DNA from: an uncultured Planctomycetota bacterium
Lineage (GTDB): Bacteria > Planctomycetota > Planctomycetia > Isosphaerales > Isosphaeraceae
Reading direction: 5' to 3'
Length of the DNA: 64,000 nucleotides
Assembly: GCA_963823665.1 (NCBI GenBank)
Contig: CAWGMQ010000010.1
Location: 2,560,001 to 2,624,000 of the forward strand
The notes under the pieces were generated by a model. The model searched no databases, was not told where the DNA came from, and was given only the letters and a program-made list of their open reading frames with translations. How positions within the stretch are numbered: the stretch's first letter is position 1; every line of letters begins with the position of its first letter. The translations under genes and the position numbers were made by a program. This document shows positions 1 through 64,000 of the stretch, in pieces.

Positions 1-1
1 C

Positions 2-292
2 CAACACGATCTAAGTACCGGCAAAGCACTGCGAATTATCGGTCGGCCGTGTTTAATTGAAGCCAACGTACCGATCTCATCATTCCGCCCCTACACCTCT
101 CTAGGCGATAAGGTCATTCGCCGGTACTTGCTCAGCCACGGCTTCGATACTGGCGAAGGATGCGAGCATGAGGACAATACGTGCGACCAAATTCCAGCAA
201 CCAACATCGTGCGGGTTGTATTTCATGGTGAACAGGAATTCGCAACGCTTACCGGCTGCGATTTGTGGGAACCTCCGCTCGATGATTGTTGA
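2..292 (+). CDS. 3' end of a hypothetical protein running in from the window edge
   Basis: My translation of frame +2 is open from base 2 to TGA at 290-292 (QHDLSTGKALRIIGRPCLIEANVPISSF...LTGCDLWEPPLDDC*); not in the ORF track. Confidence 0.55.
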   Translation, partial: QHDLSTGKALRIIGRPCLIEANVPISSFRPYTSLGDKVIRRYLLSHGFDTGEGCEHEDNTCDQIPATNIVRVVFHGEQEFATLTGCDLWEPPLDDC

Positions 293-355
293 TAAGCCAC
301 ATAGCTATCTGAGTCGATCGGCATGGATGTAGCTACTGCGTACGGTTGAGTCGGC

Positions 356-709
356 ATGACGGCGGTCTCGAAGTCTTCGAGCAGCGCCAACCGAGCCGGA
401 GGCGAGTTCGAGCCCATTGCCGAAGCGATGCAGATTTCAATCGACGACCTAACACCTAGGAGCACGCGCATGGCCAGAAAACTCGAAGTCGAGTTGACGA
501 ACGCTGGGTGCAGCTTGGACCCGAAGAGGTTCATCGAGCTTCTCGAAGAACGGCACGCATCCATGCACCCTGGCTGGACCGTTGACGACCTTGTTTGTCA
601 CCCTGATGAAGCGAAGGCGTATTGCGAGCGGGTTCGGTCCGAGGTTGGAGCACCGGTGCCGGATCACGTCATCCTTCGGCGACTAATGAACGCCCGCAAG
701 GCACACTAG
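356..709 (+). CDS. Hypothetical protein with one copy of the helical domain repeated in the 1590-2531 protein
   Basis: 117-aa ORF; C-terminal HPGWTVDDLVCHPDEAKAYCERVR...ILRRLMNARK aligns by eye with HDGYSVDRTLADPQLAARFVKRCR...VCRRLLSLRK. Confidence 0.75.
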   Translation: MTAVSKSSSSANRAGGEFEPIAEAMQISIDDLTPRSTRMARKLEVELTNAGCSLDPKRFIELLEERHASMHPGWTVDDLVCHPDEAKAYCERVRSEVGAPVPDHVILRRLMNARKAH

Positions 710-1569
710 AAGTTGCACCAGACGACTTCGACCATTCGGCGCTTTTGCTTTCCGCCTGCCGCCTGATTCGGCAGGGTGAATTCATGCTGCGTCCAGTCTC
801 GAAGCCGCCTGTCATACACTTCTGACCGGTATCCCGATAACATGACGCGGCCCTTGCACTCGAGGATTGTTTCTAAGAGAGTTTCGTGCTGCTCGGCGCA
901 CATCTCAAACGAGTACACGTCATCCGACGTTCGAGTTTCGCTGAGATAGGGCGGATCTAGGTAAAACAGCGTTCGGCTGCCATCTTGCTGACGGATTACG
1001 TCAAGTGCATCGCGGCTAAGAATTGACACCCTCTGCAATCGCGAATGTACGTCAGCGAGTCCGGCTACAGCGTTCAGCCACGCGCTAGCCTGTTCATTCA
1101 TTCCGCGTCGTGTTCGCATGCGACTCAACGGTGCGAAGCCGTCCATTCGGCCAGCGAGGGATTGTCGGCAATGCACGAAAAACCGCACGGCGTCATCAAC
1201 CGGATCAGCTCCATTTGATTCGGACGCGAGTCGCCATTCGGCTTCGGAAAACGGGATTGCCGAAAGCACTCGGGCAAAGCGCGAGAATGAATCTTCCCCC
1301 TGGAGTACACGCCAGAAGTTGGTAAGCCGTCCGTCAATGTCGTTTACTGCTTCGCTGATGCCGGTCGGATCATTAACCAGCAATACCGACCCGCCCCCGA
1401 AGTAGGGCTCGCAGTAGTGCAACCACCCTGGATCGTTTGTGTCAGGATCATTCGAGTGCTTGCATCGTGCCGGCATCTTCGCAACGATCTTCTCGGCAAG
1501 ATAGTGTTTGCCACCATGCCATTTGAGCGGCGGCGAAATACGATTCGATGCACTGGCCATGCTTGGCAC
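706..1569 (-). CDS. Dam-like (D12 class) DNA N6-adenine methyltransferase
   Basis: PLKWHGGK, motif I EPYFGGGSV, NDID, motif IV YLDPPY, C-terminal EVVWCNF. Confidence 0.93.
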   Translation of the reverse strand: MPSMASASNRISPPLKWHGGKHYLAEKIVAKMPARCKHSNDPDTNDPGWLHYCEPYFGGGSVLLVNDPTGISEAVNDIDGRLTNFWRVLQGEDSFSRFARVLSAIPFSEAEWRLASESNGADPVDDAVRFFVHCRQSLAGRMDGFAPLSRMRTRRGMNEQASAWLNAVAGLADVHSRLQRVSILSRDALDVIRQQDGSRTLFYLDPPYLSETRTSDDVYSFEMCAEQHETLLETILECKGRVMLSGYRSEVYDRRLRDWTQHEFTLPNQAAGGKQKRRMVEVVWCNF

Positions 1570-1589
1570 CTTGAGCGTGTATGGGCGTC

Positions 1590-2531
1590 CTACGCGGCCT
1601 TCGGCAGCATGTTGAAGATTGGCTGATACGTCTCAATTGCCTTGAACTCAAATAAACGAAGGCTCACGCCACAAATGTCTTCTGGTCTCACAAAATCAAC
1701 CGTGATCTTGTCCGGGGAAGGAGACCAGAAGTGGTTTCCCACTGCGGCCAAAACGTCTTTATCCTGAAATATGCCGACCCCGAAACGTAGGTTCTCGGAC
1801 TGGCTCAGGAATAGATAGCGGCCTGGCTCCCGTAACGAAAAGACGCCCTCGGAGGAAGGCACTGTATCCAGTCGGATATTCGACAAGTGTCCGGGCGTGT
1901 GCCAATGGGCTTCAACCTTCGAGATGTCAAGGTGAGCCAATTCCTCCGCATCGGCCTTGCGTCGCGACCGAACGTTCTTCCGTAGGTGAAGTGCCGCCAA
2001 CCGAAAATCGACAGCATCTCCTGATCGCCCGACCTTGGCGACGTTCTCGTCGAAGGCTTTGCCGACATCGGGATCGGCCAAAAGGTCGTCGTAGCTCGCG
2101 TCATAGCGGTACGTCAACTTGGCGAACGCAATCTCGGCAGGAATTAGGAAGGGGTGTAGGTTCCGCTTGTCTTCTCTGGTCGTTTTGACCGGGAATCCAC
2201 CCGCTTTCCTCAGCGAAAGAAGCCGACGACAAACTGCGGCGTGGGGAGCGTCAATGCCGAGTTGCCGGCATCGTTTAACGAACCGAGCTGCCAACTGCGG
2301 GTCTGCCAAGGTACGATCAACGGAATACCCGTCGTGAATTTCTCCAAAAGCTTTGACGATAATAGAGTCTCGCGAGCTGTCCGGACGCAAGGGCGGCATC
2401 TCGATAGGGCGATTGGCAAGCATCTGTCCAACAGCGCCCACGGCCGAAAAGCCTCCGAACGCCGGGCGGGAGATCGGCCGGACAGTGCTGCCCAGAATTC
2501 GACTTATCGTCAGCTGATCTAAATCGTTCAT
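1590..2531 (-). CDS. Two tandem unnamed helical domains plus a degenerate GIY-YIG-like C-terminal domain
   Basis: Internal repeats ...SVDRTLADP...LRK and ...SYDDLLADP...LRK; C-terminal VPSSEGVFSL...YLFLSQSENLR...FE...YQPIFN resembles the GIY-YIG fold. Confidence 0.7.
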   Translation of the reverse strand: MNDLDQLTISRILGSTVRPISRPAFGGFSAVGAVGQMLANRPIEMPPLRPDSSRDSIIVKAFGEIHDGYSVDRTLADPQLAARFVKRCRQLGIDAPHAAVCRRLLSLRKAGGFPVKTTREDKRNLHPFLIPAEIAFAKLTYRYDASYDDLLADPDVGKAFDENVAKVGRSGDAVDFRLAALHLRKNVRSRRKADAEELAHLDISKVEAHWHTPGHLSNIRLDTVPSSEGVFSLREPGRYLFLSQSENLRFGVGIFQDKDVLAAVGNHFWSPSPDKITVDFVRPEDICGVSLRLFEFKAIETYQPIFNMLPKAA

Positions 2532-2532
2532 G

Positions 2533-2979
2533 TCAGTCGTAGTTCGAGATAAAGTGAATGGCGTTATTAAAGACGACCGCTACAGCACCTTGCTTCGTTT
2601 TTTTTCCCATTCGTTTCAGGAAGTTCGCCAACTCGCCTATCTTCACCGGATCTTCAACGTCTTCTCGCTTGGCAAGACTTTGGATCATGATTGGCTTGTC
2701 AGTCAGCAGTTGGCCATCGTTCTCGTCATCACGCCAGATACCACATAATTCGGTAAAGCCGGTCGCCCCACCATACAGCTTTCCCATTAAGTCGAGGGCT
2801 TGCGAGGCCCATTCAGCCTGATCCTTGAGTTTCGACTTGTCGCGTGCGTGACTCGGTATAAACACAATAACACAATCGTCCGCAAGACCAAATCGAAGGC
2901 GGCCCGTGAGCCACTGAGGGAATGAAGAATCAGCAGGTGCGTCCTTGGCCTTCGCTTTCGACACTAGCTTGTCCCTCAT
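2533..2979 (-). CDS. Hypothetical protein, DUF3574-like
   Basis: ATG at 2979 (or GTG at 2964 with GAGGGA RBS); LYGGATGF...GIWRD...QGAVAVVFN pattern; abuts the next gene. Confidence 0.65.
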   Translation of the reverse strand: MRDKLVSKAKAKDAPADSSFPQWLTGRLRFGLADDCVIVFIPSHARDKSKLKDQAEWASQALDLMGKLYGGATGFTELCGIWRDDENDGQLLTDKPIMIQSLAKREDVEDPVKIGELANFLKRMGKKTKQGAVAVVFNNAIHFISNYD

Positions 2980-3192
2980 CGGATTATGCGAGCTACCAAA
3001 ACATCCGGCATAGCACACACGCCCCCGTCGAAGACGAGGGCGCGGCCATTGAGTTGATTCAAACGCGCAAGCGTGCGGGCGGCAAGGGGTTGGTAGGTAA
3101 TGACGGGCTTGCCAGGCCAAACTTCTTGAAGGTGGCCTAGTAGCAAATCTGCCGCACAGCCGGTATTCTAGATTTCCTATTGACCGCCCCAG

Positions 3193-3279
3193 ATCGTATC
3201 AATGAATCGTATCAAGGGCGTTTGTATCAGAATTGGTGGGAAAAACGCTTGACTTAAACCTCTTAATGCCAACGAGTTA
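3193..3279. promoter_or_regulatory. Putative integrase arm-type repeats and IHF-like site at an element end
   Basis: ATCGTATCAA direct repeats at 3193 and 3206, partial TGTATCAG at 3223, TAA-N19-TTA at 3255-3279, directly before the tRNA fragment. Confidence 0.5.
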
Positions 3280-3288
3280 GAATCAATT

Positions 3289-3329
3289 GGAGAGGTGACA
3301 GAGTGGTCGATTGTGCGGCACTGGAAATG
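3289..3329 (+). tRNA. 5' half of tRNA-Ser(GGA); pseudo-tRNA / att-site core
   Basis: GGAGAGGTGACAGAGTGGTCGATTGTGCGGCACTGGAAATG gives acceptor 5' strand, D-arm and anticodon arm CGGCA-CT-GGA-AA-TG; no variable arm, T-arm or acceptor 3' strand follows. Confidence 0.8.
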
Positions 3330-3390
3330 ACGTTCAACGGGTGCCTATTGCCCTAAGTTGTTTGGAGACGAGTGGATAGGAAGATCGCCC

Positions 3391-3753
3391 ATGGTCAGCA
3401 AGGACCGTGAACAGACGCGGACAGAGGCCGCCCAGGCGACGCGACGGCAGAAGTCACGTGAGCTTGATGAGGAACACGAGCAGATCCTCAAGAAGGCGCA
3501 GATTTACTTGCTGTTCGAGGCGAAGCGCCCGATGTTCTGGAACGTCGCCGATATCCGAGAGGGGAAGGGCGAGGGTGGCTCACGCCGCTGGATCATTGCC
3601 GTGCATCTCCGTGCTCCGTCTGGGCATGAGGGATATCTGGGCGACCTCCTGTACGATGGCGAGCGGTTCTCGGAGTTGACGGACGTCGAATTGATGCGGC
3701 GGCGAGTGCAGCAGATCACGGCTGACCCCGGAAGTCCGTTGCCGATCGCATGA
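3391..3753 (+). CDS. Hypothetical protein coupled to a C39 peptidase-like gene
   Basis: ATG 3391; ATGA overlap with the next ORF; most of it recurs at 8862-9184. Confidence 0.7.
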   Translation: MVSKDREQTRTEAAQATRRQKSRELDEEHEQILKKAQIYLLFEAKRPMFWNVADIREGKGEGGSRRWIIAVHLRAPSGHEGYLGDLLYDGERFSELTDVELMRRRVQQITADPGSPLPIA

Positions 3754-4247
3754 GTACCGGACTTCCGCACTACCGCCAGGAGAAGAAGAATACCTGCGCC
3801 CTGGCGTGCCTGCGGATGGTCCTTGCTTCCTTCGGCACGGACGTCGAGGAGGGCACGCTCGAGGCCCGGGCGCACATGGAGATCGACGGTACAGAGATCG
3901 GCGAACTTGAGCGTCTTGCGCGGCAGTTCGGGGTCGTCGCAGACATCCAGGAGGCGACAGTGGCGCAGCTTCGGCACCTGCTGGAGGACGGGAAGCTGCC
4001 TATCGTCTACATCGACCGTGCTATCTTTTAATTGCGTCCCCGCCAACGGGCGCAGCACTCCATTCGCGACACCATCATCCACACCGTCATCCCCACGCGG
4101 GTCATTACCAGTTTTGTCACATACCATGACCCTCGCCAAGTTCGGGTCATCCGGAAGACCACTGGCCTCTTCCGTCAGGCATACGAAGCCCTGGGAGGGC
4201 GCTGCGTCGTCTGCTCCAAACCTGCGAGAGGCCTAGACCATGGCTAG
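3750..4247 (+). pseudogene. C39-like cysteine peptidase with in-frame TAA at 4029-4031
   Basis: QEKKNTCALACLRMVL (Q...C), HTVI and YHDP motifs; ORFs 3750-4031 and 4032-4247 share one frame. Confidence 0.75.
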
Positions 4248-4261
4248 CCGTGAGTCTCCCG

Positions 4262-4366
4262 CCGACTGCAAGTGCCTGACGCTCGGCAAAAGGTGGGTGT
4301 CTCACATCCCTGACGCTCGGCAAAAGGTGGGTGTCTCACATCCCAAAGGTGGGTGTCTCACATCCC
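4262..4366 (+). repeat. Element end with three tandem AAAGGTGGGTGTCTCACATCCC copies
   Basis: GGTGTCT at 4296, 4330 and 4352; the 4262-4309 flank resembles the reverse complement of 9373-9421. Confidence 0.85.
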
Positions 4367-4566
4367 CCCGGGTTTCGGGTAGGCGGGAAGACGATCGCCG
4401 CCGCCGCTTTCTCGGATCACTGCGTTTTCTGCCGTTGCGTCCACCGCCAGGCAGCGACCGCCGCAAGTTGCACGGCGCAGAAGTGTGGAGTCGCCCCGAT
4501 CCCCGTATGTTGCTGAGACTGCGGAGTCCGACTGTCCCGAGATCAGTGGATTTATCCTGCTCGAGT

Positions 4567-4980
4567 TCATTTGGCAGTCAGGTGCCAGTTTTCCAGGTTC
4601 AAGTCCGGCACCCGGCTGAACTCTGCGGTATTGGCGGTGACGAGTATAAGACTGGCAGAGCGGGCATGACCGGCCAAGAGCACGTCGTACGCACCGATCA
4701 TACAGCCCTGGGACTCCAAAAGAGCGCGAATGCGCGCGGCTTCCCTCGCGGCCTCTCCGTCAAAAACGAGCTCGCTAATCGTGGCCAGCAGCAGATCAAC
4801 CTTGGCCAGCTCCTTCGCCGGGTCGTCGCACTTTTCGACCCCAGTGAATAGCTCGTAACTTGTAATGCTGGAAATCGCGCAGTCTGCCGGCGGGACCGCA
4901 GCCATGTGTTGCAGCACCAGGGTGTGATGTCGCATCGCGGCAATGCATGTGTTCGTGTCGAGCAGATAGCGTATTGGCAA
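4567..4980 (-). CDS. vapC: VapC PIN-domain toxin
   Basis: YLLDTN, ITSYEL, IGAYDVLLAGHA, LVTANTAEFSRV. Confidence 0.93.
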   Translation of the reverse strand: MPIRYLLDTNTCIAAMRHHTLVLQHMAAVPPADCAISSITSYELFTGVEKCDDPAKELAKVDLLLATISELVFDGEAAREAARIRALLESQGCMIGAYDVLLAGHARSASLILVTANTAEFSRVPDLNLENWHLTAK

Positions 4981-4983
4981 CGA

Positions 4984-5217
4984 TCACCCCAGGATCGGAG
5001 CCGGCGGAACTCGCCCTTGGGTTGGACGCGCGAAGGCCGGATCGTCGATGCGAATGCGATCAAAGAACCCGAGCGGCCATGTCGCGGGCTTGATCGGTTG
5101 CAGGACAAGAGACTCACCCTGCCGTCGAATGGAGACGGTGTCTCCTTCCAGGTGAAACCCCTCCGGCAATTTCACGAGCTGGCAGCCGTCAATCCGTACT
5201 ATTTCAGCGACTTTCAT
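4984..5217 (-). CDS. vapB: VapB (AbrB/MazE-type) antitoxin
   Basis: MKVAEIVRIDGCQLVKLPEGFHL...VSIRRQGESLVLQP immediately upstream of vapC. Confidence 0.85.
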   Translation of the reverse strand: MKVAEIVRIDGCQLVKLPEGFHLEGDTVSIRRQGESLVLQPIKPATWPLGFFDRIRIDDPAFARPTQGRVPPAPILG

Positions 5218-5496
5218 CGCGTTGCCCCTTCTCATACGAAAAGCGTCGCGCATGTCCAATCATAGCAAAGCTAGCGTCCTTCCTCAAATGAGTGGACGAG
5301 GCGAGCCGGTGGATGTGTATCGGAAGGCGAAAGGCTGGTTTTGAGAAACGGGCGCCGGAAACAGGGCCGTAGCTTGTTTTCACCCGGGACAAGACGTTGG
5401 TAGTTCCTGGCAGACGCGCCTGAAACCGCCAGGCGCCTGGTTTCATCTCGCAGGCTTGGTATCAGGGAAGGGCGGATCGGTGTCTCAGAAGAAAAA

Positions 5497-5634
5497 CAAT
5501 TGGATACGACCATCTGTCATGCCGCGGACCGTGACCTCGTGGTCTCGGTATTCGCAGAGCAGCTTGTCACCGATCCTGCATTTTGGGGGCAGGTACGGGC
5601 CGTAAAGGAGCTTGAATCGTTCGGAGTCGATCAT
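5497..5634 (-). pseudogene. Truncated N-terminus of a planctomycete-type hypothetical protein
   Basis: MIDSERFKLLYGPYLPPKCRIGDKLLCEYRDHEVTVRGMTDGRIQ breaks off next to a GGTGTCT motif at 5479. Confidence 0.5.
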
Positions 5635-6212
5635 GGCTGTGATCCCGGATTGGGAGATGGGGGACCATGATTTCGGCAGCTTACCAGCGGACGGGATGGG
5701 GGACAATGGGGTGGTAAGGTGGAGGTTTTTTGGGGCGGGTCGGTATGGCGATTGATCGGTGTTGGATTCCCGTCATGTCACCCGTATCGATTTGACCGGC
5801 GGGGCCGCCTCTGAATCACCGATGGCGCGGCTCACGGCTGTGTGTGTGGACTGGCGTGTCGATTCGTTGGGCGTGACCTGGCGCCGGAGGCTTCGGTAGC
5901 GCAATCGACTGGCCAGTGAATCCCGGTACTCGCAGCGCGCTAACCCATCTCGGGGCAGTTGGCGGAGTGCGCTGAGGGTGCGTTGATTGGGCTTGGAATC
6001 GAGCCTTTCTCCGCATGGTGCGCCGAAATGGGCGACTCGGTTCCGGTCAGCTCTTCTCCGCTGGAGAACGACCCGCCCCAACTGAGTTGCATGTCGTGTC
6101 GCCGGAAGCTGTCGCCGGGACCTGGGCGTCCCAACTGGCATCGTGTTGTCTCGGTCCAACAAATTCATTCTCGGCCTGGAAACCGAACTAGAATCGGGAT
6201 GGGGAGGTTGCC

Positions 6213-6830
6213 ATGAGTGCTCGTCGCTCTGAACTATTGCCGAGATTCTGCAGTCGACGCCGTTCGGGGATGAACCTCTCATACGCTGAAGTCAACGGAA
6301 TCTATGCGATCGTCGAGGCCAACGCGAATAAAGCCAGAAAAACCAAGATATCAAAGCGGCTTGCGATTTCAGATCAGACGATCGCAACCCGATTGACAAG
6401 TCAACGGAACGGCAAGAAGAAGAAGAAGAAGAAGAATAGGAGGAAGAAGAATCGCTCTGATCGAATGAAACTCGCTGAGGCGAGGTTCGTAGTCCGCCTC
6501 GAAGAAGCGGAAGCGGTCGAAGACCGCGGAGACTACGGCAAGGCCGAGTTTCTCTACAATGAACTAATTTGCTTGTGCAAACGCGACTTTCGCATTGGCC
6601 GACACGAATTGGCGTTTCTATACCATGACTTGGCTCGCTTGCATCTTTGCCGGGATAGGTTGGAACTGGCGAAAATTCTATTCGAGAAATCGCTCGAGGT
6701 ATTCGTCAGGACGGTGGGTGTTGAGCATCGCTACACGCGCACCGTGAGAGCGGATCTTGCCGCCTTGGCTAGCGGAAGGGATTGCGGGGCTTCCGCCCGG
6801 AAAGGCACCAATTCCGTACGCGCCTACTAA
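6213..6830 (+). CDS. Lys-rich protein with C-terminal TPR repeats
   Basis: GDYGKAEFLYNE, LAFLYHDLARLH...AKILFEKSLE...GVEHRYT; start uncertain. Confidence 0.65.
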   Translation: MSARRSELLPRFCSRRRSGMNLSYAEVNGIYAIVEANANKARKTKISKRLAISDQTIATRLTSQRNGKKKKKKKNRRKKNRSDRMKLAEARFVVRLEEAEAVEDRGDYGKAEFLYNELICLCKRDFRIGRHELAFLYHDLARLHLCRDRLELAKILFEKSLEVFVRTVGVEHRYTRTVRADLAALASGRDCGASARKGTNSVRAY

Positions 6831-6907
6831 CTCGGAGGGTATCATGTTGCGGCGAGAACGCTGACTACATGAGTTGGGGCGCTCATCTGTCCGAGGGAGC
6901 GGTTGCG

Positions 6908-7040
6908 ATGTGGTGGACACCGAGTGGTGAACGAGCGCTGCTTGGCGCGGAGTGGGACTTTTTCCGTGAAGGGCTTCATCACTGTTGGGAGTGGGTCGAG
7001 CAATCGATGAATGATCCTGATCTGTTCCAAACCGGGGTCA
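6908..7040 (+). pseudogene. 5' fragment of a hypothetical gene cut at an element end
   Basis: GAGGGAG RBS then MWWTPSGERALLGAEWDFFREGL...DLFQTGV, followed by element-end and intron sequence. Confidence 0.55.
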
Positions 7041-7048
7041 GGTATGTT

Positions 7049-7781
7049 GCCGGGTCGCCCTGGCGGATCGCTCCGCCAGGGCTCCCACTGATCCGGACGT
7101 GCCCAATTAAGGCATCCGGCTCGTCATGTCGCGGCGTCGCTGTCCCTCACACGATCTGGTCGCCTCGCGGTGACGCGCTCTGAGGTCCAATGCCCTCGGC
7201 GTGGTTCCGGCTTCCAGTCCGCGACACGGTACCCCCTTCGCTCCACAGGGTCTGGGAGGGCCCATTCCCCCGCTTCACTGCTACTACGGAGCACTCCGAC
7301 TCCCGTCCGCCCATTTCGCCGCACTTCGTTGCCTTCGTTTGGCGATACCACCCTTGCGTCTTGTTCGCTCCCAGCGACCCGACGCGGGGTCGTGGGCCGG
7401 GGAGTTGGTATTCCGGTTCCCGAGCCGGAAATGTCAGTGGAGACGGATGGGGCTCTCAGGTTCCCGAGCAACCCTCGCGTCCCTGCGCCATGTTCTTGGA
7501 CCCCGGCAGGACCGAACACGCCAGGCCATTGCGGCGTGTCGACACGGCCCCCGCTTGTGTCTACAACGGAGGCTCCCACGATGAGTATTTCGGGGCTCGA
7601 TAGCATGGCATGGAGACTCGCTGTCTACGCTTCGCAGTGAGGGTCACCCCTCCCCACGCAAGACTTGCTTCCGGCTGCCGGCCAGGCTCTGCCGGGCGGG
7701 ATTCGTTAACCCGCAGGGTCGCGATGAAAGGTTTCTGTGTTTCGAGGCACTTCCTCCTTTCTCGAGCTTTTCCTGACGCAA
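7049..7781 (-). mobile_element. ORF-less group II intron (~733 nt)
   Basis: Minus strand begins TTGCGTCAGGAAAAGC; domain V GAGCCGGATGCC-TTAATT-GGGCACGTCCGGATC (7090-7122); domain VI hairpin ending GCGACCCGGC; EBS1 AGACAC loop (7557-7562) complementary to the 5' exon GTGTCT (7782-7787); no RT ORF. Confidence 0.9.
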
Positions 7782-7992
7782 AGACACCCACCTTCTGCGC
7801 AGCGTCTGACACGCGCTTTCTTCTTGTCGAAATGACGGGCGGCCGTGCCGTGGTTCTTCGCCGAACGTGTGGGCCGCGAACGCATGGATGCGGAGGGCGT
7901 GACAAGAAGGGTGGGTGTCTGGGTTCCTGGATGCGGAGGGCGTGACAAGAAGGGTGGGTGTCTGGGTTCCCGAAGGGTGGGTGTCTGGGTTC
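7782..7992. mobile_element. ~150-bp non-coding element with outward-facing GGGTGTCT ends, copy 1 (left tip 7041-7048 separated by the intron; right end reiterated)
   Basis: AGACACCCACCTT at left; GAAATGAC..GGCCGTG..GAACGTG..TGCGGAG..TGACA core shared with 9373-9519; GGTGTCT at 7914, 7957 and 7980. Confidence 0.75.
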
Positions 7993-8115
7993 CCCTGGGA
8001 GGGCGCTGCGTCGTCTGCTCCAAACCTGCGAGAGGCCTAGACCATGGCTAGCCGTGAGTCTCCCGCCGACTGCAAGTGCCTGACGCTCGGCAAAAGGTGG
8101 GTGTCTCACATCCCT
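7993..8115 (+). repeat. Direct duplicate of 4189-4311 (C39 gene 3' end plus element end)
   Basis: 123 bp, identical by eye, offset 3804. Confidence 0.9.
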
Positions 8116-8184
8116 TATAACAGAATGTAGCATTTTCCGGTATTCTGTGATATCGTTGAGCGGAACCGAAAGGAGGGTGCCGGC

Positions 8185-8469
8185 ATGAACGTTTCACTGA
8201 CCAAAGAGTTTGAGAGCTACGTCACGGAGAAGGTTGAGAGCGGCTTGTACCAGTCCGCCAGCGAGGTCATCCGCGATGGGCTCAGGCTGATGAGGGAACG
8301 GGATGAGTTGCACCAAAGCAGGGTGGCCGAGCTTCGCCGAGACATCGCCATAGGCATTGACCAAGCCGAACGTGGGCAGGTGCAGCCTTTCAACGAGGAA
8401 GTCACAGCCCGCGTCAAGGCACGCGGGCGGAAACGCCTGGCGGCCAAAGACAGATCGGACTCGGTATGA
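8185..8469 (+). CDS. parD: ParD-type (CC2985 family) antitoxin
   Basis: MNVSLTKEFESYVTEKVESGLYQSASEVIRDGLRL; AGGAGG RBS. Confidence 0.92.
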   Translation: MNVSLTKEFESYVTEKVESGLYQSASEVIRDGLRLMRERDELHQSRVAELRRDIAIGIDQAERGQVQPFNEEVTARVKARGRKRLAAKDRSDSV

Positions 8470-8756
8470 ATGAGCCGAGGCTCACCGAGCAAGCGGAGGC
8501 CGACCTAGACGAGCTATGGGAATACATCGCGGCGGATAACCCAGACGCCGCCGACCGCATGGTTGATGCCGTTCTGGAGAGCCGCATGCATGTTCGCTTC
8601 CCTGGCATGGGCCAAAACCGCGACGATCTCCGAGTGGGCCTGCGCTGCTTCGTCGTGTCGCCGTACGTAGTGTATTATCGGCCGATCGAGGACACGATCG
8701 AGGTGCTGAGGATTTTGCACGGAGCACGCGATATTAAAAATATCAGCATAGAATGA
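8466..8756 (+). CDS. parE: ParE/RelE family toxin
   Basis: LTEQAEADLDELWEYIAADNPDAADR...YVVYYR...IEVLRILHGARD. Confidence 0.92.
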   Translation: MNEPRLTEQAEADLDELWEYIAADNPDAADRMVDAVLESRMHVRFPGMGQNRDDLRVGLRCFVVSPYVVYYRPIEDTIEVLRILHGARDIKNISIE

Positions 8757-8861
8757 CTTCGCAGTTCTTTCTGAGAGGCCGAGCGAGGCGGGTGCCGGGA
8801 CGAGGCGGAGACCGGGACGCGATCAGTGAATGCAAAACTGTCCGCGTCCCGGTTTCACTTC

Positions 8862-9373
8862 CCCAGGCGACGCGACGGCAGAAGTCACGTGAGCTTGATG
8901 AGGAACACGAGCAGATCCTCAAGAATGCGCAGATTTACTTGCTGTTCGAGGCGAAGCGCCCGATGTTCTGGAACGTCGCCGATATCCGAGAGGGGAAGGG
9001 CGAGGGTGGCTCACGCCGCTGGATCATTGCCGTGCATCTCCGTGCTCCGTCTGGGCATGAGGGATATCTGGGCGACCTCCTGTACGACGGTGAGCGGTTC
9101 ACGGAGTTGACGGACGTCGAATTGATGCGGCGGCGAGTGCAGCGGATCACGGCTGACTCCGGAAGTCCGTTGCCGATCGCATGAGTACCGGACTTCCGCA
9201 CTACCGCCAGGAGAAGAAGAATACCTGCGCCCTGGCGTGCCTGCGGATGGTCCTTGCTTCCTTCGGCACGGACGTCGAGGAGGGCACGCTCGAGGCGCGG
9301 GCGCACATGGAGATCGACGGTACAGAGATCGGCGAACTTGAGCGTCTTGCGCGACAGTTCGGGGTCGTCGCAG
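8862..9373 (+). pseudogene. Diverged duplicate of 3431-3942 (hypothetical gene lacking its 5' end plus C39 peptidase lacking its 3' end)
   Basis: 512 bp, offset 5431, about 8 substitutions by eye; ends exactly at an element end. Confidence 0.88.
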
Positions 9374-9704
9374 GATGTAAGACACCCACCTTTTGCCAAG
9401 CAACGGGTACTTGCCGTCGGCGCGTTTGAAATGACCAGAGGCCGTGGTTTTGCGCTGAACGTGCGAGGGGGAATGAATGGGTGCGGAGAACCATGACAGA
9501 AGCATGGGTGTCTGGAATCTGGGTGTCTGGGTGTCTGGGTGTCTGGAATCCTGTGGAATCCTGTGGAATCCTGGGTGTCTGGTATCCCCTGAACATGCGA
9601 GGGGAAATGAATGGGTGCGGAGAACCATGACAGAAGCATGGGTGTCTGGAATCTGTGTGGAATCCTGTGGAATCCTGGGTGTCTGGTATCCCTCTGGTAT
9701 CCCT
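9373..9704. mobile_element. ~150-bp GGGTGTCT element, copy 2, with an expanded array of end repeats
   Basis: GGATGTAAGACACCCACCTTTTGCC at left; GGTGTCT at 9507, 9522, 9530, 9538, 9574, 9641 and 9678; TGTGGAATCC tandems; ~65-bp internal segment duplicated. Confidence 0.8.
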
Positions 9705-10124
9705 GACCAACAGTGAATCACCCAGGATCATCCGGTTCGACCAGTGCTGGTCGTGGTGGTAGAAGTCGATCTTCTTGTCGAAATCGTCGATGCCGTTGAA
9801 ATCGGCGAAGAGGGTCAGTTGCTCTTCGGGCTTGCCTTTTTTTCGCTGGGCGAGCAGGTCATCGATGATCGCCTGGGGGTGGATCTTTTCCTGGATGTAG
9901 ACTGGCACGATTGGAACTGCCAGGTCTTGGCGGTCTTGGTCGTCTTTGCCTTTCCAGACGAGTTGGGGGTCGAGCGAGGGATCGCGGGGGTAGAGCATCG
10001 TCCTGGGGGCTGCTTCATCGTCGGCGATGAAGTCGCGCAACTCTTCGGTGGGGATGTTTTTCCGCTTGTCTTTGTGGCGAGTGAATTCGACTTTGGTTTC
10101 GGGCGGCGGCTTCTTTTTGGCCAT
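9705..10124 (-). pseudogene. mod: Type III R-M methyltransferase (Mod) N-terminal fragment
   Basis: RKNIPTEE, RDPSLDPQLVWKGKD, YIQEKIHP, WSNRMILGDSLLV, then runs into the repeat array before any DPPY motif. Confidence 0.85.
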
Positions 10125-10474
10125 CAGGGGTGCGACTCCGGAGGCTGCGGGATCAAGGGTTCCAATTGTTCGAGCAGTTGATCTGCCTTGGTGGTGGCGA
10201 TATTCCACACAATATCGAGCTTAACGTTCTCGTAGCCATGAATGATTCGATTGCGCGTGCCGATGATGTCGCGCCACGGTATTTCAGAGTGAGCTTGACG
10301 AAACTCGGGTGATAGGCGGGTTGCCGCTTCACCGATCAGTGCGGTCGCATGAAGAACCGCATACTGCAAGACTTCGTCGCTCTGGAGCTCGTCAAATGTC
10401 CTGCCCGCGACGAATCGCCGCAGCTTGCGACAGGCAAGGACGATGTCGAGGATTGAACCCGGGTCACGATCCAT
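10124..10474 (-). CDS. HepT-like (DUF86) HEPN ribonuclease toxin
   Basis: IGEAA, IPWRDIIGTRNRIIHGY (R-x4-H-x-Y). Confidence 0.9.
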   Translation of the reverse strand: MDRDPGSILDIVLACRKLRRFVAGRTFDELQSDEVLQYAVLHATALIGEAATRLSPEFRQAHSEIPWRDIIGTRNRIIHGYENVKLDIVWNIATTKADQLLEQLEPLIPQPPESHP

Positions 10475-10796
10475 AGATCACCTGCGCTGTCTCGAGAATG
10501 TGGTTCCTTCGTATCCAATTCTCGCTCTGCAGGACGCTCTCCTTCGTAACGACGTCGACCTCGCGGCCGACCAAGGCGCTGAGGTCGTTTTCGAGTTGCT
10601 GTACTCTTGACATCCAGGGTCCGTAATCATCGTTTCGAAACACGACCATGAAGTCGACGTCGCTCTCAGGGCCGAAGTCGTCGCGCAGGAATGACCCGAA
10701 TACGAATAGCTGGACCACGTCAGACATGCGGCAGATTTCGGCTATTCGGTCCAGCGGCAATCGAATGCCGTTCCGCTCGATCGGTTGGGTGATCAT
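10464..10796 (-). CDS. MNT nucleotidyltransferase antitoxin
   Basis: VFGSFLRDDFGPESDVDFMV (GS-x10-DxD), GREVDVV. Confidence 0.9.
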   Translation of the reverse strand: MITQPIERNGIRLPLDRIAEICRMSDVVQLFVFGSFLRDDFGPESDVDFMVVFRNDDYGPWMSRVQQLENDLSALVGREVDVVTKESVLQSENWIRRNHILETAQVIYGS

Positions 10797-10827
10797 GGTG
10801 GTGTTTCCCTCGTTTCGTGAGGCAATT

Positions 10828-10849
10828 GTCAGGCTGAAGCCTGACCTAC
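10828..10849 (-). repeat. GTAG-type REP palindrome supplying the res stop codon
   Basis: Minus strand GTAG-GTCAGGCT-TC-AGCCTGAC encodes VGQASA*. Confidence 0.65.
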
Positions 10850-13800
10850 TTTTTCGGGCTTTCCGGCAGGGACCGAACGAATTTGTTCCAGGACTTCGTA
10901 TGGGTCGGTGACCTCCAGGAATCTCCAGCGGCCGAAGGCGCCGTGGTTGTTGACGGCCGGCACCCAGAGGGTGCGCGCCGTCATCACCTTGGCAGCTTTT
11001 TCCTTCTTCTTTTCGCCGGTCACTTCGATGATCAGGTTCAGCGGGTCGAGCAGGCCGCGGCCGTCGTCGAGCACGGCTACGAAGTCAGGGTGGTACTGAT
11101 GCTCCTCACCGTTGATTGTATAGGGGATCGTGAAGCCGAGGTTGTGGTTCTTCGACGTAGCGGATCACCTCGTCCATGTCTCTTCCAGGGTTTGGGCCAT
11201 CTTTTGCTCCCAGCTGTCGGTGTCGGCGACGACGTGGGAGACGTGGCACTTGTCGGCGCGAGTGGCGAAAACCGGGCCGGGTCGTGTCGAAATCGACGTA
11301 GCGGGTCGAGCCGATCGTGTCGTACGGACGGAGGATCGGCCGGAGCGATGGCGGTCCGTCCGGCGAACCTTTGGAGCCGCGCACGATCGCGCCGTAGATC
11401 CGGTCGGCGGCGTCGTGGGCAAACTCGACCAGGAGCAGGAGCTGCGGGAACGTGTGGTCCTTGCAGTGGACGTAACCTCTCGAGCCATCGCTTGGCAATC
11501 GCGAGCACCTGCGGGAACAACCAGGCCTGCACCTCGCTGTCGAATCGGTGGACGGCGGTCTTCTCTTTGCCGGATCTCGCCGTCCTGGCGGAAGTATTTC
11601 TCCAAGCGTGAGCTTGGCCAGCAGGAACGCGACCTCGCTCGGGCGGCGCTTCTTGAGATCGTCGAGCGAGTGGATGCTGCTTTCGCCCACGATCGGGGCG
11701 TTCTCGGTCTTGATCGGGATGTCGGCCGTCGTGAGCGTCAGCCGCGAGTCGTCGGTGAACTCGGGCGTTAGCTTCCTTGTGGGTAGCTCGTAGCGGTAGC
11801 CGAGCAGGCGCGGGAAGGTGATCTCGCAGGCGAGCCGGCTCTCGAGGGCGCGGACGCGGGTCGGCATCGGGCCGGGCTTGGGGTTGGCGATCGAGCCGGA
11901 GCAGGGGATGAACGAGAACGGCACGCCGTAGATCTCGGCGTATTCGGGCTCGAACCGCCCTTCCGCGTTGGCGGCGTAGCTCATTCGTCGCAGGGCGCGG
12001 CCGACGACCTGCTCGCAAAGAAGCTGGGTGCCGAAGGCACGCACGCCCAGGACGTGGGTGACGGTGTTGGCGTCCCAGCCTTCGGTGAGCATCGAGACGC
12101 TGACGACGCACTTGACGTGCTCGCCGAGCTTGCCGGGCTTGCCGACGGTGTTCATGACCTCGCGGAGCAGGTCTTCCTCGGTGAGCTGTCGGCGTCGCGG
12201 CCCGGGAAATCGGGCGCGGTACTCGGCCTTGAATTCCTCGATCTCGCGAGCGGCGATCTTCTTGAAGTCGGCGCTCATGCCCTCGCCGGATTCGAGCTGC
12301 TCGCTGTCGACCAGGATCGTGTTGGGGCGCGGGCTCCAGCGTCCGTCTTTCTCGTTGTTGAAGAGCGGCAACCGGCCGGGGACGACGATGGTTTCGGTGT
12401 CGGAAATCGACCTTTTCCCAGCCGGAGATGTAGTTGAAGACCAGCTTCGAAACGTTGGTGTTGTTGCAGACGACGATGAAGACTGGGGGTGTGATTCCCT
12501 TGGCCTGGGCGTCGGCGTTTTGCTCCCAGAGCTCGTGGTACTTCTTGTAGTTGCCGTACAGGCTCTGGATGGCCCCTTCGAGCTCGGCGGGAAGCTTTGG
12601 TTCTTCGTCGAGCTCTTCGGTCTTCCGGCCTTTCCTGGGAAGGTGCTCGCGGATGCGGAGCCAGAGGTCGCGGTAGGTGGGCTGGTCGCCCTGCATCGAG
12701 TCGTCGGAGACCGGGACGCGGGGGACTTTGACGATGCCGGATTCGATCGCGTCGATCAGGGAGAAGTCGGAGACGACCCAGGGGAAGAGCGTTCCCTCGG
12801 GGTAGCCTGAGCCGCGGAGGAAGAACGGGGTGGCCGAGAGGTCGAAGATCGCCCGGACGCCGATCTTGGCTTTGACGGCCTCGATGCCGGAGATCCAGAT
12901 TCGGGCTTCATTGTCGCGTTTCTCAGCCTCTTTGCGATCGTCGCCGATCAGCGTCTCGGCTGCTTCGGGGTCCTCCGGCTTGCGGCGGTAGCAGTGGTGG
13001 GCTTCGTCGTTGATGACGATGATGTTCTTCTTGGTGCCCAGCTCGCGGCAGACGCGGCGGACCATCTGATCGGGAGACTCGGTGAAGATGCCGGGCGTGC
13101 CCTCGGAGAGGATTCCCTTGGTGACCTTGCCGGCGCTGATCTTCTCGCGAAGCTGGAAGGCGTGAAAGTTGGTGATGACGATCCGGGCCTGGCCGAGCTT
13201 TTCAAGCTGATGGCCGGGTACGATGTCGCGCAGGCGGTAGTAGTTGTTGGGGTCGTTGGGGAGCAGGACGCGTAGGCGGTCGCGGATGGTGATGCCGGGG
13301 CTCACGATCAGGAACGTGTCGCCGAAGCGGGCGTCGTGGGGGTTAGCCAGTTTGTTGAGCGACTGCCAGGCGATCAGCATGGCCATGACGACGGTTTTGC
13401 CCGAGCCGGTGGCCATCTTGAAGGCGAAGCGCGGCAGGCCGGGATTTGACGTGTCGTTGCCTTTGCGGACGTCTTCTTCGATCGAGGCGTCGCCGAATTT
13501 CCGGGCGACCTCGTTGATGTAGATGATCGTTTCCAGCGCCTCGATCTGGCAGAAGAAGAGCTTTCGCTCACGTTCGGGGTCGGTCCAGTATTTCAGGAGC
13601 GCGGTCGTCGTGGGGGTGACGCCGATGTGGCCCCCTTCACGCCACATGCCGACTCGACGGCGGATGTGGTTGACGCTCTTGTTTTCTTCGATGCGGTCTT
13701 GGGTCCATTCGGTGTCGAAGACGAGCTGCTTACCCTTTTTCTTCGGGCGGGCGATGGGGATGAAGTAGGAGCTGCTGCGGCGACCGTCGACGATTTCGTT

Positions 13801-13890
13801 GGTGATTCCCTCGTCGGTGAATTTGAAGTGGCGCGCCGGCGCGGCGAAGGGGGAGTTCAGGATCGGGTTTTCAATCAGGGCGTCGGGCAT
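10829..13890 (-). CDS. res: Type III restriction endonuclease (Res, BPTD_3080-like), split by several frameshifts
   Basis: IENPILNSPF, FCQIEA, MATGSGKT, DEAHHCY, SATP, SMLTEGWD, EQVVGRALRR, IIEVTG..W..AVNN; frameshifts between ~11100 and ~12400. Confidence 0.9.
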
Positions 13891-14892
13891 CGGGCAAGCC
13901 TTGACGGTCATTCGATCGCAGCGGCGGGCTTCGCCGGCTCAGCGCGGCGTTTCTGCACCGTGGGCGCGATGAGCGGGATTTTATCATATGGGAGACCGGG
14001 ATTTCTATTCCTTTGTCCACTGCGGGTGGGAATTGCTCGGTTGTCGGTAGTCGGTGGACAGAGTCCGGTCGTGGCCCCATTGCCTTGAGACGCCTGCGAT
14101 TGGTTGGCGCGGGACATGGCCGGGGCGTGGCCGACAGGGGTGCCGGCGCCACGGCGCCTGCAAAAGTGCGCAAATACAGAGTCAATTTTCTTACTTATTC
14201 GATCTGATCGCTGGAACCCGGATTCTTTCTGGAAATTTCCCGGTCGACGGCGCGTCGAGTCTGCAAAGTCACCGCATACTGTAGAAAGTGAATAAAGGAT
14301 CCGAGCGTGCGACGAAACGCCTTGGCCAGAGGGGAGAACCGCGAGAGAAAGTGAGAGTGAGTTTTTCAAAATCAGTAACATCCAGCGACATTTCGTGACA
14401 TGAAGGAAGAGTTTTCGAAGTCACGCGCCGGTGCATGCCTTCGGAACGAGTTTCTTCCTTACTTAACCACAGCATGGGCGGCAGTTCTTCGCCATCGTTC
14501 CCAGCGTTGGTCACCTGCCTCCACACCGACACGCACAATCACGCCGCTTTCGGTGCTGGTCGCGAATTGAACCGAATCCCTTCGCGGAGCGAACGGCGAC
14601 ATTGGGCTGGCCGCGCCCAGACGCTGGGCTCTGCGGTTTGGCCAGCGCGAGAGCCCCCGTCCGCCGCCGGCGGCGGCACTTTTTCGCACAATTGGGGCTT
14701 TATGCCTCTGGCAGTTCCGATTATGCGGGCGGGCGGAAAAACTTTTTTTGAGATCCGGCAATTTCGGGCAAAAAAAGAAGCGGGTTTGTAGATCATCTCT
14801 GTAAAGGGCTTTGGGAAGTTTGGGGAAATTCTCGGGGTCGCGGGACTTCGGGCCAGGCTTCCAAGCTTATTTGAATAGGAATGTATACTGAT

Positions 14893-17043
14893 ATGGCCTC
14901 TGACGCACAAATCAATGCGAATCGGCGCAATGCGTTGCGTTCGACCGGGCCGACTTCGCCGCGCGGGCGTGCGCGCTCGGCCATGAATAGTCGGAAGCGC
15001 GCGATTCGCTCGGAGCAGGAGAAGCTCGGGCGGGACGAGGGCATTGCGTATGAATCGCGATTCTTTCGCTGGGCCGGGACTTATGCGCCTGAGACCGACC
15101 CCGAGGAGTTTCTGGTGCATTCGAACTTGTTCGTGGCAGGCGAGATGGACCGTGCGGAGCGCGCGTACTTCGAACAAGCTCAGAGCGCGATTGATCAGGC
15201 CGTGGACGTCGAGATCGAAGAGGCACACGACACGGGGAACTTGCTGTTCTCCGATCCGCGAGGAGTGCCGCTGGCGTTGTATGGCACGAGTCGCTTTAAC
15301 AACAGGAAACCGGCGGGACCGTCGTGGGGCAGCGAGACTGCGCCTGCGCTCGAGCCCGGGAAGCTCGTCGGGAAACTGGAATCGAGCGCGATCGGTTGCT
15401 TCTGGATGCTCGGGGTGCTGGAAGAACTGCTTGAGAACGCGCAGAAGCATTTCTGGGCCGCGGGAGATCGGCTGCGGATGATCCGGCTGCTGGGGCGGAA
15501 TCCTGTGGACGGCATCGCAGACCGGCGGGTCGCCGAGGTTTTCGCGGCAAGTCACGCGATTCGGCCGGTGGGCAAACCGTTTGATGATCTACAAAGCGAT
15601 ATGAGCGAACCGGTGCTCGAGGCCCATGTACAGGCCATCAAGGTGAAGTGGCGCGACCTATCGCGCAAAGATGAACCGGAGAAGGCCAGGCAGAGCCTGA
15701 TCGACATGGTGCAGACCGAGATCGAGCGGATCCGGGAGCTTGCCGCGGAGCACGAACAGAATGCCGGAGAGGATGCTGTACGGATACGGGCGCTCAAGGC
15801 GTTCGAGAATAGCCCGAAGGCTGTGGCGCTGCGCCGAGAGTATCTGAAATACAAGGGCTCGCTGGAGCGAGGACTCGTCGCGGTTCGGAGGGAGAAACGG
15901 GCGCGGAAGGCGGATGGCGATGCGGAGGCATTGCCGCCGGTGCCTGGGAAAGATATTAGCCCTTATGACGGGCGGCCGGCGTCTTGGTGGAGGGAGAGCG
16001 TGGGGAAGACAGGACGGAGGGCGGAGGGCGGAGGGGCGGGAGACCTGCGGTCGGGCGGAGGGCGGGGTCTGGAGACCCGCGCCCAACAGGGTGAGACCCG
16101 CGCTCAACACGCGGAAGGCGGGGCGGATTCGGGTGAGTGTGGGAGCGGGGGAGCGATCGCGGCTGGTTGTTCGGGCGCGGCAGTTGAAAGCGACCGTGAG
16201 GCTCGGGCGGGCGGCACACAGAGTGTGCCTGCTACTTCGAATTTGAAGGGCAGGGGGTGGGATTCGGTGGTGGTCGAGGAATCGGACATTGTCGCGTGTG
16301 CGGGGTATCTTCCGGAGAAGTACATCGGCGGCGGGGGCGAGGACGAGACGGCGGCTGCGCTCGGGGATGAGACGGCGGTCGCGATTGAGGACGAGGCTCC
16401 GGCTGCGCTTGGGGATGATGCGCCGAATCCTGGAACGGCGAGCTCTGAATCTGAGAAGGCTGGGGCCTGCGAGAGCCAACAGAAGGCGGAAGATGCGGTT
16501 GAAGTCACGCAGGATGAACTGGCGGAGGATAGTGGTCGGGCGTGCGACGAACAGGTGGGCGAGCATGTTGGGGAGGGCTCAGCTCCTGACAACTGCGAGC
16601 ACCCCGCCGCTGGCGCCGAAGGGGGCGGCACCGCCGGCAAAACGGCAGAAAAATGCGAAAACGAAGCCAATTTGTGTGGTGACGTGTGCATAGCACAACA
16701 TCAAGATATTATTGAAGTTCCGGCGAATTCTGGTGATGTTTCGGGAGTTGACGGTTGTCAAACGAACCCAATTTTTTTGGAAACGAAGCCAATTCCGGAG
16801 GGTGGGCCGGAAGTGGGCGGAGATGGGGGTTCGACAAAGCCCGAGGCACGGCCGCTGACGGAACGTGAGCGGCGGGACGCGTGGAGGGAAATCAGGCGGC
16901 GGGAGTGGATTCGGTCGCGTAGGGAGAAGGAGGCGCGGGAGCGGGAGCAGAGGGCGGCGTTGGATGCCCGGGCGAAGAACGCTGGGGGGACGTCGTCGAC
17001 ATTGGGGGATGCTGTGCCGCCGAACGATGTGCGGGGGCCGTGA
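14893..17043 (+). CDS. Hypothetical protein of the 'ANRRNA..STGP' family with a low-complexity C-terminal half
   Basis: MASDAQINANRRNALRSTGPTSPRGRARSAMN; AGGA RBS-like sequence; open for ~716 codons. Confidence 0.75.
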   Translation: MASDAQINANRRNALRSTGPTSPRGRARSAMNSRKRAIRSEQEKLGRDEGIAYESRFFRWAGTYAPETDPEEFLVHSNLFVAGEMDRAERAYFEQAQSAIDQAVDVEIEEAHDTGNLLFSDPRGVPLALYGTSRFNNRKPAGPSWGSETAPALEPGKLVGKLESSAIGCFWMLGVLEELLENAQKHFWAAGDRLRMIRLLGRNPVDGIADRRVAEVFAASHAIRPVGKPFDDLQSDMSEPVLEAHVQAIKVKWRDLSRKDEPEKARQSLIDMVQTEIERIRELAAEHEQNAGEDAVRIRALKAFENSPKAVALRREYLKYKGSLERGLVAVRREKRARKADGDAEALPPVPGKDISPYDGRPASWWRESVGKTGRRAEGGGAGDLRSGGGRGLETRAQQGETRAQHAEGGADSGECGSGGAIAAGCSGAAVESDREARAGGTQSVPATSNLKGRGWDSVVVEESDIVACAGYLPEKYIGGGGEDETAAALGDETAVAIEDEAPAALGDDAPNPGTASSESEKAGACESQQKAEDAVEVTQDELAEDSGRACDEQVGEHVGEGSAPDNCEHPAAGAEGGGTAGKTAEKCENEANLCGDVCIAQHQDIIEVPANSGDVSGVDGCQTNPIFLETKPIPEGGPEVGGDGGSTKPEARPLTERERRDAWREIRRREWIRSRREKEAREREQRAALDARAKNAGGTSSTLGDAVPPNDVRGP
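16039..16235. repeat. REP-like palindromes lying in frame inside the CDS
   Basis: GGAGACCTGCGGTC...GAGACCCGCGCCCAAC/GAGACCCGCGCTCAAC (16039-16110); minus-strand GTAG-CAGGCACAC-TCT-GTGTGCCG (16206-16235). Confidence 0.55.
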
Positions 17044-17110
17044 GCCAACGTGGATCCGGCACACCTTTCGACGCTCTTCAACACTCGGCGGCTGACGGCA
17101 TTTTTCACTG

Positions 17111-18139
17111 TTACTTGGGATTAACCACCTTCCCCAGATCATGCACGAGCGAGCTGATTATCATTGGCAAGTACACCCTGCGCGCCAGGTAATAGTCTGC
17201 TTCGATGCAGCGATCGGCGGCGATCAGCACGTCTTCGGGCTCGAGACGGTTCGCCAGCATCTCGGCCGCGTGCCGGTCGGCTGGATCAGGGCAGGGGGGG
17301 GCCAGCCCCGCGGTCTGCCAGAGTACGCTGCGGAAAAACCGTGCGAGCTCGCCGATCAAGAGGCTCGCGCGCCGGCGCTGCTGGATCGATTCCTTGCCCG
17401 CCTGCTTGATGTAAACCTGCATGCGCTGGCTGAGCTCGGGCGGCTGAAATCCGTGCCCCGCCGCGATCTCGTCGATCAAACTGCGCCGGAACTGCTCAAC
17501 CTCTTGATCCGCCAGGCCAATTGCCCGACTCACGCTTCCCTCCCCGAGTGCGGCCAGCCGCGCCGCGTCTGGCTGGTCGCGGGCAATCCCGCGTTCCAGC
17601 AGCAAGAGCGCGATCTCCGCCTCCGGCAACGCATCAAACCGCACCACGCTCGTGCGCGAGATGATCGTCTCTTTTTGAAGCTCGGCCGATGTGCCGATCA
17701 AGATCAGCACCGCCCCCGCGGGCGGCTCTTCGAGCGTCTTCAAGAACGCGTTGGCCGCCTCGTCGTTCAAGTCGTCGGCATCGTTCAGGATCGCCACCCT
17801 GTGCATGCCCCGCGCGGGCTTGAGCGAGAACTGATCGCACAGCTCGCGGATCACGCTGATCGGCAGCTCGTGCTTGTCGTCGGGCTTGCCGGCCTCATAA
17901 TAATCGGGATGCGTGCCCGCTTCGACCTGAACACAGCCGGCGCAAACACCGCACGGATCAAGCTCCACCTCCGGCCGCGTTTCGCACAGCAAGGTCTGGG
18001 CGAGCTTGCGTGCAAACGCAAGCTTGCCAATCCCTTCCGGGCCCGCGAAGAAAAGCGCATGCGGGAGTCGCCCTTCGCGCAGCGCGGTCCGCAGCGAATC
18101 GGCCACCCGGTCATGCCCTCGGAGGTTCTGCCACGCCAT
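17111..18139 (-). CDS. holB: DNA polymerase III delta' subunit
   Basis: LPHALFFAGPEGIGK, CGVCAGC, HPD, AANAFLKTLEEPP. Confidence 0.95.
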   Translation of the reverse strand: MAWQNLRGHDRVADSLRTALREGRLPHALFFAGPEGIGKLAFARKLAQTLLCETRPEVELDPCGVCAGCVQVEAGTHPDYYEAGKPDDKHELPISVIRELCDQFSLKPARGMHRVAILNDADDLNDEAANAFLKTLEEPPAGAVLILIGTSAELQKETIISRTSVVRFDALPEAEIALLLLERGIARDQPDAARLAALGEGSVSRAIGLADQEVEQFRRSLIDEIAAGHGFQPPELSQRMQVYIKQAGKESIQQRRRASLLIGELARFFRSVLWQTAGLAPPCPDPADRHAAEMLANRLEPEDVLIAADRCIEADYYLARRVYLPMIISSLVHDLGKVVNPK

Positions 18140-18834
18140 CACGAGCCTCGCAACCGGGAAAGCGCCTGTTCGACGGCGCGCTGAATCCGCTTGAAAACCG
18201 TGTCGGAATCCGCGGAGGCGTCAACCACGACGATCGGCGCCGTATATACGGGAGAGCACACATCCGCGTCGCCGGCCTGTTGCTCCTGGCTCTGCGCGGC
18301 GGCGAGATATCCCGCGCGCACCCGCTCGTGATAGAACAGCGGGCGATCCTCGATGCGATCGCGAGGCGCCCCGATCCTGGCCATTGCCTCGGCCGGCGCA
18401 ATGTCGAGCACGATCGTGAGGTCCGGGAGCAGCCCCGCCGTCGCCACCAGCCCGACCATCGCGATCTCTTCCTCGAGCAGGCCCCCGGCACTCCCCTGGT
18501 ACACGATATTGGAAAGGAGGTAGCGGTCCGAGATCACGACCTTGCCCATCGAGAGCGCCGGCTTGATCACGTCTTCGACGAGCTGCGCCCGGCTCGCCAT
18601 GTACAGAAGCATTTCGGCCCGCATCGAGAGCGGCACGGTCACCCGGTCTTGCAAGATGCTGCGCAGGCGGTCTCCCAGGGCAGTTCCGCCGGGGTCACGG
18701 CACGTGACAACGTCAAACCCGCGTTCCTTGAGCCACTCCGCGAGCCGCCGGGCCTGAGTGGTCTTGCCGCCGCCGTCCGGCCCGTCCAGGACCAGAAAAA
18801 GCCCAGGGTGCGCATGCGAGCGATCAATCCCCAT
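18139..18834 (-). CDS. tmk: Thymidylate kinase
   Basis: DGPDGGGKTTQ, RDPGGT, SDRY, YQG. Confidence 0.96.
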   Translation of the reverse strand: MGIDRSHAHPGLFLVLDGPDGGGKTTQARRLAEWLKERGFDVVTCRDPGGTALGDRLRSILQDRVTVPLSMRAEMLLYMASRAQLVEDVIKPALSMGKVVISDRYLLSNIVYQGSAGGLLEEEIAMVGLVATAGLLPDLTIVLDIAPAEAMARIGAPRDRIEDRPLFYHERVRAGYLAAAQSQEQQAGDADVCSPVYTAPIVVVDASADSDTVFKRIQRAVEQALSRLRGS

Positions 18835-18835
18835 T

Positions 18836-19294
18836 TCAACCCTTCAACCAGGTGTCGGCCTCGGCGAAAACCTGCTTGATCTTGGTGTGGTACAAGAGCT
18901 CCGAGATTTCGCTGAATGTGCCCCAACGATACCACTGCCCGGTCGGATCTTCGACATGTTCAGCGGAACACGCTATGGATTCGGGGTCGCGCACCTCGAC
19001 GAGGTAGTACGTGACCGTCTTGATCACCTTGCGACCTTTGCGGATGTAAGTGTAGGAAAGCGTGCGTTCGAACCCCTCGCGAAACGACCAGTCAACCAGC
19101 GACGTCTCTTCGGTGAACTCCCGTGCGGCCGCCTGCCGGGTCGATTCACCGGATTCCACGCCCCCCTTGGGAAATTCCCAGCGAGCGCGCGGGTTGCGAA
19201 CCGTCGCCGAGTGCAAGATCAGGAAAAGCGGCTCCTGTCCCGCACGCGGGCAAAAGGGAATCGCACCGGCCGATCGCTCGTGCAACGTGGTCAT
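18836..19294 (-). CDS. NUDIX hydrolase (Ap4A hydrolase-like)
   Basis: WEFPKGGVESGESTRQAAAREFTEET Nudix box. Confidence 0.9.
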   Translation of the reverse strand: MTTLHERSAGAIPFCPRAGQEPLFLILHSATVRNPRARWEFPKGGVESGESTRQAAAREFTEETSLVDWSFREGFERTLSYTYIRKGRKVIKTVTYYLVEVRDPESIACSAEHVEDPTGQWYRWGTFSEISELLYHTKIKQVFAEADTWLKG

Positions 19295-19644
19295 TTCCTG
19301 GGGCGACGGAACGGCGGTTCCTCCCCGCACTGGCCGCGCAGCGGGTCTTTCTCGGAACCGGCGGCCGCGTCATCGGCCGTGGCCACCATCCCGAGCACCG
19401 AACCCGCTTCCACTCGATCGTCTTCCAGACCACAGATCTCGGCCAGACGCCCAGTAACCGGCGAGGGAACGTCGAACGTGGCGGGCCCGACCAGCACTTC
19501 CACCAGCCGCTCACCCTCCCAAACTCGCCCCCCACGCCCCACAAACCAGTGAGTGACAATGATCGGCACGTCCGGACCGGTACCCAGGTCGGGCAGGATC
19601 ACTGCTGCCAAACGCATGGTGAAACCCGTCTCGTCTTCTCTCAT
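19291..19644 (-). CDS. Biotin/lipoyl-attachment-like domain protein
   Basis: WFVGRGGRVWEGERLVEV...FDVPSPVTGRL; the usual DKA lysine motif appears replaced by GPA. Confidence 0.75.
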   Translation of the reverse strand: MREDETGFTMRLAAVILPDLGTGPDVPIIVTHWFVGRGGRVWEGERLVEVLVGPATFDVPSPVTGRLAEICGLEDDRVEAGSVLGMVATADDAAAGSEKDPLRGQCGEEPPFRRPRK

Positions 19645-20025
19645 CCAGTGCTTTTCGGATCGAGCCGCGCCCTCTTCACGAGGCGACGATCACGACTCGA
19701 TCGCTTCAATTCTAGCCTATCTGGCGAGCCCCGGTTTCGCCAGATCGATGTCACAAGAGATTGATGAAGAAATGGCGAGAACCCCATCCCCAGAAGCCCT
19801 GCCGAATCGATCACACTTGCCGCAACCCTTTATATTCCCAAATTCTACAGGTTTCGCGCCCAAGGCACCTGGAAAAACCCGAAGTGCCCTGAAGCAACGG
19901 CTTTCGGGCAGCGGGGGAACCAAATCCAGTGGGCGGCCGGACGGAAATTGCGGGAAAGAGGGACGCGCCGGTGCGTCGGCTTCCAATACACTGTGAACGC
20001 AACGAGTTGTCGGGGAGATTGAGTC

Positions 20026-21348
20026 ATGGCCGCAGGGTTGAGCCGGGAGGTGGTCAGGAACTTGACGACGCTGTGCACGGCGGGCGTGTTCGGCAACCTG
20101 AGTGATGAACAGCTCCTGGATCGCTTCATCGAGCTGAGTGGCGACGTTGCCGAGGCGGCGTTTGCAACCCTGGTGCAACGTCACGGCGCGATGGTCCTGG
20201 GCGTTTGTCATCGCATTCTGCGCGACAGCCACGCGGCCGAGGACGCGTTCCAGGCGACGTTCCTGGTGCTCGCCCGCAAGGCCACGTCGGTCGTGCCGCG
20301 CGATCGCGTCGCGAACTGGCTCTACGGCGTCGCGTACCGCACGGCGAACGAGTCGAGGGTTCGCGCGGCGCGGCGGCTTGCGAGGGAGGCAAAGGTGGCT
20401 CGACGGCCGCTCGATCAGTCGCCTGGCGAGAGTTCGCACCCCGATCTGCGAGAAATACTTGACGACGAGCTGGCCGCCCTGCCTTCGCGGTATCGCGGCC
20501 CACTCGTTCTCTGCGAGCTCGAGGGCCTCAGTCGCCAGGATGCCGCCCGGCGCTTGGCGATTCGCGAAGGGACTCTTTCGAGCAGGCTCGCACGCGGGAA
20601 GGCCCGATTGCGCGAGCGACTGGCTCGCCGCGGATTCGAGCCGCCCGGCGGCGCGGTTCCGTTTGTTCTGATACGCGAAGCAACCGCCACGATGCTCAAC
20701 GACCGTCTCATTGATTCCACTGCTCGGGCTGCGATGCGCGTCGCGGCCGGTGTCTCCACGGCCGCGGTCGTTTCGACCTCGGTCGTCTCACTTACCGAAG
20801 GAGTTCTCAAAAGCATGCTGCTTTCAAAGATCAAAGGAATCGCCCTGATCGTCGGGTCTTCAGTCGCCGTCGTCTCGGGCGCCGTCGCACTCGGGCAAAC
20901 TGGTCCCGGGCCGCAAGCGACCCGGCCGGCGGACGCCGACCGAATGACCGTCATGGAACGAAAACTCGACCGGATCATCGACGCCCTCGATCGAATGACC
21001 GGGTCGATGCCCGTCTCAAGCACTGTAACCAAGCCCGCCGCGCCATTCGAAAGACTCGCAGATGCAGTCGATGATGATCGGAGAAAAGAACCGGTCCCCA
21101 AGGTCGGCGCGAGCCAGCCGGCCCTTGATGTCGTAAGGCAGGAGAGATGGAGGAAACCCGCGACAGGTCTCCAGCCGCCTGGCCTGGCCGAGCGCGTTGA
21201 GTCGGTTGAGCGAGATTTACACGCTGTACAGCGGCTTCTCGAGCAACTTGATGGCCGCGTGAAAGATCTCGAACGAGCCGCTCTCGGGGCGAGCGATAGG
21301 CGGTCGGATGGCGGAGCCGGAATACATCCGCCGACTGCCAAGCCTTGA
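20026..21348 (+). CDS. ECF sigma factor with C-terminal extension
   Basis: SDEQLLDRF, RHGAMVLGVC, AEDAFQATFLVLARKA, LCELEGLS, GTLSSRLARG. Confidence 0.93.
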   Translation: MAAGLSREVVRNLTTLCTAGVFGNLSDEQLLDRFIELSGDVAEAAFATLVQRHGAMVLGVCHRILRDSHAAEDAFQATFLVLARKATSVVPRDRVANWLYGVAYRTANESRVRAARRLAREAKVARRPLDQSPGESSHPDLREILDDELAALPSRYRGPLVLCELEGLSRQDAARRLAIREGTLSSRLARGKARLRERLARRGFEPPGGAVPFVLIREATATMLNDRLIDSTARAAMRVAAGVSTAAVVSTSVVSLTEGVLKSMLLSKIKGIALIVGSSVAVVSGAVALGQTGPGPQATRPADADRMTVMERKLDRIIDALDRMTGSMPVSSTVTKPAAPFERLADAVDDDRRKEPVPKVGASQPALDVVRQERWRKPATGLQPPGLAERVESVERDLHAVQRLLEQLDGRVKDLERAALGASDRRSDGGAGIHPPTAKP

Positions 21349-21788
21349 CGCGCTCGGTTGCTGCCGCGACCTGATATAGCGAGCTGTCGCGGAGAACCCT
21401 TTCTGCACCGCCCGGCCGCGGCGATTGAAGGATCCCCGCGTGGCCGAGCGGTTCGTTGCGCCCCTTCGGCCACGCTCGGCCACGGGGGCGTACCGCCACC
21501 CGCTTCAAAACACGTGGTAGGTATGGGGTCAGGGCGGGTCGGATCTTGTGATAACCACGCGCGGGGAATAGGATATTGAATGAACTAATTCGGCGTTCGG
21601 TCGACGCTTACTTGCCGAGTCGAGAAACAATTGAAAACCGCCTCGGCCCAGAGGCCAGCGTCGGTTCAATGTGTCGCCTCGCCACGGGCAGGGTCACATT
21701 GCGGTGGCAACCTCCTGGCCCAACGGCGGGAAACGCCGCGATGAGAACGTCTCGAGAGTCGACAGCAGCCTCAAATCAAGGAGATGGT

Positions 21789-23804
21789 ATGTCGGTTTCC
21801 ACTGCTCTACACCGCTGGGGAATGCTCGCGGTGCTCTGCGGAATCCTGGTTGCCGGCTTCGGGCCCCGGGCATTCGCCGGGGATGACCCGGGTTCGAAAA
21901 TCAAGCTGCCACTCGATCGCGGCATGATGCAGCGCATCTCGAATTTCACGCTCAACGACGTCGCAACCGGCCGCTCGGTCATGCTCTACGGCTTTCAAGG
22001 CAAGCGGGCCATTGTCATGGTCTTTCTCGCCAACGATTGCCCGGTCGTGAATCTCTACGTGCCCCGGTTGATCGAGCTCAATCGCGAGTTCTCGAAAAAA
22101 GGCGTTGTGATGCTCGGGATCAACTCGAACGCCCACGAGACCGAGGCGGAAATCGCCCGATTCGTCAAGGAAACGGGCATCGATTTCCCGGTCCTCAAAG
22201 ACGCACAAAACCTGGTCGCCGACTCCCTGCTGGTCGAGCGAACGTCGGAAGTCATCGTCCTGGACGGGTTCGCACGCATCAATTACCGCGGCGCAATCGA
22301 TGACCAGCACATCCAGGGCAAGAGCAAAGATAAACCGGACAAGAACTATCTAAGGGACGCACTCAATTCACTGACTTCCGGCGGAAGAATCGCCGTTCGG
22401 GCGACCGAAGCCACGGGCTGCCTGATCGACCGCGTCGCCCCCAAGCCGATCGATCCCGCCAAGGTTCCCAAGGTGCGCGGGGCCGCGCCGACAGTCTCCG
22501 CGCTGCTGGACGAACAGCAGCGAGAGCACCCCGTGCAAGTGGGCAAGGTCACGTACTCCGACTCCGTTGCCGCGATTTTCCAGAACAAGTGCCAGGTATG
22601 CCATCGTCCCGGACAGGTCGCGCCGTTTTCACTGCTCACGTATGATGACGCGGCCAAGCATTCGGGGATGATCCGCGAGACGGTAGCCGAACGCCGCATG
22701 CCGCCGTGGCAAGCTGATCCGCGCTACGGCCATTTCGCCAATGACCGCAGCCTCTCCGCCCAGGACCGCGCAACACTCCTGGCCTGGGTCGATCAGGGCA
22801 CGCCGCTCGGCGAGCCCAAGGAGATCCCGCCGCCGCGCACCTTCCCCGAAGGCTGGACAATAGGCAAACCCGACGCGGTCTTCGAGATTCCCGAGCCGTA
22901 TTACGTCCCGGCGCAGGGCGTGGTCTCCTACGTCTATTTCCGCGTGCCGACCAACTTCAAGGAAGACCGCTGGGTGCAGGCCGCCGAGGCGGTGCCAACC
23001 GATCGCTCGATTGTTCACCACATCATCGTCTACATGATCGATCCCACCGTCCCCGGAGACATGCGCGACAAGCTCACGCACTTCTGCGGCTACGCGCCGG
23101 GTGACGCCCCTTCGGTCTTTCCCGAGGGAACCGCCAAACGACTTCCCAAGGGCGCCGAGCTCATGTTCCAGGTGCATTACACGCCGACCGGGAAAATCAA
23201 GACCGACCGCTCGAAGGTGGGTTTCATCTTCTCGAAGACCAAGCCGGCCCGCGAGGCCTTCACGCTGGGAATCGCCAATGCCGATTTCGTTCTACCCGCG
23301 GGCTCCGCGAACCAAGAGGTTGCCTCGAAAAAGGAGATGCCTTACGACGTGCGCGTGCTCAGCTTCATGCCGCACATGCATCTTCGAGGCAAGGATTTCA
23401 TGTACACCTTCACCAAGCCGGGCGGATCGCCTGAGGTCGTCCTCTCCGTCCCCGCCTTCGATTTCGCGTGGCAGACTTATTACGTTCTGGAAGAGCCGAT
23501 CCTGCTGCCCAAGGGATCTGTTATCGATTGCCTTGCCCATTTCGATAACTCCGATTCGAACCCATACAACCCGGACCCGACCAAGATGGTGCGCTGGGGC
23601 GATCAGACGTTCGAAGAAATGATGATCGGCTACCTCGACATGGACGTGCCCGTGGGCACGCCCATCATGCGTGAAAACGACTTCCGCCCCAGAACCGAGA
23701 AGGCGGCGATCTCCGTGCTGCAGTCCATGCAGAAAATGCTCAATCGCGGCAAGGCCGCCAAAGCTCAAGGCACACCGGCGGCGCAAAAAGGTGCCAGACC
23801 ATGA
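21789..23804 (+). CDS. Redoxin + CxxCH + copper type II monooxygenase-like protein
   Basis: Signal-like N-terminus, DCP, YRGAIDD, CQVCHRPG, VHHII, PHMHLRG, WGDQTFEEMM. Confidence 0.85.
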   Translation: MSVSTALHRWGMLAVLCGILVAGFGPRAFAGDDPGSKIKLPLDRGMMQRISNFTLNDVATGRSVMLYGFQGKRAIVMVFLANDCPVVNLYVPRLIELNREFSKKGVVMLGINSNAHETEAEIARFVKETGIDFPVLKDAQNLVADSLLVERTSEVIVLDGFARINYRGAIDDQHIQGKSKDKPDKNYLRDALNSLTSGGRIAVRATEATGCLIDRVAPKPIDPAKVPKVRGAAPTVSALLDEQQREHPVQVGKVTYSDSVAAIFQNKCQVCHRPGQVAPFSLLTYDDAAKHSGMIRETVAERRMPPWQADPRYGHFANDRSLSAQDRATLLAWVDQGTPLGEPKEIPPPRTFPEGWTIGKPDAVFEIPEPYYVPAQGVVSYVYFRVPTNFKEDRWVQAAEAVPTDRSIVHHIIVYMIDPTVPGDMRDKLTHFCGYAPGDAPSVFPEGTAKRLPKGAELMFQVHYTPTGKIKTDRSKVGFIFSKTKPAREAFTLGIANADFVLPAGSANQEVASKKEMPYDVRVLSFMPHMHLRGKDFMYTFTKPGGSPEVVLSVPAFDFAWQTYYVLEEPILLPKGSVIDCLAHFDNSDSNPYNPDPTKMVRWGDQTFEEMMIGYLDMDVPVGTPIMRENDFRPRTEKAAISVLQSMQKMLNRGKAAKAQGTPAAQKGARP

Positions 23805-24988
23805 ACCGTCCCTGCTCGCGCTCACTGTTGCCGGCCGCCGTTCTCGTTCTCGTTGCATGCGCGGGAAGCGTGAGCCCCCTCGCGCACGCAAGCGATGATC
23901 AGGCAGACGCCCGTGTGATTCCCGCCCCATTCGCCCCGCTGGAATACCTGGTCGGAGAATGGAAGGGCCAGGCGATTCCCAAGGACAACACGGCCCAGCA
24001 ATTCCGTGGCTGGACCGAGAAACACGCCTGGGCTTGGACCTTCACCAAGGGAAAGCCGACCGGCCTTTCCTTCACGATCAAGGACGGAAAAGTCCTCGCT
24101 TCCGGCGCGCTGACGTTCGACCCGCAAAGGGAGCTCTATCGCCTCGAAGGAAAAGAGCCCGGCGCGCGCGGCAAGGTGATCGCGTTCGAAGGTAAGCTTG
24201 ACTCATCCGGAAAACAGCTTGTGCTCGATCAGACGCACGAGGAAACTGACCCGGCGCCGGCCGACGGCCAGTTGCGGATCTCGCTCCGCCCCAATGCCAA
24301 CTTCCTGCGATACACGATGATGCACGATCGAAAGGCGCCGGGAGCGGCCGTCTTCACCCGGACGACCGAAGTCGGCGTCACGAAGGAGGGGGAGACATTC
24401 GCCGCGGGAGCAAGCGCGACCGAGCGAGCCAAGTGCATCGTGACCGGCGGCGCGGCAACGATGACGGTGTCGTTCGAAGGCAAGTCGTTCCCGCTGTGCT
24501 GTTCGGGCTGCCTTGGCGAATTCAACGACAACCCGCAGAAATACGTCAAGAAAGCCGCACTCTTGCTCGCGAATCAATCGGGAAAGTCGTCGTCGGCCTC
24601 CGCGCCCATGAAGAAGCGCGGCCGCGACGACGCGTTCGCCGGAGACGTCGACGAAAACAGCGACTCACCTCGCCCCGCTGCCAAGGCGAAGAAGACCGGC
24701 TCGCCCGCCGCCGGCAAGGCTGCCAAATCCGATGAAGCGGAAGGCGACTCCACAGACTCCGCAAAACCCAAGGAGAAAGCCGAGCCAAAGAAGGAAAAGG
24801 AAAAGGACGCGGGCAAGACCGCTGCTGCGAAGGCAGCGACCCTGCTGCGTTTGGGCCGCACCCTCGAACGCGCAGGCAAGACCGACCAGGCGCTGACCAA
24901 CTACAAGAAGGTCGTCAAAGACTTCGCCAACACCCCATCCGCCAAGACGGCGGCCGAGCGCATCAAGGAGCTCGAAGGGAAAGAGTGA
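23801..24988 (+). CDS. Secreted protein with YHS-like and C-terminal TPR-like domains
   Basis: CIVTGG...FPLCCSGCLGEFNDNP; ALTNYKKVVKDFANTPSA. Confidence 0.75.
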   Translation: MNRPCSRSLLPAAVLVLVACAGSVSPLAHASDDQADARVIPAPFAPLEYLVGEWKGQAIPKDNTAQQFRGWTEKHAWAWTFTKGKPTGLSFTIKDGKVLASGALTFDPQRELYRLEGKEPGARGKVIAFEGKLDSSGKQLVLDQTHEETDPAPADGQLRISLRPNANFLRYTMMHDRKAPGAAVFTRTTEVGVTKEGETFAAGASATERAKCIVTGGAATMTVSFEGKSFPLCCSGCLGEFNDNPQKYVKKAALLLANQSGKSSSASAPMKKRGRDDAFAGDVDENSDSPRPAAKAKKTGSPAAGKAAKSDEAEGDSTDSAKPKEKAEPKKEKEKDAGKTAAAKAATLLRLGRTLERAGKTDQALTNYKKVVKDFANTPSAKTAAERIKELEGKE

Positions 24989-24989
24989 A

Positions 24990-25205
24990 TTGACACTGCA
25001 AACTTACCGTGATCTTCTCTCAGCTCGTCCGTTTCAGCCGTTTCGACTCGTCATGTCGAGCCGGCAATCGTACGAAGTCCGCCACCCCGAGATGGCCATG
25101 CTCACTCGGACGAGTATCCTGGTCGGAACCGGCGACATGGACGACGACGTGCCCGCAGAGTTCAAGATCTGCTCGCTATTGCACGTGACGGCCGTCGAGC
25201 CATAG
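24990..25205 (+). CDS. Small hypothetical protein
   Basis: LLSARPFQPFRLVMSSRQSYEVRHPE; follows the previous stop directly. Confidence 0.7.
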   Translation: MTLQTYRDLLSARPFQPFRLVMSSRQSYEVRHPEMAMLTRTSILVGTGDMDDDVPAEFKICSLLHVTAVEP

Positions 25206-25295
25206 AGCACGGCTCGGCCGGGATCGAACGGCGAGGGCGCGTAGGGATGAGACGCGCGAGATGCGCCCGGCGCTCGATCCAACTTGCCGCCCTGT

Positions 25296-26348
25296 TCATG
25301 GCTTGGGCTCAGATTCCGAGGGCCCCGGATCTTTCGGCGGGTGCACCTTCAATTCGTAAATCTGGCTCCATTCGCCTGGAGCGTTGAGCACGCCCTCGAC
25401 GATCTTCGCTTCGCCCGCGTGCTTGATGCGCACCTGCCAGTGCACTGGAGGATGATCCGGCCGGTGAGCGGCGTAATAGTGCACGCTCCACTTGTACGCG
25501 CCCGGCGGCCCGGGGCCCTTCACCTTCGGCGACTTTCGGGCGCCGGAAGGAACCAGCCAGTAAATGTTCTCCGGACCATACCCCCACGTGTTGTCGACGT
25601 CGAGCTGTCCCCCCTGTCGGCCGTTGCGATGGCCGAAGTAGAGATGATCGCCTTTGGGCTCCTTGACGTGGAGATCGATATCCACAGATTTCGTATCCCA
25701 GATCAACGTGAGCTGCGGGTCTCCGACCTTCACCTTGACGCCCCGGATCATCTCCCCGCCGTCGCCGAATCGCGCCATGCCAAAGCCTTGCCCGTCGCCT
25801 GCGCCGATGTTCCCCGGAATGCCATTACCTGGCCGGCGCCCTCGGCCGGGCATCGCGTCTTGCTCGGGACGGATCGGAGCAGCCAGCTCGAGCGACACTG
25901 CGGAAGACGTCAATCCCCGCTGCGCCAGCTCGGTCTCGCTCGGCAACGTCACGTCCGACCGAACGATCGGGCCCGCCGACTCGAATGCGCCCACCTCGTC
26001 AGCCAGAGCGACCGGCGAGCCGTCCGAGCCCCCGTGCAACTGATCTCCATCCAGACGGCCGTCGGGAGAGCCCGCCGTTCGTGACTCGAATTCAAGGGGC
26101 TGAACCGATCGGGGCGCAAAGTACCAGAACGCAAGCAACATCAAAAGCAGCGTGTGCAGTGCAAGCGAGCCGGCCCAGCCGCTGACGGTTCGTGGATGCC
26201 ACACCCGCGCCAGCAATGAGCGAACAAAACTCGCCAGCCCCGGGAATAGCGCAGCCTCAGGCGCCGCGTGAGCCGGCGGCCCGGCCACCCCCACGTCTAC
26301 CTCCGACGGAACTCGCCCAGTCTCAGTTTCCGACGTGACCAATGCCAT
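25296..26348 (-). CDS. Membrane-anchored YfaP/DUF2135-like protein
   Basis: TM segment then LIWD...DIDLHVKEP...LDVDNTWGYGPENIYW. Confidence 0.8.
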   Translation of the reverse strand: MALVTSETETGRVPSEVDVGVAGPPAHAAPEAALFPGLASFVRSLLARVWHPRTVSGWAGSLALHTLLLMLLAFWYFAPRSVQPLEFESRTAGSPDGRLDGDQLHGGSDGSPVALADEVGAFESAGPIVRSDVTLPSETELAQRGLTSSAVSLELAAPIRPEQDAMPGRGRRPGNGIPGNIGAGDGQGFGMARFGDGGEMIRGVKVKVGDPQLTLIWDTKSVDIDLHVKEPKGDHLYFGHRNGRQGGQLDVDNTWGYGPENIYWLVPSGARKSPKVKGPGPPGAYKWSVHYYAAHRPDHPPVHWQVRIKHAGEAKIVEGVLNAPGEWSQIYELKVHPPKDPGPSESEPKP

Positions 26349-26751
26349 CGGGATCCCCGGATTCCACCCTGAGCCGGGTGGCGAAGCGAAATGACCCCTG
26401 CTACCTGAAGCTTACGCGCGCCGCCCAAGACGTGTCAATTCACAAAAACCCACGTTGATCAGTTCAGCCGTCACGCCCGCGACGAGTCTCTCGTCCACCC
26501 TCGTCTCATACATGGACATCTGTCACGTATTGTGCCGGGAATGGTTGATTTCTATAATCGCGCTGACTTTGGAAACAAAGCCGTCAACGGATCTCACGGC
26601 ACCATGATGGCGAGCGGCCGGGAGTACGCTCCTGAAACCCAGGGACTGGGGAATAGTCGCGGGAAGTCGTGGACTTGTTTTGACGGCCAGAGGGAAGCAC
26701 CCGAGGATTGGCCTTTACCTCGGGTTGCTGTCCCTCTGCCTGCATTGACGA

Positions 26752-27231
26752 TTACTTCGATCCGTTCCCCTGGCTGACCTGTGTTGCTGGCTGGCCTCCG
26801 ATCTTGATCTGGCGCGGCTTTGACGACTCGGCCTTGGGTAGGCTGAGTGTCAGAACGCCGTGCTCAAAGTCCGCACGGGCCTTCTCCGGATCAACCGGTG
26901 TGCCCAGCGACAACGACCGCTGAAACACGCCCGACCGGCGCTCGCGAAGGTGCCATCGGTCGCCTTTCTTCTCGTCCTCGCTCTTTGCCTCGGCACGAAT
27001 CGAAAGTGAGTCGCCCTGAACCGTGATCTGGACGTTATCGGGCTTGATGCCCGGCAGTGACGCCTTGACCACGAAGTCGTTGTCGTTTTCCGTCACATCC
27101 AGCGGCAGCGCAAACGAACTGCTCTGCCCCTGCACACTTCCCGGCCGCACATAGCTCTCCTGGAGCAATGAGTTCATCGCATCCCGTAGACTGACGGCCT
27201 CACGAAACGGGTCCCAAAGCTCGAATGCCAT
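26752..27231 (-). CDS. Hsp20/alpha-crystallin small heat-shock protein
   Basis: LDVTE, ASLPG, RERRSGVFQRSL, GVLTLSLPK. Confidence 0.95.
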   Translation of the reverse strand: MAFELWDPFREAVSLRDAMNSLLQESYVRPGSVQGQSSSFALPLDVTENDNDFVVKASLPGIKPDNVQITVQGDSLSIRAEAKSEDEKKGDRWHLRERRSGVFQRSLSLGTPVDPEKARADFEHGVLTLSLPKAESSKPRQIKIGGQPATQVSQGNGSK

Positions 27232-27359
27232 GTCGTTTTTCCCCTTCAGTTGACCTCACGGGCTACCATTTTTGACACCATCCGCCGTCCGGGCGAATGC
27301 GCCCGTGCCGGCGGCCCGTGCCTCACCGGCCCGATCTTGTTTTCGTATAGATAGTTGTA

Positions 27360-27376
27360 AGCATAAGGTGTGCCAA
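27360..27376 (-). promoter_or_regulatory. Putative sigma54 -24/-12 promoter for hsp20
   Basis: TTGGCACACCTTATGCT with GG-N10-GC spacing, ~130 bp upstream of the ATG. Confidence 0.65.
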
Positions 27377-27454
27377 ATCGATTCTTAAGACAGAACACTA
27401 TTTAGTGAAAGGTTTTAGGGAGATACATGCCGCCGCCACTCGAGACAACGCACA

Positions 27455-27512
27455 TGCCAATTTGGCAGCAGCAATCGCATAGCCGCGACTGCCAGTGGCT
27501 GCCATTATTGCA
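27455..27512. promoter_or_regulatory. Putative enhancer-binding-protein sites
   Basis: Palindrome TGCCAA-T-TTGGCA (27455-27467) and variant TGCCATTATTGCA (27500-27512) upstream of the sigma54-like site. Confidence 0.5.
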
Positions 27513-27576
27513 GTCCAATGTTCGTGCACCGCGCATTCGCGCTCAACGTCATCGAGTCATCATCAATCGATGACTG

Positions 27577-28335
27577 TCACGCCGTCGTTGGTTCGGACTT
27601 CGGGGCGGCTTCGTCGATTTTGGGGGCGATCCGGATATCGAGCCCGATCTTGGTCGTCCAGATTTCCCACTGGCTGCGGTCCCATCCCAGGATGATTCCC
27701 GATGCTTCCAGGCGGTCGAAGGTTTGCTCGACGTACGCGGGCACGCGGTCTTCGTACTCGGCGACGAGGTCGAGCTTGCGGCCGATCAAGCTCAGGATTC
27801 CGCGAATGGTGGACGGCCCCTTCTCGGCGATGCGCTGCTGTCCCTCGGGCGAGGCCGGATCCGGGCCCTCGAGCGTCAATTGAAGTGACCGGATCAATCG
27901 GCCGAACTGACCGAACCAGTTGTCGCCGAATCCGAAGTACTCCCGATGGATGATGTGAACCTCGCCCCGGCGCACGATGGCTGCCTGATAGACCGATTCC
28001 AGGTAGTTTTCGCCGTAATCGGTTTGAAACGCGATATTGATCGCCTTGGCGAGATGTTGAAGCGCGGCTTGCACGCCGACCTTCGTCACGTCGACGTCGA
28101 GCCCCATGTCGCGCAGCCCGCCGGCCTTCCGCGCCGTCACCGTTCCGCTCTCGCCCGTCTGCGGCGAAAGCGCCACCCCCAGCGGCACGTCATTCGACCC
28201 TGGCCGCGGGTCCGTCGCGCCGGCGGGATTCAGCGGAACCATGCGCGCCGCGGATGGCAAACCAGATGTTTGATCCAGTGCAGACGGCTTCGCCGGGCGC
28301 CCGCTCGATCCGCTCCCCGACCGCGGTTCAGGCAC
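27577..28335 (-). CDS. Hypothetical protein
   Basis: 252-aa ORF with AGGAG RBS and natural-looking composition. Confidence 0.65.
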   Translation of the reverse strand: MPEPRSGSGSSGRPAKPSALDQTSGLPSAARMVPLNPAGATDPRPGSNDVPLGVALSPQTGESGTVTARKAGGLRDMGLDVDVTKVGVQAALQHLAKAINIAFQTDYGENYLESVYQAAIVRRGEVHIIHREYFGFGDNWFGQFGRLIRSLQLTLEGPDPASPEGQQRIAEKGPSTIRGILSLIGRKLDLVAEYEDRVPAYVEQTFDRLEASGIILGWDRSQWEIWTTKIGLDIRIAPKIDEAAPKSEPTTA

Positions 28336-28455
28336 GATTCAGCTCCTGGTGTCACCGGTGTTCATGCACGCCATCATACCCGTGGCGCAACGTGAGTGCA
28401 CGTCACCGGTACCCCTCGCTTCCGAGCGGGTGTGAAGCGACGACAAGCGCATGAC

Positions 28456-28883
28456 TCATTCGCGGGCCGTCTTGAGCAGCTCATCGAAACGGGGATGACT
28501 TCGGATCGGGTTCACGTCGGGCGTCAATATGACCTGTCGCTGCGAAGGCTGGAGCCGGATGGCCTCGCGCAGCGTTTCGACGGCCTTGTCGGCAAATTCA
28601 CGGCGCTCTCGCACCGTATCGACCGTCGCTTGGGGGGGCGTCTGACGGTCAAGTGCAAGAGCACAGGCCGCATAGATCCGTGCCACGCGCGCGAGGCTCT
28701 CGCCGTCGCGAGGAGCAGACGCGCGCACGTCTTCCGCGGCGCAAGCCCGCATTTCCGGCAATAACCATAGACGAGCGGCGCATAAGCCGACACGAACATC
28801 GCCCACGCCTCCTCGTCGGATGAGTTACGCAGCCGCAACAGCAAGCTCGGCCGCGTCACCGCCGCGCCCAGAGCTTTTGCCAT
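28456..28883 (-). pseudogene. Deletion remnant: ECF sigma N-terminus joined out of frame to a kinase-type TPR tail
   Basis: TRPSLLLRLRNSSDEEAWAMFVSAYAPLVYGYCRKCGL from 28883, then in another frame ADKAVETLREAI...PIRSHPRFDELL*. Confidence 0.65.
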
Positions 28884-29047
28884 AACAGATATCCGCCGCC
28901 CTCGCGTTTCTGAATCCGTCGTTGCGCTGTTTTTGGATTTTTCCATTCTAGCCACCCACGCGTGCCTCGTAACACGGTTTTTTGGCGAGCCGCGATCTGA
29001 TCGGCGGGGTCGGCGACTACCTGGTCTTGTGCTGTTGTGGCGCGGCC

Positions 29048-31174
29048 TCATGACCGGGTCACCGGCCGCTGCCACCGCAAGATCGCCGACCCCACGATCA
29101 CGGCCACGCACACGAGCAGCATCGCCGTCATACCGATATTCAGCCACCCTTGCAACGGCTGGCCGGCCTGCACCATTTTCGACCAGTATCGCCCGATTTC
29201 ATGGTAGGCGGTCGTGCTGGTTGTCGTCGCCACGAACAGCATCGGCAGAATCGTGACCGGCGCATATCGCCCTCGACCCGCATTGAAGAGAATCGTCGTG
29301 ACCACCGCGAGCGCGATCACCGCCAGAAGCTGATTGGCCATCCCGAACATCGGCCAGATCGTTTCCACGCTGCCGGTGTAAATGAAATAGCCCCAGCCCA
29401 GGACCACGAGCCCCGTCGACAAAAGCGCAGCCGGCCACCACTTCAGGTCACCGAGCGGCGCCCAGATCGTGCCGAGGAACTCCTGCACCAGGAACCGCGC
29501 AATCCGCGTACCGGCATCGATCGTGGTCAGGATGAACAGCGCCTCGAACATGATTGCAAAGTGATACCAGTACTTGAGCATCCAACTCATACCCGGAAGG
29601 GCGTCGGAAAAGATCCGCGCCATCCCGACGGCCAGCGTGACCGCCCCGCCGGTTCGGCCGTGCAGCGACTCCTGCACGTTCTTTTCCATCGTCGTCAGCT
29701 CGCTCTCCGCGGCCCTAGCCGCGCCCTCAGGCTGCTCCGTCCTTAGCGCACCATCCTCGAGCGACTGTGCAAAATCATGGTGCTGGGCCAGAAACTCCGG
29801 CCGGCGATTCAGCGAGATGTTGATGTCGTAATACATCGAATTGGGTAGGGCCGCCGCCGCGATCAAGGCCACTACGCCCACCAGGCCTTCCATGAGCATC
29901 GCACCGTAGCCGATCATTCGCACGTCGCTCTCGCGATCGACCATCTTGGGCGTCGTGCCTGATGCGACCAGCGAATGAAATCCGGAAATCGCCCCGCACA
30001 TGATGCAGATGAAGACATACGGAAAGATCGGACCATCGAAGTAAGGACCGCCCCCTGCCGAGAAATACGGGCTCACCGCCGGCGCTTCGAGCTTGGGATT
30101 GACGATCAAGACCCCACCGACCAGCAGCAGAATCGTGCCGATCTTGAGAAACGTCGACAGGTAGTCGCGCGGGCAGAGCAACAGCCACACCGGCAGCACG
30201 GCCGCAACAAATCCATATCCCGCCAGCGCGAAGACCGTCCAGTCTCGTGACAGCGAAAAGTACGGCTCGAGCGGAGATCCGGGGACCAAAACCCCCGCAA
30301 CCGTCGCACCCAGCACCAGCACGGCACCGATCAGCGAGGCCTCGAGGATCTTTCCGCGCCGCAGGCGATACATGTACCAGCCCACGAAGAGCGCAATTGG
30401 AATCGTGCACGCGATCGTGAAGGTGCCCCACGAACTGCCCGGCACCAGCCTGACGGCGTCGCGCGGCAGCACGAGCCCCTTCTTGGTGGGATCGGACTTG
30501 TACGGCTCGTTCGCCGGAACCGCCAGGTCGAACGCTTCGTGAAAAACCATGGTCTCTTCGGGCTTCTCGCCGAAACGATAAGTCGAGCCCTCAGGGATCT
30601 TGAGGATGATCGGTTTTCCCCGCTCGAGTTTCCGTTCGAGGCGAGGGACGTCGTCAGGATAGATCAAGACGGTTCCCGCCTTCATCTTTACCTCCTCGCC
30701 GCCCAGCGCCTTCACGACGACAATTCCCAGCCCGGCCAGTGCGATGATCACGATGTACAGGATCGCGATCGCCGCCGCCAATCCGGCCGGCCGGCCGATC
30801 TCCGAGCGTGCCAGGGCCGCCAGGCTCATCCCGTCGCGGCGCGTCGAGCAGGCCAGAACCATCATGTCCTGGACCGCCCCGGCCAGGCAGACGCCCACGA
30901 CCAGCCAGACCAGCCCCGGTAAGTAGCCGAACTGGATCGCCAGCACCGGGCCGATGAGAGGACCCGCCCCGGAGATCGCGGCAAAATGATGGCCGAAGAG
31001 CACCCAACGGTTGGTCGGGTCAAAGTTCTGGCCGTCGTGAAGTCGGTGCGCGGGAGTGACCCGTGAGTCGTCCAGCACGGCCACCCGGGCAGCCAGAAAT
31101 GCGCTGTAGTACCGGTAGGCGATGACGAAGATCACGAGAACAACGACCATCACCGGCATCGCGTAAACAGTCAT
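29048..31174 (-). CDS. cstA: Carbon starvation protein A (peptide/pyruvate transporter)
   Basis: VLFGHHFAAISGAGPLIGP, LLCPRDYLS, CGAISGFHSL, IWPMFGMANQLLA. Confidence 0.96.
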   Translation of the reverse strand: MTVYAMPVMVVVLVIFVIAYRYYSAFLAARVAVLDDSRVTPAHRLHDGQNFDPTNRWVLFGHHFAAISGAGPLIGPVLAIQFGYLPGLVWLVVGVCLAGAVQDMMVLACSTRRDGMSLAALARSEIGRPAGLAAAIAILYIVIIALAGLGIVVVKALGGEEVKMKAGTVLIYPDDVPRLERKLERGKPIILKIPEGSTYRFGEKPEETMVFHEAFDLAVPANEPYKSDPTKKGLVLPRDAVRLVPGSSWGTFTIACTIPIALFVGWYMYRLRRGKILEASLIGAVLVLGATVAGVLVPGSPLEPYFSLSRDWTVFALAGYGFVAAVLPVWLLLCPRDYLSTFLKIGTILLLVGGVLIVNPKLEAPAVSPYFSAGGGPYFDGPIFPYVFICIMCGAISGFHSLVASGTTPKMVDRESDVRMIGYGAMLMEGLVGVVALIAAAALPNSMYYDINISLNRRPEFLAQHHDFAQSLEDGALRTEQPEGAARAAESELTTMEKNVQESLHGRTGGAVTLAVGMARIFSDALPGMSWMLKYWYHFAIMFEALFILTTIDAGTRIARFLVQEFLGTIWAPLGDLKWWPAALLSTGLVVLGWGYFIYTGSVETIWPMFGMANQLLAVIALAVVTTILFNAGRGRYAPVTILPMLFVATTTSTTAYHEIGRYWSKMVQAGQPLQGWLNIGMTAMLLVCVAVIVGSAILRWQRPVTRS

Positions 31175-31180
31175 TGCTGT

Positions 31181-31215
31181 TGGTCCGTTGTCAGTTGTCC
31201 GTTGTCAGTTGTCGG
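31181..31215. repeat. Heptamer tandem repeat (TTGTCAG/TTGTCCG, ~5 units)
   Basis: Visible directly upstream of the cstA start. Confidence 0.7.
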
Positions 31216-31254
31216 CGGTCCGCACTCGCGTCCGATCATTCCCGCGCCGCATCC

Positions 31255-31833
31255 CTACGCCTCGGGAGGCACGTCGTCGCCCTCCTTTGAGTCGGGTTCG
31301 ACGGCAGCGTCCTTGCGCCAGATTGCGAGCTGCGGCTGGTGATATTCGAGGAACCAGATCTCTTCTTCGACCCCGAGCTCCTCCGCCAGCCGGTGCGCGA
31401 CCAGGTAATTCACCACTTCCAGCGATGACGCCAGGAAATCGGTGCGAGAATCGGCCGGCTGGGCCGGATTGTGGAAGATGAACCGGATCACCAGCACGCG
31501 CTCGTCAACCGGGCCTTGCGGCGAAAGGTACCGGCCGTCCATCTCGTATATGGAATACCCGCGCGAGGCCTGGCAAAGCGTCCTGATCCAGGCTTCCTCG
31601 TCAAACTCGCCCGATTGCCGCCGGCGCTGCTTGATCGACTTCTGGATAAATGGAACCGCCCGGATCGCGTCCTCGTTGAAAAGGTCCTCGAGCACTTCCT
31701 GGACCTTGCCGAAATACCCGAGCTTCTTCGGCAGGATCACCTCGTACATCCGCGCCGGCATCGGGCCCACGAGCTGGTAGCCGGCAATCGAACGGCCAGG
31801 CGATCGAGCCGGGCTGCGCCTGGGCTTATTCAT
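31255..31833 (-). CDS. Hypothetical protein
   Basis: ATG 31833 overlapping the upstream gene end; YEVILPKKLGYFGKVQEVLEDLF...EEEIWFLEY. Confidence 0.7.
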   Translation of the reverse strand: MNKPRRSPARSPGRSIAGYQLVGPMPARMYEVILPKKLGYFGKVQEVLEDLFNEDAIRAVPFIQKSIKQRRRQSGEFDEEAWIRTLCQASRGYSIYEMDGRYLSPQGPVDERVLVIRFIFHNPAQPADSRTDFLASSLEVVNYLVAHRLAEELGVEEEIWFLEYHQPQLAIWRKDAAVEPDSKEGDDVPPEA

Positions 31834-32545
31834 CGGGTTCGCGCGGGCCGCCCTCGGGTAAAAGGTGCTCGAGCGGGCATTGCTCGCAGCGCGGAGCCGC
31901 CGCGCGGCAGTACTCGCGGCCAAGTTGCACCATTCCCCGCGACAGGTCGCCCAGCACTTTCGCCGCCTCGCCGTCGGCGATATCGCCCCGCCCGGTCGCC
32001 TGCTCTACCAAGGCGTCGCGCGCATCGGAATAGTCTGCGCCGGGGTCAAGCCACGCGTGGCGAGCCAGCACCCGGTACGTCACGCGGTCAACCGGATACG
32101 ACGGTCGCTCGAGCGCAAAGAGCAAGATCGCGTCGGCGGCCGCCAGACTGATGCCGGGAACCGCCGCCAGCTCTCCCCGCAGCCAGTCGGTCGATCGATC
32201 GGGGTTCAACAGCGATTCAACCCGCCCGTCGTGATGCTCGACGATCCACTGGGCCAGTTGCTTGATCGGCATGATCAGAAAAGGTGACGCCGCAACACCA
32301 TGCTCCAACAATGTCTCGCGGATCTCGAGCACGTCGGCGCGGGCCAGCCCATCGGGGGCGAGCAGGCCCGCTTTCTCGAGCGCACCCAGTGCCAACGCCG
32401 CGCTCGCCGCCGTCAGCTCGCGGTCCAAGAGCACGCCGATCATGGCCTCGAACGGACCGCGCCGCTCGACTTCGGGCCGAGACCCGCCGAAGTCCTTGAC
32501 CAAGACCTCGTGAACCGTCGAAAAGGCTTCTTCGAGGGTCGGCAT
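31826..32545 (-). CDS. Endonuclease III-related HhH-GPD protein
   Basis: [27 protein letters not shown]-x6-CxxCPL. Confidence 0.85.
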   Translation of the reverse strand: MPTLEEAFSTVHEVLVKDFGGSRPEVERRGPFEAMIGVLLDRELTAASAALALGALEKAGLLAPDGLARADVLEIRETLLEHGVAASPFLIMPIKQLAQWIVEHHDGRVESLLNPDRSTDWLRGELAAVPGISLAAADAILLFALERPSYPVDRVTYRVLARHAWLDPGADYSDARDALVEQATGRGDIADGEAAKVLGDLSRGMVQLGREYCRAAAPRCEQCPLEHLLPEGGPREPDE

Positions 32546-32677
32546 GAGCAGATCGATTCCGCGTGGTACCGGCATCCGGGCCGTACGTCCCAAAATATCC
32601 CTACGGGTCGATCACGCGTCCTGACCAGCAAAATGAAACAAAACAGACAGCAGCGAAACCGCCCCGAGCAGGCTCGT

Positions 32678-32959
32678 TCACGCCTGCTTCGACTTGGTCA
32701 GGGCAGCGAAATACGCCCGAGCCAGCTTGCTCTTGCGGCGAGCCGCCGTGTTTGGATGCAGCACCCGGCGTGCCCCGGCCTTGTCGATCTTCGATGCCGC
32801 GGCCTTCATGTCGGTGAGTGCCTGGTCGAAATCCTTGGCGGCCAGCGCCGTCATGGTGCGCTTGCTCAGAGTCTTGATGGCTTTTTTGCTGATGCGATTG
32901 CGCAGTCGCCGCTTGGCGTTCTGCCGCATCCGCTTGGCTGCAGAGGGTGAATTTGGCAT
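32678..32959 (-). CDS. rpsT: 30S ribosomal protein S20
   Basis: SAAKRMRQNAKRRLRNR...IDKA...HPNTAARRKS. Confidence 0.98.
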   Translation of the reverse strand: MPNSPSAAKRMRQNAKRRLRNRISKKAIKTLSKRTMTALAAKDFDQALTDMKAAASKIDKAGARRVLHPNTAARRKSKLARAYFAALTKSKQA

Positions 32960-33078
32960 GGTTCCCTAAACTTGCTCGCAATTCGTGAGAAAAACCAGAC
33001 CCATCTGCGCCAGGCGCAGTGCGCGTGATTCCGCATTCGCAAGGGCAAGAGGCCCCAAGCATAACATCTTTGCCCGAG

Positions 33079-34471
33079 TCAGATCAAGCGTTTCAGCCGT
33101 TCGGCCACGTCGAGATAGGAATAATCGATCGCCGCGACCTCGTTGTAATGCTCCTCCGCAGCCTCGTTGTTCCCGAGCGATTCGGCTGTCCGCCCCAGAC
33201 GATATTGAATGGACAGAAACATGGCCTGGTCCTCGGGGTCGAGAAGCTTGAGGGCCTCTTTGTAATTCCGATCCGCCAGCTTGTGCGCGCCGTTGGCCTC
33301 GAAGCTGAGCCCCGAATGGTAGAGCGCCTCGATCTTGGTTGTCGCGACGGAGCTCGTCCGGGCTTGCTGAAATTCGGCGATCGCTCCGTCATGATCACCC
33401 ACGCGTGCCAGCACCTTGCCGAGCTGAAGATGCAGCGCTCGCGTCGTCCGCATTCAATTTGGCGCGACGGCGAAACGCTCCAACCTCATATTTATTAAGC
33501 ATTTCGTTCAATTGGTCGAGCTTCGCTTTGTGGCCGGTGTCCTCGGGATGCTGAAGCACTTTCTGTGCCTGTGCGTCAATCGCTCGCTTCAGGCGGTGGA
33601 GCTGGATGTCTTCGTAAACCAGCATCAGCGACGGCTCGTCCGGGTTGGCCTTGAGTCCCTTCGCGAGCACCTTCTCAGCCTTGTCGAAGTCGCTGTGACG
33701 GCGATAGATTTCGGCCAGGTCGAGATACGAATGGACCGCCTTGGGGTCGGACAGGATGTCTTTGACCAGGCGCTGCTCGGGTGAGAGCTGCTCGTGCTTG
33801 AGGCGTGCCAGGTCGGCTGCCTTTGACTCGGCCGACTCGGGCGCCGCGGCCGCGGCTGCCCGATCGTCGAGGGCATCGTCCAGCTTGGCGCGTTTGATCG
33901 TCGAGCTGGCCGAAAGGGCGTTGATTTGCCGGTTCGCGTCCTGGTCGTTGGGATTGAGCTTCTTCACCTTCTCCCAGCAGAGGATCGCCTTCGCCCAGCT
34001 CTCATTCGCCTCATGTACCCGCGCCGCGTATTTGAGAAAGTCGACGTCCTTGGTGACCACCTCCACCGACTCTACGAACCACTCGGCGAGCACCAGAAGC
34101 TCCATGCCTTCCGCAGATTCCGCGGCCACCCTCGCTGCCCCCACGTCCCACGGGTTGTTCAGAAACGCGTCTTCACACAGCGAGATCGCTTCCGCGAACT
34201 TCTGCTTCCCGCGAGCATTCTTGGCGCGAAACAGGATCGGCTGATTCTTGGCACCGACCAGCATGCCCACCTTGCCGGGATCGTTGTTGAACTTGCGCCG
34301 CTCAATTCCCCGCAGAGCCTGCCGGTACACGAGATTGTCCACGCAGATCTGGCTCGCCTGCTTGTACATCGTGATGGCATAGTCGTGGTTGCCTTTGAGC
34401 GCAGCATCATTACCGTACTTGAAGAACGTTTGCGCTTTCTGCACATCGCCAGAATGCGACTCCTCAGACAT
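33079..34471 (-). CDS. TPR protein, frameshifted near 33440
   Basis: ORFs 33395-34540 and 33079-33453 form a continuous TPR protein ending IDYSYLDVAERL. Confidence 0.8.
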
Positions 34472-34744
34472 CGGGGGCGCTCCTCCGGAAATCCAGACTG
34501 GAACCTGCTCGCGACTGTCGCTCACCGCACCATCGGCCAAAGAACACTACGCGCGTGCCCGCGCGCCGGGACACTCGCCGCGATTCCTCACCCAGTGCCG
34601 CGCGAGCGGTTTAGACGCGAGCTCGATAACTACTCTTTACATTCTAACATCACGCCACCGCCAGTCACCACGTACGAATGCCCGACTTTAAAGTCTTGCC
34701 GGATCGCTCTTGATTGCGGGCTGAGCGTAACCGAAACTGCGCTC

Positions 34745-35638
34745 ATGACACCGATCCTGCGTGACCGTGGACTTTCGATGCTGGTCGGCGAGGCCGAGCT
34801 CAAGCCGCTTTGCCACGGTTTTCAGTTCACGGAAGGGCCCCTTGCAGTGAGCGACGGCTCGCTCCTCTTCCAGGACATCCGGGCGGAGCGGACGTTTCGC
34901 CTTCTACCCGATGGAACGCTCCAGACGCTTCGTGAGCAGACGAAGGCCGCCAACGGGCAGACGTGGCTTCCGGACGGGTCCATCGTTTTTTGCGAACAGA
35001 ATGGCCGGCGGCTCGCCCGGATGACTGCTGATGGCTCTGAAGTGACGTCTCTGGCCGAAACCTGGTCGGGCGCCCGGCTCAACAGCCCCAACGACGTCGT
35101 CTGCCGGACCGACGGCCTGGTCTACTTCACCGACCCTCCTTACGGGGTGCAGCCTTCGGAGCGATCGCTTCATTTTCAGGGAGTTTACGCCCTGGATCTC
35201 AAACACAGCGGCCAGGCCGGGCTGCGCCTGGTCGCCGACGACTTCGAGAAGCCCAACGGACTGGCGTTCTCGCCCGATGAGCGAACGCTCTACGTCTGCG
35301 ACACCGCCCGATACCACGTCCGGGCCTTCGAAGTCGAGCCCTCAGGCGCCTTGAGGCCGGGTTCGAGCCGGGTCTTCGCGCGTTTTGACCCCGAACGGCC
35401 CGGGGGTCCTGACGGAATGAAGGTCGACAAGGCCGGGCGAGTTTACGTGGCCGTCGCTCTGGGAGTCTGGGTTTTCGATCCCGATGGAACCCTTCTCGGT
35501 ATCCTGGCGGTTCCGGCCCGGCCGGCCAACCTGGGGTGGCGCGGACCCGACGGCGGGAGGCTGGCGATCACTGCGGTCGACACCGTTTACGAGATCGAGC
35601 TTGCCGTCGAGGGAATCCTGCCCCCGTTCCTGGCCTGA
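34745..35638 (+). CDS. SMP-30/gluconolactonase family protein
   Basis: FTEGP, LNSPND, YFTDPPYG, PNGLAFSPDE, PDGMKVD. Confidence 0.93.
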   Translation: MTPILRDRGLSMLVGEAELKPLCHGFQFTEGPLAVSDGSLLFQDIRAERTFRLLPDGTLQTLREQTKAANGQTWLPDGSIVFCEQNGRRLARMTADGSEVTSLAETWSGARLNSPNDVVCRTDGLVYFTDPPYGVQPSERSLHFQGVYALDLKHSGQAGLRLVADDFEKPNGLAFSPDERTLYVCDTARYHVRAFEVEPSGALRPGSSRVFARFDPERPGGPDGMKVDKAGRVYVAVALGVWVFDPDGTLLGILAVPARPANLGWRGPDGGRLAITAVDTVYEIELAVEGILPPFLA

Positions 35639-35860
35639 TTTCTTTCGTTGCAATGGCTGTTCAAGTCTGAAACGATCGATTATCCTGAGACGGCCTGGAG
35701 GCGATCTCACCGAGCCCCGGTGCGGCCCTCCTCAACTCGACCGGCCTGGTTCCGGCCCGAGCCCGCGGGATGCGAGGTGACGTGAGATTGTTCGATTCTA
35801 ATCCGATCCGCAAAACGCCCGACCAATCGCGGCCCGCGGTGGTCGATTCAGGAGCTCCGA

Positions 35861-36080
35861 GTGGCCAAAGAGGAACCGATTCGCACCGAGGGACGCATCG
35901 TCGAGGCGCTTCCCGAACACTCAATTCATGGTTGAGCTGGAGAACGGACACCGAATCCTCGCGCACATCGCCGGCAAGATGCGGAAGAATTTCATCCGGA
36001 TCGTGCCCGGCGACCGGGTGACCGTCGAAATCACCCCGTACGACCTCACCAAAGGGCGGATCGTCTACCGCGAGCGCTGA
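35861..36080 (+). CDS. infA: Translation initiation factor IF-1 with an apparent +1 frameshift at 35912-35914
   Basis: GTG start after [23 protein letters not shown] / [54 protein letters not shown]; 220 nt = 73 codons + 1. Confidence 0.95.
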
Positions 36081-36166
36081 CCGCCCGGCCACATTGCAGG
36101 AGCCGGCTCCGTCCGGCAATCCCTGCTGCGCACGGCGAAGAGATCAACTGACGGATAACCCGTCCC

Positions 36167-37555
36167 TCACGGCCCGCTCCCCCGGCGAGTACGCCCCACA
36201 ATCGATCGAAAACCCATTCCGGCCAGTGTTGCTGCGACCATCTCACCCGGAATCCGATAGCGTATCGAGCTGACGAAGACGAGATGGATCGCGCAAAAGT
36301 AAAATAGCGGACCCGCTAGAAGCACAATCGTCCGCACATCGCGCCGCCGGTCCCAGAGGCCCGCGATGATCAGGCAATAAACCGGAATCACGATCGCTCC
36401 ACTCAGTACAGCCACCCAGGGCGATCGAATCTCCTCCGCATTGGGCCATGGGCTAAAATAACGCCCGAATTTGACGACCGCCAGTTCCAGGACTCGTCCG
36501 GGATTCTCACGAGCAAATTCGACCGCTCGCCGGGTCAGTGTTGCATCCTGTTCCACCTCGCTCCGGGTGCGGATATCGGCTTGCTCGCGGAACCTCATGT
36601 CGCTCGCGCCGGTTGCATTCGGATTCAAGCCGTCGTACAGACTCGCACCGAACCAGGCCGATGTGGCTACAAACCGGCCGTATGTTTGCGCGTTGCGAAC
36701 CCACCACGGGCTCATCACCAGTGCGGTGCTAACTGCGATCAATAGCGCGCTGCGAAGAGCCTCCCGAAGCAACTGCCGGTCGCGTGAAACGGCACTCGCG
36801 GCGACCCAGCAAACGAGCATACTCGGAAGGAACAGCGCGAACGACGGCTTCGTCAGAATTGCCGCGCCGCCCGCCGCGCCGGAGGCCGCCGCGACAAGGA
36901 GACGTTGCGCGGGCGAGAGCGTTTCCACTTCGGGTGGCTTGCGCCAGAGCAAGGTGATTCCACAGAGGGTCGCGAGCAAGAGCGGGATAAAGAGCGCTTC
37001 CGAGAGAATCAACTCCGAGATGGCGACGTAATAAGGATTGAGCGCGGCCAGCGCCGCCGCCGCCAGAGCGGCCGTCCGCCAGCGTGTTCCGCCCGCGGGT
37101 CCAGACTCAAGGGACGGCTCCAATCGCCGGGTCAGCAAATAGACCAGCCCGACGCTTGCGGTGCCGAGGGCGGCCTGCACCAAGCGGATGCCGAGCGGCC
37201 ATTCGCCCAGTATCAAATGGCACGCCGCCAGGAACAGCGGATAGCCCGGCGTCCGCAACGCCTTGAACGAAATCGTGCCCCACTCCACGATCTCGTATGG
37301 CCCGCCGTGGCGAATCGTCCGGGCCAGCAACCAGTAATAATTTGTGTCAGGGAAGATGAAGAGCCGCGGCGGACGCAGCCGCGCGACATAGGACTGAAGC
37401 ACACCAGCAGCAATCACTCGCGATAAGAGCGCCGCTGCCAGCACGGCTGCCGGCGCGGCCAGCCGGCGTAGGGGACCTGCCCATCCCGGCCGCGCAGACC
37501 CGTTCGTTTGCCTCGGTGCCTTTTCGGAAGCGGTCAAACGTCCTCCGCCAAACAT
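36167..37555 (-). CDS. GT-C (ArnT/PMT-like) membrane glycosyltransferase
   Basis: PDTNYY, RTPGYPLFLA, ILSEALF, PWWVRN, RYRIP; many TM segments. Confidence 0.85.
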   Translation of the reverse strand: MFGGGRLTASEKAPRQTNGSARPGWAGPLRRLAAPAAVLAAALLSRVIAAGVLQSYVARLRPPRLFIFPDTNYYWLLARTIRHGGPYEIVEWGTISFKALRTPGYPLFLAACHLILGEWPLGIRLVQAALGTASVGLVYLLTRRLEPSLESGPAGGTRWRTAALAAAALAALNPYYVAISELILSEALFIPLLLATLCGITLLWRKPPEVETLSPAQRLLVAAASGAAGGAAILTKPSFALFLPSMLVCWVAASAVSRDRQLLREALRSALLIAVSTALVMSPWWVRNAQTYGRFVATSAWFGASLYDGLNPNATGASDMRFREQADIRTRSEVEQDATLTRRAVEFARENPGRVLELAVVKFGRYFSPWPNAEEIRSPWVAVLSGAIVIPVYCLIIAGLWDRRRDVRTIVLLAGPLFYFCAIHLVFVSSIRYRIPGEMVAATLAGMGFRSIVGRTRRGSGP

Positions 37556-37574
37556 GTTCTCCAGCCACTCGGTG

Positions 37575-38579
37575 TCACTTGACCCGCCACCAGAGCGATG
37601 GGTCGCACTTCTCCGCAGCGGCCGCGGCCTCGATCTCTGTGCGGAATCGCTTCGCGTCCGTGTGATAGCCGGCCGTCCGCTTCAGGCCGGGCATGCGGTC
37701 GCACCAGTACTCATTGAACACGTCCATCCAGAGTTCGCGAATCGTCTTGCTCACGATCGAGGCCAGCGCCACCAGTCCGTCGTTTTGATCGGCCCTCGGC
37801 TCCAGGCTGATGTGCATTTGCCGGGCAGCCTCGCGCACGGTGTAGCGGCTCGCCTCAGGCCCCTCACAACCGCGGTCGATCCAGGTTCCGGGGAACGAAC
37901 GAGTCAATGGTGCGTAATAGTAGTGCCGCCCGCCGTGCTTGTCGCCGACGACCTCCGTACGAACGCCGTCCGTCGTGCAACCCCACACCCACGCGAGCAG
38001 TTGCTCGAACGCTTCGTAGTGAACGACCGACTTGAGCCCGTGGTCTTCCAGCCCTCGGTTGAACCGCGCAGGGCCTACCACAACGCTGCGCACGCCCTTG
38101 ATCCGCCACTTTCCGTCCGACGGCACGAGCGGGCCTTGCGCGAGCCGGTCTTCCAGCCCCGGCTCACCGTCGATCGGCGGGCCGAGATTCTCGGGTCCGG
38201 AACACCTGAGCCAGCTCGATAGCTCCACGTCGTCAAACGTTCCGGCACCGACCGTCTCCAGCAGCGCTCGAAGCGACCGGGGACACGCCGCAGCGGCCGC
38301 ATGAATTGCTGCCAGAGCCGACGTCTCGAGCCGTTGACGCCCCTTTCCCCCGCTGTAGATCGCCTTCGAGTCGTCGACCCAGAGCCGGTCAGGATCGCCC
38401 CCCGCGCGATCGACTGTCGCGCAGAGATCATCCCAGAGGTCGAGGGACGCGGCGCCTTCATCCCACGATCGCTCAACCGACGATTCGGCCATCACGGCCG
38501 TCATGACGAGCGGACCCAGGTTCGGTCCGTACCCGGCTTCGTCGATTCCCACCCACCGCAACGTGAAGTCCCTCCGCAA
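37575..38579 (-). CDS. RNase HII-like protein
   Basis: VGIDEAGYGPNLGPLV, DDSK, DKHGG, VALASIVSK..RE, AGY. Confidence 0.75.
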   Translation of the reverse strand: MRRDFTLRWVGIDEAGYGPNLGPLVMTAVMAESSVERSWDEGAASLDLWDDLCATVDRAGGDPDRLWVDDSKAIYSGGKGRQRLETSALAAIHAAAAACPRSLRALLETVGAGTFDDVELSSWLRCSGPENLGPPIDGEPGLEDRLAQGPLVPSDGKWRIKGVRSVVVGPARFNRGLEDHGLKSVVHYEAFEQLLAWVWGCTTDGVRTEVVGDKHGGRHYYYAPLTRSFPGTWIDRGCEGPEASRYTVREAARQMHISLEPRADQNDGLVALASIVSKTIRELWMDVFNEYWCDRMPGLKRTAGYHTDAKRFRTEIEAAAAAEKCDPSLWWRVK

Positions 38580-38703
38580 GATTATTCCGCACGCGCACAG
38601 CTTATACTATGCTTCTTGCGGAACGGAAGCTTCTACCGCGCACGAGCCACCCGGCATGCCGCCGGGCAACGCTTCCGCGCCGATTCCCGGGGGAGCAAAC
38701 GCC

Positions 38704-39540
38704 ATGAAGTCGGCTCCGCGAAACCACAATCGGCGCCTCCAGGTCGAATCACTCGAAGGCCGGGCGCTCATGAGCGGGATGACGCTCGAATCACCGCATT
38801 CACCGTCTGCCGCCATTCTGGCGCGAATCCACGTGCCGAAGATTTCATTTCCCGCGGCCGGGAAGAACGCCGTGCTGAACGCGATCTTCGGCGGCGCCGG
38901 TCACGAGTTCGTCACGCTCGCCGAGAAAGAGATCCCCAACCTCCTCTCCGTCGTCAGCGGATTCGAATCCGGCACAATCACTCAATTCACGGCGCGCGGG
39001 CTCGTCTTCAAGAAGCCGAACTGGCAGAGCGGCTACACCGGGTTCCCGCACGACACCGAGGCGGGAACGATCGCCGGCGGGATCTTGCTGAAGCGAAAGG
39101 AGATCGAGCTGGCGGCGATCACGCGCGGGCCGTTCTCGACGACACCGTTCACAACCTACGTCGTCTTTGCCATTAACCGCGGAGCGGGGGCACGTCTCGG
39201 CCCCGTGTTCCTCGAGCGCCCATCACTCACGCCGGATGCCCTCGTCACCGTGGCCGTCGGCCCGGACGGCCAGGGAAATTCCGCGACCGTCACCGACTTG
39301 ACCACCGGAACAACCGTGCCGCTCAATCCCCAGCTCATCCAGGTGCAGGGCCCGGTCGTCCGGGTGCTCGTCTCCGCGAAGCAACTTCCGTCCGAGGGTT
39401 TCAAACTTCAGAACTACACGTTCGGGGTTTACACCCAGCTCTTCGCGAACGCGCCTTACCAGGACACCGGCAGCTTCCTTCCTGAGAATTCGATGATCCC
39501 CATCGGCGTGGAAACCAACGTGGCGCCGCCGCGGCTTTGA
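38704..39540 (+). CDS. Exported hypothetical protein with a planctomycete-type signal motif
   Basis: RRLQVESLEGRALMS near the N-terminus; GGGGAG RBS. Confidence 0.75.
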   Translation: MKSAPRNHNRRLQVESLEGRALMSGMTLESPHSPSAAILARIHVPKISFPAAGKNAVLNAIFGGAGHEFVTLAEKEIPNLLSVVSGFESGTITQFTARGLVFKKPNWQSGYTGFPHDTEAGTIAGGILLKRKEIELAAITRGPFSTTPFTTYVVFAINRGAGARLGPVFLERPSLTPDALVTVAVGPDGQGNSATVTDLTTGTTVPLNPQLIQVQGPVVRVLVSAKQLPSEGFKLQNYTFGVYTQLFANAPYQDTGSFLPENSMIPIGVETNVAPPRL

Positions 39541-39578
39541 TGGATCGGGTCTGGCTGGGATGCGCCAAGCAGGTCCCA

Positions 39579-40445
39579 TCACGCTGCCGAGGCCGAATCA
39601 GGCCCGGAGCCCTTTCCAGTAGCCGTGCTTTCTTCGTTGTCGAGCCAGATTGCGGCCGGCGCCTGGCCCAGGACCTCGGCCGCCAGTGACGCGTAATCTT
39701 CGGCCCCCCGGCTGGTCGGCGCGTACTGGAAGATCGACTGGCCGAAGCTGGGGCACTCCGCGAGCCGGATGTTCCGGCGAATTCGCGTGCGAAACAGTTT
39801 TGCATCGGCCCACGGTGCGTCGGCATTGCGCCGGCCCGCGAAAAACGTCTGAAGGTCCTCGACGACCTCGCCACCGTGCCGTGTGCCTGCGTCATAGAGG
39901 CACAAAACGATTCCACCCACCTTCAACTCGCGATTGACCCGCTTCGAGACCAGATTCACGGTCTCGAGCAACTTCGAGAGCCCATGCAGCGCCAGGAAAT
40001 GAGCCTGCAATGGAATCAACACTTCGGTGGCGGCACACAAGGCGTTGAGCGTAAGGACGGAAAGAGAAGGGGGACAGTCCATCAGCACGAAATCAAAAGG
40101 CTCGGTGTCGGCGGTAAGCGCGTCACGCAGGATGACCTCGCGTCCGACCGTGCCCAGGAGCTCGAGCTCTGCGCCGGCCAGATCGATGTGGCTGCCACAG
40201 ACGGCGAGGTTGGGTGTGATCGACCGCCGCACGGTGGCCATCGGCGTCCCCTCGGTCAAGACCTCGTAAAGCGTTGGCCCGGATCGACCCGGCAACAGCC
40301 CCAGGTGCAACGTCGCGTGCGCCTGGGGATCGAGATCCAGCACCAAGGTCTTGTGCCCCGCCATCGCCAGCGCGGCCGCAAGGTTCACGGCGGTCGTCGT
40401 CTTGCCGACGCCACCCTTTTGATTCAACACCGCGATCCGTCGCAT
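39579..40445 (-). CDS. parA: ParA/Soj family ATPase
   Basis: NQKGGVGKTTT, DLDPQ, DCPPSL, IRRNIRLAECPSFG. Confidence 0.93.
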   Translation of the reverse strand: MRRIAVLNQKGGVGKTTTAVNLAAALAMAGHKTLVLDLDPQAHATLHLGLLPGRSGPTLYEVLTEGTPMATVRRSITPNLAVCGSHIDLAGAELELLGTVGREVILRDALTADTEPFDFVLMDCPPSLSVLTLNALCAATEVLIPLQAHFLALHGLSKLLETVNLVSKRVNRELKVGGIVLCLYDAGTRHGGEVVEDLQTFFAGRRNADAPWADAKLFRTRIRRNIRLAECPSFGQSIFQYAPTSRGAEDYASLAAEVLGQAPAAIWLDNEESTATGKGSGPDSASAA

Positions 40446-40695
40446 CGAACCCCTCCCTGGTTGTTCCTCTGAACCGCTCGACCCACTTCATTGAATCAAG
40501 GCCGGGGCGATCCCGGCGGAAGTCTAACCTTTCCGCCGACATGCGCAAAGCCGAAACGGGACATGGCAGCACGCACGCCGTTCGACTCTTGCTGTCATTG
40601 GAGATCGACGTGACGGTCACCTTTTCGGCGAAGAACTGATCGCTGCATCTGTTGACGTGCTATAGACTTTCGATCCGCGAACGCCCGCCCCACGA

Positions 40696-40785
40696 TCGCC
40701 TTTCGCTCCGCGAAAACGCGCCCCACTCGCTCTACCGTTGCCACTCACTTTGCGGCAGGACGCACTTTCGCGGAGCGAAAGGCGA
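40696..40785. repeat. REPIN-like pair of perfect 20-bp inverted repeats
   Basis: TCGCCTTTCGCTCCGCGAAA (40696-40715) / TTTCGCGGAGCGAAAGGCGA (40766-40785). Confidence 0.8.
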
Positions 40786-40881
40786 CGATCGTTGGGCCGA
40801 TGCCAGAACTGACCGAGCAAAGTGATCGCGTGCGGTGAACGCGGAACACGACCACCGTCCGCACCGATCGTGCCCTCGCAC

Positions 40882-41544
40882 CTAGCCCCGCCGAGGCCGC
40901 CGGCCGCGGTCGAGGAAGTCGGCGAGGGGCAGGACAAACCCCGGTAAGACCGCACCGCCGTCGAGGGATTGGTCCGCACGTACCAGGGTCGACTTCTCGA
41001 CCGTCGAGAACACGCGGGCGGTGCGCTTCCTGGGATCGATCAGCCAGACCAGGACGACGCCGGCGTCGAAGTATTCCCGGACCTTGCGATCCATCTCGGC
41101 TTTGGTGTTCCCTTCGCTAAGCACTTCCACTGCCAGATCGGGCGCCAGGTCAGGAATCGGTTCTCGGGGGCTTTCACGGCCAGGAAGCCTGTCCCAACTG
41201 ATGAACGACAGGTCGGGGATCCGCACCAGGCGGGGTGCGATCCGCATCATCCCGTCGGCCCCAACGCAGACGCCGAGGTCGTGTTTCTCAAGATAAGCGT
41301 TGACGAAGTACAACAGCCTGCCGGCGAGCCGAGACTCCTCGAACCCCATCGCTTTTTCCACCAAGGTACCGTCAACCAGCTCGCAAAGACGATTTTCTCG
41401 TGCCTCGGCCGCAATGACGTCCTTTTCCGTGGCCGTGCCGGGCGCAGGATAGAACCAGATCCGCTCGAGCGGGATTCCGCCTAGCCGTTGCCGCAGGTCG
41501 GCCAGAGTCTTGATGTCGGGAGGAGCAATCGTCGCTTGAGACAT
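40882..41544 (-). CDS. Uma2 (DUF820) family PD-(D/E)xK protein
   Basis: ELVDGTLVEK, RIPDLSF, APDLAVEVLS, YFDAGV.LVWLIDP. Confidence 0.92.
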   Translation of the reverse strand: MSQATIAPPDIKTLADLRQRLGGIPLERIWFYPAPGTATEKDVIAAEARENRLCELVDGTLVEKAMGFEESRLAGRLLYFVNAYLEKHDLGVCVGADGMMRIAPRLVRIPDLSFISWDRLPGRESPREPIPDLAPDLAVEVLSEGNTKAEMDRKVREYFDAGVVLVWLIDPRKRTARVFSTVEKSTLVRADQSLDGGAVLPGFVLPLADFLDRGRRPRRG

Positions 41545-41754
41545 TACGGCTTCCCCGCGGTTCCGGTAACCTCGATGCATCCAACCGCTATTCTGACACG
41601 TGGCGTATTCCTGGGCAAGCGACGGCAGCCGAGGCCCACGACCGTTGTTGACGCACGAAAGAGCCTCAAGGACAACATCCCGCCGAACCATGCCAGCAGC
41701 AGCGCGATGAAAGTGCGGCCCCTGACTTAACGACTCGACGATCCGATGGTCGCT

Positions 41755-42219
41755 CTACATCTTGGGATTGATGATGATGAGCGCAATGAGCGCGAAGATA
41801 AAGAAAATGGAGAGACCGAGCCCAATCTTGCTGGCGATGCGGGGCCAACCAATTGACTTCCTGTTGAGAAAGTACGCGATGAGTGCGACCGTGATCCCCA
41901 TGCCTGGAAAGAATGACAGCAAGATCGACGCCACCGCCCAGAACTGCCTGACGCCCCCGACCCGCGGAACGACGACTCCCACGAGCTGATCGGCCGTTCG
42001 CTTCGCCAGCTCGGATCCCGAAACCTTGGAATAAAGCCGTGCCTTGCAGCCGGAGCACACAACCCACCAGGTGGTGTGTGTGCTCATGTGGACGACAAGC
42101 ATCTCCGTGACCTTCTCGGAGTGCTCGATGATCAGCGCTTCAACATCGCGGGCGCGACAGGCCGGGCAGTGAATTCGCGTCGTTCCGAACGGCTTATCCT
42201 CGGCAATAACGGTCGTCAT
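41755..42219 (-). CDS. Zinc-ribbon membrane protein, paralog 2
   Basis: CPAC...CSGC plus C-terminal TM helices. Confidence 0.75.
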   Translation of the reverse strand: MTTVIAEDKPFGTTRIHCPACRARDVEALIIEHSEKVTEMLVVHMSTHTTWWVVCSGCKARLYSKVSGSELAKRTADQLVGVVVPRVGGVRQFWAVASILLSFFPGMGITVALIAYFLNRKSIGWPRIASKIGLGLSIFFIFALIALIIINPKM

Positions 42220-42241
42220 GGTGATCACGGCCTCAAGGTAT

Positions 42242-42700
42242 TCAGCGAGCAATAATTATGGCTAACATCATCAGCACGAAAAGGAATCCGGATATGCCGA
42301 GCCCGATCTTGCTGACGGTACGGGGCCAACCTACTGACTTTCTGTTGGCGAGGTATGCGATGATCGCGACGATGATCCCCACGAATGGAGCGATCGCCAG
42401 CAGAATCGACGCGACCGCCCAGAACTGCTTGACGAGCCCGACCCGCGGTACGACCACGCCCACAAGCTGATCGGCCGTTCGCTGCGCCAGCTCGGATCCC
42501 GAAATCTTGGAATAGAGTCGCGCCTTGCATGCCGAGCACACCACCCACCACGTGGTGTGCGTGCTCATGTGGACGACCAGCATCTCCGTGACCTTCTCGG
42601 AGTGCTCGATGATCATCGCTTCAACATCGCGGGCATGACAGCCCGGGCAGTGAATTCGCGTCAATCCGAACGGCTTGTCCTCGGCAATAACGGTCGTCAT
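42242..42700 (-). CDS. Zinc-ribbon membrane protein, paralog 1
   Basis: CPGC...CSAC; N-terminal ~90 aa nearly identical to paralog 2. Confidence 0.75.
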   Translation of the reverse strand: MTTVIAEDKPFGLTRIHCPGCHARDVEAMIIEHSEKVTEMLVVHMSTHTTWWVVCSACKARLYSKISGSELAQRTADQLVGVVVPRVGLVKQFWAVASILLAIAPFVGIIVAIIAYLANRKSVGWPRTVSKIGLGISGFLFVLMMLAIIIAR

Positions 42701-42825
42701 GGCGATAGAACTCTCCCGGGGGAACCGCTTCGCCGCTTGCGCGGCATCAAGGCCTTTTCACACAATGCCCGCAGGGCGACGGCCGCCGGCCCACGCCCGT
42801 TCGTCGCTGAAGAACCTCGTCGGTT

Positions 42826-43440
42826 TCATGGCTCAGAACCGGCGATCGGATCGGGAATTGGCGCCGTGACCGGCGCACGGGCGAGCCGCCGCGACAACAT
42901 TCCGCCGAGCCACGCCAGAAGCAACGCGATGAACGTATGGCCGATCTTGACGAAGTTCTCCGGCGTTCCGCCCCACCAGTTCAACCGCTTGCCGGTGGTG
43001 GCATTCCAGAGCTGGACCGATCCGTTCTTCATTGTCGCGAACTGGGTGCCGGTGGGACTGAGCGCGATCGTCCCGTTCTGCAGGTTGACTGGCGAGGACG
43101 GGGTTGTCGTGACCGTGAGCACGATGTTCTGCGACGATTGTCCCGGCAGCCTCGAGTAAACGTAGCTCAGCGCCTGCGACGTGATCAGCCGGGTTTCAAT
43201 CGGCCCAATCAACGTGAGTGACAGATACACGAAGCCGAACAACGCGAATCCCAGCCAGAACGCTCGCCGCGCCCCCTCACGGTGAATCGCCAGGAGTACG
43301 GCCGACAGGAACACGAGCACCAGAAGCGTGAACGTGCCCTTCTCCCACCACTCGTTCGATTCCTTGAATGCCGCGAACGCGACGCCGCAGATCAGAATGA
43401 ACCCGATCAAGCTCGCGATGCTGAATCGAAATCGCTTCAT
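42826..43440 (-). CDS. Membrane protein with a single WD40-like repeat
   Basis: MKRFRFSIASL, RAFWLGFALFG, ALSPTGTQFAT...VQLWNATTGK. Confidence 0.75.
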   Translation of the reverse strand: MKRFRFSIASLIGFILICGVAFAAFKESNEWWEKGTFTLLVLVFLSAVLLAIHREGARRAFWLGFALFGFVYLSLTLIGPIETRLITSQALSYVYSRLPGQSSQNIVLTVTTTPSSPVNLQNGTIALSPTGTQFATMKNGSVQLWNATTGKRLNWWGGTPENFVKIGHTFIALLLAWLGGMLSRRLARAPVTAPIPDPIAGSEP

Positions 43441-43449
43441 GATGAGTGC

Positions 43450-43866
43450 CTAGCCCCCAAGATTCGCCGGGCCAAACGCAATCGGCAATAGCGCATCGAG
43501 CGGCGTCTCGAGTATGCCCGCGCCGTTGCAGATGGAGATCACTTCGGCATGCGGGCCGAATTCGTTCAACACCTGCCGGCAGGCACCGCACGGGGCAGTG
43601 GGGCTCTCCGTCGGCGTGAAGACCACCACCGCACGAATCGCGAGCGGACCGGCCGCGCCCGCCACGGCGTTGAAAACCGCATTCCGCTCGGCGCAGATCG
43701 TCAATCCGTACGACGCGTTTTCGACGTTGCAGCCCGCGAAGATCTCGCCTTGGCCAGTGAGCACCGCGGCGCCGACCGAGAACCGACTGTACGGGCAATA
43801 CGCTCGCGAAGCGGCCAAGCGGGCCGCGGATTGAAGCGATGCATACTCATCCGCAGAGATATTCAT
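43450..43866 (-). CDS. cdd: Cytidine deaminase
   Basis: AYCPYSRFSVGAA, GCNVENASYGLTICAER, PCGACRQ. Confidence 0.96.
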   Translation of the reverse strand: MNISADEYASLQSAARLAASRAYCPYSRFSVGAAVLTGQGEIFAGCNVENASYGLTICAERNAVFNAVAGAAGPLAIRAVVVFTPTESPTAPCGACRQVLNEFGPHAEVISICNGAGILETPLDALLPIAFGPANLGG

Positions 43867-43892
43867 TTTTTCCTCACCAACAGCCGTCCGGG

Positions 43893-45678
43893 TCACCCGC
43901 CGGCTTGTTGCTCGGCCGGTTGACTTTTCAACAGCTCGTCCACCCCCAGGCGATCGCAGAAATCTCCGAACGATTCACCCGGATTGCGTTCCTCCTTGAA
44001 CCGCGCGAGCACGGGCACCAGCTCGGCCACCACCTGGTCGTACGGCACGTAGTCCTTAAATTCGATGTTCAGCCGGTCGCCAACGGTCCTGCCGCCCAGG
44101 AAGATCGTGTAGGTGCCCGGGCCCGGTGTCCCGTCTTCGCGCACGTGCGCCGATCGCCCGACCAGGCCGATGTCCGAGTTGTAGGGGCGGGCACAGCCGT
44201 TCGGGCAGCCCGTCATGCGGACGGTGAACCGCTCTTCGGCCAGCCCCAGCCGGTCGAGCTCGCGCTCGAGCTGATCGAGCAGGGCGGGCAAGGCCCGCTC
44301 GGCTTCGGTCACCGCCAGTCCGCAGGTGGGCAGGGCAGGGCAGGCCATCGACCATCGCCGCACGGTCGAGATCGACTCGACCGCGGCGATTCCATAAGAT
44401 TCGAGCCAGCCCTCGACCTCGGAGCGGCTCGATGGCTCGATGTCGGCCAGCAGGATCGATTGCTGGCAGGTGAGCCGTGCCGGGGTCTTGTACTTCTGGA
44501 AGAAGGCACGCAGGCCGCTCGCAAGCCGGTAGCCGTCCACGTCGCGGATACGCCCGTTCTCGACCGGGATGCCCAGAAAAAGCTTGCCGTCGCCCTGAGC
44601 GTGCCAGCCCAGATGATCGTCGACCTCGCGAACCGTGACCGGCAAGGGATCAGCCAGCGTGCGCCCCAGATATTCCTCGACCTTCGAGCGGAAGGCCGGC
44701 AAGCCCCAGTCGTGGATGATGTACTTGAGCCGCGCCCGCTTGCGGTCGGACCGGTTGCCGAAATCGCGGAAGACCTTGAGGACTGCCTCGCCGATGCGCA
44801 GGACGTCGTCCCGTAGGACGTAGCACAGCGGCACGGCCAGGAACGGAAACGTCTTCTGCGCGCTCGGGGTTGTGCCCAGGCCGCCGCCGACCAGCACGTT
44901 GTAGCCGACGAGCGTGCCCCCGCTTCACGATCGCCAGGAACCCGAGATCATTCGCATGAATATCCGTGCAATTGTCTTCCGGCAAGGCGAATGCCGTCTT
45001 GAACTTGCGGGGAAGATAGGTCTTGCCGTAGAGCGGCTCGACGGAATCGTCGCCGGAGGTCGCTTACGAGCGGAGGCTCAGGCGGCGGCAGCGATTCGAT
45101 CTTTTCACCGTCGACCCAGATATCCCAGTACGCGGTCGAGCGAGGGGCGCAGTGCCCGGCCCAGCGCAGGGCGTCGGACTGAAGGTCACGCATGCAACTC
45201 GCCGTTGATCGGGGCCGGGCAGCAGAGCACGTTCCGCTCGACGTCGCCGCAGGCGGCGAGGGTCGAGAGCAGGCATTCGTTGATGCGCTTGATCGTCGTT
45301 TTCAAGTCGTGCTTGAGCACGCCGTGAAGCTGAAACTCCTGACGGGTCGTGATTCGCAGGCTGCCGTTGCCGATCGTTCTGCGCCGCCAGGTCGCAAGCC
45401 AGATACTGGCCCGCGGTGAGCTTTCCGCCCACGATCCGCACCCGCACCATGAACTGGTAGGCGTGTTCCTTGCCTTCCTTCTTCAGGGCACGGCGCAGGT
45501 CGCGATCATCCTGCTGGTAGGAGCCGTGGAACTTGAGGATCGATGCGGCGTCTTCGGTGAAGTGCGTCCGGCCGTTGTCGAGCTCGTCGGCCACGAAGGT
45601 CTTCAGATACTCGCTCGCTAGCTTGGTCAGCTCGACCTTGCTCGGCTTGGCGCCGGCCGGTTTGTTGGTGGACTCCAT
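43893..45678 (-). CDS. cysI: Sulfite reductase hemoprotein, split by several frameshifts
   Basis: [40 protein letters not shown]. Confidence 0.9.
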
Positions 45679-45762
45679 CTCTCGGTGCTTTCTTCTCCGC
45701 TTTCGTCAAGACGCCTGCGAGCGCAGGAACGCCTGGATCGATCGCTCACGGGCCTGGCTTGA

Positions 45763-46831
45763 TCATCCTTGAGCGCCGGCGGGAGCGGGAATCTCGATCT
45801 GCTGGTCGAGAATGGCGCCATCCTTGTTCACGGCGTCGCTCTTCTTCTTCTGTGCGCTGTACTCGAGCTGACGATCGAGGTGTTTGACGAGCAGCTCCGT
45901 GTCGTCGGCCACGTTGGCGTTGGCGGGAGCCTGAAACACAAATTCATCGTTGCGGATCGGGCCATTCAGCTTGACGTCGAAGTATCTGAGCACGATCTTG
46001 CTGCGGGGAATCTTCTCCATCGAGGCCTTCGAGCCGATCGGCCGGCCGTCCGGACCGAGCCGGCGCGTCTCCTGCAAAGCCGACGAAGCGCGCCCTTCCA
46101 GGGTCAAGTAATACGGCCACCCGTCGTCGATGCCGAGATAGAGGTTTGCGTCCATCGGGATGTAGGGGGGCAGCATCCCGATGGGATTGACCTGTCGCGA
46201 GTCGAACATGCAGCCCCTGGCGGGTCCGCCACGTTCCGTGGATTTTCCAGACCTTCTTGCCTTCGAAGACGATCGCTTCCTTGATGTCGAAGCGGATGTT
46301 TCTGCGCAGCCCGATCAGCAGGGTTTCCGGCCCCGCCATGCCCAATTGGGTCTTGACCTTCATTCGATCTTCCGGTCCGAGGTCGGGCGAATCGAGCCGC
46401 TCGAGAATCCCCTTGATCGCCCACCGGCGATAGAGCGGCTGGTCGAGCACGATTTGACAATCCCAGAGCGTTTCACCGTCGCAGACCTGGTAGAACCGGC
46501 CGCTCGAATCGGCCAGCCCGTGCGCGAGATCGAGCAGCATCGAGATTCGATTGTTGGGTGCCTTCTTGAATTCGCCAGTGATCTTGAACTTCTGATTGAG
46601 CATCTCGACGTCTTGTTCAAGTTTCGCCTCGACCGAGACGAGCTTGGTGATCTTTTCGATCGCAAGGTCAATCGTGCGCTCGGCTTCTGTCGGCGGCTCT
46701 TCCGCAGCCGCGTCAGGCGCCTTTGGAGCGGCATCTGCTGCCGGCTGCGGAACTTGCTGCGCATCCGACCGCGAGAAGCCGGTCAACATGGCCGCTATTG
46801 CTAAAGCAAGCAAAAGAGAGCGAATAGGCAT
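45763..46831 (-). CDS. LolA-like periplasmic protein, frameshift near 46215
   Basis: Signal peptide, QVCDGETLW, VKLNGPIRNDEFVFQAP. Confidence 0.65.
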
Positions 46832-47229
46832 GGTCCGGTTATTGAGCATAATTGGGATGTCGGGCAATTCCTCAAGGGATTGGAAAGCAAAGCCCGATCA
46901 TAATCGCTAGGCGTCTGGAGACGCAAGTCCGGCAACTGGTTCGGAAACCGCGAAAATCGCTCTTCGGCTTCGATTTTACGAGAAGTAGCGTATCGTTTAA
47001 GATGCGCCAGGAACCATCGAGACTGGAAGAGTTTATCGGTCAGGCGGACGGATTGGTTGAGTCGACCTTGGTTTTGGAGGTCGAACAGGCGGGATCGAAG
47101 GAACTCGACGGCGGCCAAACTCACTGGCCGCGATGGCACGCAGGAAGCAATAACATCTCCCGGATCGGCGGATCGGTGCGCGCGAGGCATCGGGCCGGCC
47201 GGCTTCGTCCGAGGGAGCTGGAGGATATT

Positions 47230-48255
47230 ATGCAAGCGATCGGAGTGCTGCTCTTGGCGGCAGCGACCGCCGGCGACGGATTCGGCTACTCGGCCCCTGG
47301 CGTGGGCCTCAAGAAATGGCTGCGCCCGCACGCGGAGGTAACAGCCGACGCCACCGGCGCCCCGCCGTACACGGCGGCGTCTGTGGCCGGTCGTGGCACC
47401 GGGCCCGCGAGCGGCCGGCGGTTCACCGTCACCAAGAGCCAGATCCATTTCCTTGACACCGACCACTCAGGCCCCGGCCACATGCAAATCGGCTGGCAGA
47501 CCTCCGGCGGCAATGGCGAACGGATCTACCCGCCCCCACAGCTCGTCGTGCCCGCTCGCTACAACTTCAATCAAGGGCTATATCTACCGGCTGAAGATGA
47601 CCAACATTCCCGGCCGGGCGAATCGGTCGCTCTATCCGTCGATCGAGGTCGCTCCGACCACCCCGGTGACCGACGCCTACCTCGCCCATAACGCGATTCC
47701 GGTTCAGTTCACCAACGAAGACTTCGACCAGGTCATCGACGGCGGCAATTTCGTTACCAAGGTGATCTACCTTCCCGACCCCAAGTACCAGGAGCTCGCC
47801 GTCTCCGGCGTCGAGACGCTGGTTTCGACCCGGCTCGAGCCCGGCATCGATCCCATCCTCGAAGCCGACAAGCGCGGCACGATCCTGTTGATCATCCGCC
47901 TGGGTGCCATCGACCTCGAGATGCCCGGACCGGGCAGCCGTTGGCGGCACGGTTGCCGGCGCCTGAGCTGGCCCCCAACTCGCTGCCGCCTGGCGTTATG
48001 CCGGCGCAGGCACCGGCGGGGACCGTGATCCTCGACCCGACAACGCCACCGCCGCCGGCAGCCGCTCCGGCTCCGGCCCCGGCGCCATCCACGACTCCGC
48101 CGGCTCCCCAGCCCGGCGTGGTTCCGGCGGCACCTAAGCCCGCATCAGCCGACGCGGGTTCCACCGACCTAACCGTTCCCACGACGGCCCTGGCACCGAT
48201 GCCCGAGCCGCCCCCGGTGCAAGCACCCGCACCGTCGGCCCCGGGTGAGAACTGA
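47230..48255 (+). CDS. Exported hypothetical protein with Pro-rich tail (frameshifted)
   Basis: GGAGG RBS, signal peptide; [11 protein letters not shown]...LYPSIEV...[10 protein letters not shown] pieced across three frames. Confidence 0.65.
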
Positions 48256-48431
48256 GAAAACGACGCCACGCGGGCGTTCTTGCGCAACCGGCCGCGACTC
48301 AAATCGCGGCCAGTGCGAAAGCGCTTGCCACAGCACCCCGGCGAAATCGTGTCAGGAACACGTTTCGCCCGGGGTCTTTCCATTCGGCCGTGCCCCAAAC
48401 CGAGATCTCGTCCGAGTCAGGGAATGACGCG

Positions 48432-50286
48432 ATGAGCCGCCAAACTGGAAAATGCAGCCGGGTTGGGCCCGCATGCACTTTGGGCCGCGCGGCCGGACTG
48501 CTGCTTGCGATCGCAGCCTGGTCCGGCCCAGGCGCCGCGGCCGCGCAGGGCCCGAGCACGCCGCCAGAGCGAGGAACCGTGGTATCACAGCCGATCGGAG
48601 TCGCGCCCACGGCACCGGTGGTCCAGCCGGCTCGCCCCCGGCATCGCGGTCTCCGGCCCGGGAGAAGCCTCAAGCGACGCCGCAGCGGCGCCGCCGGGCG
48701 CTGCCGCTGCTCGAGCCCGACGTGCAGGTCGTCCGCTTCCAGGGACCGCCGGGATTGACCGTCGAAGTGCTCTCGCCGGCGCCCGAGCCAGTGCCCACCG
48801 GCGACGGCGGCGGTATCATCACCGTCGGCCTCAAGCGCGGAGTGGGTTACCGGCTCAAGGTAAGCGGCATTCCCGAACGCCCGGGCCGCGAGCTCTATCC
48901 GGTCATCGAGCTCGTCGGCCACCTGCATCGGCCCCAGGGAATCGACCCGGCCAAATACCCGATCCGCGTGGTCTTCAATCAGGATGACCTGAACGACGAC
49001 GATCGACCAGGGCCGGCTGGTGACCAAGGTCATCTACCTCGAGGATCCTGACCAGGCCATTCCATTCCACTCTGCCCAAGGACGAAGTGCCCGTCTTGAC
49101 GCTCGGCCCGACCGAGCCGCCGCTGCGGGTGGCCGCAGGCGCTGGGCACGGCCGATCGCAATCGTGCGGCTGGGCGTGCGTCAACCCACGATCGACGAGA
49201 TCCAGTCCGGCCCCGGCGGCGATGTCGGCCTCGACTGGGCCGCCAGCATCGGATCCGGGCCGTGCCCGTACCTTTCCGCCTCGGGCGGCCGGTGCGGCCT
49301 GCCCAGCGGGCCGGTCTGCACGCACCGGCCCCCAAGCCCCAGCAGCCCTCGCTGCCGCCCTCGCTGCCGCGCGACGAATACCTCTGCGACGGCGGCGACC
49401 GCGGCACGCCGGCGGCCGCCGGGATGACCGGCCGCGTGGGCGGCGTCGACCCGCGCGATACCGATCGTCGCCTTCGACATCGGCCGGAAGGGCCGCGTCG
49501 AGCCGCGGGTTCTGCCCACCAACGTCGTCTGCATTTACGCACCCCGGTTCGCCGAGGTGCGAGTGAGCACCGGGACGAATCAGACGGTCGAGATCCAGCA
49601 TACCAATACCGACAAACATCTGACCAAGTACTTACAATATGACAATCGCGCCTTGGCGAAGAAGCTGGTCCAGAACCAGGACGCACAGATCACGCGCGAT
49701 CGATCGCGGGCCATGGCCGAGCAAGGGGCGGTTCTTTGCGGACGAGAAATCGAACAACCGCGGGGTGAGTGCGTTTCGCGGCGACGCGATGACCGTCACC
49801 AATCTCCAGCACCAGAGCTCCGAGCTCGCCAGCAACCGCCAGAATCCCGGCCAGCTCAAGGAGAAGATCCGTCTAGACGGCATCAAGACCGCCGAGGGAC
49901 CGGTCATCGCCGGGATGACCGAGAGCCCGAGCGAAGCCGTGCGGGTGTGGGCGCCGCACCAGATGAACGGCGTCGAGGTCCCGCCCGATCGGCCGGGCCT
50001 GGCCGTCATCAAGCGAGTGAGCGCGGTCGAGGCCGAGCCGGGCGATACCGTCACCTACGTCATCTTCTACCGCAACATGGGCAACACGCCCATCACCAAC
50101 GTGTCGATCGCCGACAGCCTGCTGCCGCGGCTCGAATACAAGAAGGGCACGTCTCGGGGCCCCGAAGGAACCGCCTTCAGCGCCGCGATGAATCGCGTCG
50201 GCTCGACCGAGCTGCGCTGGATGCTGCCGGGGACACTCGCCCCGGGAGCCGTCGGGCACGTCTCGTTCGACGCAACCATCCGCTAG
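48432..50286 (+). CDS. DUF11-domain exported protein (multiple frameshifts)
   Basis: YRLKVSGIPERPGRELYPVIE, TKVIYLEDP, DEYLCDGGD, C-terminal PGDTVTYVIFYRNMG..SIADSLLPRLEY. Confidence 0.65.
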
Positions 50287-50386
50287 AAATTGATCAGTCG
50301 GAGGAACTGACTTGGAAACCCGCACGACGAAGTGCCCGGACGTGCAGCCAACGACGCGGCCGCACCGGCTCCGCCGGCTGATTCCC

Positions 50387-52257
50387 ATGCGCGCCGCGTC
50401 CGCCCCCGCGACGCCCGCGACCGGATTCCGCCGTTTCAAGGCGCGGGCGATCCTGGGCGTCATCGTGCTGGGATGTGTGGTCGCCGGCGTCGTGTGGAAG
50501 ATCCGTCAAGCAGCGGCGGCGCCCAGGCGCGAGCCCGGTCAGGTCGTCGCCGAATTCGCAATCCGGGACGTGCGCACCGGCCAGATCCATCGCCTGTCGG
50601 ATCATAGCGGCCGCATCCTGGTGGTCGTCTTCACCGGCACCCTCTGCCCCATCGGCGAGCTTTACCTCCCGCGCTTGAACGCCCTGGCCAGGAAATACGA
50701 AAGCCGCGGCGTCGATGTGCTGGCGATCAACTCCAACGCAAGCGAGCCCGCCGAGGACGTCGCGGAGCATGCGAGGCGCTCGGCAATCTGGTTTCCCGTG
50801 CTCAAGGATCCCCAGAATCGCGTTGCCGACCAATTAGTTGCCGAGCGCACCTGCGAAGCACTCGTGATCGACGGAAGCGGCGCCTTCGATATCGCGGCGC
50901 AATCGACGACCAGTACGCCCTGGGCTCGCGCCGGGATGCCCCGGCCCAGGAATTCCTCGCGCGAGCCATCGACGCAGTGATCGCGGGCAAGCCGGTGAGC
51001 CCGGAGATGACCCAGGTCTTCGGCTGCCCGATCGAGTGCACCCGGCCTCCGAGAAAGTCCCGCGCGACTCTCGCTGCTGCGACGTCCGCTCCGGAAGGTG
51101 CAAAGGCCGGTGACGCTGCGCAGGCAACTGCATCGACCGGACCCGCGGTGACTTATTCGGCCAACGTTGCGGCCATCCTGCACAGCCGTTGTGCAATCTG
51201 CCACCGGCCGGGCCAGGTTGCCCCGTTTTCTCTGCTCACCTACGACCACGCGCGCCGCTGGTCGACATCGATCGCCGAGGTCCTCGGCGATGGGCGTATG
51301 CCGCCCTGGCATGCCGATCCGCGCTACGGCCACTTTTCCAACGACCGCCGCCTCTCGGACCAGGAACGCTCCCGGCTCCTCGCCTGGGTGGAACAAGGCT
51401 CACCCCCCGGAGACCTCTCTCGGGCACCCGTGCCGCCCAAATTCCCCCAGGGCTGGTCGATCGGTACTCCGGATCTGGTGTTCGAGGCGCCCGAGGTCTT
51501 CAAGGTTCCCGCGGAAGGCACCCTGCCTCTCATGAAATTCCAGATCGCCGCCAACGTGAAGCAGGATCTCTGGATCCAGGCGATCGAGGCGCAGCCGAGC
51601 GATCGAGCGGTTGTCCACCATATCATTGTATTTAGTCGCGTACATGATAAATCGAATCCGAAGCAGCACAAGAAGATCTTTCTGGCGGCTTACCTGCCTG
51701 GCGATGTGCCCCAGGTTTATCCGCCCGGAGTGGCCAAGAGAATACCGGCCGGCTCAAACCTGGAGTTCGAGCTGCACTACACTCCGATCGGCAGAGTGCG
51801 ATTCGACCGGCCGTCGGTCGGTGTGATCCTCTCCAAAGAGCCACCTCGCCATGTGGCCGTGACGCGCGGCATCGCCCAGCACAACCTGCGGATTCCCCCG
51901 GGAGCTACCGATCACGTGGAACGCGCTGACTGGACGCTCAAGCACGATAGCCATCTCCTCTCCTTCTCGCCGCACATGCACCTTCGCGGTAAGAGCTTCC
52001 GCTACGAGGCCCATTACCCTGACGGACGAGTCGAGGTCCTCTTGTCCGTACCCAGCTACGACTTCAACTGGCAGAGCGTCTACAGGCTCGTCGAGCCGAA
52101 GGCACTACCCAAGGGGACCAGAATCCACTGCGAGGCGCATTACGATAATTCCTCGGCGAATCTCGCCAACCCGGATCCAACTCGTGAGGTGCTTTGGGGC
52201 GAACAAAGCTGGGACGAAATGCTGATGGGATACCTGGACTACTACGAAGACGCCTGA
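50387..52257 (+). CDS. Second redoxin + CxxCH + Cu-monooxygenase-like protein (frameshift near 50890)
   Basis: LCP, INSN, CAICHRPG, VHHII, PHMHLRG, WGEQSWDEM. Confidence 0.82.
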
Positions 52258-52349
52258 GCACCAATTGTTGAATAATCCTCCAACTCAGGCTAAGCTACCA
52301 TTGCGTGATTGGATCAGAACGGGTCGCCTCGAGGTGGGAGGGGCGCCGG

Positions 52350-53865
52350 ATGCTGCGAGTGCTGGGCGGGCCCAAACGATTTTGCGACGGAATCACGCGC
52401 CGCGAGCTCCTTCAAGTTGGCTCACTGGCCGCCGCCGGGCTTCCTCTGCTGCCATTTGTCCCGGCAGTACAAGGCCGGACGACTGTGCCCGGGCCTTCGG
52501 CAAGCCTGCCCGGCTTCGGGCGGGCGAAGGCATGCATCCTCCTGTTCATGTACGGCTCGCCGAGTCAGCTCGAGACATTTGACCCCAAGCCCGACGCTCC
52601 GCTCGAGATCCGCGGCGAATTCGGCTGCATCCCGTCCAGCGTCGCCGGCTTGAACGTTTGTGACCGGCTGCCCAGGCTGGCCCAGGTGATGGACAAGATC
52701 AGCCTGATCCGCTCGGTCACGCATCCGTATCCGATCCATGGCGTGGCCTATGCCACCACGCGGAATCCCGCGGATCGAGATCCCGATGGAGCTCAATCCG
52801 CGCGACCCAGCCCACTGGCCGTTCATCGGGTCGGTCGTCGATCATGTCGACGGCAAGCGGCGGCCGGCTCTGGCCGAAGGGCGCCCGACCGTTCCCGGCA
52901 ACGTCGTGCTTCCCTGGGCATTCAGCAGTCGCCGGATCGGCGAGGTCGCCCGCGCCGGGCCCTACGCCGGATTTCTCGGGCAGGCATTCGACCCGGTTTG
53001 CACCGAGTTCGTGGGCAAGGGCACGAAGACGGCGAAAAAGACTCTCTTGGCCAACGTCTGGGAGGATCTGGAGCCTTATCGCGGCATCACGCCGGAAAGC
53101 CGGTTCCAGTTGAGCGCCGTAACCCAGCTCGAAGCCGACCTCACGCTCGACCGCCTCAACACGCGTGCGACCCTGCTCGAGCAGCTCGAGCAGCTTCGCC
53201 GCCAGCTCGATCAGTGTAAACGCACTCAGGTCCTTCGCCACCGCTCGATGGCTTTCGACCTGCTCCGCTCCGGTGAGCTTCGGCGTGCGTTCGACCTGGG
53301 CGAAGAATCCGACGAAACCCGCGGCCTCTACGGCATGACCCTGTTCGGTCAAGCCGCCCTCACCGCCCGCCGCCTGGTCGAGTCCGGCGGCCGGTTCGTG
53401 ACCGTGTTCTGGGACGAATACGGCCTGGCCGGAACCGGGTGGGATACGCACGTGGATCATTTCCCGCGGATGAAAGACGAGCTGCTGCCCGGCCTTGACC
53501 TGACTCTCTCCGGCCTCCTGGTCGATCTCGACCGCCGCGGCTTGCTCGACGAGACACTGGTGGTGCTGCTTTCCGAGCACGGGCGCACGCCCAAGCTTCA
53601 GTCGGTGCAGGGGGGTGGCCGCGACCACTGGTCAAGGTGCTACTCGGTCGTGATGGCCGGCGGCGGCATCGCTCGCGGCCAGGTCGTCGGCCGATCCGAC
53701 AAGATCGCCAGCGACCCGCTCGAGCGGGCGGTCTCACCCAAAGACATCCTCGCCACCATCTATCACCTTCTGGGTATCGACCCGACCGCCACCATCACCG
53801 ATGTTCAGGGAAGGCCGATGGTGATCGCACCAGACGCCGAGGTGATTCGCGAAGTGCTTGCGTGA
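52350..53865 (+). CDS. DUF1501 protein (frameshift near 52765)
   Basis: TRRELLQVG, SQLETFDPKP, ARRLVESG, WDTH, SEHGRTP, GRDHW. Confidence 0.9.
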
Positions 53866-54029
53866 AACACGGTCGCGACGGCTGAAGCGAAACTCTGGCC
53901 CCCTCGCCCGCCGGGAGAGGGCCGGGCGGGCGAAGCGCGCACCCCCCCAGTTCCATGAACCACGCCGGAGCTTCTCTGCCTCCAAAACCACCGATTTGCG
54001 ACACATCCTTACCACCATTGGGTTTAAGT

Positions 54030-54187
54030 GTGACGATGGAATAATCGGAACCCGGGGGTTTATCGTCGTAAACACCTGTTCGGCTGGCATTTAGGGCGTG
54101 ACGATGGAATATTCGGAACCATGCCGATTTTGGATGTAAAATCATATGGCGACTAAAGTTATGGCGTGACGATGGAATATTCGGAAC
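54030..54187. repeat. Three 22-bp direct repeats with an exact 68-bp period
   Basis: GTGACGATGGAATAWTCGGAAC at 54030, 54098 and 54166; 46-bp intervening segments. Confidence 0.9.
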
Positions 54188-54407
54188 TCTGGCTTCTCTA
54201 TATTGGCACTGAATCCGGCGCCTGGTGTGTCCATTTTTCGGGCTCCCGCCCAGAGAGGAGTTCGTTTTGTAGATTTGTCGTGCGCCCTTACGCCACAAGG
54301 ACTACGGGAACGCATTCGCTCGCTCCAGCAAACGAGTCATGGGCCGAACTCGAGGCCTGGTTCAAAGGAACCACGGGTAGGGTCATACCCGCGATGGATC
54401 GCAGCCC

Positions 54408-54428
54408 GTAGGGTGGGTGCAACCCACC
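54408..54428 (+). repeat. GTAG-type REP
   Basis: GTAG-GGTGGGT-GCA-ACCCACC. Confidence 0.7.
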
Positions 54429-54779
54429 GGCCTCTTTGGCTGTCCGACGGACCGCCTGAGGGGTCCAAAACATAGTGAACAACGCGAGAGATTCCCGGTG
54501 GCGCTTTTGTGTTACCCGCGCCACGAGGTATTCTTGATCGTCAGAAGGCATCGAGATCATATCTTATCCCCTGGCACCAATCCGACTTGTGGATCGACGT
54601 AGCCCATCGTTTATGAGCATTCACACATGGCGCATTGTGGCGCAAAGTGGCGCTTTTTGGACGGTCTCGAGCATCCGTGCACAGGTGTAAATCCTGGATT
54701 CCGAAAGCGGCCAACGGCCGCCAGCCGTCACCCGTTGAAAGCAGCTCAATGGAGTCGGAATCATGCTCAGCCCTCGAAA

Positions 54780-54802
54780 GTAGGTCAGGCTTTCACCCTG
54801 AC
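54780..54802 (+). repeat. GTAG-type REP, same family as 10828-10849
   Basis: GTAG-GTCAGG-CTTTCAC-CCTGAC. Confidence 0.6.
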
Positions 54803-55147
54803 GATCAGTACATCGTTCGCCTCGCTCAGGACGACTTTGCGCGTCGATTTCCCGGTTGTTGCCGTTGATCCCCCGGTTGAGGCACCGCCCAGCCGGCGCA
54901 CGCACGCACGGCTCCTATCTAGATGATCTACAAAACCCCGGTTCCATTTGCCAAAAAGATGTGAAATTCGTCCATTTCGAGTGAGATTCCTCCGCCCTCC
55001 GTCCTGATTTGTGCATCGCGGCCGACGCATCATGACGATCTCGACAGTTGGCAGAGCCCTCCTGAGAATTCCCAAAGAAAATCTGCGCCGCGGTCCGGGT
55101 CGGACGCACATTGATTATAGTGCGTAGGCACGAGAGGACTCCGACAC

Positions 55148-58100
55148 ATGGCCATTGAGACACTGGGCGTGGCCCTGCGACAGCTCAGGGGCTTGTTCGC
55201 CGACGGTACGATCGCGGGGCTGTCCGACGCGCAGCTCCTGGAGCGGTTCCTCAGCCTGGGGGACGCCGGGGCCTTCGAGGCATTGGTGGGGCGGCACGGA
55301 CCGATGGTCCTGAGCGTCTGCCGTGCGTTCTTGCGCGATCCTCACGATGCCGAAGACGCCGTGCAGGCCACGTTCCTGGTCCTGGTAAAAAACGGAGGCG
55401 CAATCCAGCGGCGAGACGCCTTGGCGGGCTGGCTGCACATGGTCGCGCATCGCGTCGCGATCCAGGCCAACAAATCCCTGGCTCGCCGGCGCAGGCTCGA
55501 GAGAGAGGTGGCAGAGATGGCTGTCGCGACATCCACGAACGGCCAGGCAGCCGGGCATGATCTGCTGCCCGCGTTGCACGAGGAGATCGCCCGGCTGCCC
55601 GAGAAGTACCGGCTCGCGGTCGTCCACTGCGACCTGGAGGGCATGACCCAGGCGCAGGCCGCCGGGCAATTGCACTGGAGCAGACGGACGCTCCAGCTCC
55701 GGCTGGCCCAGGCGCGCACCCGGCTCAAGCGCCGACTGGCCCGACGCGGCCTGGCGCCGGATAGCGCGACGCTCGGTGTGATACTGCTGCGCGAGGCGCG
55801 AGCGGCTGTTCCGCAAGCCTGGTGCGAAGCGACCGTTCGTGCCGCGGTCGCCACGGTCAATCACGCAGTGACCGCTGGCGTCGTCTCGGCGGTGGCTCAG
55901 CAATGGGGTCAGGAGGTGTTCAAGGTCATGCTGCTTCGAAAGCTCACATGGGTGTCGGTCACTCTGCTGGCGACAAGCTTGATCGGCTGGGGGGCGTCGG
56001 CCGCCTTCCTCTCTCTTCGTGAGCAGGCCCCGCAGGGGGCGGGAGCCGGGGCGGCCGCGCGCGCGGCGGCGCCCTCCCGGCCCAGGGCGGAGACCATCGC
56101 TCCGCAGGTGGAACCGGGCTCCGCTCTTGCGGCCGGCACACTTCCGGCTCGCGGCCGTGTGCTCGACCCCGATGGCAGGCCCGTCGTCGGCGCCGGGGTC
56201 TACGTGCGCCATTATGTCGAAGCGCGCTGGAACCCGATCGACACGATCGCCGCGCGGCAGAAGGGCGCGTGGCCGTGACGGACGCAGACGGTCGGTTCTC
56301 TTTCGAGTTCGAGAAACGCGCGAGCGATGGCTCTTACTACAGCAGCCAGACCGGTTGGCACAACGCCCAGATCGCCGTCGCCGCGCCCGGATTCGCACCG
56401 GCCTGGGTTGAGGCCGGGGATATGGTCAAACGCGGCGAGATGCCGCTCCGGCTGGTCCGGGACGACGTACCGGTTTGGGGGCGCGTCCTGGATTCGCAAG
56501 GCCGGCCTGTCGCCGGGGTGACAGTGCGAATCCGAGCGATCTGGGAGGTCAAGGACGGCTTTGACCTCGATGCCATGCTTGACTCGGGCGCGGTTCCTGA
56601 AAATATGTGGCAGATCGCGCGAGTGTACGGCAAAGTGCTTGGCGAGGCAGCCCCGGCCTGGCAAGAGGATCCGGCGCCGCTCTGGCCGGGCGGCAAGAAC
56701 GTTTGGACCAGCGGCGCCGACGGTCGGTTCGAAGTTCAGGGGATCGGGCGCGACCGCATCGCCCGCCTGGAATTCCACGGCGGCGGAGTGGCAGACGGTA
56801 CTCTCGACGTCATGGCCCGACCTGGGAAGGGACCGCCCAAGGCCCGGCCGCTCCCCAACAAGCGCAGGGAAATGGGAATCAAGGACCGCGAAGCCGCGTT
56901 CCTTGGCATGTACCCTCAGGGTACGCAGCTCGTCGGTGCGACCTTCGACTTTATCGCGGGCCCGACCAAGCCGATCGCGGGCGTCATCCGTCTGAAGGGC
57001 TCCGGCAAGCCGGTCGAAGACGCCATTGTCAGCGGCGCCGACGTGGGAACGCATACCGCTGTCACTGCCCGGACCGATGCGTCGGGCCGCTTCCGCCTCG
57101 ATGGGGTGCCCAAGGGGGAGTACTACCAGATCCAGGTCAACCCAAGGCAAGGAATCGACCCGTTCCTCCGCCGCTGGGATATTATCGATGACACGGAGGG
57201 GCTCAAGCCGATCGAGACGGCGATCGAGGTGCCCCCGGGGGTGATCGTGACCGGACGGTTGATCGACAAGGTGACGGGCCGGGTCGTCCCGCCTGCGGAT
57301 GTGGAATACACCAAGGCGCCGGATAACCTGGCCACCGGAGACGCGTTGGCATTCTCCCGCCTCGCCGACGGGGCGTTCGGACTGACCGTCCCACCGGGAC
57401 GCGGGATGATTGCCGGGGCCGCAGCCGTCGAGGGGAAGGATGACCCGTACGTCGCCGCTCACCTGAAGGCAGCGGACCGAAGCCAGAAGGGGATCGAGGC
57501 CAGGTTATATCCACACAAGCTCGTCGGTCATCACACCTATCGATTCATCGACGTCCCAGCCCGCTTGGGACCCCTGGCTGTGGACCTCGAGCTGACCCGC
57601 GGCGCGAGCCGCGCGGTCCGACTCACCGGCCCGGACGGGCTGCCCGTCGTCGGCGCCCTGGCTTACGGCGCGAGTGCCCGCGACTGGTCAGGGACCGAGC
57701 GCTCAAGGGCGCTCGACACCGATACCTTCGAGGTCGGGGGTCTGGAGCCGGGCCACCCTCGGCTGTTGGTGTTCACGCACAAAGCCCGCAAGCTCGTCGG
57801 AGCGGCCGTGCTCAAAGACGAAGACCTGAAATCCACCGAACCGCTGGAGATCAAGCTCTTCCCGGCGGGCGCGATCACAGGACGGCTCCTCGACCAGGAT
57901 GGCCTGCCGTGGGCGGGGGCCACGCTTCATGTCTGGATGACCGACCCGGACCGGCCCCCAAGCTTGGGCTTCGGATGTGCCTTCGGCGAGGCGGTCACCG
58001 CCGACGCGCAGGGTCGCTTCCGGCTCGAGGCGTTCGTGCCGGGCGTTGAGACTGAGATTATCATCTCAGTCCCGAATCGCATCGGCGTCCAGCTCGACGG

Positions 58101-58188
58101 CGGCAATGCCCTCCGGAAGCCCGCCCTGAAACCGGGTGAGCTCCGTGACCTGGGCGACGTGAAGGCCAAGGAAATGCATCAACAATGA
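55148..58188 (+). CDS. ECF sigma factor with TM segment and carboxypeptidase-regulatory-like repeats (frameshift near 56270)
   Basis: SDAQLLERF, AEDAVQATFLVL, GRVLDPDGRPVVGA, TDADGRF repeats. Confidence 0.88.
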
Positions 58189-58225
58189 CCGCTTGGAGGG
58201 GAGGGGGCCGGTGCGAGCGCACGCC

Positions 58226-59558
58226 ATGCGACGGATTTCGGGCGATTACTGGGCGCCCTATGTCCCCGACGAAACCCTGCCTTGGGACCTGCGACGGGTG
58301 GTCCACCTGCACCGCCGGGCCGGCTTCGCCGCCACCTGGGACGAGCTGCGGCGCGATCTGAACGACGGCCCCGAAGTCTCGATCAACCGGCTCCTGGAAG
58401 GGAAGTCCCGATCCTGCGGCATCCCTGCGGAGTTCACCGAGTTCGCCGATCGCCTGGCGGACCGGGCGGTGGCCGCTCCCGCGTCCAATCGCCTCAAGGG
58501 TTGGTGGGTCTACCGCATGCTCTTCGGTCCGGACCCGCTGACCGAACGCCTGACGCTCTTGTGGCACGGACACTTCGCCACCGGCAACCTCAAGGTCAAT
58601 GACCTGGGCTTGATGCGCCGGCAGAATGAGAACCCTGCGCTCGCTCGGCCGCGCCCCGTTCGGAACGCTCCTGCGTGCGATGCTCCGCGAGCCGGCCTTG
58701 CTCATCTGGTTGGACGCGCCCGATAACACCAGGGACCACCCCAATGAGAACCTGGCCCGCGAGCTGATGGAGCTCTTCACGCTCGGTGTCGGTGCCTTTT
58801 CCGAGGACGATGTCAAGCAGGCGGCCCGCGCCCTGACCGGCTGGCGGCTCGCGGGCGATCAGGTCCGGCTTATTCCCTCGCGGCACGACCCGGGCACCAA
58901 GACCATCCTCGGCCGCACCGCCGCCTTCGATACCGACGGCCTGACGGAGTTGCTCCTCGACCATCCAGCCACGTCCCGCCGCGTGGCCTGGCGGCTGTGC
59001 CATGAGTGTTTCGGCGAAGAGGCGGTTGACGATCGGGCAATCGACGCCCTCGCCGAGGGGCTGCGAGCCCACCACCTTGACATCGGCTGGGGCATCGCGA
59101 CGGTGCTCCGATCGCGCCTCTTCTTTGACATCGCCAACCTGGGCCGGCGCATCGCCAGCCCGATCGATTATGTCGTGGGCACGGTGCGGGCACTCGAGAT
59201 GTTCGACCCATCACCGAGCACGCCGGTGCTGGCCGACTGGTGCGGCCGGCTGGGCCAGGACCTGTTCGATCCGCCCAATGTCGGCGGCTGGAGCGGCGGG
59301 CGAAGCTGGATCACGACCCGCTCGGCCATCGGGCGGGCCAATTTCGCCGCGGCCCTGGTCGACGGCGCGGAGGTCGGGCTCGGCAAGTCGTTCGACCCGA
59401 TCGCGCTGGCCGACCGCCATGGCCAACGTCGCAACCCGTCGTTCTACGCAAACTTGCTGCTCGGTGCCGTTGGCCCCAAGGTCCCGCTCGATGCGCCGGG
59501 ACCGGCCCGGCAGGCCCTCATCCGACTGTTGGCATCGTCCGAAGCGCAGCGGATTTGA
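58226..59558 (+). CDS. DUF1800 protein (frameshift near 58630)
   Basis: HLHRRAGF, ERLTLLWHGHFAT, PNENLARELMELFTLG, PPNVGGW. Confidence 0.9.
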
Positions 59559-59580
59559 CCATTTCTCAGGAGGTGAGATC

Positions 59581-60787
59581 GTGATCACACGCCGAGGCTT
59601 CTTCGCCCGCAGCCTGCGGGATTCGTCGCTGATCGCGCTGGCGCCGGCGCTGCCCGGATTCCTGCGCGCACGGCGCGCGCCGCCGGCCCGGCGAAAGACG
59701 GCCGCATCCTGGTGGTCGTCCAGCTCAACGGCGGCAACGATGGCATCAATACGGTCGTCCCGTTCAAGGACGAGGGGTACGCCAGGCATCGCAAGGCCAT
59801 CCGACTGCCCGAGGGGCGGCTGATCAAGGTCAACGGCGAGGTTGGTCTGCACCCGGCGATGCGCGATGCGGGGAAGCTGCTGGAATCGGGCCGGCTGGCG
59901 ATCGTTCCGGGCGTCGCCTATCCGAACCCGAGCCGTTCGCACTTCCGCAGCATGGCGATCTGGCAATCGGCCCGGCTCGACGCCCGCGACCACACCGGGC
60001 TGGGCTGGGTCGGCCGCGGCCTCGACGAGGGTCCTGCGACTCACGACGGCGCGCCGGCGGCCATGCTGATCGGACCCAACGACCTGCCGCCGGCCATTCG
60101 AGGCCAGCGCTCGATCGAGCGCCGCGCTCGACCGGCTCGACGACTATGCCTTGAGCGACAAGGAGGCCGCGGCCAAGCCGACCGGCTCCTCCACAGCCGG
60201 GGACGACCTGGGGCTGTTCCTGCACCGCAGCCTGCTGGACGCCTACACGACCGCGGACCGTCTCGAGGCCGTCAGCGAAGCCCGCGGCGATGCGGCTTAT
60301 CCCGAGTCGGGAGCTCGCCCGTCGGCTGAAGCTGACGGCGCGGCTGATCAAGGCCGGGCTGGGCACGCGCGTCTATTATCTCGAACAGGGCGGATACGAC
60401 ACCCACAGCTACCAGGTCCCGCCCCACGCCGCGCTGCTGGAGGAGCTCTCGGCCTCGCTCCGGGCGTTCCTCGACGATCTGGCCGCGGCGCGGCTGGCCG
60501 ACAGGGTCCTGGTGCTGGTCTTCAGCGAGTTCGGCCGCCGCGTCGCCGAAAACGGCTCGAAAGGAACTGACCACGGCACTTCCGGGCCGGTGCTCCTGGC
60601 GGGGCCGTCGGTCCGGCCGGGCCTGCACGGGGCCTACCCGAGCCTCACCGATCTGGTCGACGGCGACCTGAAGATCGCGGTGGACTTCCGCCGCGTCTAT
60701 GCCACCGTCCTCGAGGATTGGCTCGGCCTGCGATCGAAGCAATCCCTGGGCGGCGCCTTCGAGTCGCTGCCGCTTTTTGACTCGTGA
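59581..60787 (+). CDS. DUF1501 protein paired with DUF1800 (several frameshifts)
   Basis: AGGAGG RBS, QLNGGNDGINTVVP, RSHFRS, GYDTH, SEFGRR, GTDHG. Confidence 0.88.
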
Positions 60788-60923
60788 GCTCGCCTATACG
60801 ACAGTATCAACCACGCCCGATCATGGCCTTGATCGCACCCGATCGTGCCGTTGCTCCGATTCGGAATACACGGCCGCCCGAATCGGCGAGAATCGTCGGC
60901 GAGCCCGGCCAGAATCCCTGCTT

Positions 60924-60983
60924 GCCGTGTACACGCTCGATCGCGACGTAAGCGGCGGAGCCCTTCACATCGGTCATACCTGT
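60924..60983 (-). pseudogene. Short DUF3224-like remnant adjoining the IS end
   Basis: GMTDVKGSAAYVAIERVHG resembles the GSAGYVAIERV motif. Confidence 0.35.
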
Positions 60984-61425
60984 TAACCCGAACTTACCGA
61001 TCAATTGCATTGTAATGTGAAGTGAAAGCATTACTTACGCGCGCGCTGCGCGCGCATTTCTGGCTACAGGGTAACGCTGAGCAGGTCTAAGGCTCGCTGC
61101 TGCTGCAGCGATGGCTGGGTTAACTCGTAGAATTCCGAGCCGGTTTCCCCTTCTAGCCGCACTTTGTTCTTGGCCAGCGTCCCCAGATCGACCAGCAGGG
61201 CGCGGAAGCTGTGAACGGGCAAGCTGTCTGCTTGGTCTTATCTTTGGCTCGGGCGGCGTCGGAACGTGGAGCCGGCTCTACAATCGAGGTACGCGCCGCC
61301 TCCGCCGCCTCCCGATCATGATCTTCGAATAAGAGCGGAGCAAGTTTCTCACGCATGTGCCACTCGACATACTAGGCCAACATAAAAAGAAATACATGTG
61401 CTCGGGTTCGGTCATCTAAGGCCCG
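60984..61425 (-). mobile_element. IS1634-like transposase 3' remnant with right end
   Basis: RAHVFLFMLA*YVEWHMREKLAPLLFED, QQQRALDLL; in-frame TAG and a frameshift; end sequence AAGTTCGGGTTA. Confidence 0.75.
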
Positions 61426-61461
61426 TGAGTAGCAACGGAACAGAACACTGGAATATGGCTT

Positions 61462-64000
61462 CTACTCCGGCGGTTTCTCGGCCCCCTTGCCTGCCACCAG
61501 TTCCTTGTGCCACTTCGCGGCTTCGTCGGGCTTGTCCATCGCCTCGTAAAGTTGGACGAGACGCTCCAGGGCTTCCATCAATCGATTCCTGGCCTCTGGC
61601 GGGATCGTTGCCTCCTGCTGGTTCATCCCCTCATAGCCGGCCAGCAGCAGCGGCTCGGCGGCCACATACTTCTTCTGGCCCAGCAGCGCCCCACCGAGCG
61701 CCGATTTGGTGTTGGACGTTGACCAGGCGTCAGGCTGCGTCTTCTCACGGATGGCCAGGCACTCGAAGAGCAGATGTTCGGCGTCCGTCCATTTCTTTTG
61801 GTTCAGCAGAATCCGACCGAGTAGTGCCAACTCGTCGGCATAGGCCGGTGTGTCTCCACCCCATTTCTGTTTCTCCAAGGGTAGTAGCTCCCGCTGAAGA
61901 AACTCGGCTTTGTCGAACTGCTTGACCTGATTGTAGGCAGCGACGATGAGTTTCATGCTTTGGAGTGTGTGGGGATGTTCGGGGCCGAGCTTGGCTTTCC
62001 GGAGCTTCAGCGTCTCCTCGAAGAGCGGCAGGGCCAGGTCCCGCTTCCCGGCAGCCTGATACGCCCCGGCGAGGTTGTTCATGCTTTGGAGTGAGTCGGG
62101 ATGTTCGGGACCAAGCTTGGCTTTCCGGAGCTTCAGCGTCTCCTCGAAGAGCGGCAGGGCCAGGTCCCGCTTCCCGGCAGCCTGATACGCCCCGGCGAGG
62201 TTGTTCATGCTTTGGAGTGAGTCGGGATGTTCGGGACCAAGCTTGGCTTTCCCGAGCTTCAGCGTCTCCTCGAAGAGCGGCAGGGCGAGGTCCCGCTTCC
62301 CGGCATCCTGATACGCCCCGGCGAGGTTGTTCATGCTTTGGAGTGTGTCGGGATGTTCGGGACCAAGCTTGGCTTTTCGGAGCTTCAGCGTCTCCTCGAA
62401 GAGCGGCAGGGCCAGGTCCCGCTTCCCGGCAGCATGATACGCCATACCGAGGTTGTTCATGCTCATGAGCGTGTGGGGATGTTCGGGGCCGAGCGTGGCT
62501 TTCCGGAGCTTCAGCAATTCCTCAAGGAGCGGCAGGGCCAGGTCCGGCTTCCCGGCATCGTCATACGCCAGGGCGAGGTTGTTCATGCTAATCAGCGTCA
62601 ACGGATGTTTGGAGCCCAAGGTGCGTTGCAGTCCCTTGGCGGCCGTTTCCGCCATCGTCAGGACCTCGGCGTCTTGTCGACCACGGTGGCGAAAAATGTG
62701 CGCGAGTTCGCCTTGAGACCACAAGGCGGCGGCCGACTGCGGGTCGCGTTTCCGCGCCGCATCCACCATGGCCCGCCACTGCTTTTCGGCCTTAGCCCAT
62801 GACGCCAGGCCGTGATACGTGTCCGCGATCGTCTGGCGGAGGGCGAGTTCGAGTTCCGGCTGGCCCACGAACCTCGTTCCCACCTTCTCTGCCGCGCGGT
62901 CGAGCACTTCCAGCATCGTAACATGATCCTCGATTGCGTTGTTTGCCGGCTCAGCCTGGGTCAGCAGATCCTGCGTCAAGAACTCATTGATTGTCTTGGT
63001 CTTCGCCTCGGCTGCGATCGCTTTGTCGCGCTCCACGACTGCCATGGCGCAGTTGCTCGGCTTCCGCTTTCTGCGATGCCAGCGCTTGCAGCTTGGCCTG
63101 CCTTTCACCTTCCGCTCGCGCGGATTCGGCCTGTTGCGCTTGCAATGCGGCTCTCTCCGCCCGCGTCGCCCGCACCGCTTGCCAGGTGCTGACGGCCACA
63201 CCCGCCACGAGGAGCAGCGCGATCGCCGCCGCTGTCGTCAAGGCCGCCCGATGCTTGCGCACGAACTTCCACAGCCGGTAGCGAGCGCTGGGCGGCGCCG
63301 CCAGCACGGGCTCGGAGGCCAGGTAGCGCTGAATGTCCATCGCGAGGCCGTTGGCGGTTTCGTACCGGCGGGTGCGGTCCTTTTCCAGGGATTTCATCAC
63401 GATCCAGTCCAGCTCGCCGCGCACCAGCTTCGCCAACCTCGCCGGCTCCGTATGCCGGCCAGCGGCCAGCGACGGCAACGCCTGGCTGGAACTCAGCCGC
63501 GCGCTCGGCCGGGGCGGCTCTTCCTCCCGAATGATCCGGCGGACCTCGTCCCAGGCCGCCTGCTTGAACCGCTGCTTCTCCAGCGGCGTCGTCCCGGTCA
63601 GCAGCTCGTAGAGCAGGACGCCCAGGGAGTAAATGTCCGAGCGCGTGTCCACGTCGAGGTTGTTGAACTGCGACTGCTCGGGGGACATGTACTGCGGCGT
63701 GCCCAGCACCGTCTCGTGGGCCGTGTGCAGCGTCCGCTCGGTCAGCGATTGGTGCATCGCCTTGGCCAGACCGAAGTCGATCACCTTGGGCACCGGCGTG
63801 TCGTCGTAGGGAGCAACGAGAATGTTGGAGGGTTTCAGGTCGCGGTGAATGATTCCCTTCTGGTGCGCGTGCTGGACGGCCCGGCACACCTGTACGAACA
63901 AGGTGAGCCGTAGAGGCACGCTCAGCCGGATGGCGTCGCAATACTCGGTGATCGGTACGCCCTTGACGTATTCCATGACGAAGAAAGGCCGGCTGGTTTC
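61462..64000 (-). CDS. Ser/Thr protein kinase with TPR repeats (5' end outside the window; frameshift near 63050)
   Basis: HRDLKPSNIL, DFG, GTPQYMSPEQ, DIYSLG; GPEHPDTLQSMNNLA repeats. Confidence 0.93.
61952..62590 (-). repeat. 126-bp near-identical tandem repeats encoding 42-aa TPRs
   Basis: Register marker TTCATGC at 61952, 62078, 62204, 62330, 62456 and 62582. Confidence 0.9.

Follow-up and report, generated by a model that had tools for sequence, protein, structure and literature searches.

The window, a stretch of 64,000 nucleotides from the genome (G000) of an uncultured planctomycete, carries a patchwork of toxin-antitoxin pairs, gene fragments and repeated pieces whose joints lie at the tips of a non-coding mobile element of about 150 bp (Table 1). 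Of the 19 copies of the heptamer GGTGTCT in the window, 18 lie at 4296-9684; shuffled sequence gave 5.4 ± 2.3 copies (none of 100 shuffles reached 19). Two of the 18, at 5137 and 5479, have no end context, leaving 16 true ends, in line with the at least 16 motifs counted in an earlier reading made without database searches (the sequence-only reading). The two full elements which that reading had called homologous (7782-7927 and 9373-9520) can be aligned with each other, its half-elements are real, the first starting not at 4262 but at about 4264, where homology to the relative G001 stops, and its six quoted junction strings are all present. Two further points need correcting: the left end of element 1, placed at 7041/7782, is interrupted by a group II intron, and the joint at 8861/8862 has to be assigned to another, second family of ends.

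Table 1. Features of the mosaic and its borders (window coordinates)
Feature	Position	Strand	Remarks
1,071-bp unit: tRNA-like fragment, hypothetical gene, C39 peptidase pseudogene, half-element	3275..4344	+	second copy 7.4 kb upstream
Peptidase C39 gene with internal stop	3750..4247	+	source of partial copies at 7993 and 8862
Half-element: inner part and end TGGGTGTCT-CACAT-CCC	4264..4310	+	left border of DNA differing from G001
End reiterated twice (34 and 22 bp), each with a different upstream restart position	4311..4366	+	
vapC (PIN) toxin and upstream small antitoxin-like gene	4567..5259	-	intact; antitoxin-like gene without Pfam match
TPR protein gene	6213..6830	+	
Outer part (AACATACC) of element 1 left end	7041..7048	-	separated from motif by intron; joined into ORF at 7040
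ORF-less group II intron, 733 nt	7049..7781	-	Rfam RF02005, 138 bits; domain I-IV structure
Element 1 core, AGACACCCA...TGGGTGTCT-GGGTT-CC	7782..7927	+	
Right end reiterated twice (43 and 23 bp)	7928..7992	+	
Repeat of 4189-4311, identical over 123 bp (host DNA and half-element)	7993..8115	+	directly after an end
parD-parE pair, intact	8185..8756	+	starts 70 bp past an end
End of second repeat family (GCGTCCCGGTTTCACTTCC)	8808..8861	+	marks 8862 joint; also bounds C5 parD copy
98.4% copy of 3431-3942	8862..9372	+	cut inside C39 by element 2 left end
Element 2, GGATGTA-AGACACCCA...TGGGTGTCT-GGAATCT	9373..9520	+	
Stuttered array of right-end pieces, units 8 to 104 bp	9521..9703	+	
Type III methyltransferase gene (mod), 5' stub	9704..10120	-	cut at end terminus; gene continues in G001
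HepT/MNT pair and type III res gene	10124..13911	-	resident defence locus, common to G001; res frameshifted in assembly

Several parts of the mosaic recur elsewhere. The 1,071-bp unit is 99.6% identical to C10:2555887-2556956 with offset 0 at both termini, and both copies terminate exactly at an end terminus; the parD-parE pair has a 98.9% partial copy in another array (C5:463.7 kb), and the 123-bp copy at 7993, judged by its sequence, is a one-ended fragment with non-element DNA. In the flank test for a DDE-type MITE, which covered the window locus and three shared units, target duplication with flanks from one site was not seen, both window elements having unrelated left and right flanks.

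In the congeneric genome used as relative (G001), the orthologous locus has no elements. The mosaic occupies 5.4 kb in place of 6.8 kb of G001, with both breaks at element edges (4263 and 9704), which bears out the claim that the ends mark breakpoints. The replaced stretch contained a gene like PADLOC PDC-S73, and the vapC pair is absent from it.

Ends, self-joins and the intron

The non-autonomous element, about 149 bp long, is bounded by inverted repeats of the form TGGGTGTCT-N5-CC(C) with a variable spacer. Mapping the motif genome-wide, a check that had been proposed earlier, gave 236 occurrences against 31 in a reversed control, and conservation of the ends stops at +8. As had been suspected, the ends have re-joined into themselves: 98 self-joins of 12-412 bp all share the same fixed tip, with the right border fixed and the left border variable. 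The element side of a joint ends in C, the partner side is free and T is a bias. The cleavage between C and T fixed as in E. coli TnpA-REP, which the sequence-only reading had assumed, was not borne out, with T next to the terminal run of C in 53 of 111 ends (28% expected) and the base on the donor side, 5' of the joint, being A in 23, G in 17, C in 13 and T in 13 of the 66 self-joins without homology before +7. C followed by T was found at 10/73 self-joins with the cut at +8 and at 3/49 with the cut at +7; at joint 9704, the intact gene of the relative would imply a cut between a and T. With so little constraint on the partner site, the family departs from IS608, IS91 and TnpA-REP, which all cut defined words.

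attC hairpins carry the boxes RYYYAAC...GTTRRRY. An attC-like covarying hairpin was not found in 38 aligned miniature copies, where the terminal stem alone is firm (double changes in 2 of 19 pairs; covariation term -0.58). No GT[AG]G foot followed by a palindrome is seen in the ends, and element 1 gave no sigma-70 promoter match.

The intron sits inside the left end of element 1, exactly after GGGTGTCT, in the order GGGTGTCT, intron, AACATACC. The AGACAC in its domain I loop can pair with GTGTCT of the 5' exon (EBS-IBS pairing), and all 19 close copies of the intron, 99% identical, are located in these ends. The group II intron probably homes to the tips, and an intron in a tip would disable that tip at the DNA level.

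A candidate enzyme of subclass 2.3

The trans-acting RAYT-like enzyme that the sequence-only reading had postulated has a counterpart in the genome, an HUH gene flanked by the same ends. Its family was found via translation of the flank of one element (L033), and a Pfam Y1_Tnp census of the genome gave 11 matches, one subclass-2.3 gene among them. The representative P0002, an HUH/Y1 transposase of 409 aa with 25 matches in G000, has the Y motif YVDLNP at 189-194 (Y189, V190, D191, L192 and N193 invariant in 44 homologues), an HUH motif NHLH (N75, H76 and H78 invariant) that is a variant of the consensus NHYH, FWAGRF at the W motif (consensus WE, present in the homologue L097), a TS proximal motif with invariant T209-S210, and a long tail. 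Its extra segments at ~30-47 and ~84-140 are the insertions beta1:alphaA and beta3:alphaC, as judged by eye rather than by the HMMs of Quentin et al. (2018; PMC6006769). The motifs, the two insertions and the TS motif assign P0002, by sequence, to subclass 2.3 of that paper, with which it also shares the length class and several diverged copies per genome; the subclass is widespread, with 6,284 matches among 8,000 scored candidates. Quentin et al. describe neither an identifiable REP-like structure in the flanks nor a miniature family, and the supplements of their paper do not contain GGGTGTC/GACACCC as text, whereas ends, miniatures and arrays are defined here. The papers returned by our literature searches describe no substrate for subclass 2.3 enzymes. 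P0002 matches NCBIfam REP_Tyr_transpos weakly (34 bits, cut-off 80). Its fold model (mean pLDDT 53; poor outside residues 30-160) has IS608 TnpA as top match (Z 6.8, rmsd 4.2, 105 aligned), at a score that unrelated folds also reach; Foldseek with the model gave no match at E <= 0.001, nor did a PDB sequence search with P0002 give any.

Outward ends flank the Y1 gene on both sides at 6 of 10 loci in G000 and on at least one side at 8. At other Y1 loci, other phyla included, at least one end was found at 31 of 34 and both at 16 (34 of 43 loci, several from the same few genomes), and gammaproteobacterial isolate loci had ends in 5/10 cases by pattern and 7/10 by eye. The end motif follows the enzyme clade, since at 5 of 6 loci of a sister clade the ends are a variant, TGCGTGTCC, that stutters in the same way. 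Among the 9 genomes that carry a close homologue (E <= 1e-44), 7 have at least 20 motifs and the other two only 6 each; of the 112 remaining genomes, 1 has at least 20. One genome that is 73% complete (G030) has 73 motifs and only a distant homologue. The miniature interior is absent beside the ends of every Y1 gene examined, and thus no direct parent element was found. From the ends that they share, we infer that the miniatures are substrates of the P0002-type enzyme, which is likely their trans-acting enzyme. ARAGORN predicted no tRNA gene at 42 loci.

TIRtron/TIRYT-type elements, with their own ends, also occur in G000. TIRYT genes, whose ends are GGGGWSAG, were discarded as candidate partner of the miniatures; at L036, a miniature tip abuts such a gene and does not bound it. 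According to Di Nocera et al. (2013; PMC3733652), TIRtrons (subclass 2.1) resemble the present family in having a Y1 gene within terminal inverted repeats and repeats in dimers or clusters, but have a GGGGWSAS consensus and a subclass 2.1 enzyme, in contrast to the other motif and the YVDLNP enzyme here. Figure 9 and Additional file 4 of that paper may list a related TIR.

Co-oriented arrays and their possible assembly

Elements form arrays with a spacing of 1-5 kb in two species. Neighbours within 12 kb point in the same direction in 37 of 40 cases (24/26 and 13/14), and neighbours more than 50 kb apart in 7 of 18. Three cargo-plus-element units are common to different arrays of G000 and G001, many other candidate matches being the Y1 element's own tail rather than cargo. 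The pair C11:700 kb / G001 C5:3394 kb was dropped from these, its element adjoining opposite sides, and rplS was discarded as synteny anchor, the array copy being a second copy. The shared units could also stem from homologous recombination in the elements or in the 99%-identical introns.

We consider it probable (roughly 0.7) that the miniatures are mobilised in trans by a subclass-2.3 HUH/Y1 enzyme and that joining at one tip builds the arrays. The enzyme would nick single-stranded DNA 7-9 nt past one motif, one tip at a time, by the phosphotyrosine chemistry expected from its family membership, and the fixed tip would then be joined to a loosely chosen partner, giving stuttered tips, adjacent deletions and co-oriented arrays of element plus neighbouring DNA. 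One end would be active per strand, by analogy with REP versus iREP, and arrays would grow by one-ended transfer as new units are added at existing tips. Either the 3'-OH of the tip would attack a loosely cut site, or the activated 5' end of the tip would be attacked by any free 3'-OH. A fixed tip with an almost free partner, if true, would be a new HUH behaviour, and the defined end, the cut zone 7-9 nt beyond it, the non-autonomous family and more than 100 natural joints allow a cleavage and strand-transfer assay to be designed.

Known systems share parts of this scheme. E. coli TnpA-REP with REP/BIME (PMC3333891, PMC8266576) has a trans-acting Y1 enzyme, tandem amplification by cleavage and rejoining, and two inverted units of which one is active per strand, whereas the present system is without GTAG foot, required hairpin or fixed cut between C and T, has a multi-copy enzyme and includes kilobase rearrangements among its products. 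IS91 one-ended transposition (PMC13181058) likewise involves an HUH enzyme, one fixed end, adjacent DNA that is carried along and no target duplication, but its ori and ter ends differ from each other and its target is one set tetranucleotide, as against the inverted ends, Y1 enzyme and loose partner here. Neither these ends nor the arrays are described in the literature searched, subscription papers and ISfinder/TnCentral lying outside reach.

A selfish hotspot without cargo is a serious contender, though we would not favour it: the same enzyme would insert miniatures and cause adjacent deletions in dispensable islands, arrays would form by local hopping, flanks would be swapped by host homologous recombination, and toxin-antitoxin pairs would persist since their deletion is lethal. 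The joints that cut genes (C39, mod and the ORF at 7040) and the mixed array content (ABC transporter, redoxin, LRR, RT and a second rplS copy, with genes in both directions) speak for it, as does the finding that 10 of 25 elements have their nearest relative in the same array, against about 2.7 expected. Yet 15 of the 25 have it elsewhere, and identity is 85% within arrays versus 82% between them; moreover, co-orientation is not produced by recombination alone, and the exact 123 bp of host DNA and tip following another tip amount to cargo transfer on a small scale. The toxin counts divide by genome. In G000, 10 of 46 toxin genes lie within 1 kb of an end against 1 of 72 integrases and DDE transposases (Fisher p 3e-4), which is difficult for a hotspot without cargo, whereas in G001 only 1 of 42 PIN toxin genes does, as such a hotspot would have it; the proposed toxin-antitoxin enrichment is thus strong in the first genome and weak in the second.

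More tentatively, the enzyme could move a miniature with the DNA beyond its far end onto another tip, an integrase-free cassette system in which arrays of toxin-antitoxin and accessory genes reshuffle integron-like by one-ended transfer of single-stranded DNA and a group II intron homes to the joints and freezes them. The co-oriented arrays agree with the sequence-only reading; its cassette shuffling is supported only partly, as genes are often cut at the joints and movement is deduced from static genomes. That no integrase is involved agrees with TIGR02249, for which neither genome (92% and 84% complete) gave a match over the cut-off. If cargo units do move, integron-like arrays would have a second route of origin, and the process would drive the turnover of defence islands, seen here in the cut methyltransferase gene and the replaced 6.8-kb stretch with its PDC-S73-like gene.

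Domestication as an integron-like platform, with the elements as reusable joints that gather and reorder toxin-antitoxin and accessory genes for the benefit of the host, appears unlikely. The spacing and co-orientation of the arrays in two species, the units moved between arrays, the intact toxin-antitoxin pairs that begin just past tips (window 8116, C5:464.9 kb), an element interior 83% conserved across species and introns homing to joints as to attC sites would all suit it; but the joints are imprecise and cut genes, no attI, integrase or common promoter was found for the arrays, the covarying hairpin is missing from the aligned copies, and the P0002-type enzyme of G000 is present, as an IS would be, in multiple copies, most of them decayed. 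Integron and CALIN arrays (see PMC7923331) are alike in their co-oriented repeats of ~100-150 bp between short genes, toxin-antitoxin pairs and group II introns in repeats, and differ in IntI, attC structure, the precision of joints that here cut genes, and gene orientation, which here is both ways.

It is quite improbable that co-orientation reflects a replication strand bias of a single-stranded DNA transposase rather than array assembly. Lagging-strand targeting is known for IS608/ISDra2 (PMC6006769), all 8 elements on C10 point in one direction and orientation matches local GC skew in 35 of 53 cases, although this skew is too noisy for replichore mapping. Against it stand the low agreement of distant neighbours, the skew agreement of 12/25 in G001 and the switches on each of C3, C5, C6 and C7, at least six where one chromosome allows two.

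Misassembly from long reads, which the sequence-only reading had named as an outcome that would overturn it, is scarcely credible even with a frameshifted res gene and possible homopolymer errors in the lengths of the C-runs, given that three joints and one stutter array are bridged by short-read contigs and the same ends and stutter recur in short-read assemblies and complete isolate records. The contigs come from public runs that may include the source sample, each spanning part of the stretch, and among the records listed none bridges joints 4311, 7040, 7993 or 9372. Those that do bridge cover joints 8115 (X2 record 15, 8023-8270), 8862 (X1 record 6) and 9704 (X1 record 8, 9663-9864) and the reiterated array at 9455-9588.

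Miniature elements and their ends

The motifs, full elements, half-elements, copies and junction strings that the sequence-only reading had described are all present in the window sequence, where GGTGTCT matches 18 times at 4296-9684 (16 of these being true ends) against a chance expectation of ~5 per window. The assembly comprises 16.5 Mb in 12 contigs, the window being C10:2560001-2624000, and the closest protein relatives of the window are Planctomycetota records. As to the possibility of misassembly, three of the joints (8115, 8862 and 9704) are bridged by short-read contigs, which also cover one stutter array (reiterated end pieces); the runs concerned may not be independent of the source.

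The element, a non-autonomous miniature of ~149 bp, has the layout GG-N5-AGACACCCA...TGGGTGTCT-N5-CC. BLAST gave at least 47 matches in the source genome (40 of 87 candidates scored), and 53 copies were found in 1.19 Mb around known sites, with 25 more in stretches of a same-genus relative (G001). Copies are 82-85% identical within the genome and 83% between species; the element was found in 3 of 61 genomes, namely these two and, weakly, G030. Genome-wide mapping of the end pattern GGGTGTCT-N5-YC, which is common to several miniature subfamilies, yielded 236 matches in the source genome as against 31 for the reversed control, and conservation beyond the motif halts at +8 (228 ends). No covarying internal hairpin was found in the element copies.

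Coordinates of features in the source genome and G001 (C, contig; L, examined locus; source genome unless stated)
Feature	Location	Remarks
Phage- or ICE-like genes	window 356-3120	upstream of tRNA-like fragment
D12-class adenine methyltransferase	window 706-1569	among phage- or ICE-like genes
tRNA-Ser-like fragment	window 3289-3328; L060 15902-15941	starts a 1,071-bp duplicated unit; integrase remnant between the two copies
Group II intron	window 7049-7781	
Second end family GCGTCCCGGTTTCACTCC	window 8808-8861; C5:464.1 kb, 1401 kb, 1411-1414 kb	own stutter; with a ~518-bp repeat, in same arrays as elements
29-bp repeat	G001:C4:3464206-3464898	~17 copies, 35-bp spacing, matching window 10825-10853
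PDC-S73-like candidate defence gene	L209 9948-12225	two frames; in G001 stretch missing from source genome
Cargo-plus-element units shared with G001	C6:916 kb; C12:111 kb; C7:962 kb	87-97%
Second rplS (L19) copy	L043 11186-12361 (C11:566 kb)	long C-terminal extension, inside array
Other rplS copy	C3:937 kb	
Miniature subfamilies, TGCTTCC/TGAATCC ends	C3:20038-20175; C4:1026022-1026159; C5:100513-100650	same motif, ~137 bp
Miniature subfamily with intron-like stub	C3:130.1 and 131.4 kb	short stub TTGCGTCACCC after internal motif (4 copies)
Sister-clade Y1 gene	L041 43-1390 (C10:187.5-188.9 kb)	end joined inside last repeat of 18-repeat CRISPR array (single case)
Tandem repeat array, ~75-bp unit	L031 39-1500 (C5:1391.5-1393 kb)	long; immediately upstream of IS200-type Y1 gene
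Related intron, 5' exon CTGCGTCC	C8:520 kb	
Twintron-like nesting	L043 2295-6041 (C11:557-561 kb)	also on C6, C8, C3

A Y1 transposase family sharing the ends

The HUH Y1 gene flanked by the same ends, which the sequence-only reading had suggested looking for, is present elsewhere in the genome. It was revealed by translating the DNA beside an end in one locus (L033), its family being mostly missed by the Pfam census. The source genome has 25 matches, most of them decayed; intact 409-aa frames occur in two examined copies (L086 and L092), and the autonomous unit is ~1.8 kb (L092). By its predicted motifs, which agree with subclass 2.3 of Quentin et al. (PMC6006769), the enzyme is a subclass 2.3 member; that paper gives no flanking structure for the subclass. 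In the fold comparison IS608 TnpA ranked top but tied, on a weak fold model.

Outward-facing ends lie on both sides at 6 of 10 Y1 loci of the source genome and on at least one at 8 of 10. Of 43 further loci, 34 were used (nine short-fragment loci being set aside; several loci share genomes), and 31 of these carry an outward end on one side or both, no flank having more than one inward match. Outward ends also flank 5 to 7 of 10 loci from gammaproteobacterial isolates. In a sister Y1 clade, 5/6 loci carry TGCGTGTCC ends that stutter in the same way. Across 121 genomes of the family, in which kin are not independent and repeats are lost from fragmented assemblies, at least 20 end motifs occur in 7/9 genomes with a close homologue vs 1/112 others, the exceptions being G086 and G009 one way and G030 the opposite way. 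No Y1 gene was found whose ends adjoin the miniature's interior, so the link between enzyme and element rests on shared ends and co-occurrence. Our literature search found no paper on these ends; related groups appear in the sections seen of PMC3733652 and PMC5581495.

Joints and assembly of the arrays

We traced 47 junctions to a donor in the source genome, together with 98 self-joins in several genomes (joins within a chain are not independent). A single rule holds for both sets: on the element side the break falls at +7 to +9, usually in C, and the partner sequence resumes at any point 12-412 bp upstream. A fixed C|T joint was not borne out: T after the terminal C-run is a bias (53/111 ends in the source genome and 14/31 in G001 vs 28% expected), and the donor base before the joint has no C bias (A 23, G 17, C 13, T 13; n=66). 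The C|T rule belongs to TnpA-REP, as described in the passages available of PMC8266576 and PMC3333891. The joint pattern resembles IS91 one-ended transposition, but the fixed target word, an IS91 feature in the part of PMC13181058 consulted, is missing here.

In G001 the orthologous order is C39 region, 6.8 kb, start of the type III methyltransferase gene mod, MNT and the restriction gene res, element-free in between; the 6.8-kb stretch holds a PDC-S73-like gene in two frames and the rest of mod. In the source genome its place is occupied by 4264-9703, whose left break coincides with the inner edge of the half-element and whose right break coincides with the tip at 9704. The vapBC, parDE and TPR genes of the window are absent from the orthologous G001 stretch. 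Since mod is cut at 9704, the source genome is the derived state at the right break.

End sites are clustered: 99/159 lie within 10 kb of another, against a mean of 34 and a maximum of 66 at random. Element neighbours within 12 kb are co-oriented in 24/26 cases in the source genome and 13/14 in G001, as against just 7/18 beyond 50 kb, which argues for local assembly rather than a replichore lock. Three cargo-plus-element units are common to both genomes in different arrays, and one G001 array contains pieces located on three contigs of the source genome. Two of the shared units have their cargo outside the GACATCC end and differ in what adjoins the GGAATCC end. A unit of cargo plus element that terminates in a fixed tip should give this arrangement; recombination inside elements would give the same appearance.

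We consider it probable (about 0.7) that the subclass-2.3 enzyme acts in trans on these non-autonomous ends, using one end on each strand and joining a fixed tip to a loosely chosen partner. The stutter would result from short-range events, longer-range events would delete DNA and take flanking sequence along, and co-oriented arrays would grow by further joining at tips already in place. Such a system would work in the manner of REP/BIME and IS91 one-ended transfer and look like an integron array while being a member of none of these. No integron integrase over the cut-off was found in either genome, in keeping with the earlier idea of a mosaic built without one.

Array content is mixed (91 ORFs: VapBC, ParDE, Gp49-HTH and Xre genes, many unknowns, transporters, RTs and a second rplS). 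Toxin-antitoxin enrichment was seen in the source genome, with 10/46 PIN and ParE genes within 1 kb of an end vs 2.1% background (8/42 without the window area; integrases 0/19, DDE transposases 1/53), but replicated poorly in G001 (PIN genes 1/42 within 1 kb and 6/42 within 5 kb; integrases 4/34). It is quite conceivable, at somewhat less than even odds, that the arrays are a by-product of a selfish hotspot in which TA pairs are retained by addiction, which is partly compatible with trans-processing of the ends. A cassette platform useful to the host appears unlikely.

Introns and neighbouring features

A group II intron occupies an end in the window. Besides 13 full-length copies that lack an ORF (96.7-100%), the examined DNA holds 6 longer ones; in all 19 the 5' exon is GGGTGTCT and the 3' exon the remainder of the end, and AGACAC in intron domain I matches GTGTCT. 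This seating in element ends is akin to that of introns in attC sites, as described in the text available of PMC7923331. Three longer copies were scanned; all encode RTs, one being followed by a nested RT-maturase-HNH intron. A 2.5-kb RT-maturase-HNH intron is 99% identical at six sites, lying either after or within the RT that the end-homing intron encodes.

Judged by eye, two sites (window and L060, another examined locus) resemble what we take to be the 5' half of a tRNA-Ser gene, preceded by an att-like arm; ARAGORN called no tRNA on L060.

Follow-up and report, generated by a model that had tools for sequence, protein, structure and literature searches.

Among described group II introns, the closest parallel to the one reported here is RmInt2 of S. 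meliloti GR4 (class D), which is described in PMC4615759 as an endonuclease-less intron inserting into both inverted repeats of another mobile element (ISRm17). It is multicopy, forms head-to-tail copies, and always has one of its sites on the favored strand. Our intron, which lies in a 64,000-nt stretch of DNA from an uncultured Planctomycetota bacterium (the window), resembles it in these respects, but it occupies a non-coding repeat, probably of TIRYT type, its main mobile form lacks an ORF, the RT resembles those of class E, and a clade spanning many genera has the same habit. A second parallel is TeI3 of Thermosynechococcus elongatus (PMC2882425), where, as here, ORF-less copies outnumber RT-bearing ones and would depend on a sister protein (for our intron an inferred dependence), EBS-divergent families have different targets, and twintrons occur. 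The TeI introns differ in being CL/IIB1 and in having arisen by one clean deletion, whereas our ORF-less form is chimeric-looking and a single motif serves two families, one on each strand. Trans-mobilization of ORF-less introns has been demonstrated in T. elongatus (PMC2882425), and by analogy the window intron may be mobilized by the RT of its sister.

The IIC-attC introns and the integron-associated IIB introns (PMC7923331, PMC4424553) likewise specialize in recombination-type sites that recur among toxin-antitoxin genes. IIC introns combine a 3-4 bp EBS1 with a DNA hairpin, whereas the window intron has a 6-bp EBS1, and no IntI match above the cut-off was found. On the side of the host element, the relevant class is that of the TIRtrons (TIRYT; PMC3733652; subclass 2.1 in 10.1101/279083), Y1 genes lying between inverted repeats that form dimers and clusters and have the consensus core GGGGWSAS (Di Nocera 2013, PMC3733652). 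Relatives of the window intron occupy such repeats; the motif at our locus departs from the consensus and reads GGGTGTCTG. The available text of PMC3733652 makes no mention of introns inserted in TIRtron repeats, and that of 10.1101/279083 mentions introns once, in an unrelated context. A table row in PMC1525189 associates 2 of 9 P. putida introns with REPs, and introns hiding in mobile elements are surveyed in general in PMC8919778 and PMC7306698. We found no literature report of an intron lineage on TIRYT (or TIR/REP) repeats, a type of target that supplementary or subscription intron tables could list. Since RmInt2 in ISRm17 ends and the ORF-less introns of T. elongatus have already made the general strategy known, the surprise to specialists should be moderate.

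The window sequence from 7781 to 7049 (minus strand) is an ORF-less group II intron, with junctions reading exon ...AAGGTGGGTGTCT / TTGCG ... CCCGGC / AACATACC. The first-pass annotation had set the same boundaries, and the uninterrupted ends that it had cited for comparison are present at 8094-8114 (/CACATCCC) and 9392-9373 (/TACATCC). We are fairly confident that the locus represents a class-E-like ORF-less intron that retrohomes into an inverted-repeat end motif by means of the RT of a near-identical sister. Its parts are as follows (window coordinates).

7049-7781, minus strand: ORF-less group II intron, 733 nt, TTGCG...CCCGGC, with identical ends in 13 full-length genomic copies
7491-7705, minus strand: domain I segment, Rfam RF02005 match (138.4 bits, E 2.7e-39)
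7547-7573, minus strand: EBS1 hairpin, domain Id3, placed by RF02005, fold and covariation
7557-7562, minus strand: EBS1 (AGACAC), complement of 7782-7787
7782-7787, minus strand: IBS1 (GTGTCT), the end of the 5' exon, pairing with EBS1
7131-7234, minus strand: short domain IV without RT, nearer the second ORF-less family (77/98) than the RT-bearing sister
7090-7122, minus strand: domain V, with AGC triad and 5-nt loop (sequence and fold)
7049-7087, minus strand: domain VI, with a bulged A at 7055 as predicted branch point
7041-7048, minus strand: 3' exon, comprising the outer 8 nt of the element end that the intron splits

A comparison with Rfam agreed with this assignment, the RF02005 model (group II D1-D4) scoring 138 bits against a gathering threshold of 49 at 7705-7491. 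The only other Rfam hit was an overlapping match of the same clan, omitted by the tool, and no match to a D5/D6 model was listed at E<=1 in 6900-7900; by energy folding, D5 and D6 at 7049-7122 form two separate hairpins. The intron termini are UUGCG...GC rather than GUGYG...AY. A TTGCG start was found in 47 of 68 relatives and is therefore a terminus variant common to most of the lineage; UUGCG is also described in PMC7923331. The absence of an RT was confirmed, the copy being too short and lacking the 450-aa domain IV frame of its sisters.

In the comparison of RT classes, the sister RT scored 259 bits against the disrupted RT of pRmeGR4b, and 158 and 145 bits against presumed class D and F RTs, with one reference per class and reference identities that were themselves inferred. 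The pRmeGR4b RT is taken to be the class E intron S.me.I4 (PMC5894124), and Ni.ha.I1 is given as class F/g3 in PMC3552965. The 5-nt domain V loop, described as an IIE/IIF feature in PMC3753933, is present and common to classes E and F, and the length of 733 nt slightly exceeds the quoted 450-700 nt. The ORF-less intron thus likely belongs to class E.

Relatives were drawn from 61 related genomes and 80 GTDB loci. Their EBS1 hairpins covary with their targets: 36 of 52 distinct hairpins complement their own last six exon bases at 6/6, while 1000 exon permutations gave 2.0 perfect hairpins on average and never more than 7 (the 52 include five rows with mis-called 5' ends, which the target-class and tree analyses exclude, reducing 73 rows to 68). 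This upholds the EBS1-IBS1 pairing first proposed from an exact six-base complement, and covariation also places AGACAC as EBS1, although the energy fold of the hairpin at 7573-7547 leaves only AGAC of these bases unpaired. A candidate EBS2, UCAUC against GRTGG, fits the window intron by eye and does not fit the relatives, among which no position covaries with the first base of the 3' exon (EBS3). Natural re-targeting of EBS1 can be read from the sequences of the relatives.

In the genome to which the window belongs (G000; 16.5 Mb, 92% complete), Pfam matches such as DUF1559 and the nearest named RTs indicate a planctomycete. This genome was analyzed by searching it and by retrieving about 0.9 Mb of its regions, so that copy numbers are lower bounds; the searches scored the best 40 of 85 candidates for the intron, 40 of 104 for the element, and 40 of 76 in another search. 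Among the best 40 of the 85, we identified at least 14 ORF-less copies that are 97-100% identical (13 full-length and 1 interrupted after domain V by another intron) and at least 6 RT-bearing sisters, among them those at C6:911026 and C6:1319464, which match intron nt 1-547 at 95-96% and carry the RT gene in domain IV. A search by 5'-end pattern with mismatches overlooked copies that are one A shorter and contributed a single new sequence, a 20-nt relic. The sister RT passes the TIGR04416 cut-off and has no HNH domain; the full 450-aa YADD protein is encoded by 2 of the 6 sisters, the other 4 having frameshifts. A related RT-encoding intron, which the first-pass annotation had proposed to look for, is thus present in the same genome. 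Collectively, these data indicate that the ORF-less intron is real and probably active.

Simple deletion from the sister does not account for the ORF-less form, because its nt 496-651 resemble a second ORF-less family (identical at 45/50 and 77/98) more than the RT sister (40/49, after which only 36 of 104 nt are alignable), whereas nt 1-495 are identical to the sister at 485 of 493 positions. It looks chimeric, with domains I-II from the sister and domains III-IV from an older ORF-less line, and may have arisen by a domain swap in either direction. The second G000 family is 72-73% identical to the first, has the loop TGTCTG, and inserts after CAGACA, that is, on the opposite strand of the same motif. 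Such insertions were found at L023, L028, and L029, and with one mismatch at L025, with further members at other sites; the second-family loci L023, L025, L028, L029, and L068 lie in G000 and a related genome, G001. The motif is enriched in G001, G030, G033, and G028. The G030 intron has the same EBS1 and exon as that of G000, the G033 intron lies after GGGTGTCT, and G001 has the opposite-strand family.

All 20 first-family copies in G000 lie directly 3' of TGGGTGTCY, 19 after TGGGTGTCT (with T) and 1 after TGGGTGTCC (with C), and each is followed by an octamer of the repeat type whose first base is G or A. In this genome, TGGGTGTCT occurs 334 times, compared with 45 times for the reversed control, and GTGTCT occurs at least 3,056 times, 334 of them in the TGGGTGTCT context. 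Since most GTGTCT sites lack that context, the insertion pattern is not due to chance. Three further junctions, in two other soil data sets, likewise follow TGGGTGTCT. The abundance of unoccupied sites anticipated by the first-pass annotation was confirmed, since 156 of the TGGGTGTCT sites in the retrieved regions are free and 25 are occupied (5' relics tallied as occupied).

Most of the motif sites are the ends of an element of ~150 bp, whose interior of about 135-139 bp is flanked at both ends by 8 conserved outer nt. Conservation of free ends ceases at +8. The element occurs in at least 40 copies in G000 (the best 40 of 104) and is also found in G001. In and beside the interrupted copy, the window holds the following.

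7782-7928, no strand assigned: host element of ~150 bp with inverted end motifs (inner 139 bp and the 8 outer nt of the far end)
7929-7994, plus strand: two tandem extra far-end motifs, fused to a 3' C39 peptidase gene fragment
8064-8114, plus strand: free partial element end
9373-9521, no strand assigned: free full element, truncating a C39 peptidase gene copy
4260-4366, plus strand: free partial element carrying three end motifs in tandem

Thirteen of the 20 introns lie in ends of the main element (11 in one end and 2 in the other), and 7 lie in other repeats that carry the motif, so that the target is the motif and not the whole element. This modifies the earlier view, in which insertion was tied to the element: the uniform 5' exon stands, and the seven exceptions lie outside the main element but within motif-bearing repeats. 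The target is best described as a 17-20 nt end motif common to several repeat subfamilies. A multicopy repeat end is indeed parasitized, as proposed, but its likeness is to TIRYT terminal inverted repeats and not to REPs of the GTAG type, as the element ends listed have no GTAG foot.

The link to TIRYT elements comes largely from the relatives. Their common target sites, CTGACA/CC, CTGACC/CC, and RTGTCC/CC, are reverse complements of repeats beside RAYT-like Y1 genes in the same genomes, and at L131, L139, L151, and L163 the intron lies inside a repeat adjoining a Y1 gene. In a quick RT tree, TIR-core targets account for 22 of 26 rows in the clade holding the G000 sister, compared with 2 of 26 outside it; the clade has an SH-aLRT of only 80 and includes identical rows, and target classes were set after the motifs had been seen. 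A Y1 gene is present in 6 of 38 TIR-class loci and in 0 of 30 others. The GGGTGTCTG motif resembles GGTGTCAG variants beside Y1 genes. For an autonomous partner, we searched the Y1 genes of G000 (itself 92% complete, as given above) and 17 relatives: none of the 74 rows has TGGGTGTCT as its own upstream repeat, and the TIRYT link of the host therefore rests on resemblance and on the relatives. One Y1 gene is truncated by the element, and a scan of metagenomes with an 18-nt motif gave 8 matches, none carrying the element. We consider the host element likely to be a TIR dimer that is non-autonomous and depends for its movement on an HUH enzyme of the TIRYT type.

The lack of a matching Y1 gene, together with the multicopy state and the terminal inverted repeats, would also suit an ordinary MITE of a DDE transposase, which would leave the intron mechanism unchanged. 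We regard this as improbable, though it survives better than the other alternatives, because no target-site duplication is visible in the listed flanks, the motif looks like repeats that flank Y1 genes in the same genome and family and lies just 3' of 3 of the 74 Y1 rows, and the closest RT relatives target TIRYT repeats.

Within clusters, the ~150-bp elements are nearly all co-oriented and 1-7 kb apart (L367-L374 in G001 and L031-L046 in G000), which could reflect strand-biased insertion or an array. In addition, the ends of the element are able to fold onto each other. Co-orientation in two genomes, this folding, and the toxin-antitoxin and small genes between elements would fit an attC-like site of an integron-like cassette array, with the intron recognizing a hairpin in the manner of IIC-attC introns. 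Such an array is very unlikely, however, given that none of 18 integron integrase matches is above the cut-off, that a ribosomal protein gene and genes in both orientations lie between the elements, that elements truncate genes, that 7 of 20 introns sit in repeats sharing the motif alone, and that EBS1 is a full 6 bp. Passive multiplication of a no longer mobile intron with duplicated element ends is the least probable reading and is largely refuted: although a tandem intron pair at C10:1.458 Mb has a common flank and the window and its vicinity contain duplicated segments with element ends as their borders, near-identical introns (97-100% alike) occupy both element ends and unrelated subfamilies with differing 3' exons, while the host elements match a reference copy at only about 82-93%.

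Occupancy is one-sided with respect to strand. Of the sites in three multi-copy clusters, those on the plus strand are occupied in 11 of 18 cases and those on the minus strand in 0 of 25, and both elements that are flipped against their neighbors have the intron in the other end, with the strand kept. Endonuclease-less introns are described as priming on replication-fork strands (PMC4424553, PMC5894124); GC skew, taken as an indicator of the lagging strand, was noisy and inconsistent between regions. Contigs of public runs, a weak basis for such a test, showed no empty allele, spliced joint, or circle, and those of RNA runs cover the intron only piecewise and likewise show neither exon joint nor circle.

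We propose that the intron RNA would splice with the help of the sister intron's protein, pair with the end motif through EBS1, perhaps assisted by a short EBS2, and reverse-splice into single-stranded DNA at the replication fork, where it would be copied. Insertion splits the repeat end and usually lands in intergenic DNA, the inverted ends of the element supply a site on either strand, and EBS1 has been re-tuned across the lineage to the TIR variant of each host genome.

Reverse splicing had also been suggested as a contributor to the rearrangements around the locus, and this part of the first-pass annotation is not supported. The duplicated segments in or near the window end at 4311, 4344, 8115, and 9373, which is 7-9 nt beyond GTGTCT, at the outer edge of the element; reverse splicing would break at 0 and is thus an unlikely cause. 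Two of these ends cut a C39 peptidase gene. Five repeat ends elsewhere have exactly the first 8 intron nt followed by foreign DNA (two different partners), and a sixth has 20 nt.

G000 C3:130.2k, 131.5k, 198.3k, 200.6k; C10:1466.5k; C3:1268.7k: intron relics, five of 8 nt and one of 20 nt

These positions suggest that the element's own enzyme, putatively of the TIRYT-type HUH kind, would cut about 8 nt outside the splice site and could strip the intron. The 8-nt relics and the breakpoints indicate a candidate, testable cut site.

A third intron, of RT-HNH (CL-like) type, lies between domains V and VI of both families and creates twintrons; 4 of the 6 RT sisters carry it.

L034:13783-16202 (G000 C6:913.8-916.2 kb): RT-HNH intron with a 634-aa frame, the same frame occurring in six more RT matches

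At the D5/D6 site of the first family, one variant is interrupted in 5 of 7 copies and a variant changed at a single base in 0 of 13. The 13 uninterrupted copies stem from one recent burst, and the contrast in site escape is thus a lead only. A broader scenario is speculative: the host repeat would be the recombination site of an undescribed HUH-driven shuffling system that cuts it 8 nt outside GTGTCT and rearranges genes between co-oriented sites, and it would carry a three-tier chain of introns. In that chain, two families would use opposite strands and a third intron would attack the D5/D6 junction, and the ORF-less form would have escaped the latter by one base and would swap its targeting domain with RT-bearing introns. 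We put forward this combination, taken as a whole, as a doubtful possibility.

Collectively, the results add to the single rhizobial example of element-end introns a clade that follows TIRYT repeats in Planctomycetota and beyond, and such introns can serve as markers of the ends of this almost unstudied class of elements, whose name occurs in two of the papers listed. At 733 nt, and with an RT donor to match, the ORF-less intron also offers a compact system for targetron or trans-maturase work.

The surroundings of the elements hold further features. A module of a hypothetical protein and a C39 peptidase occurs in multiple copies and fragments that end at element edges. The elements are surrounded by genes for a PIN toxin and its probable antitoxin, for ParD-ParE, for HepT and a nucleotidyltransferase, and for a type III restriction subunit.

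Window 3275-4344, 7993-8115, 8862-9373; L038:15887-16956: C39 module copies and fragments
Window 4567-5259, 8185-8756, 10124-10796, 11077-13911: toxin-antitoxin and restriction genes

Where the element joined a gene copy (window 3930-3946 compared with 9364-9392), the intact gene reads GACATCC, which is the reverse complement of the outer end of the element; target choice by the element through base pairing is therefore possible. A short frame at ~9710-10208, which has no Pfam match, may be a methylase fragment cut by an element. The upstream region of the window contains ParA and RepA genes and is perhaps an integrated element. Finally, in a sister clade (L162, L164, and L166), introns lie after AAAAAAG, which we take to be the frameshift motif of IS3-type transposases.
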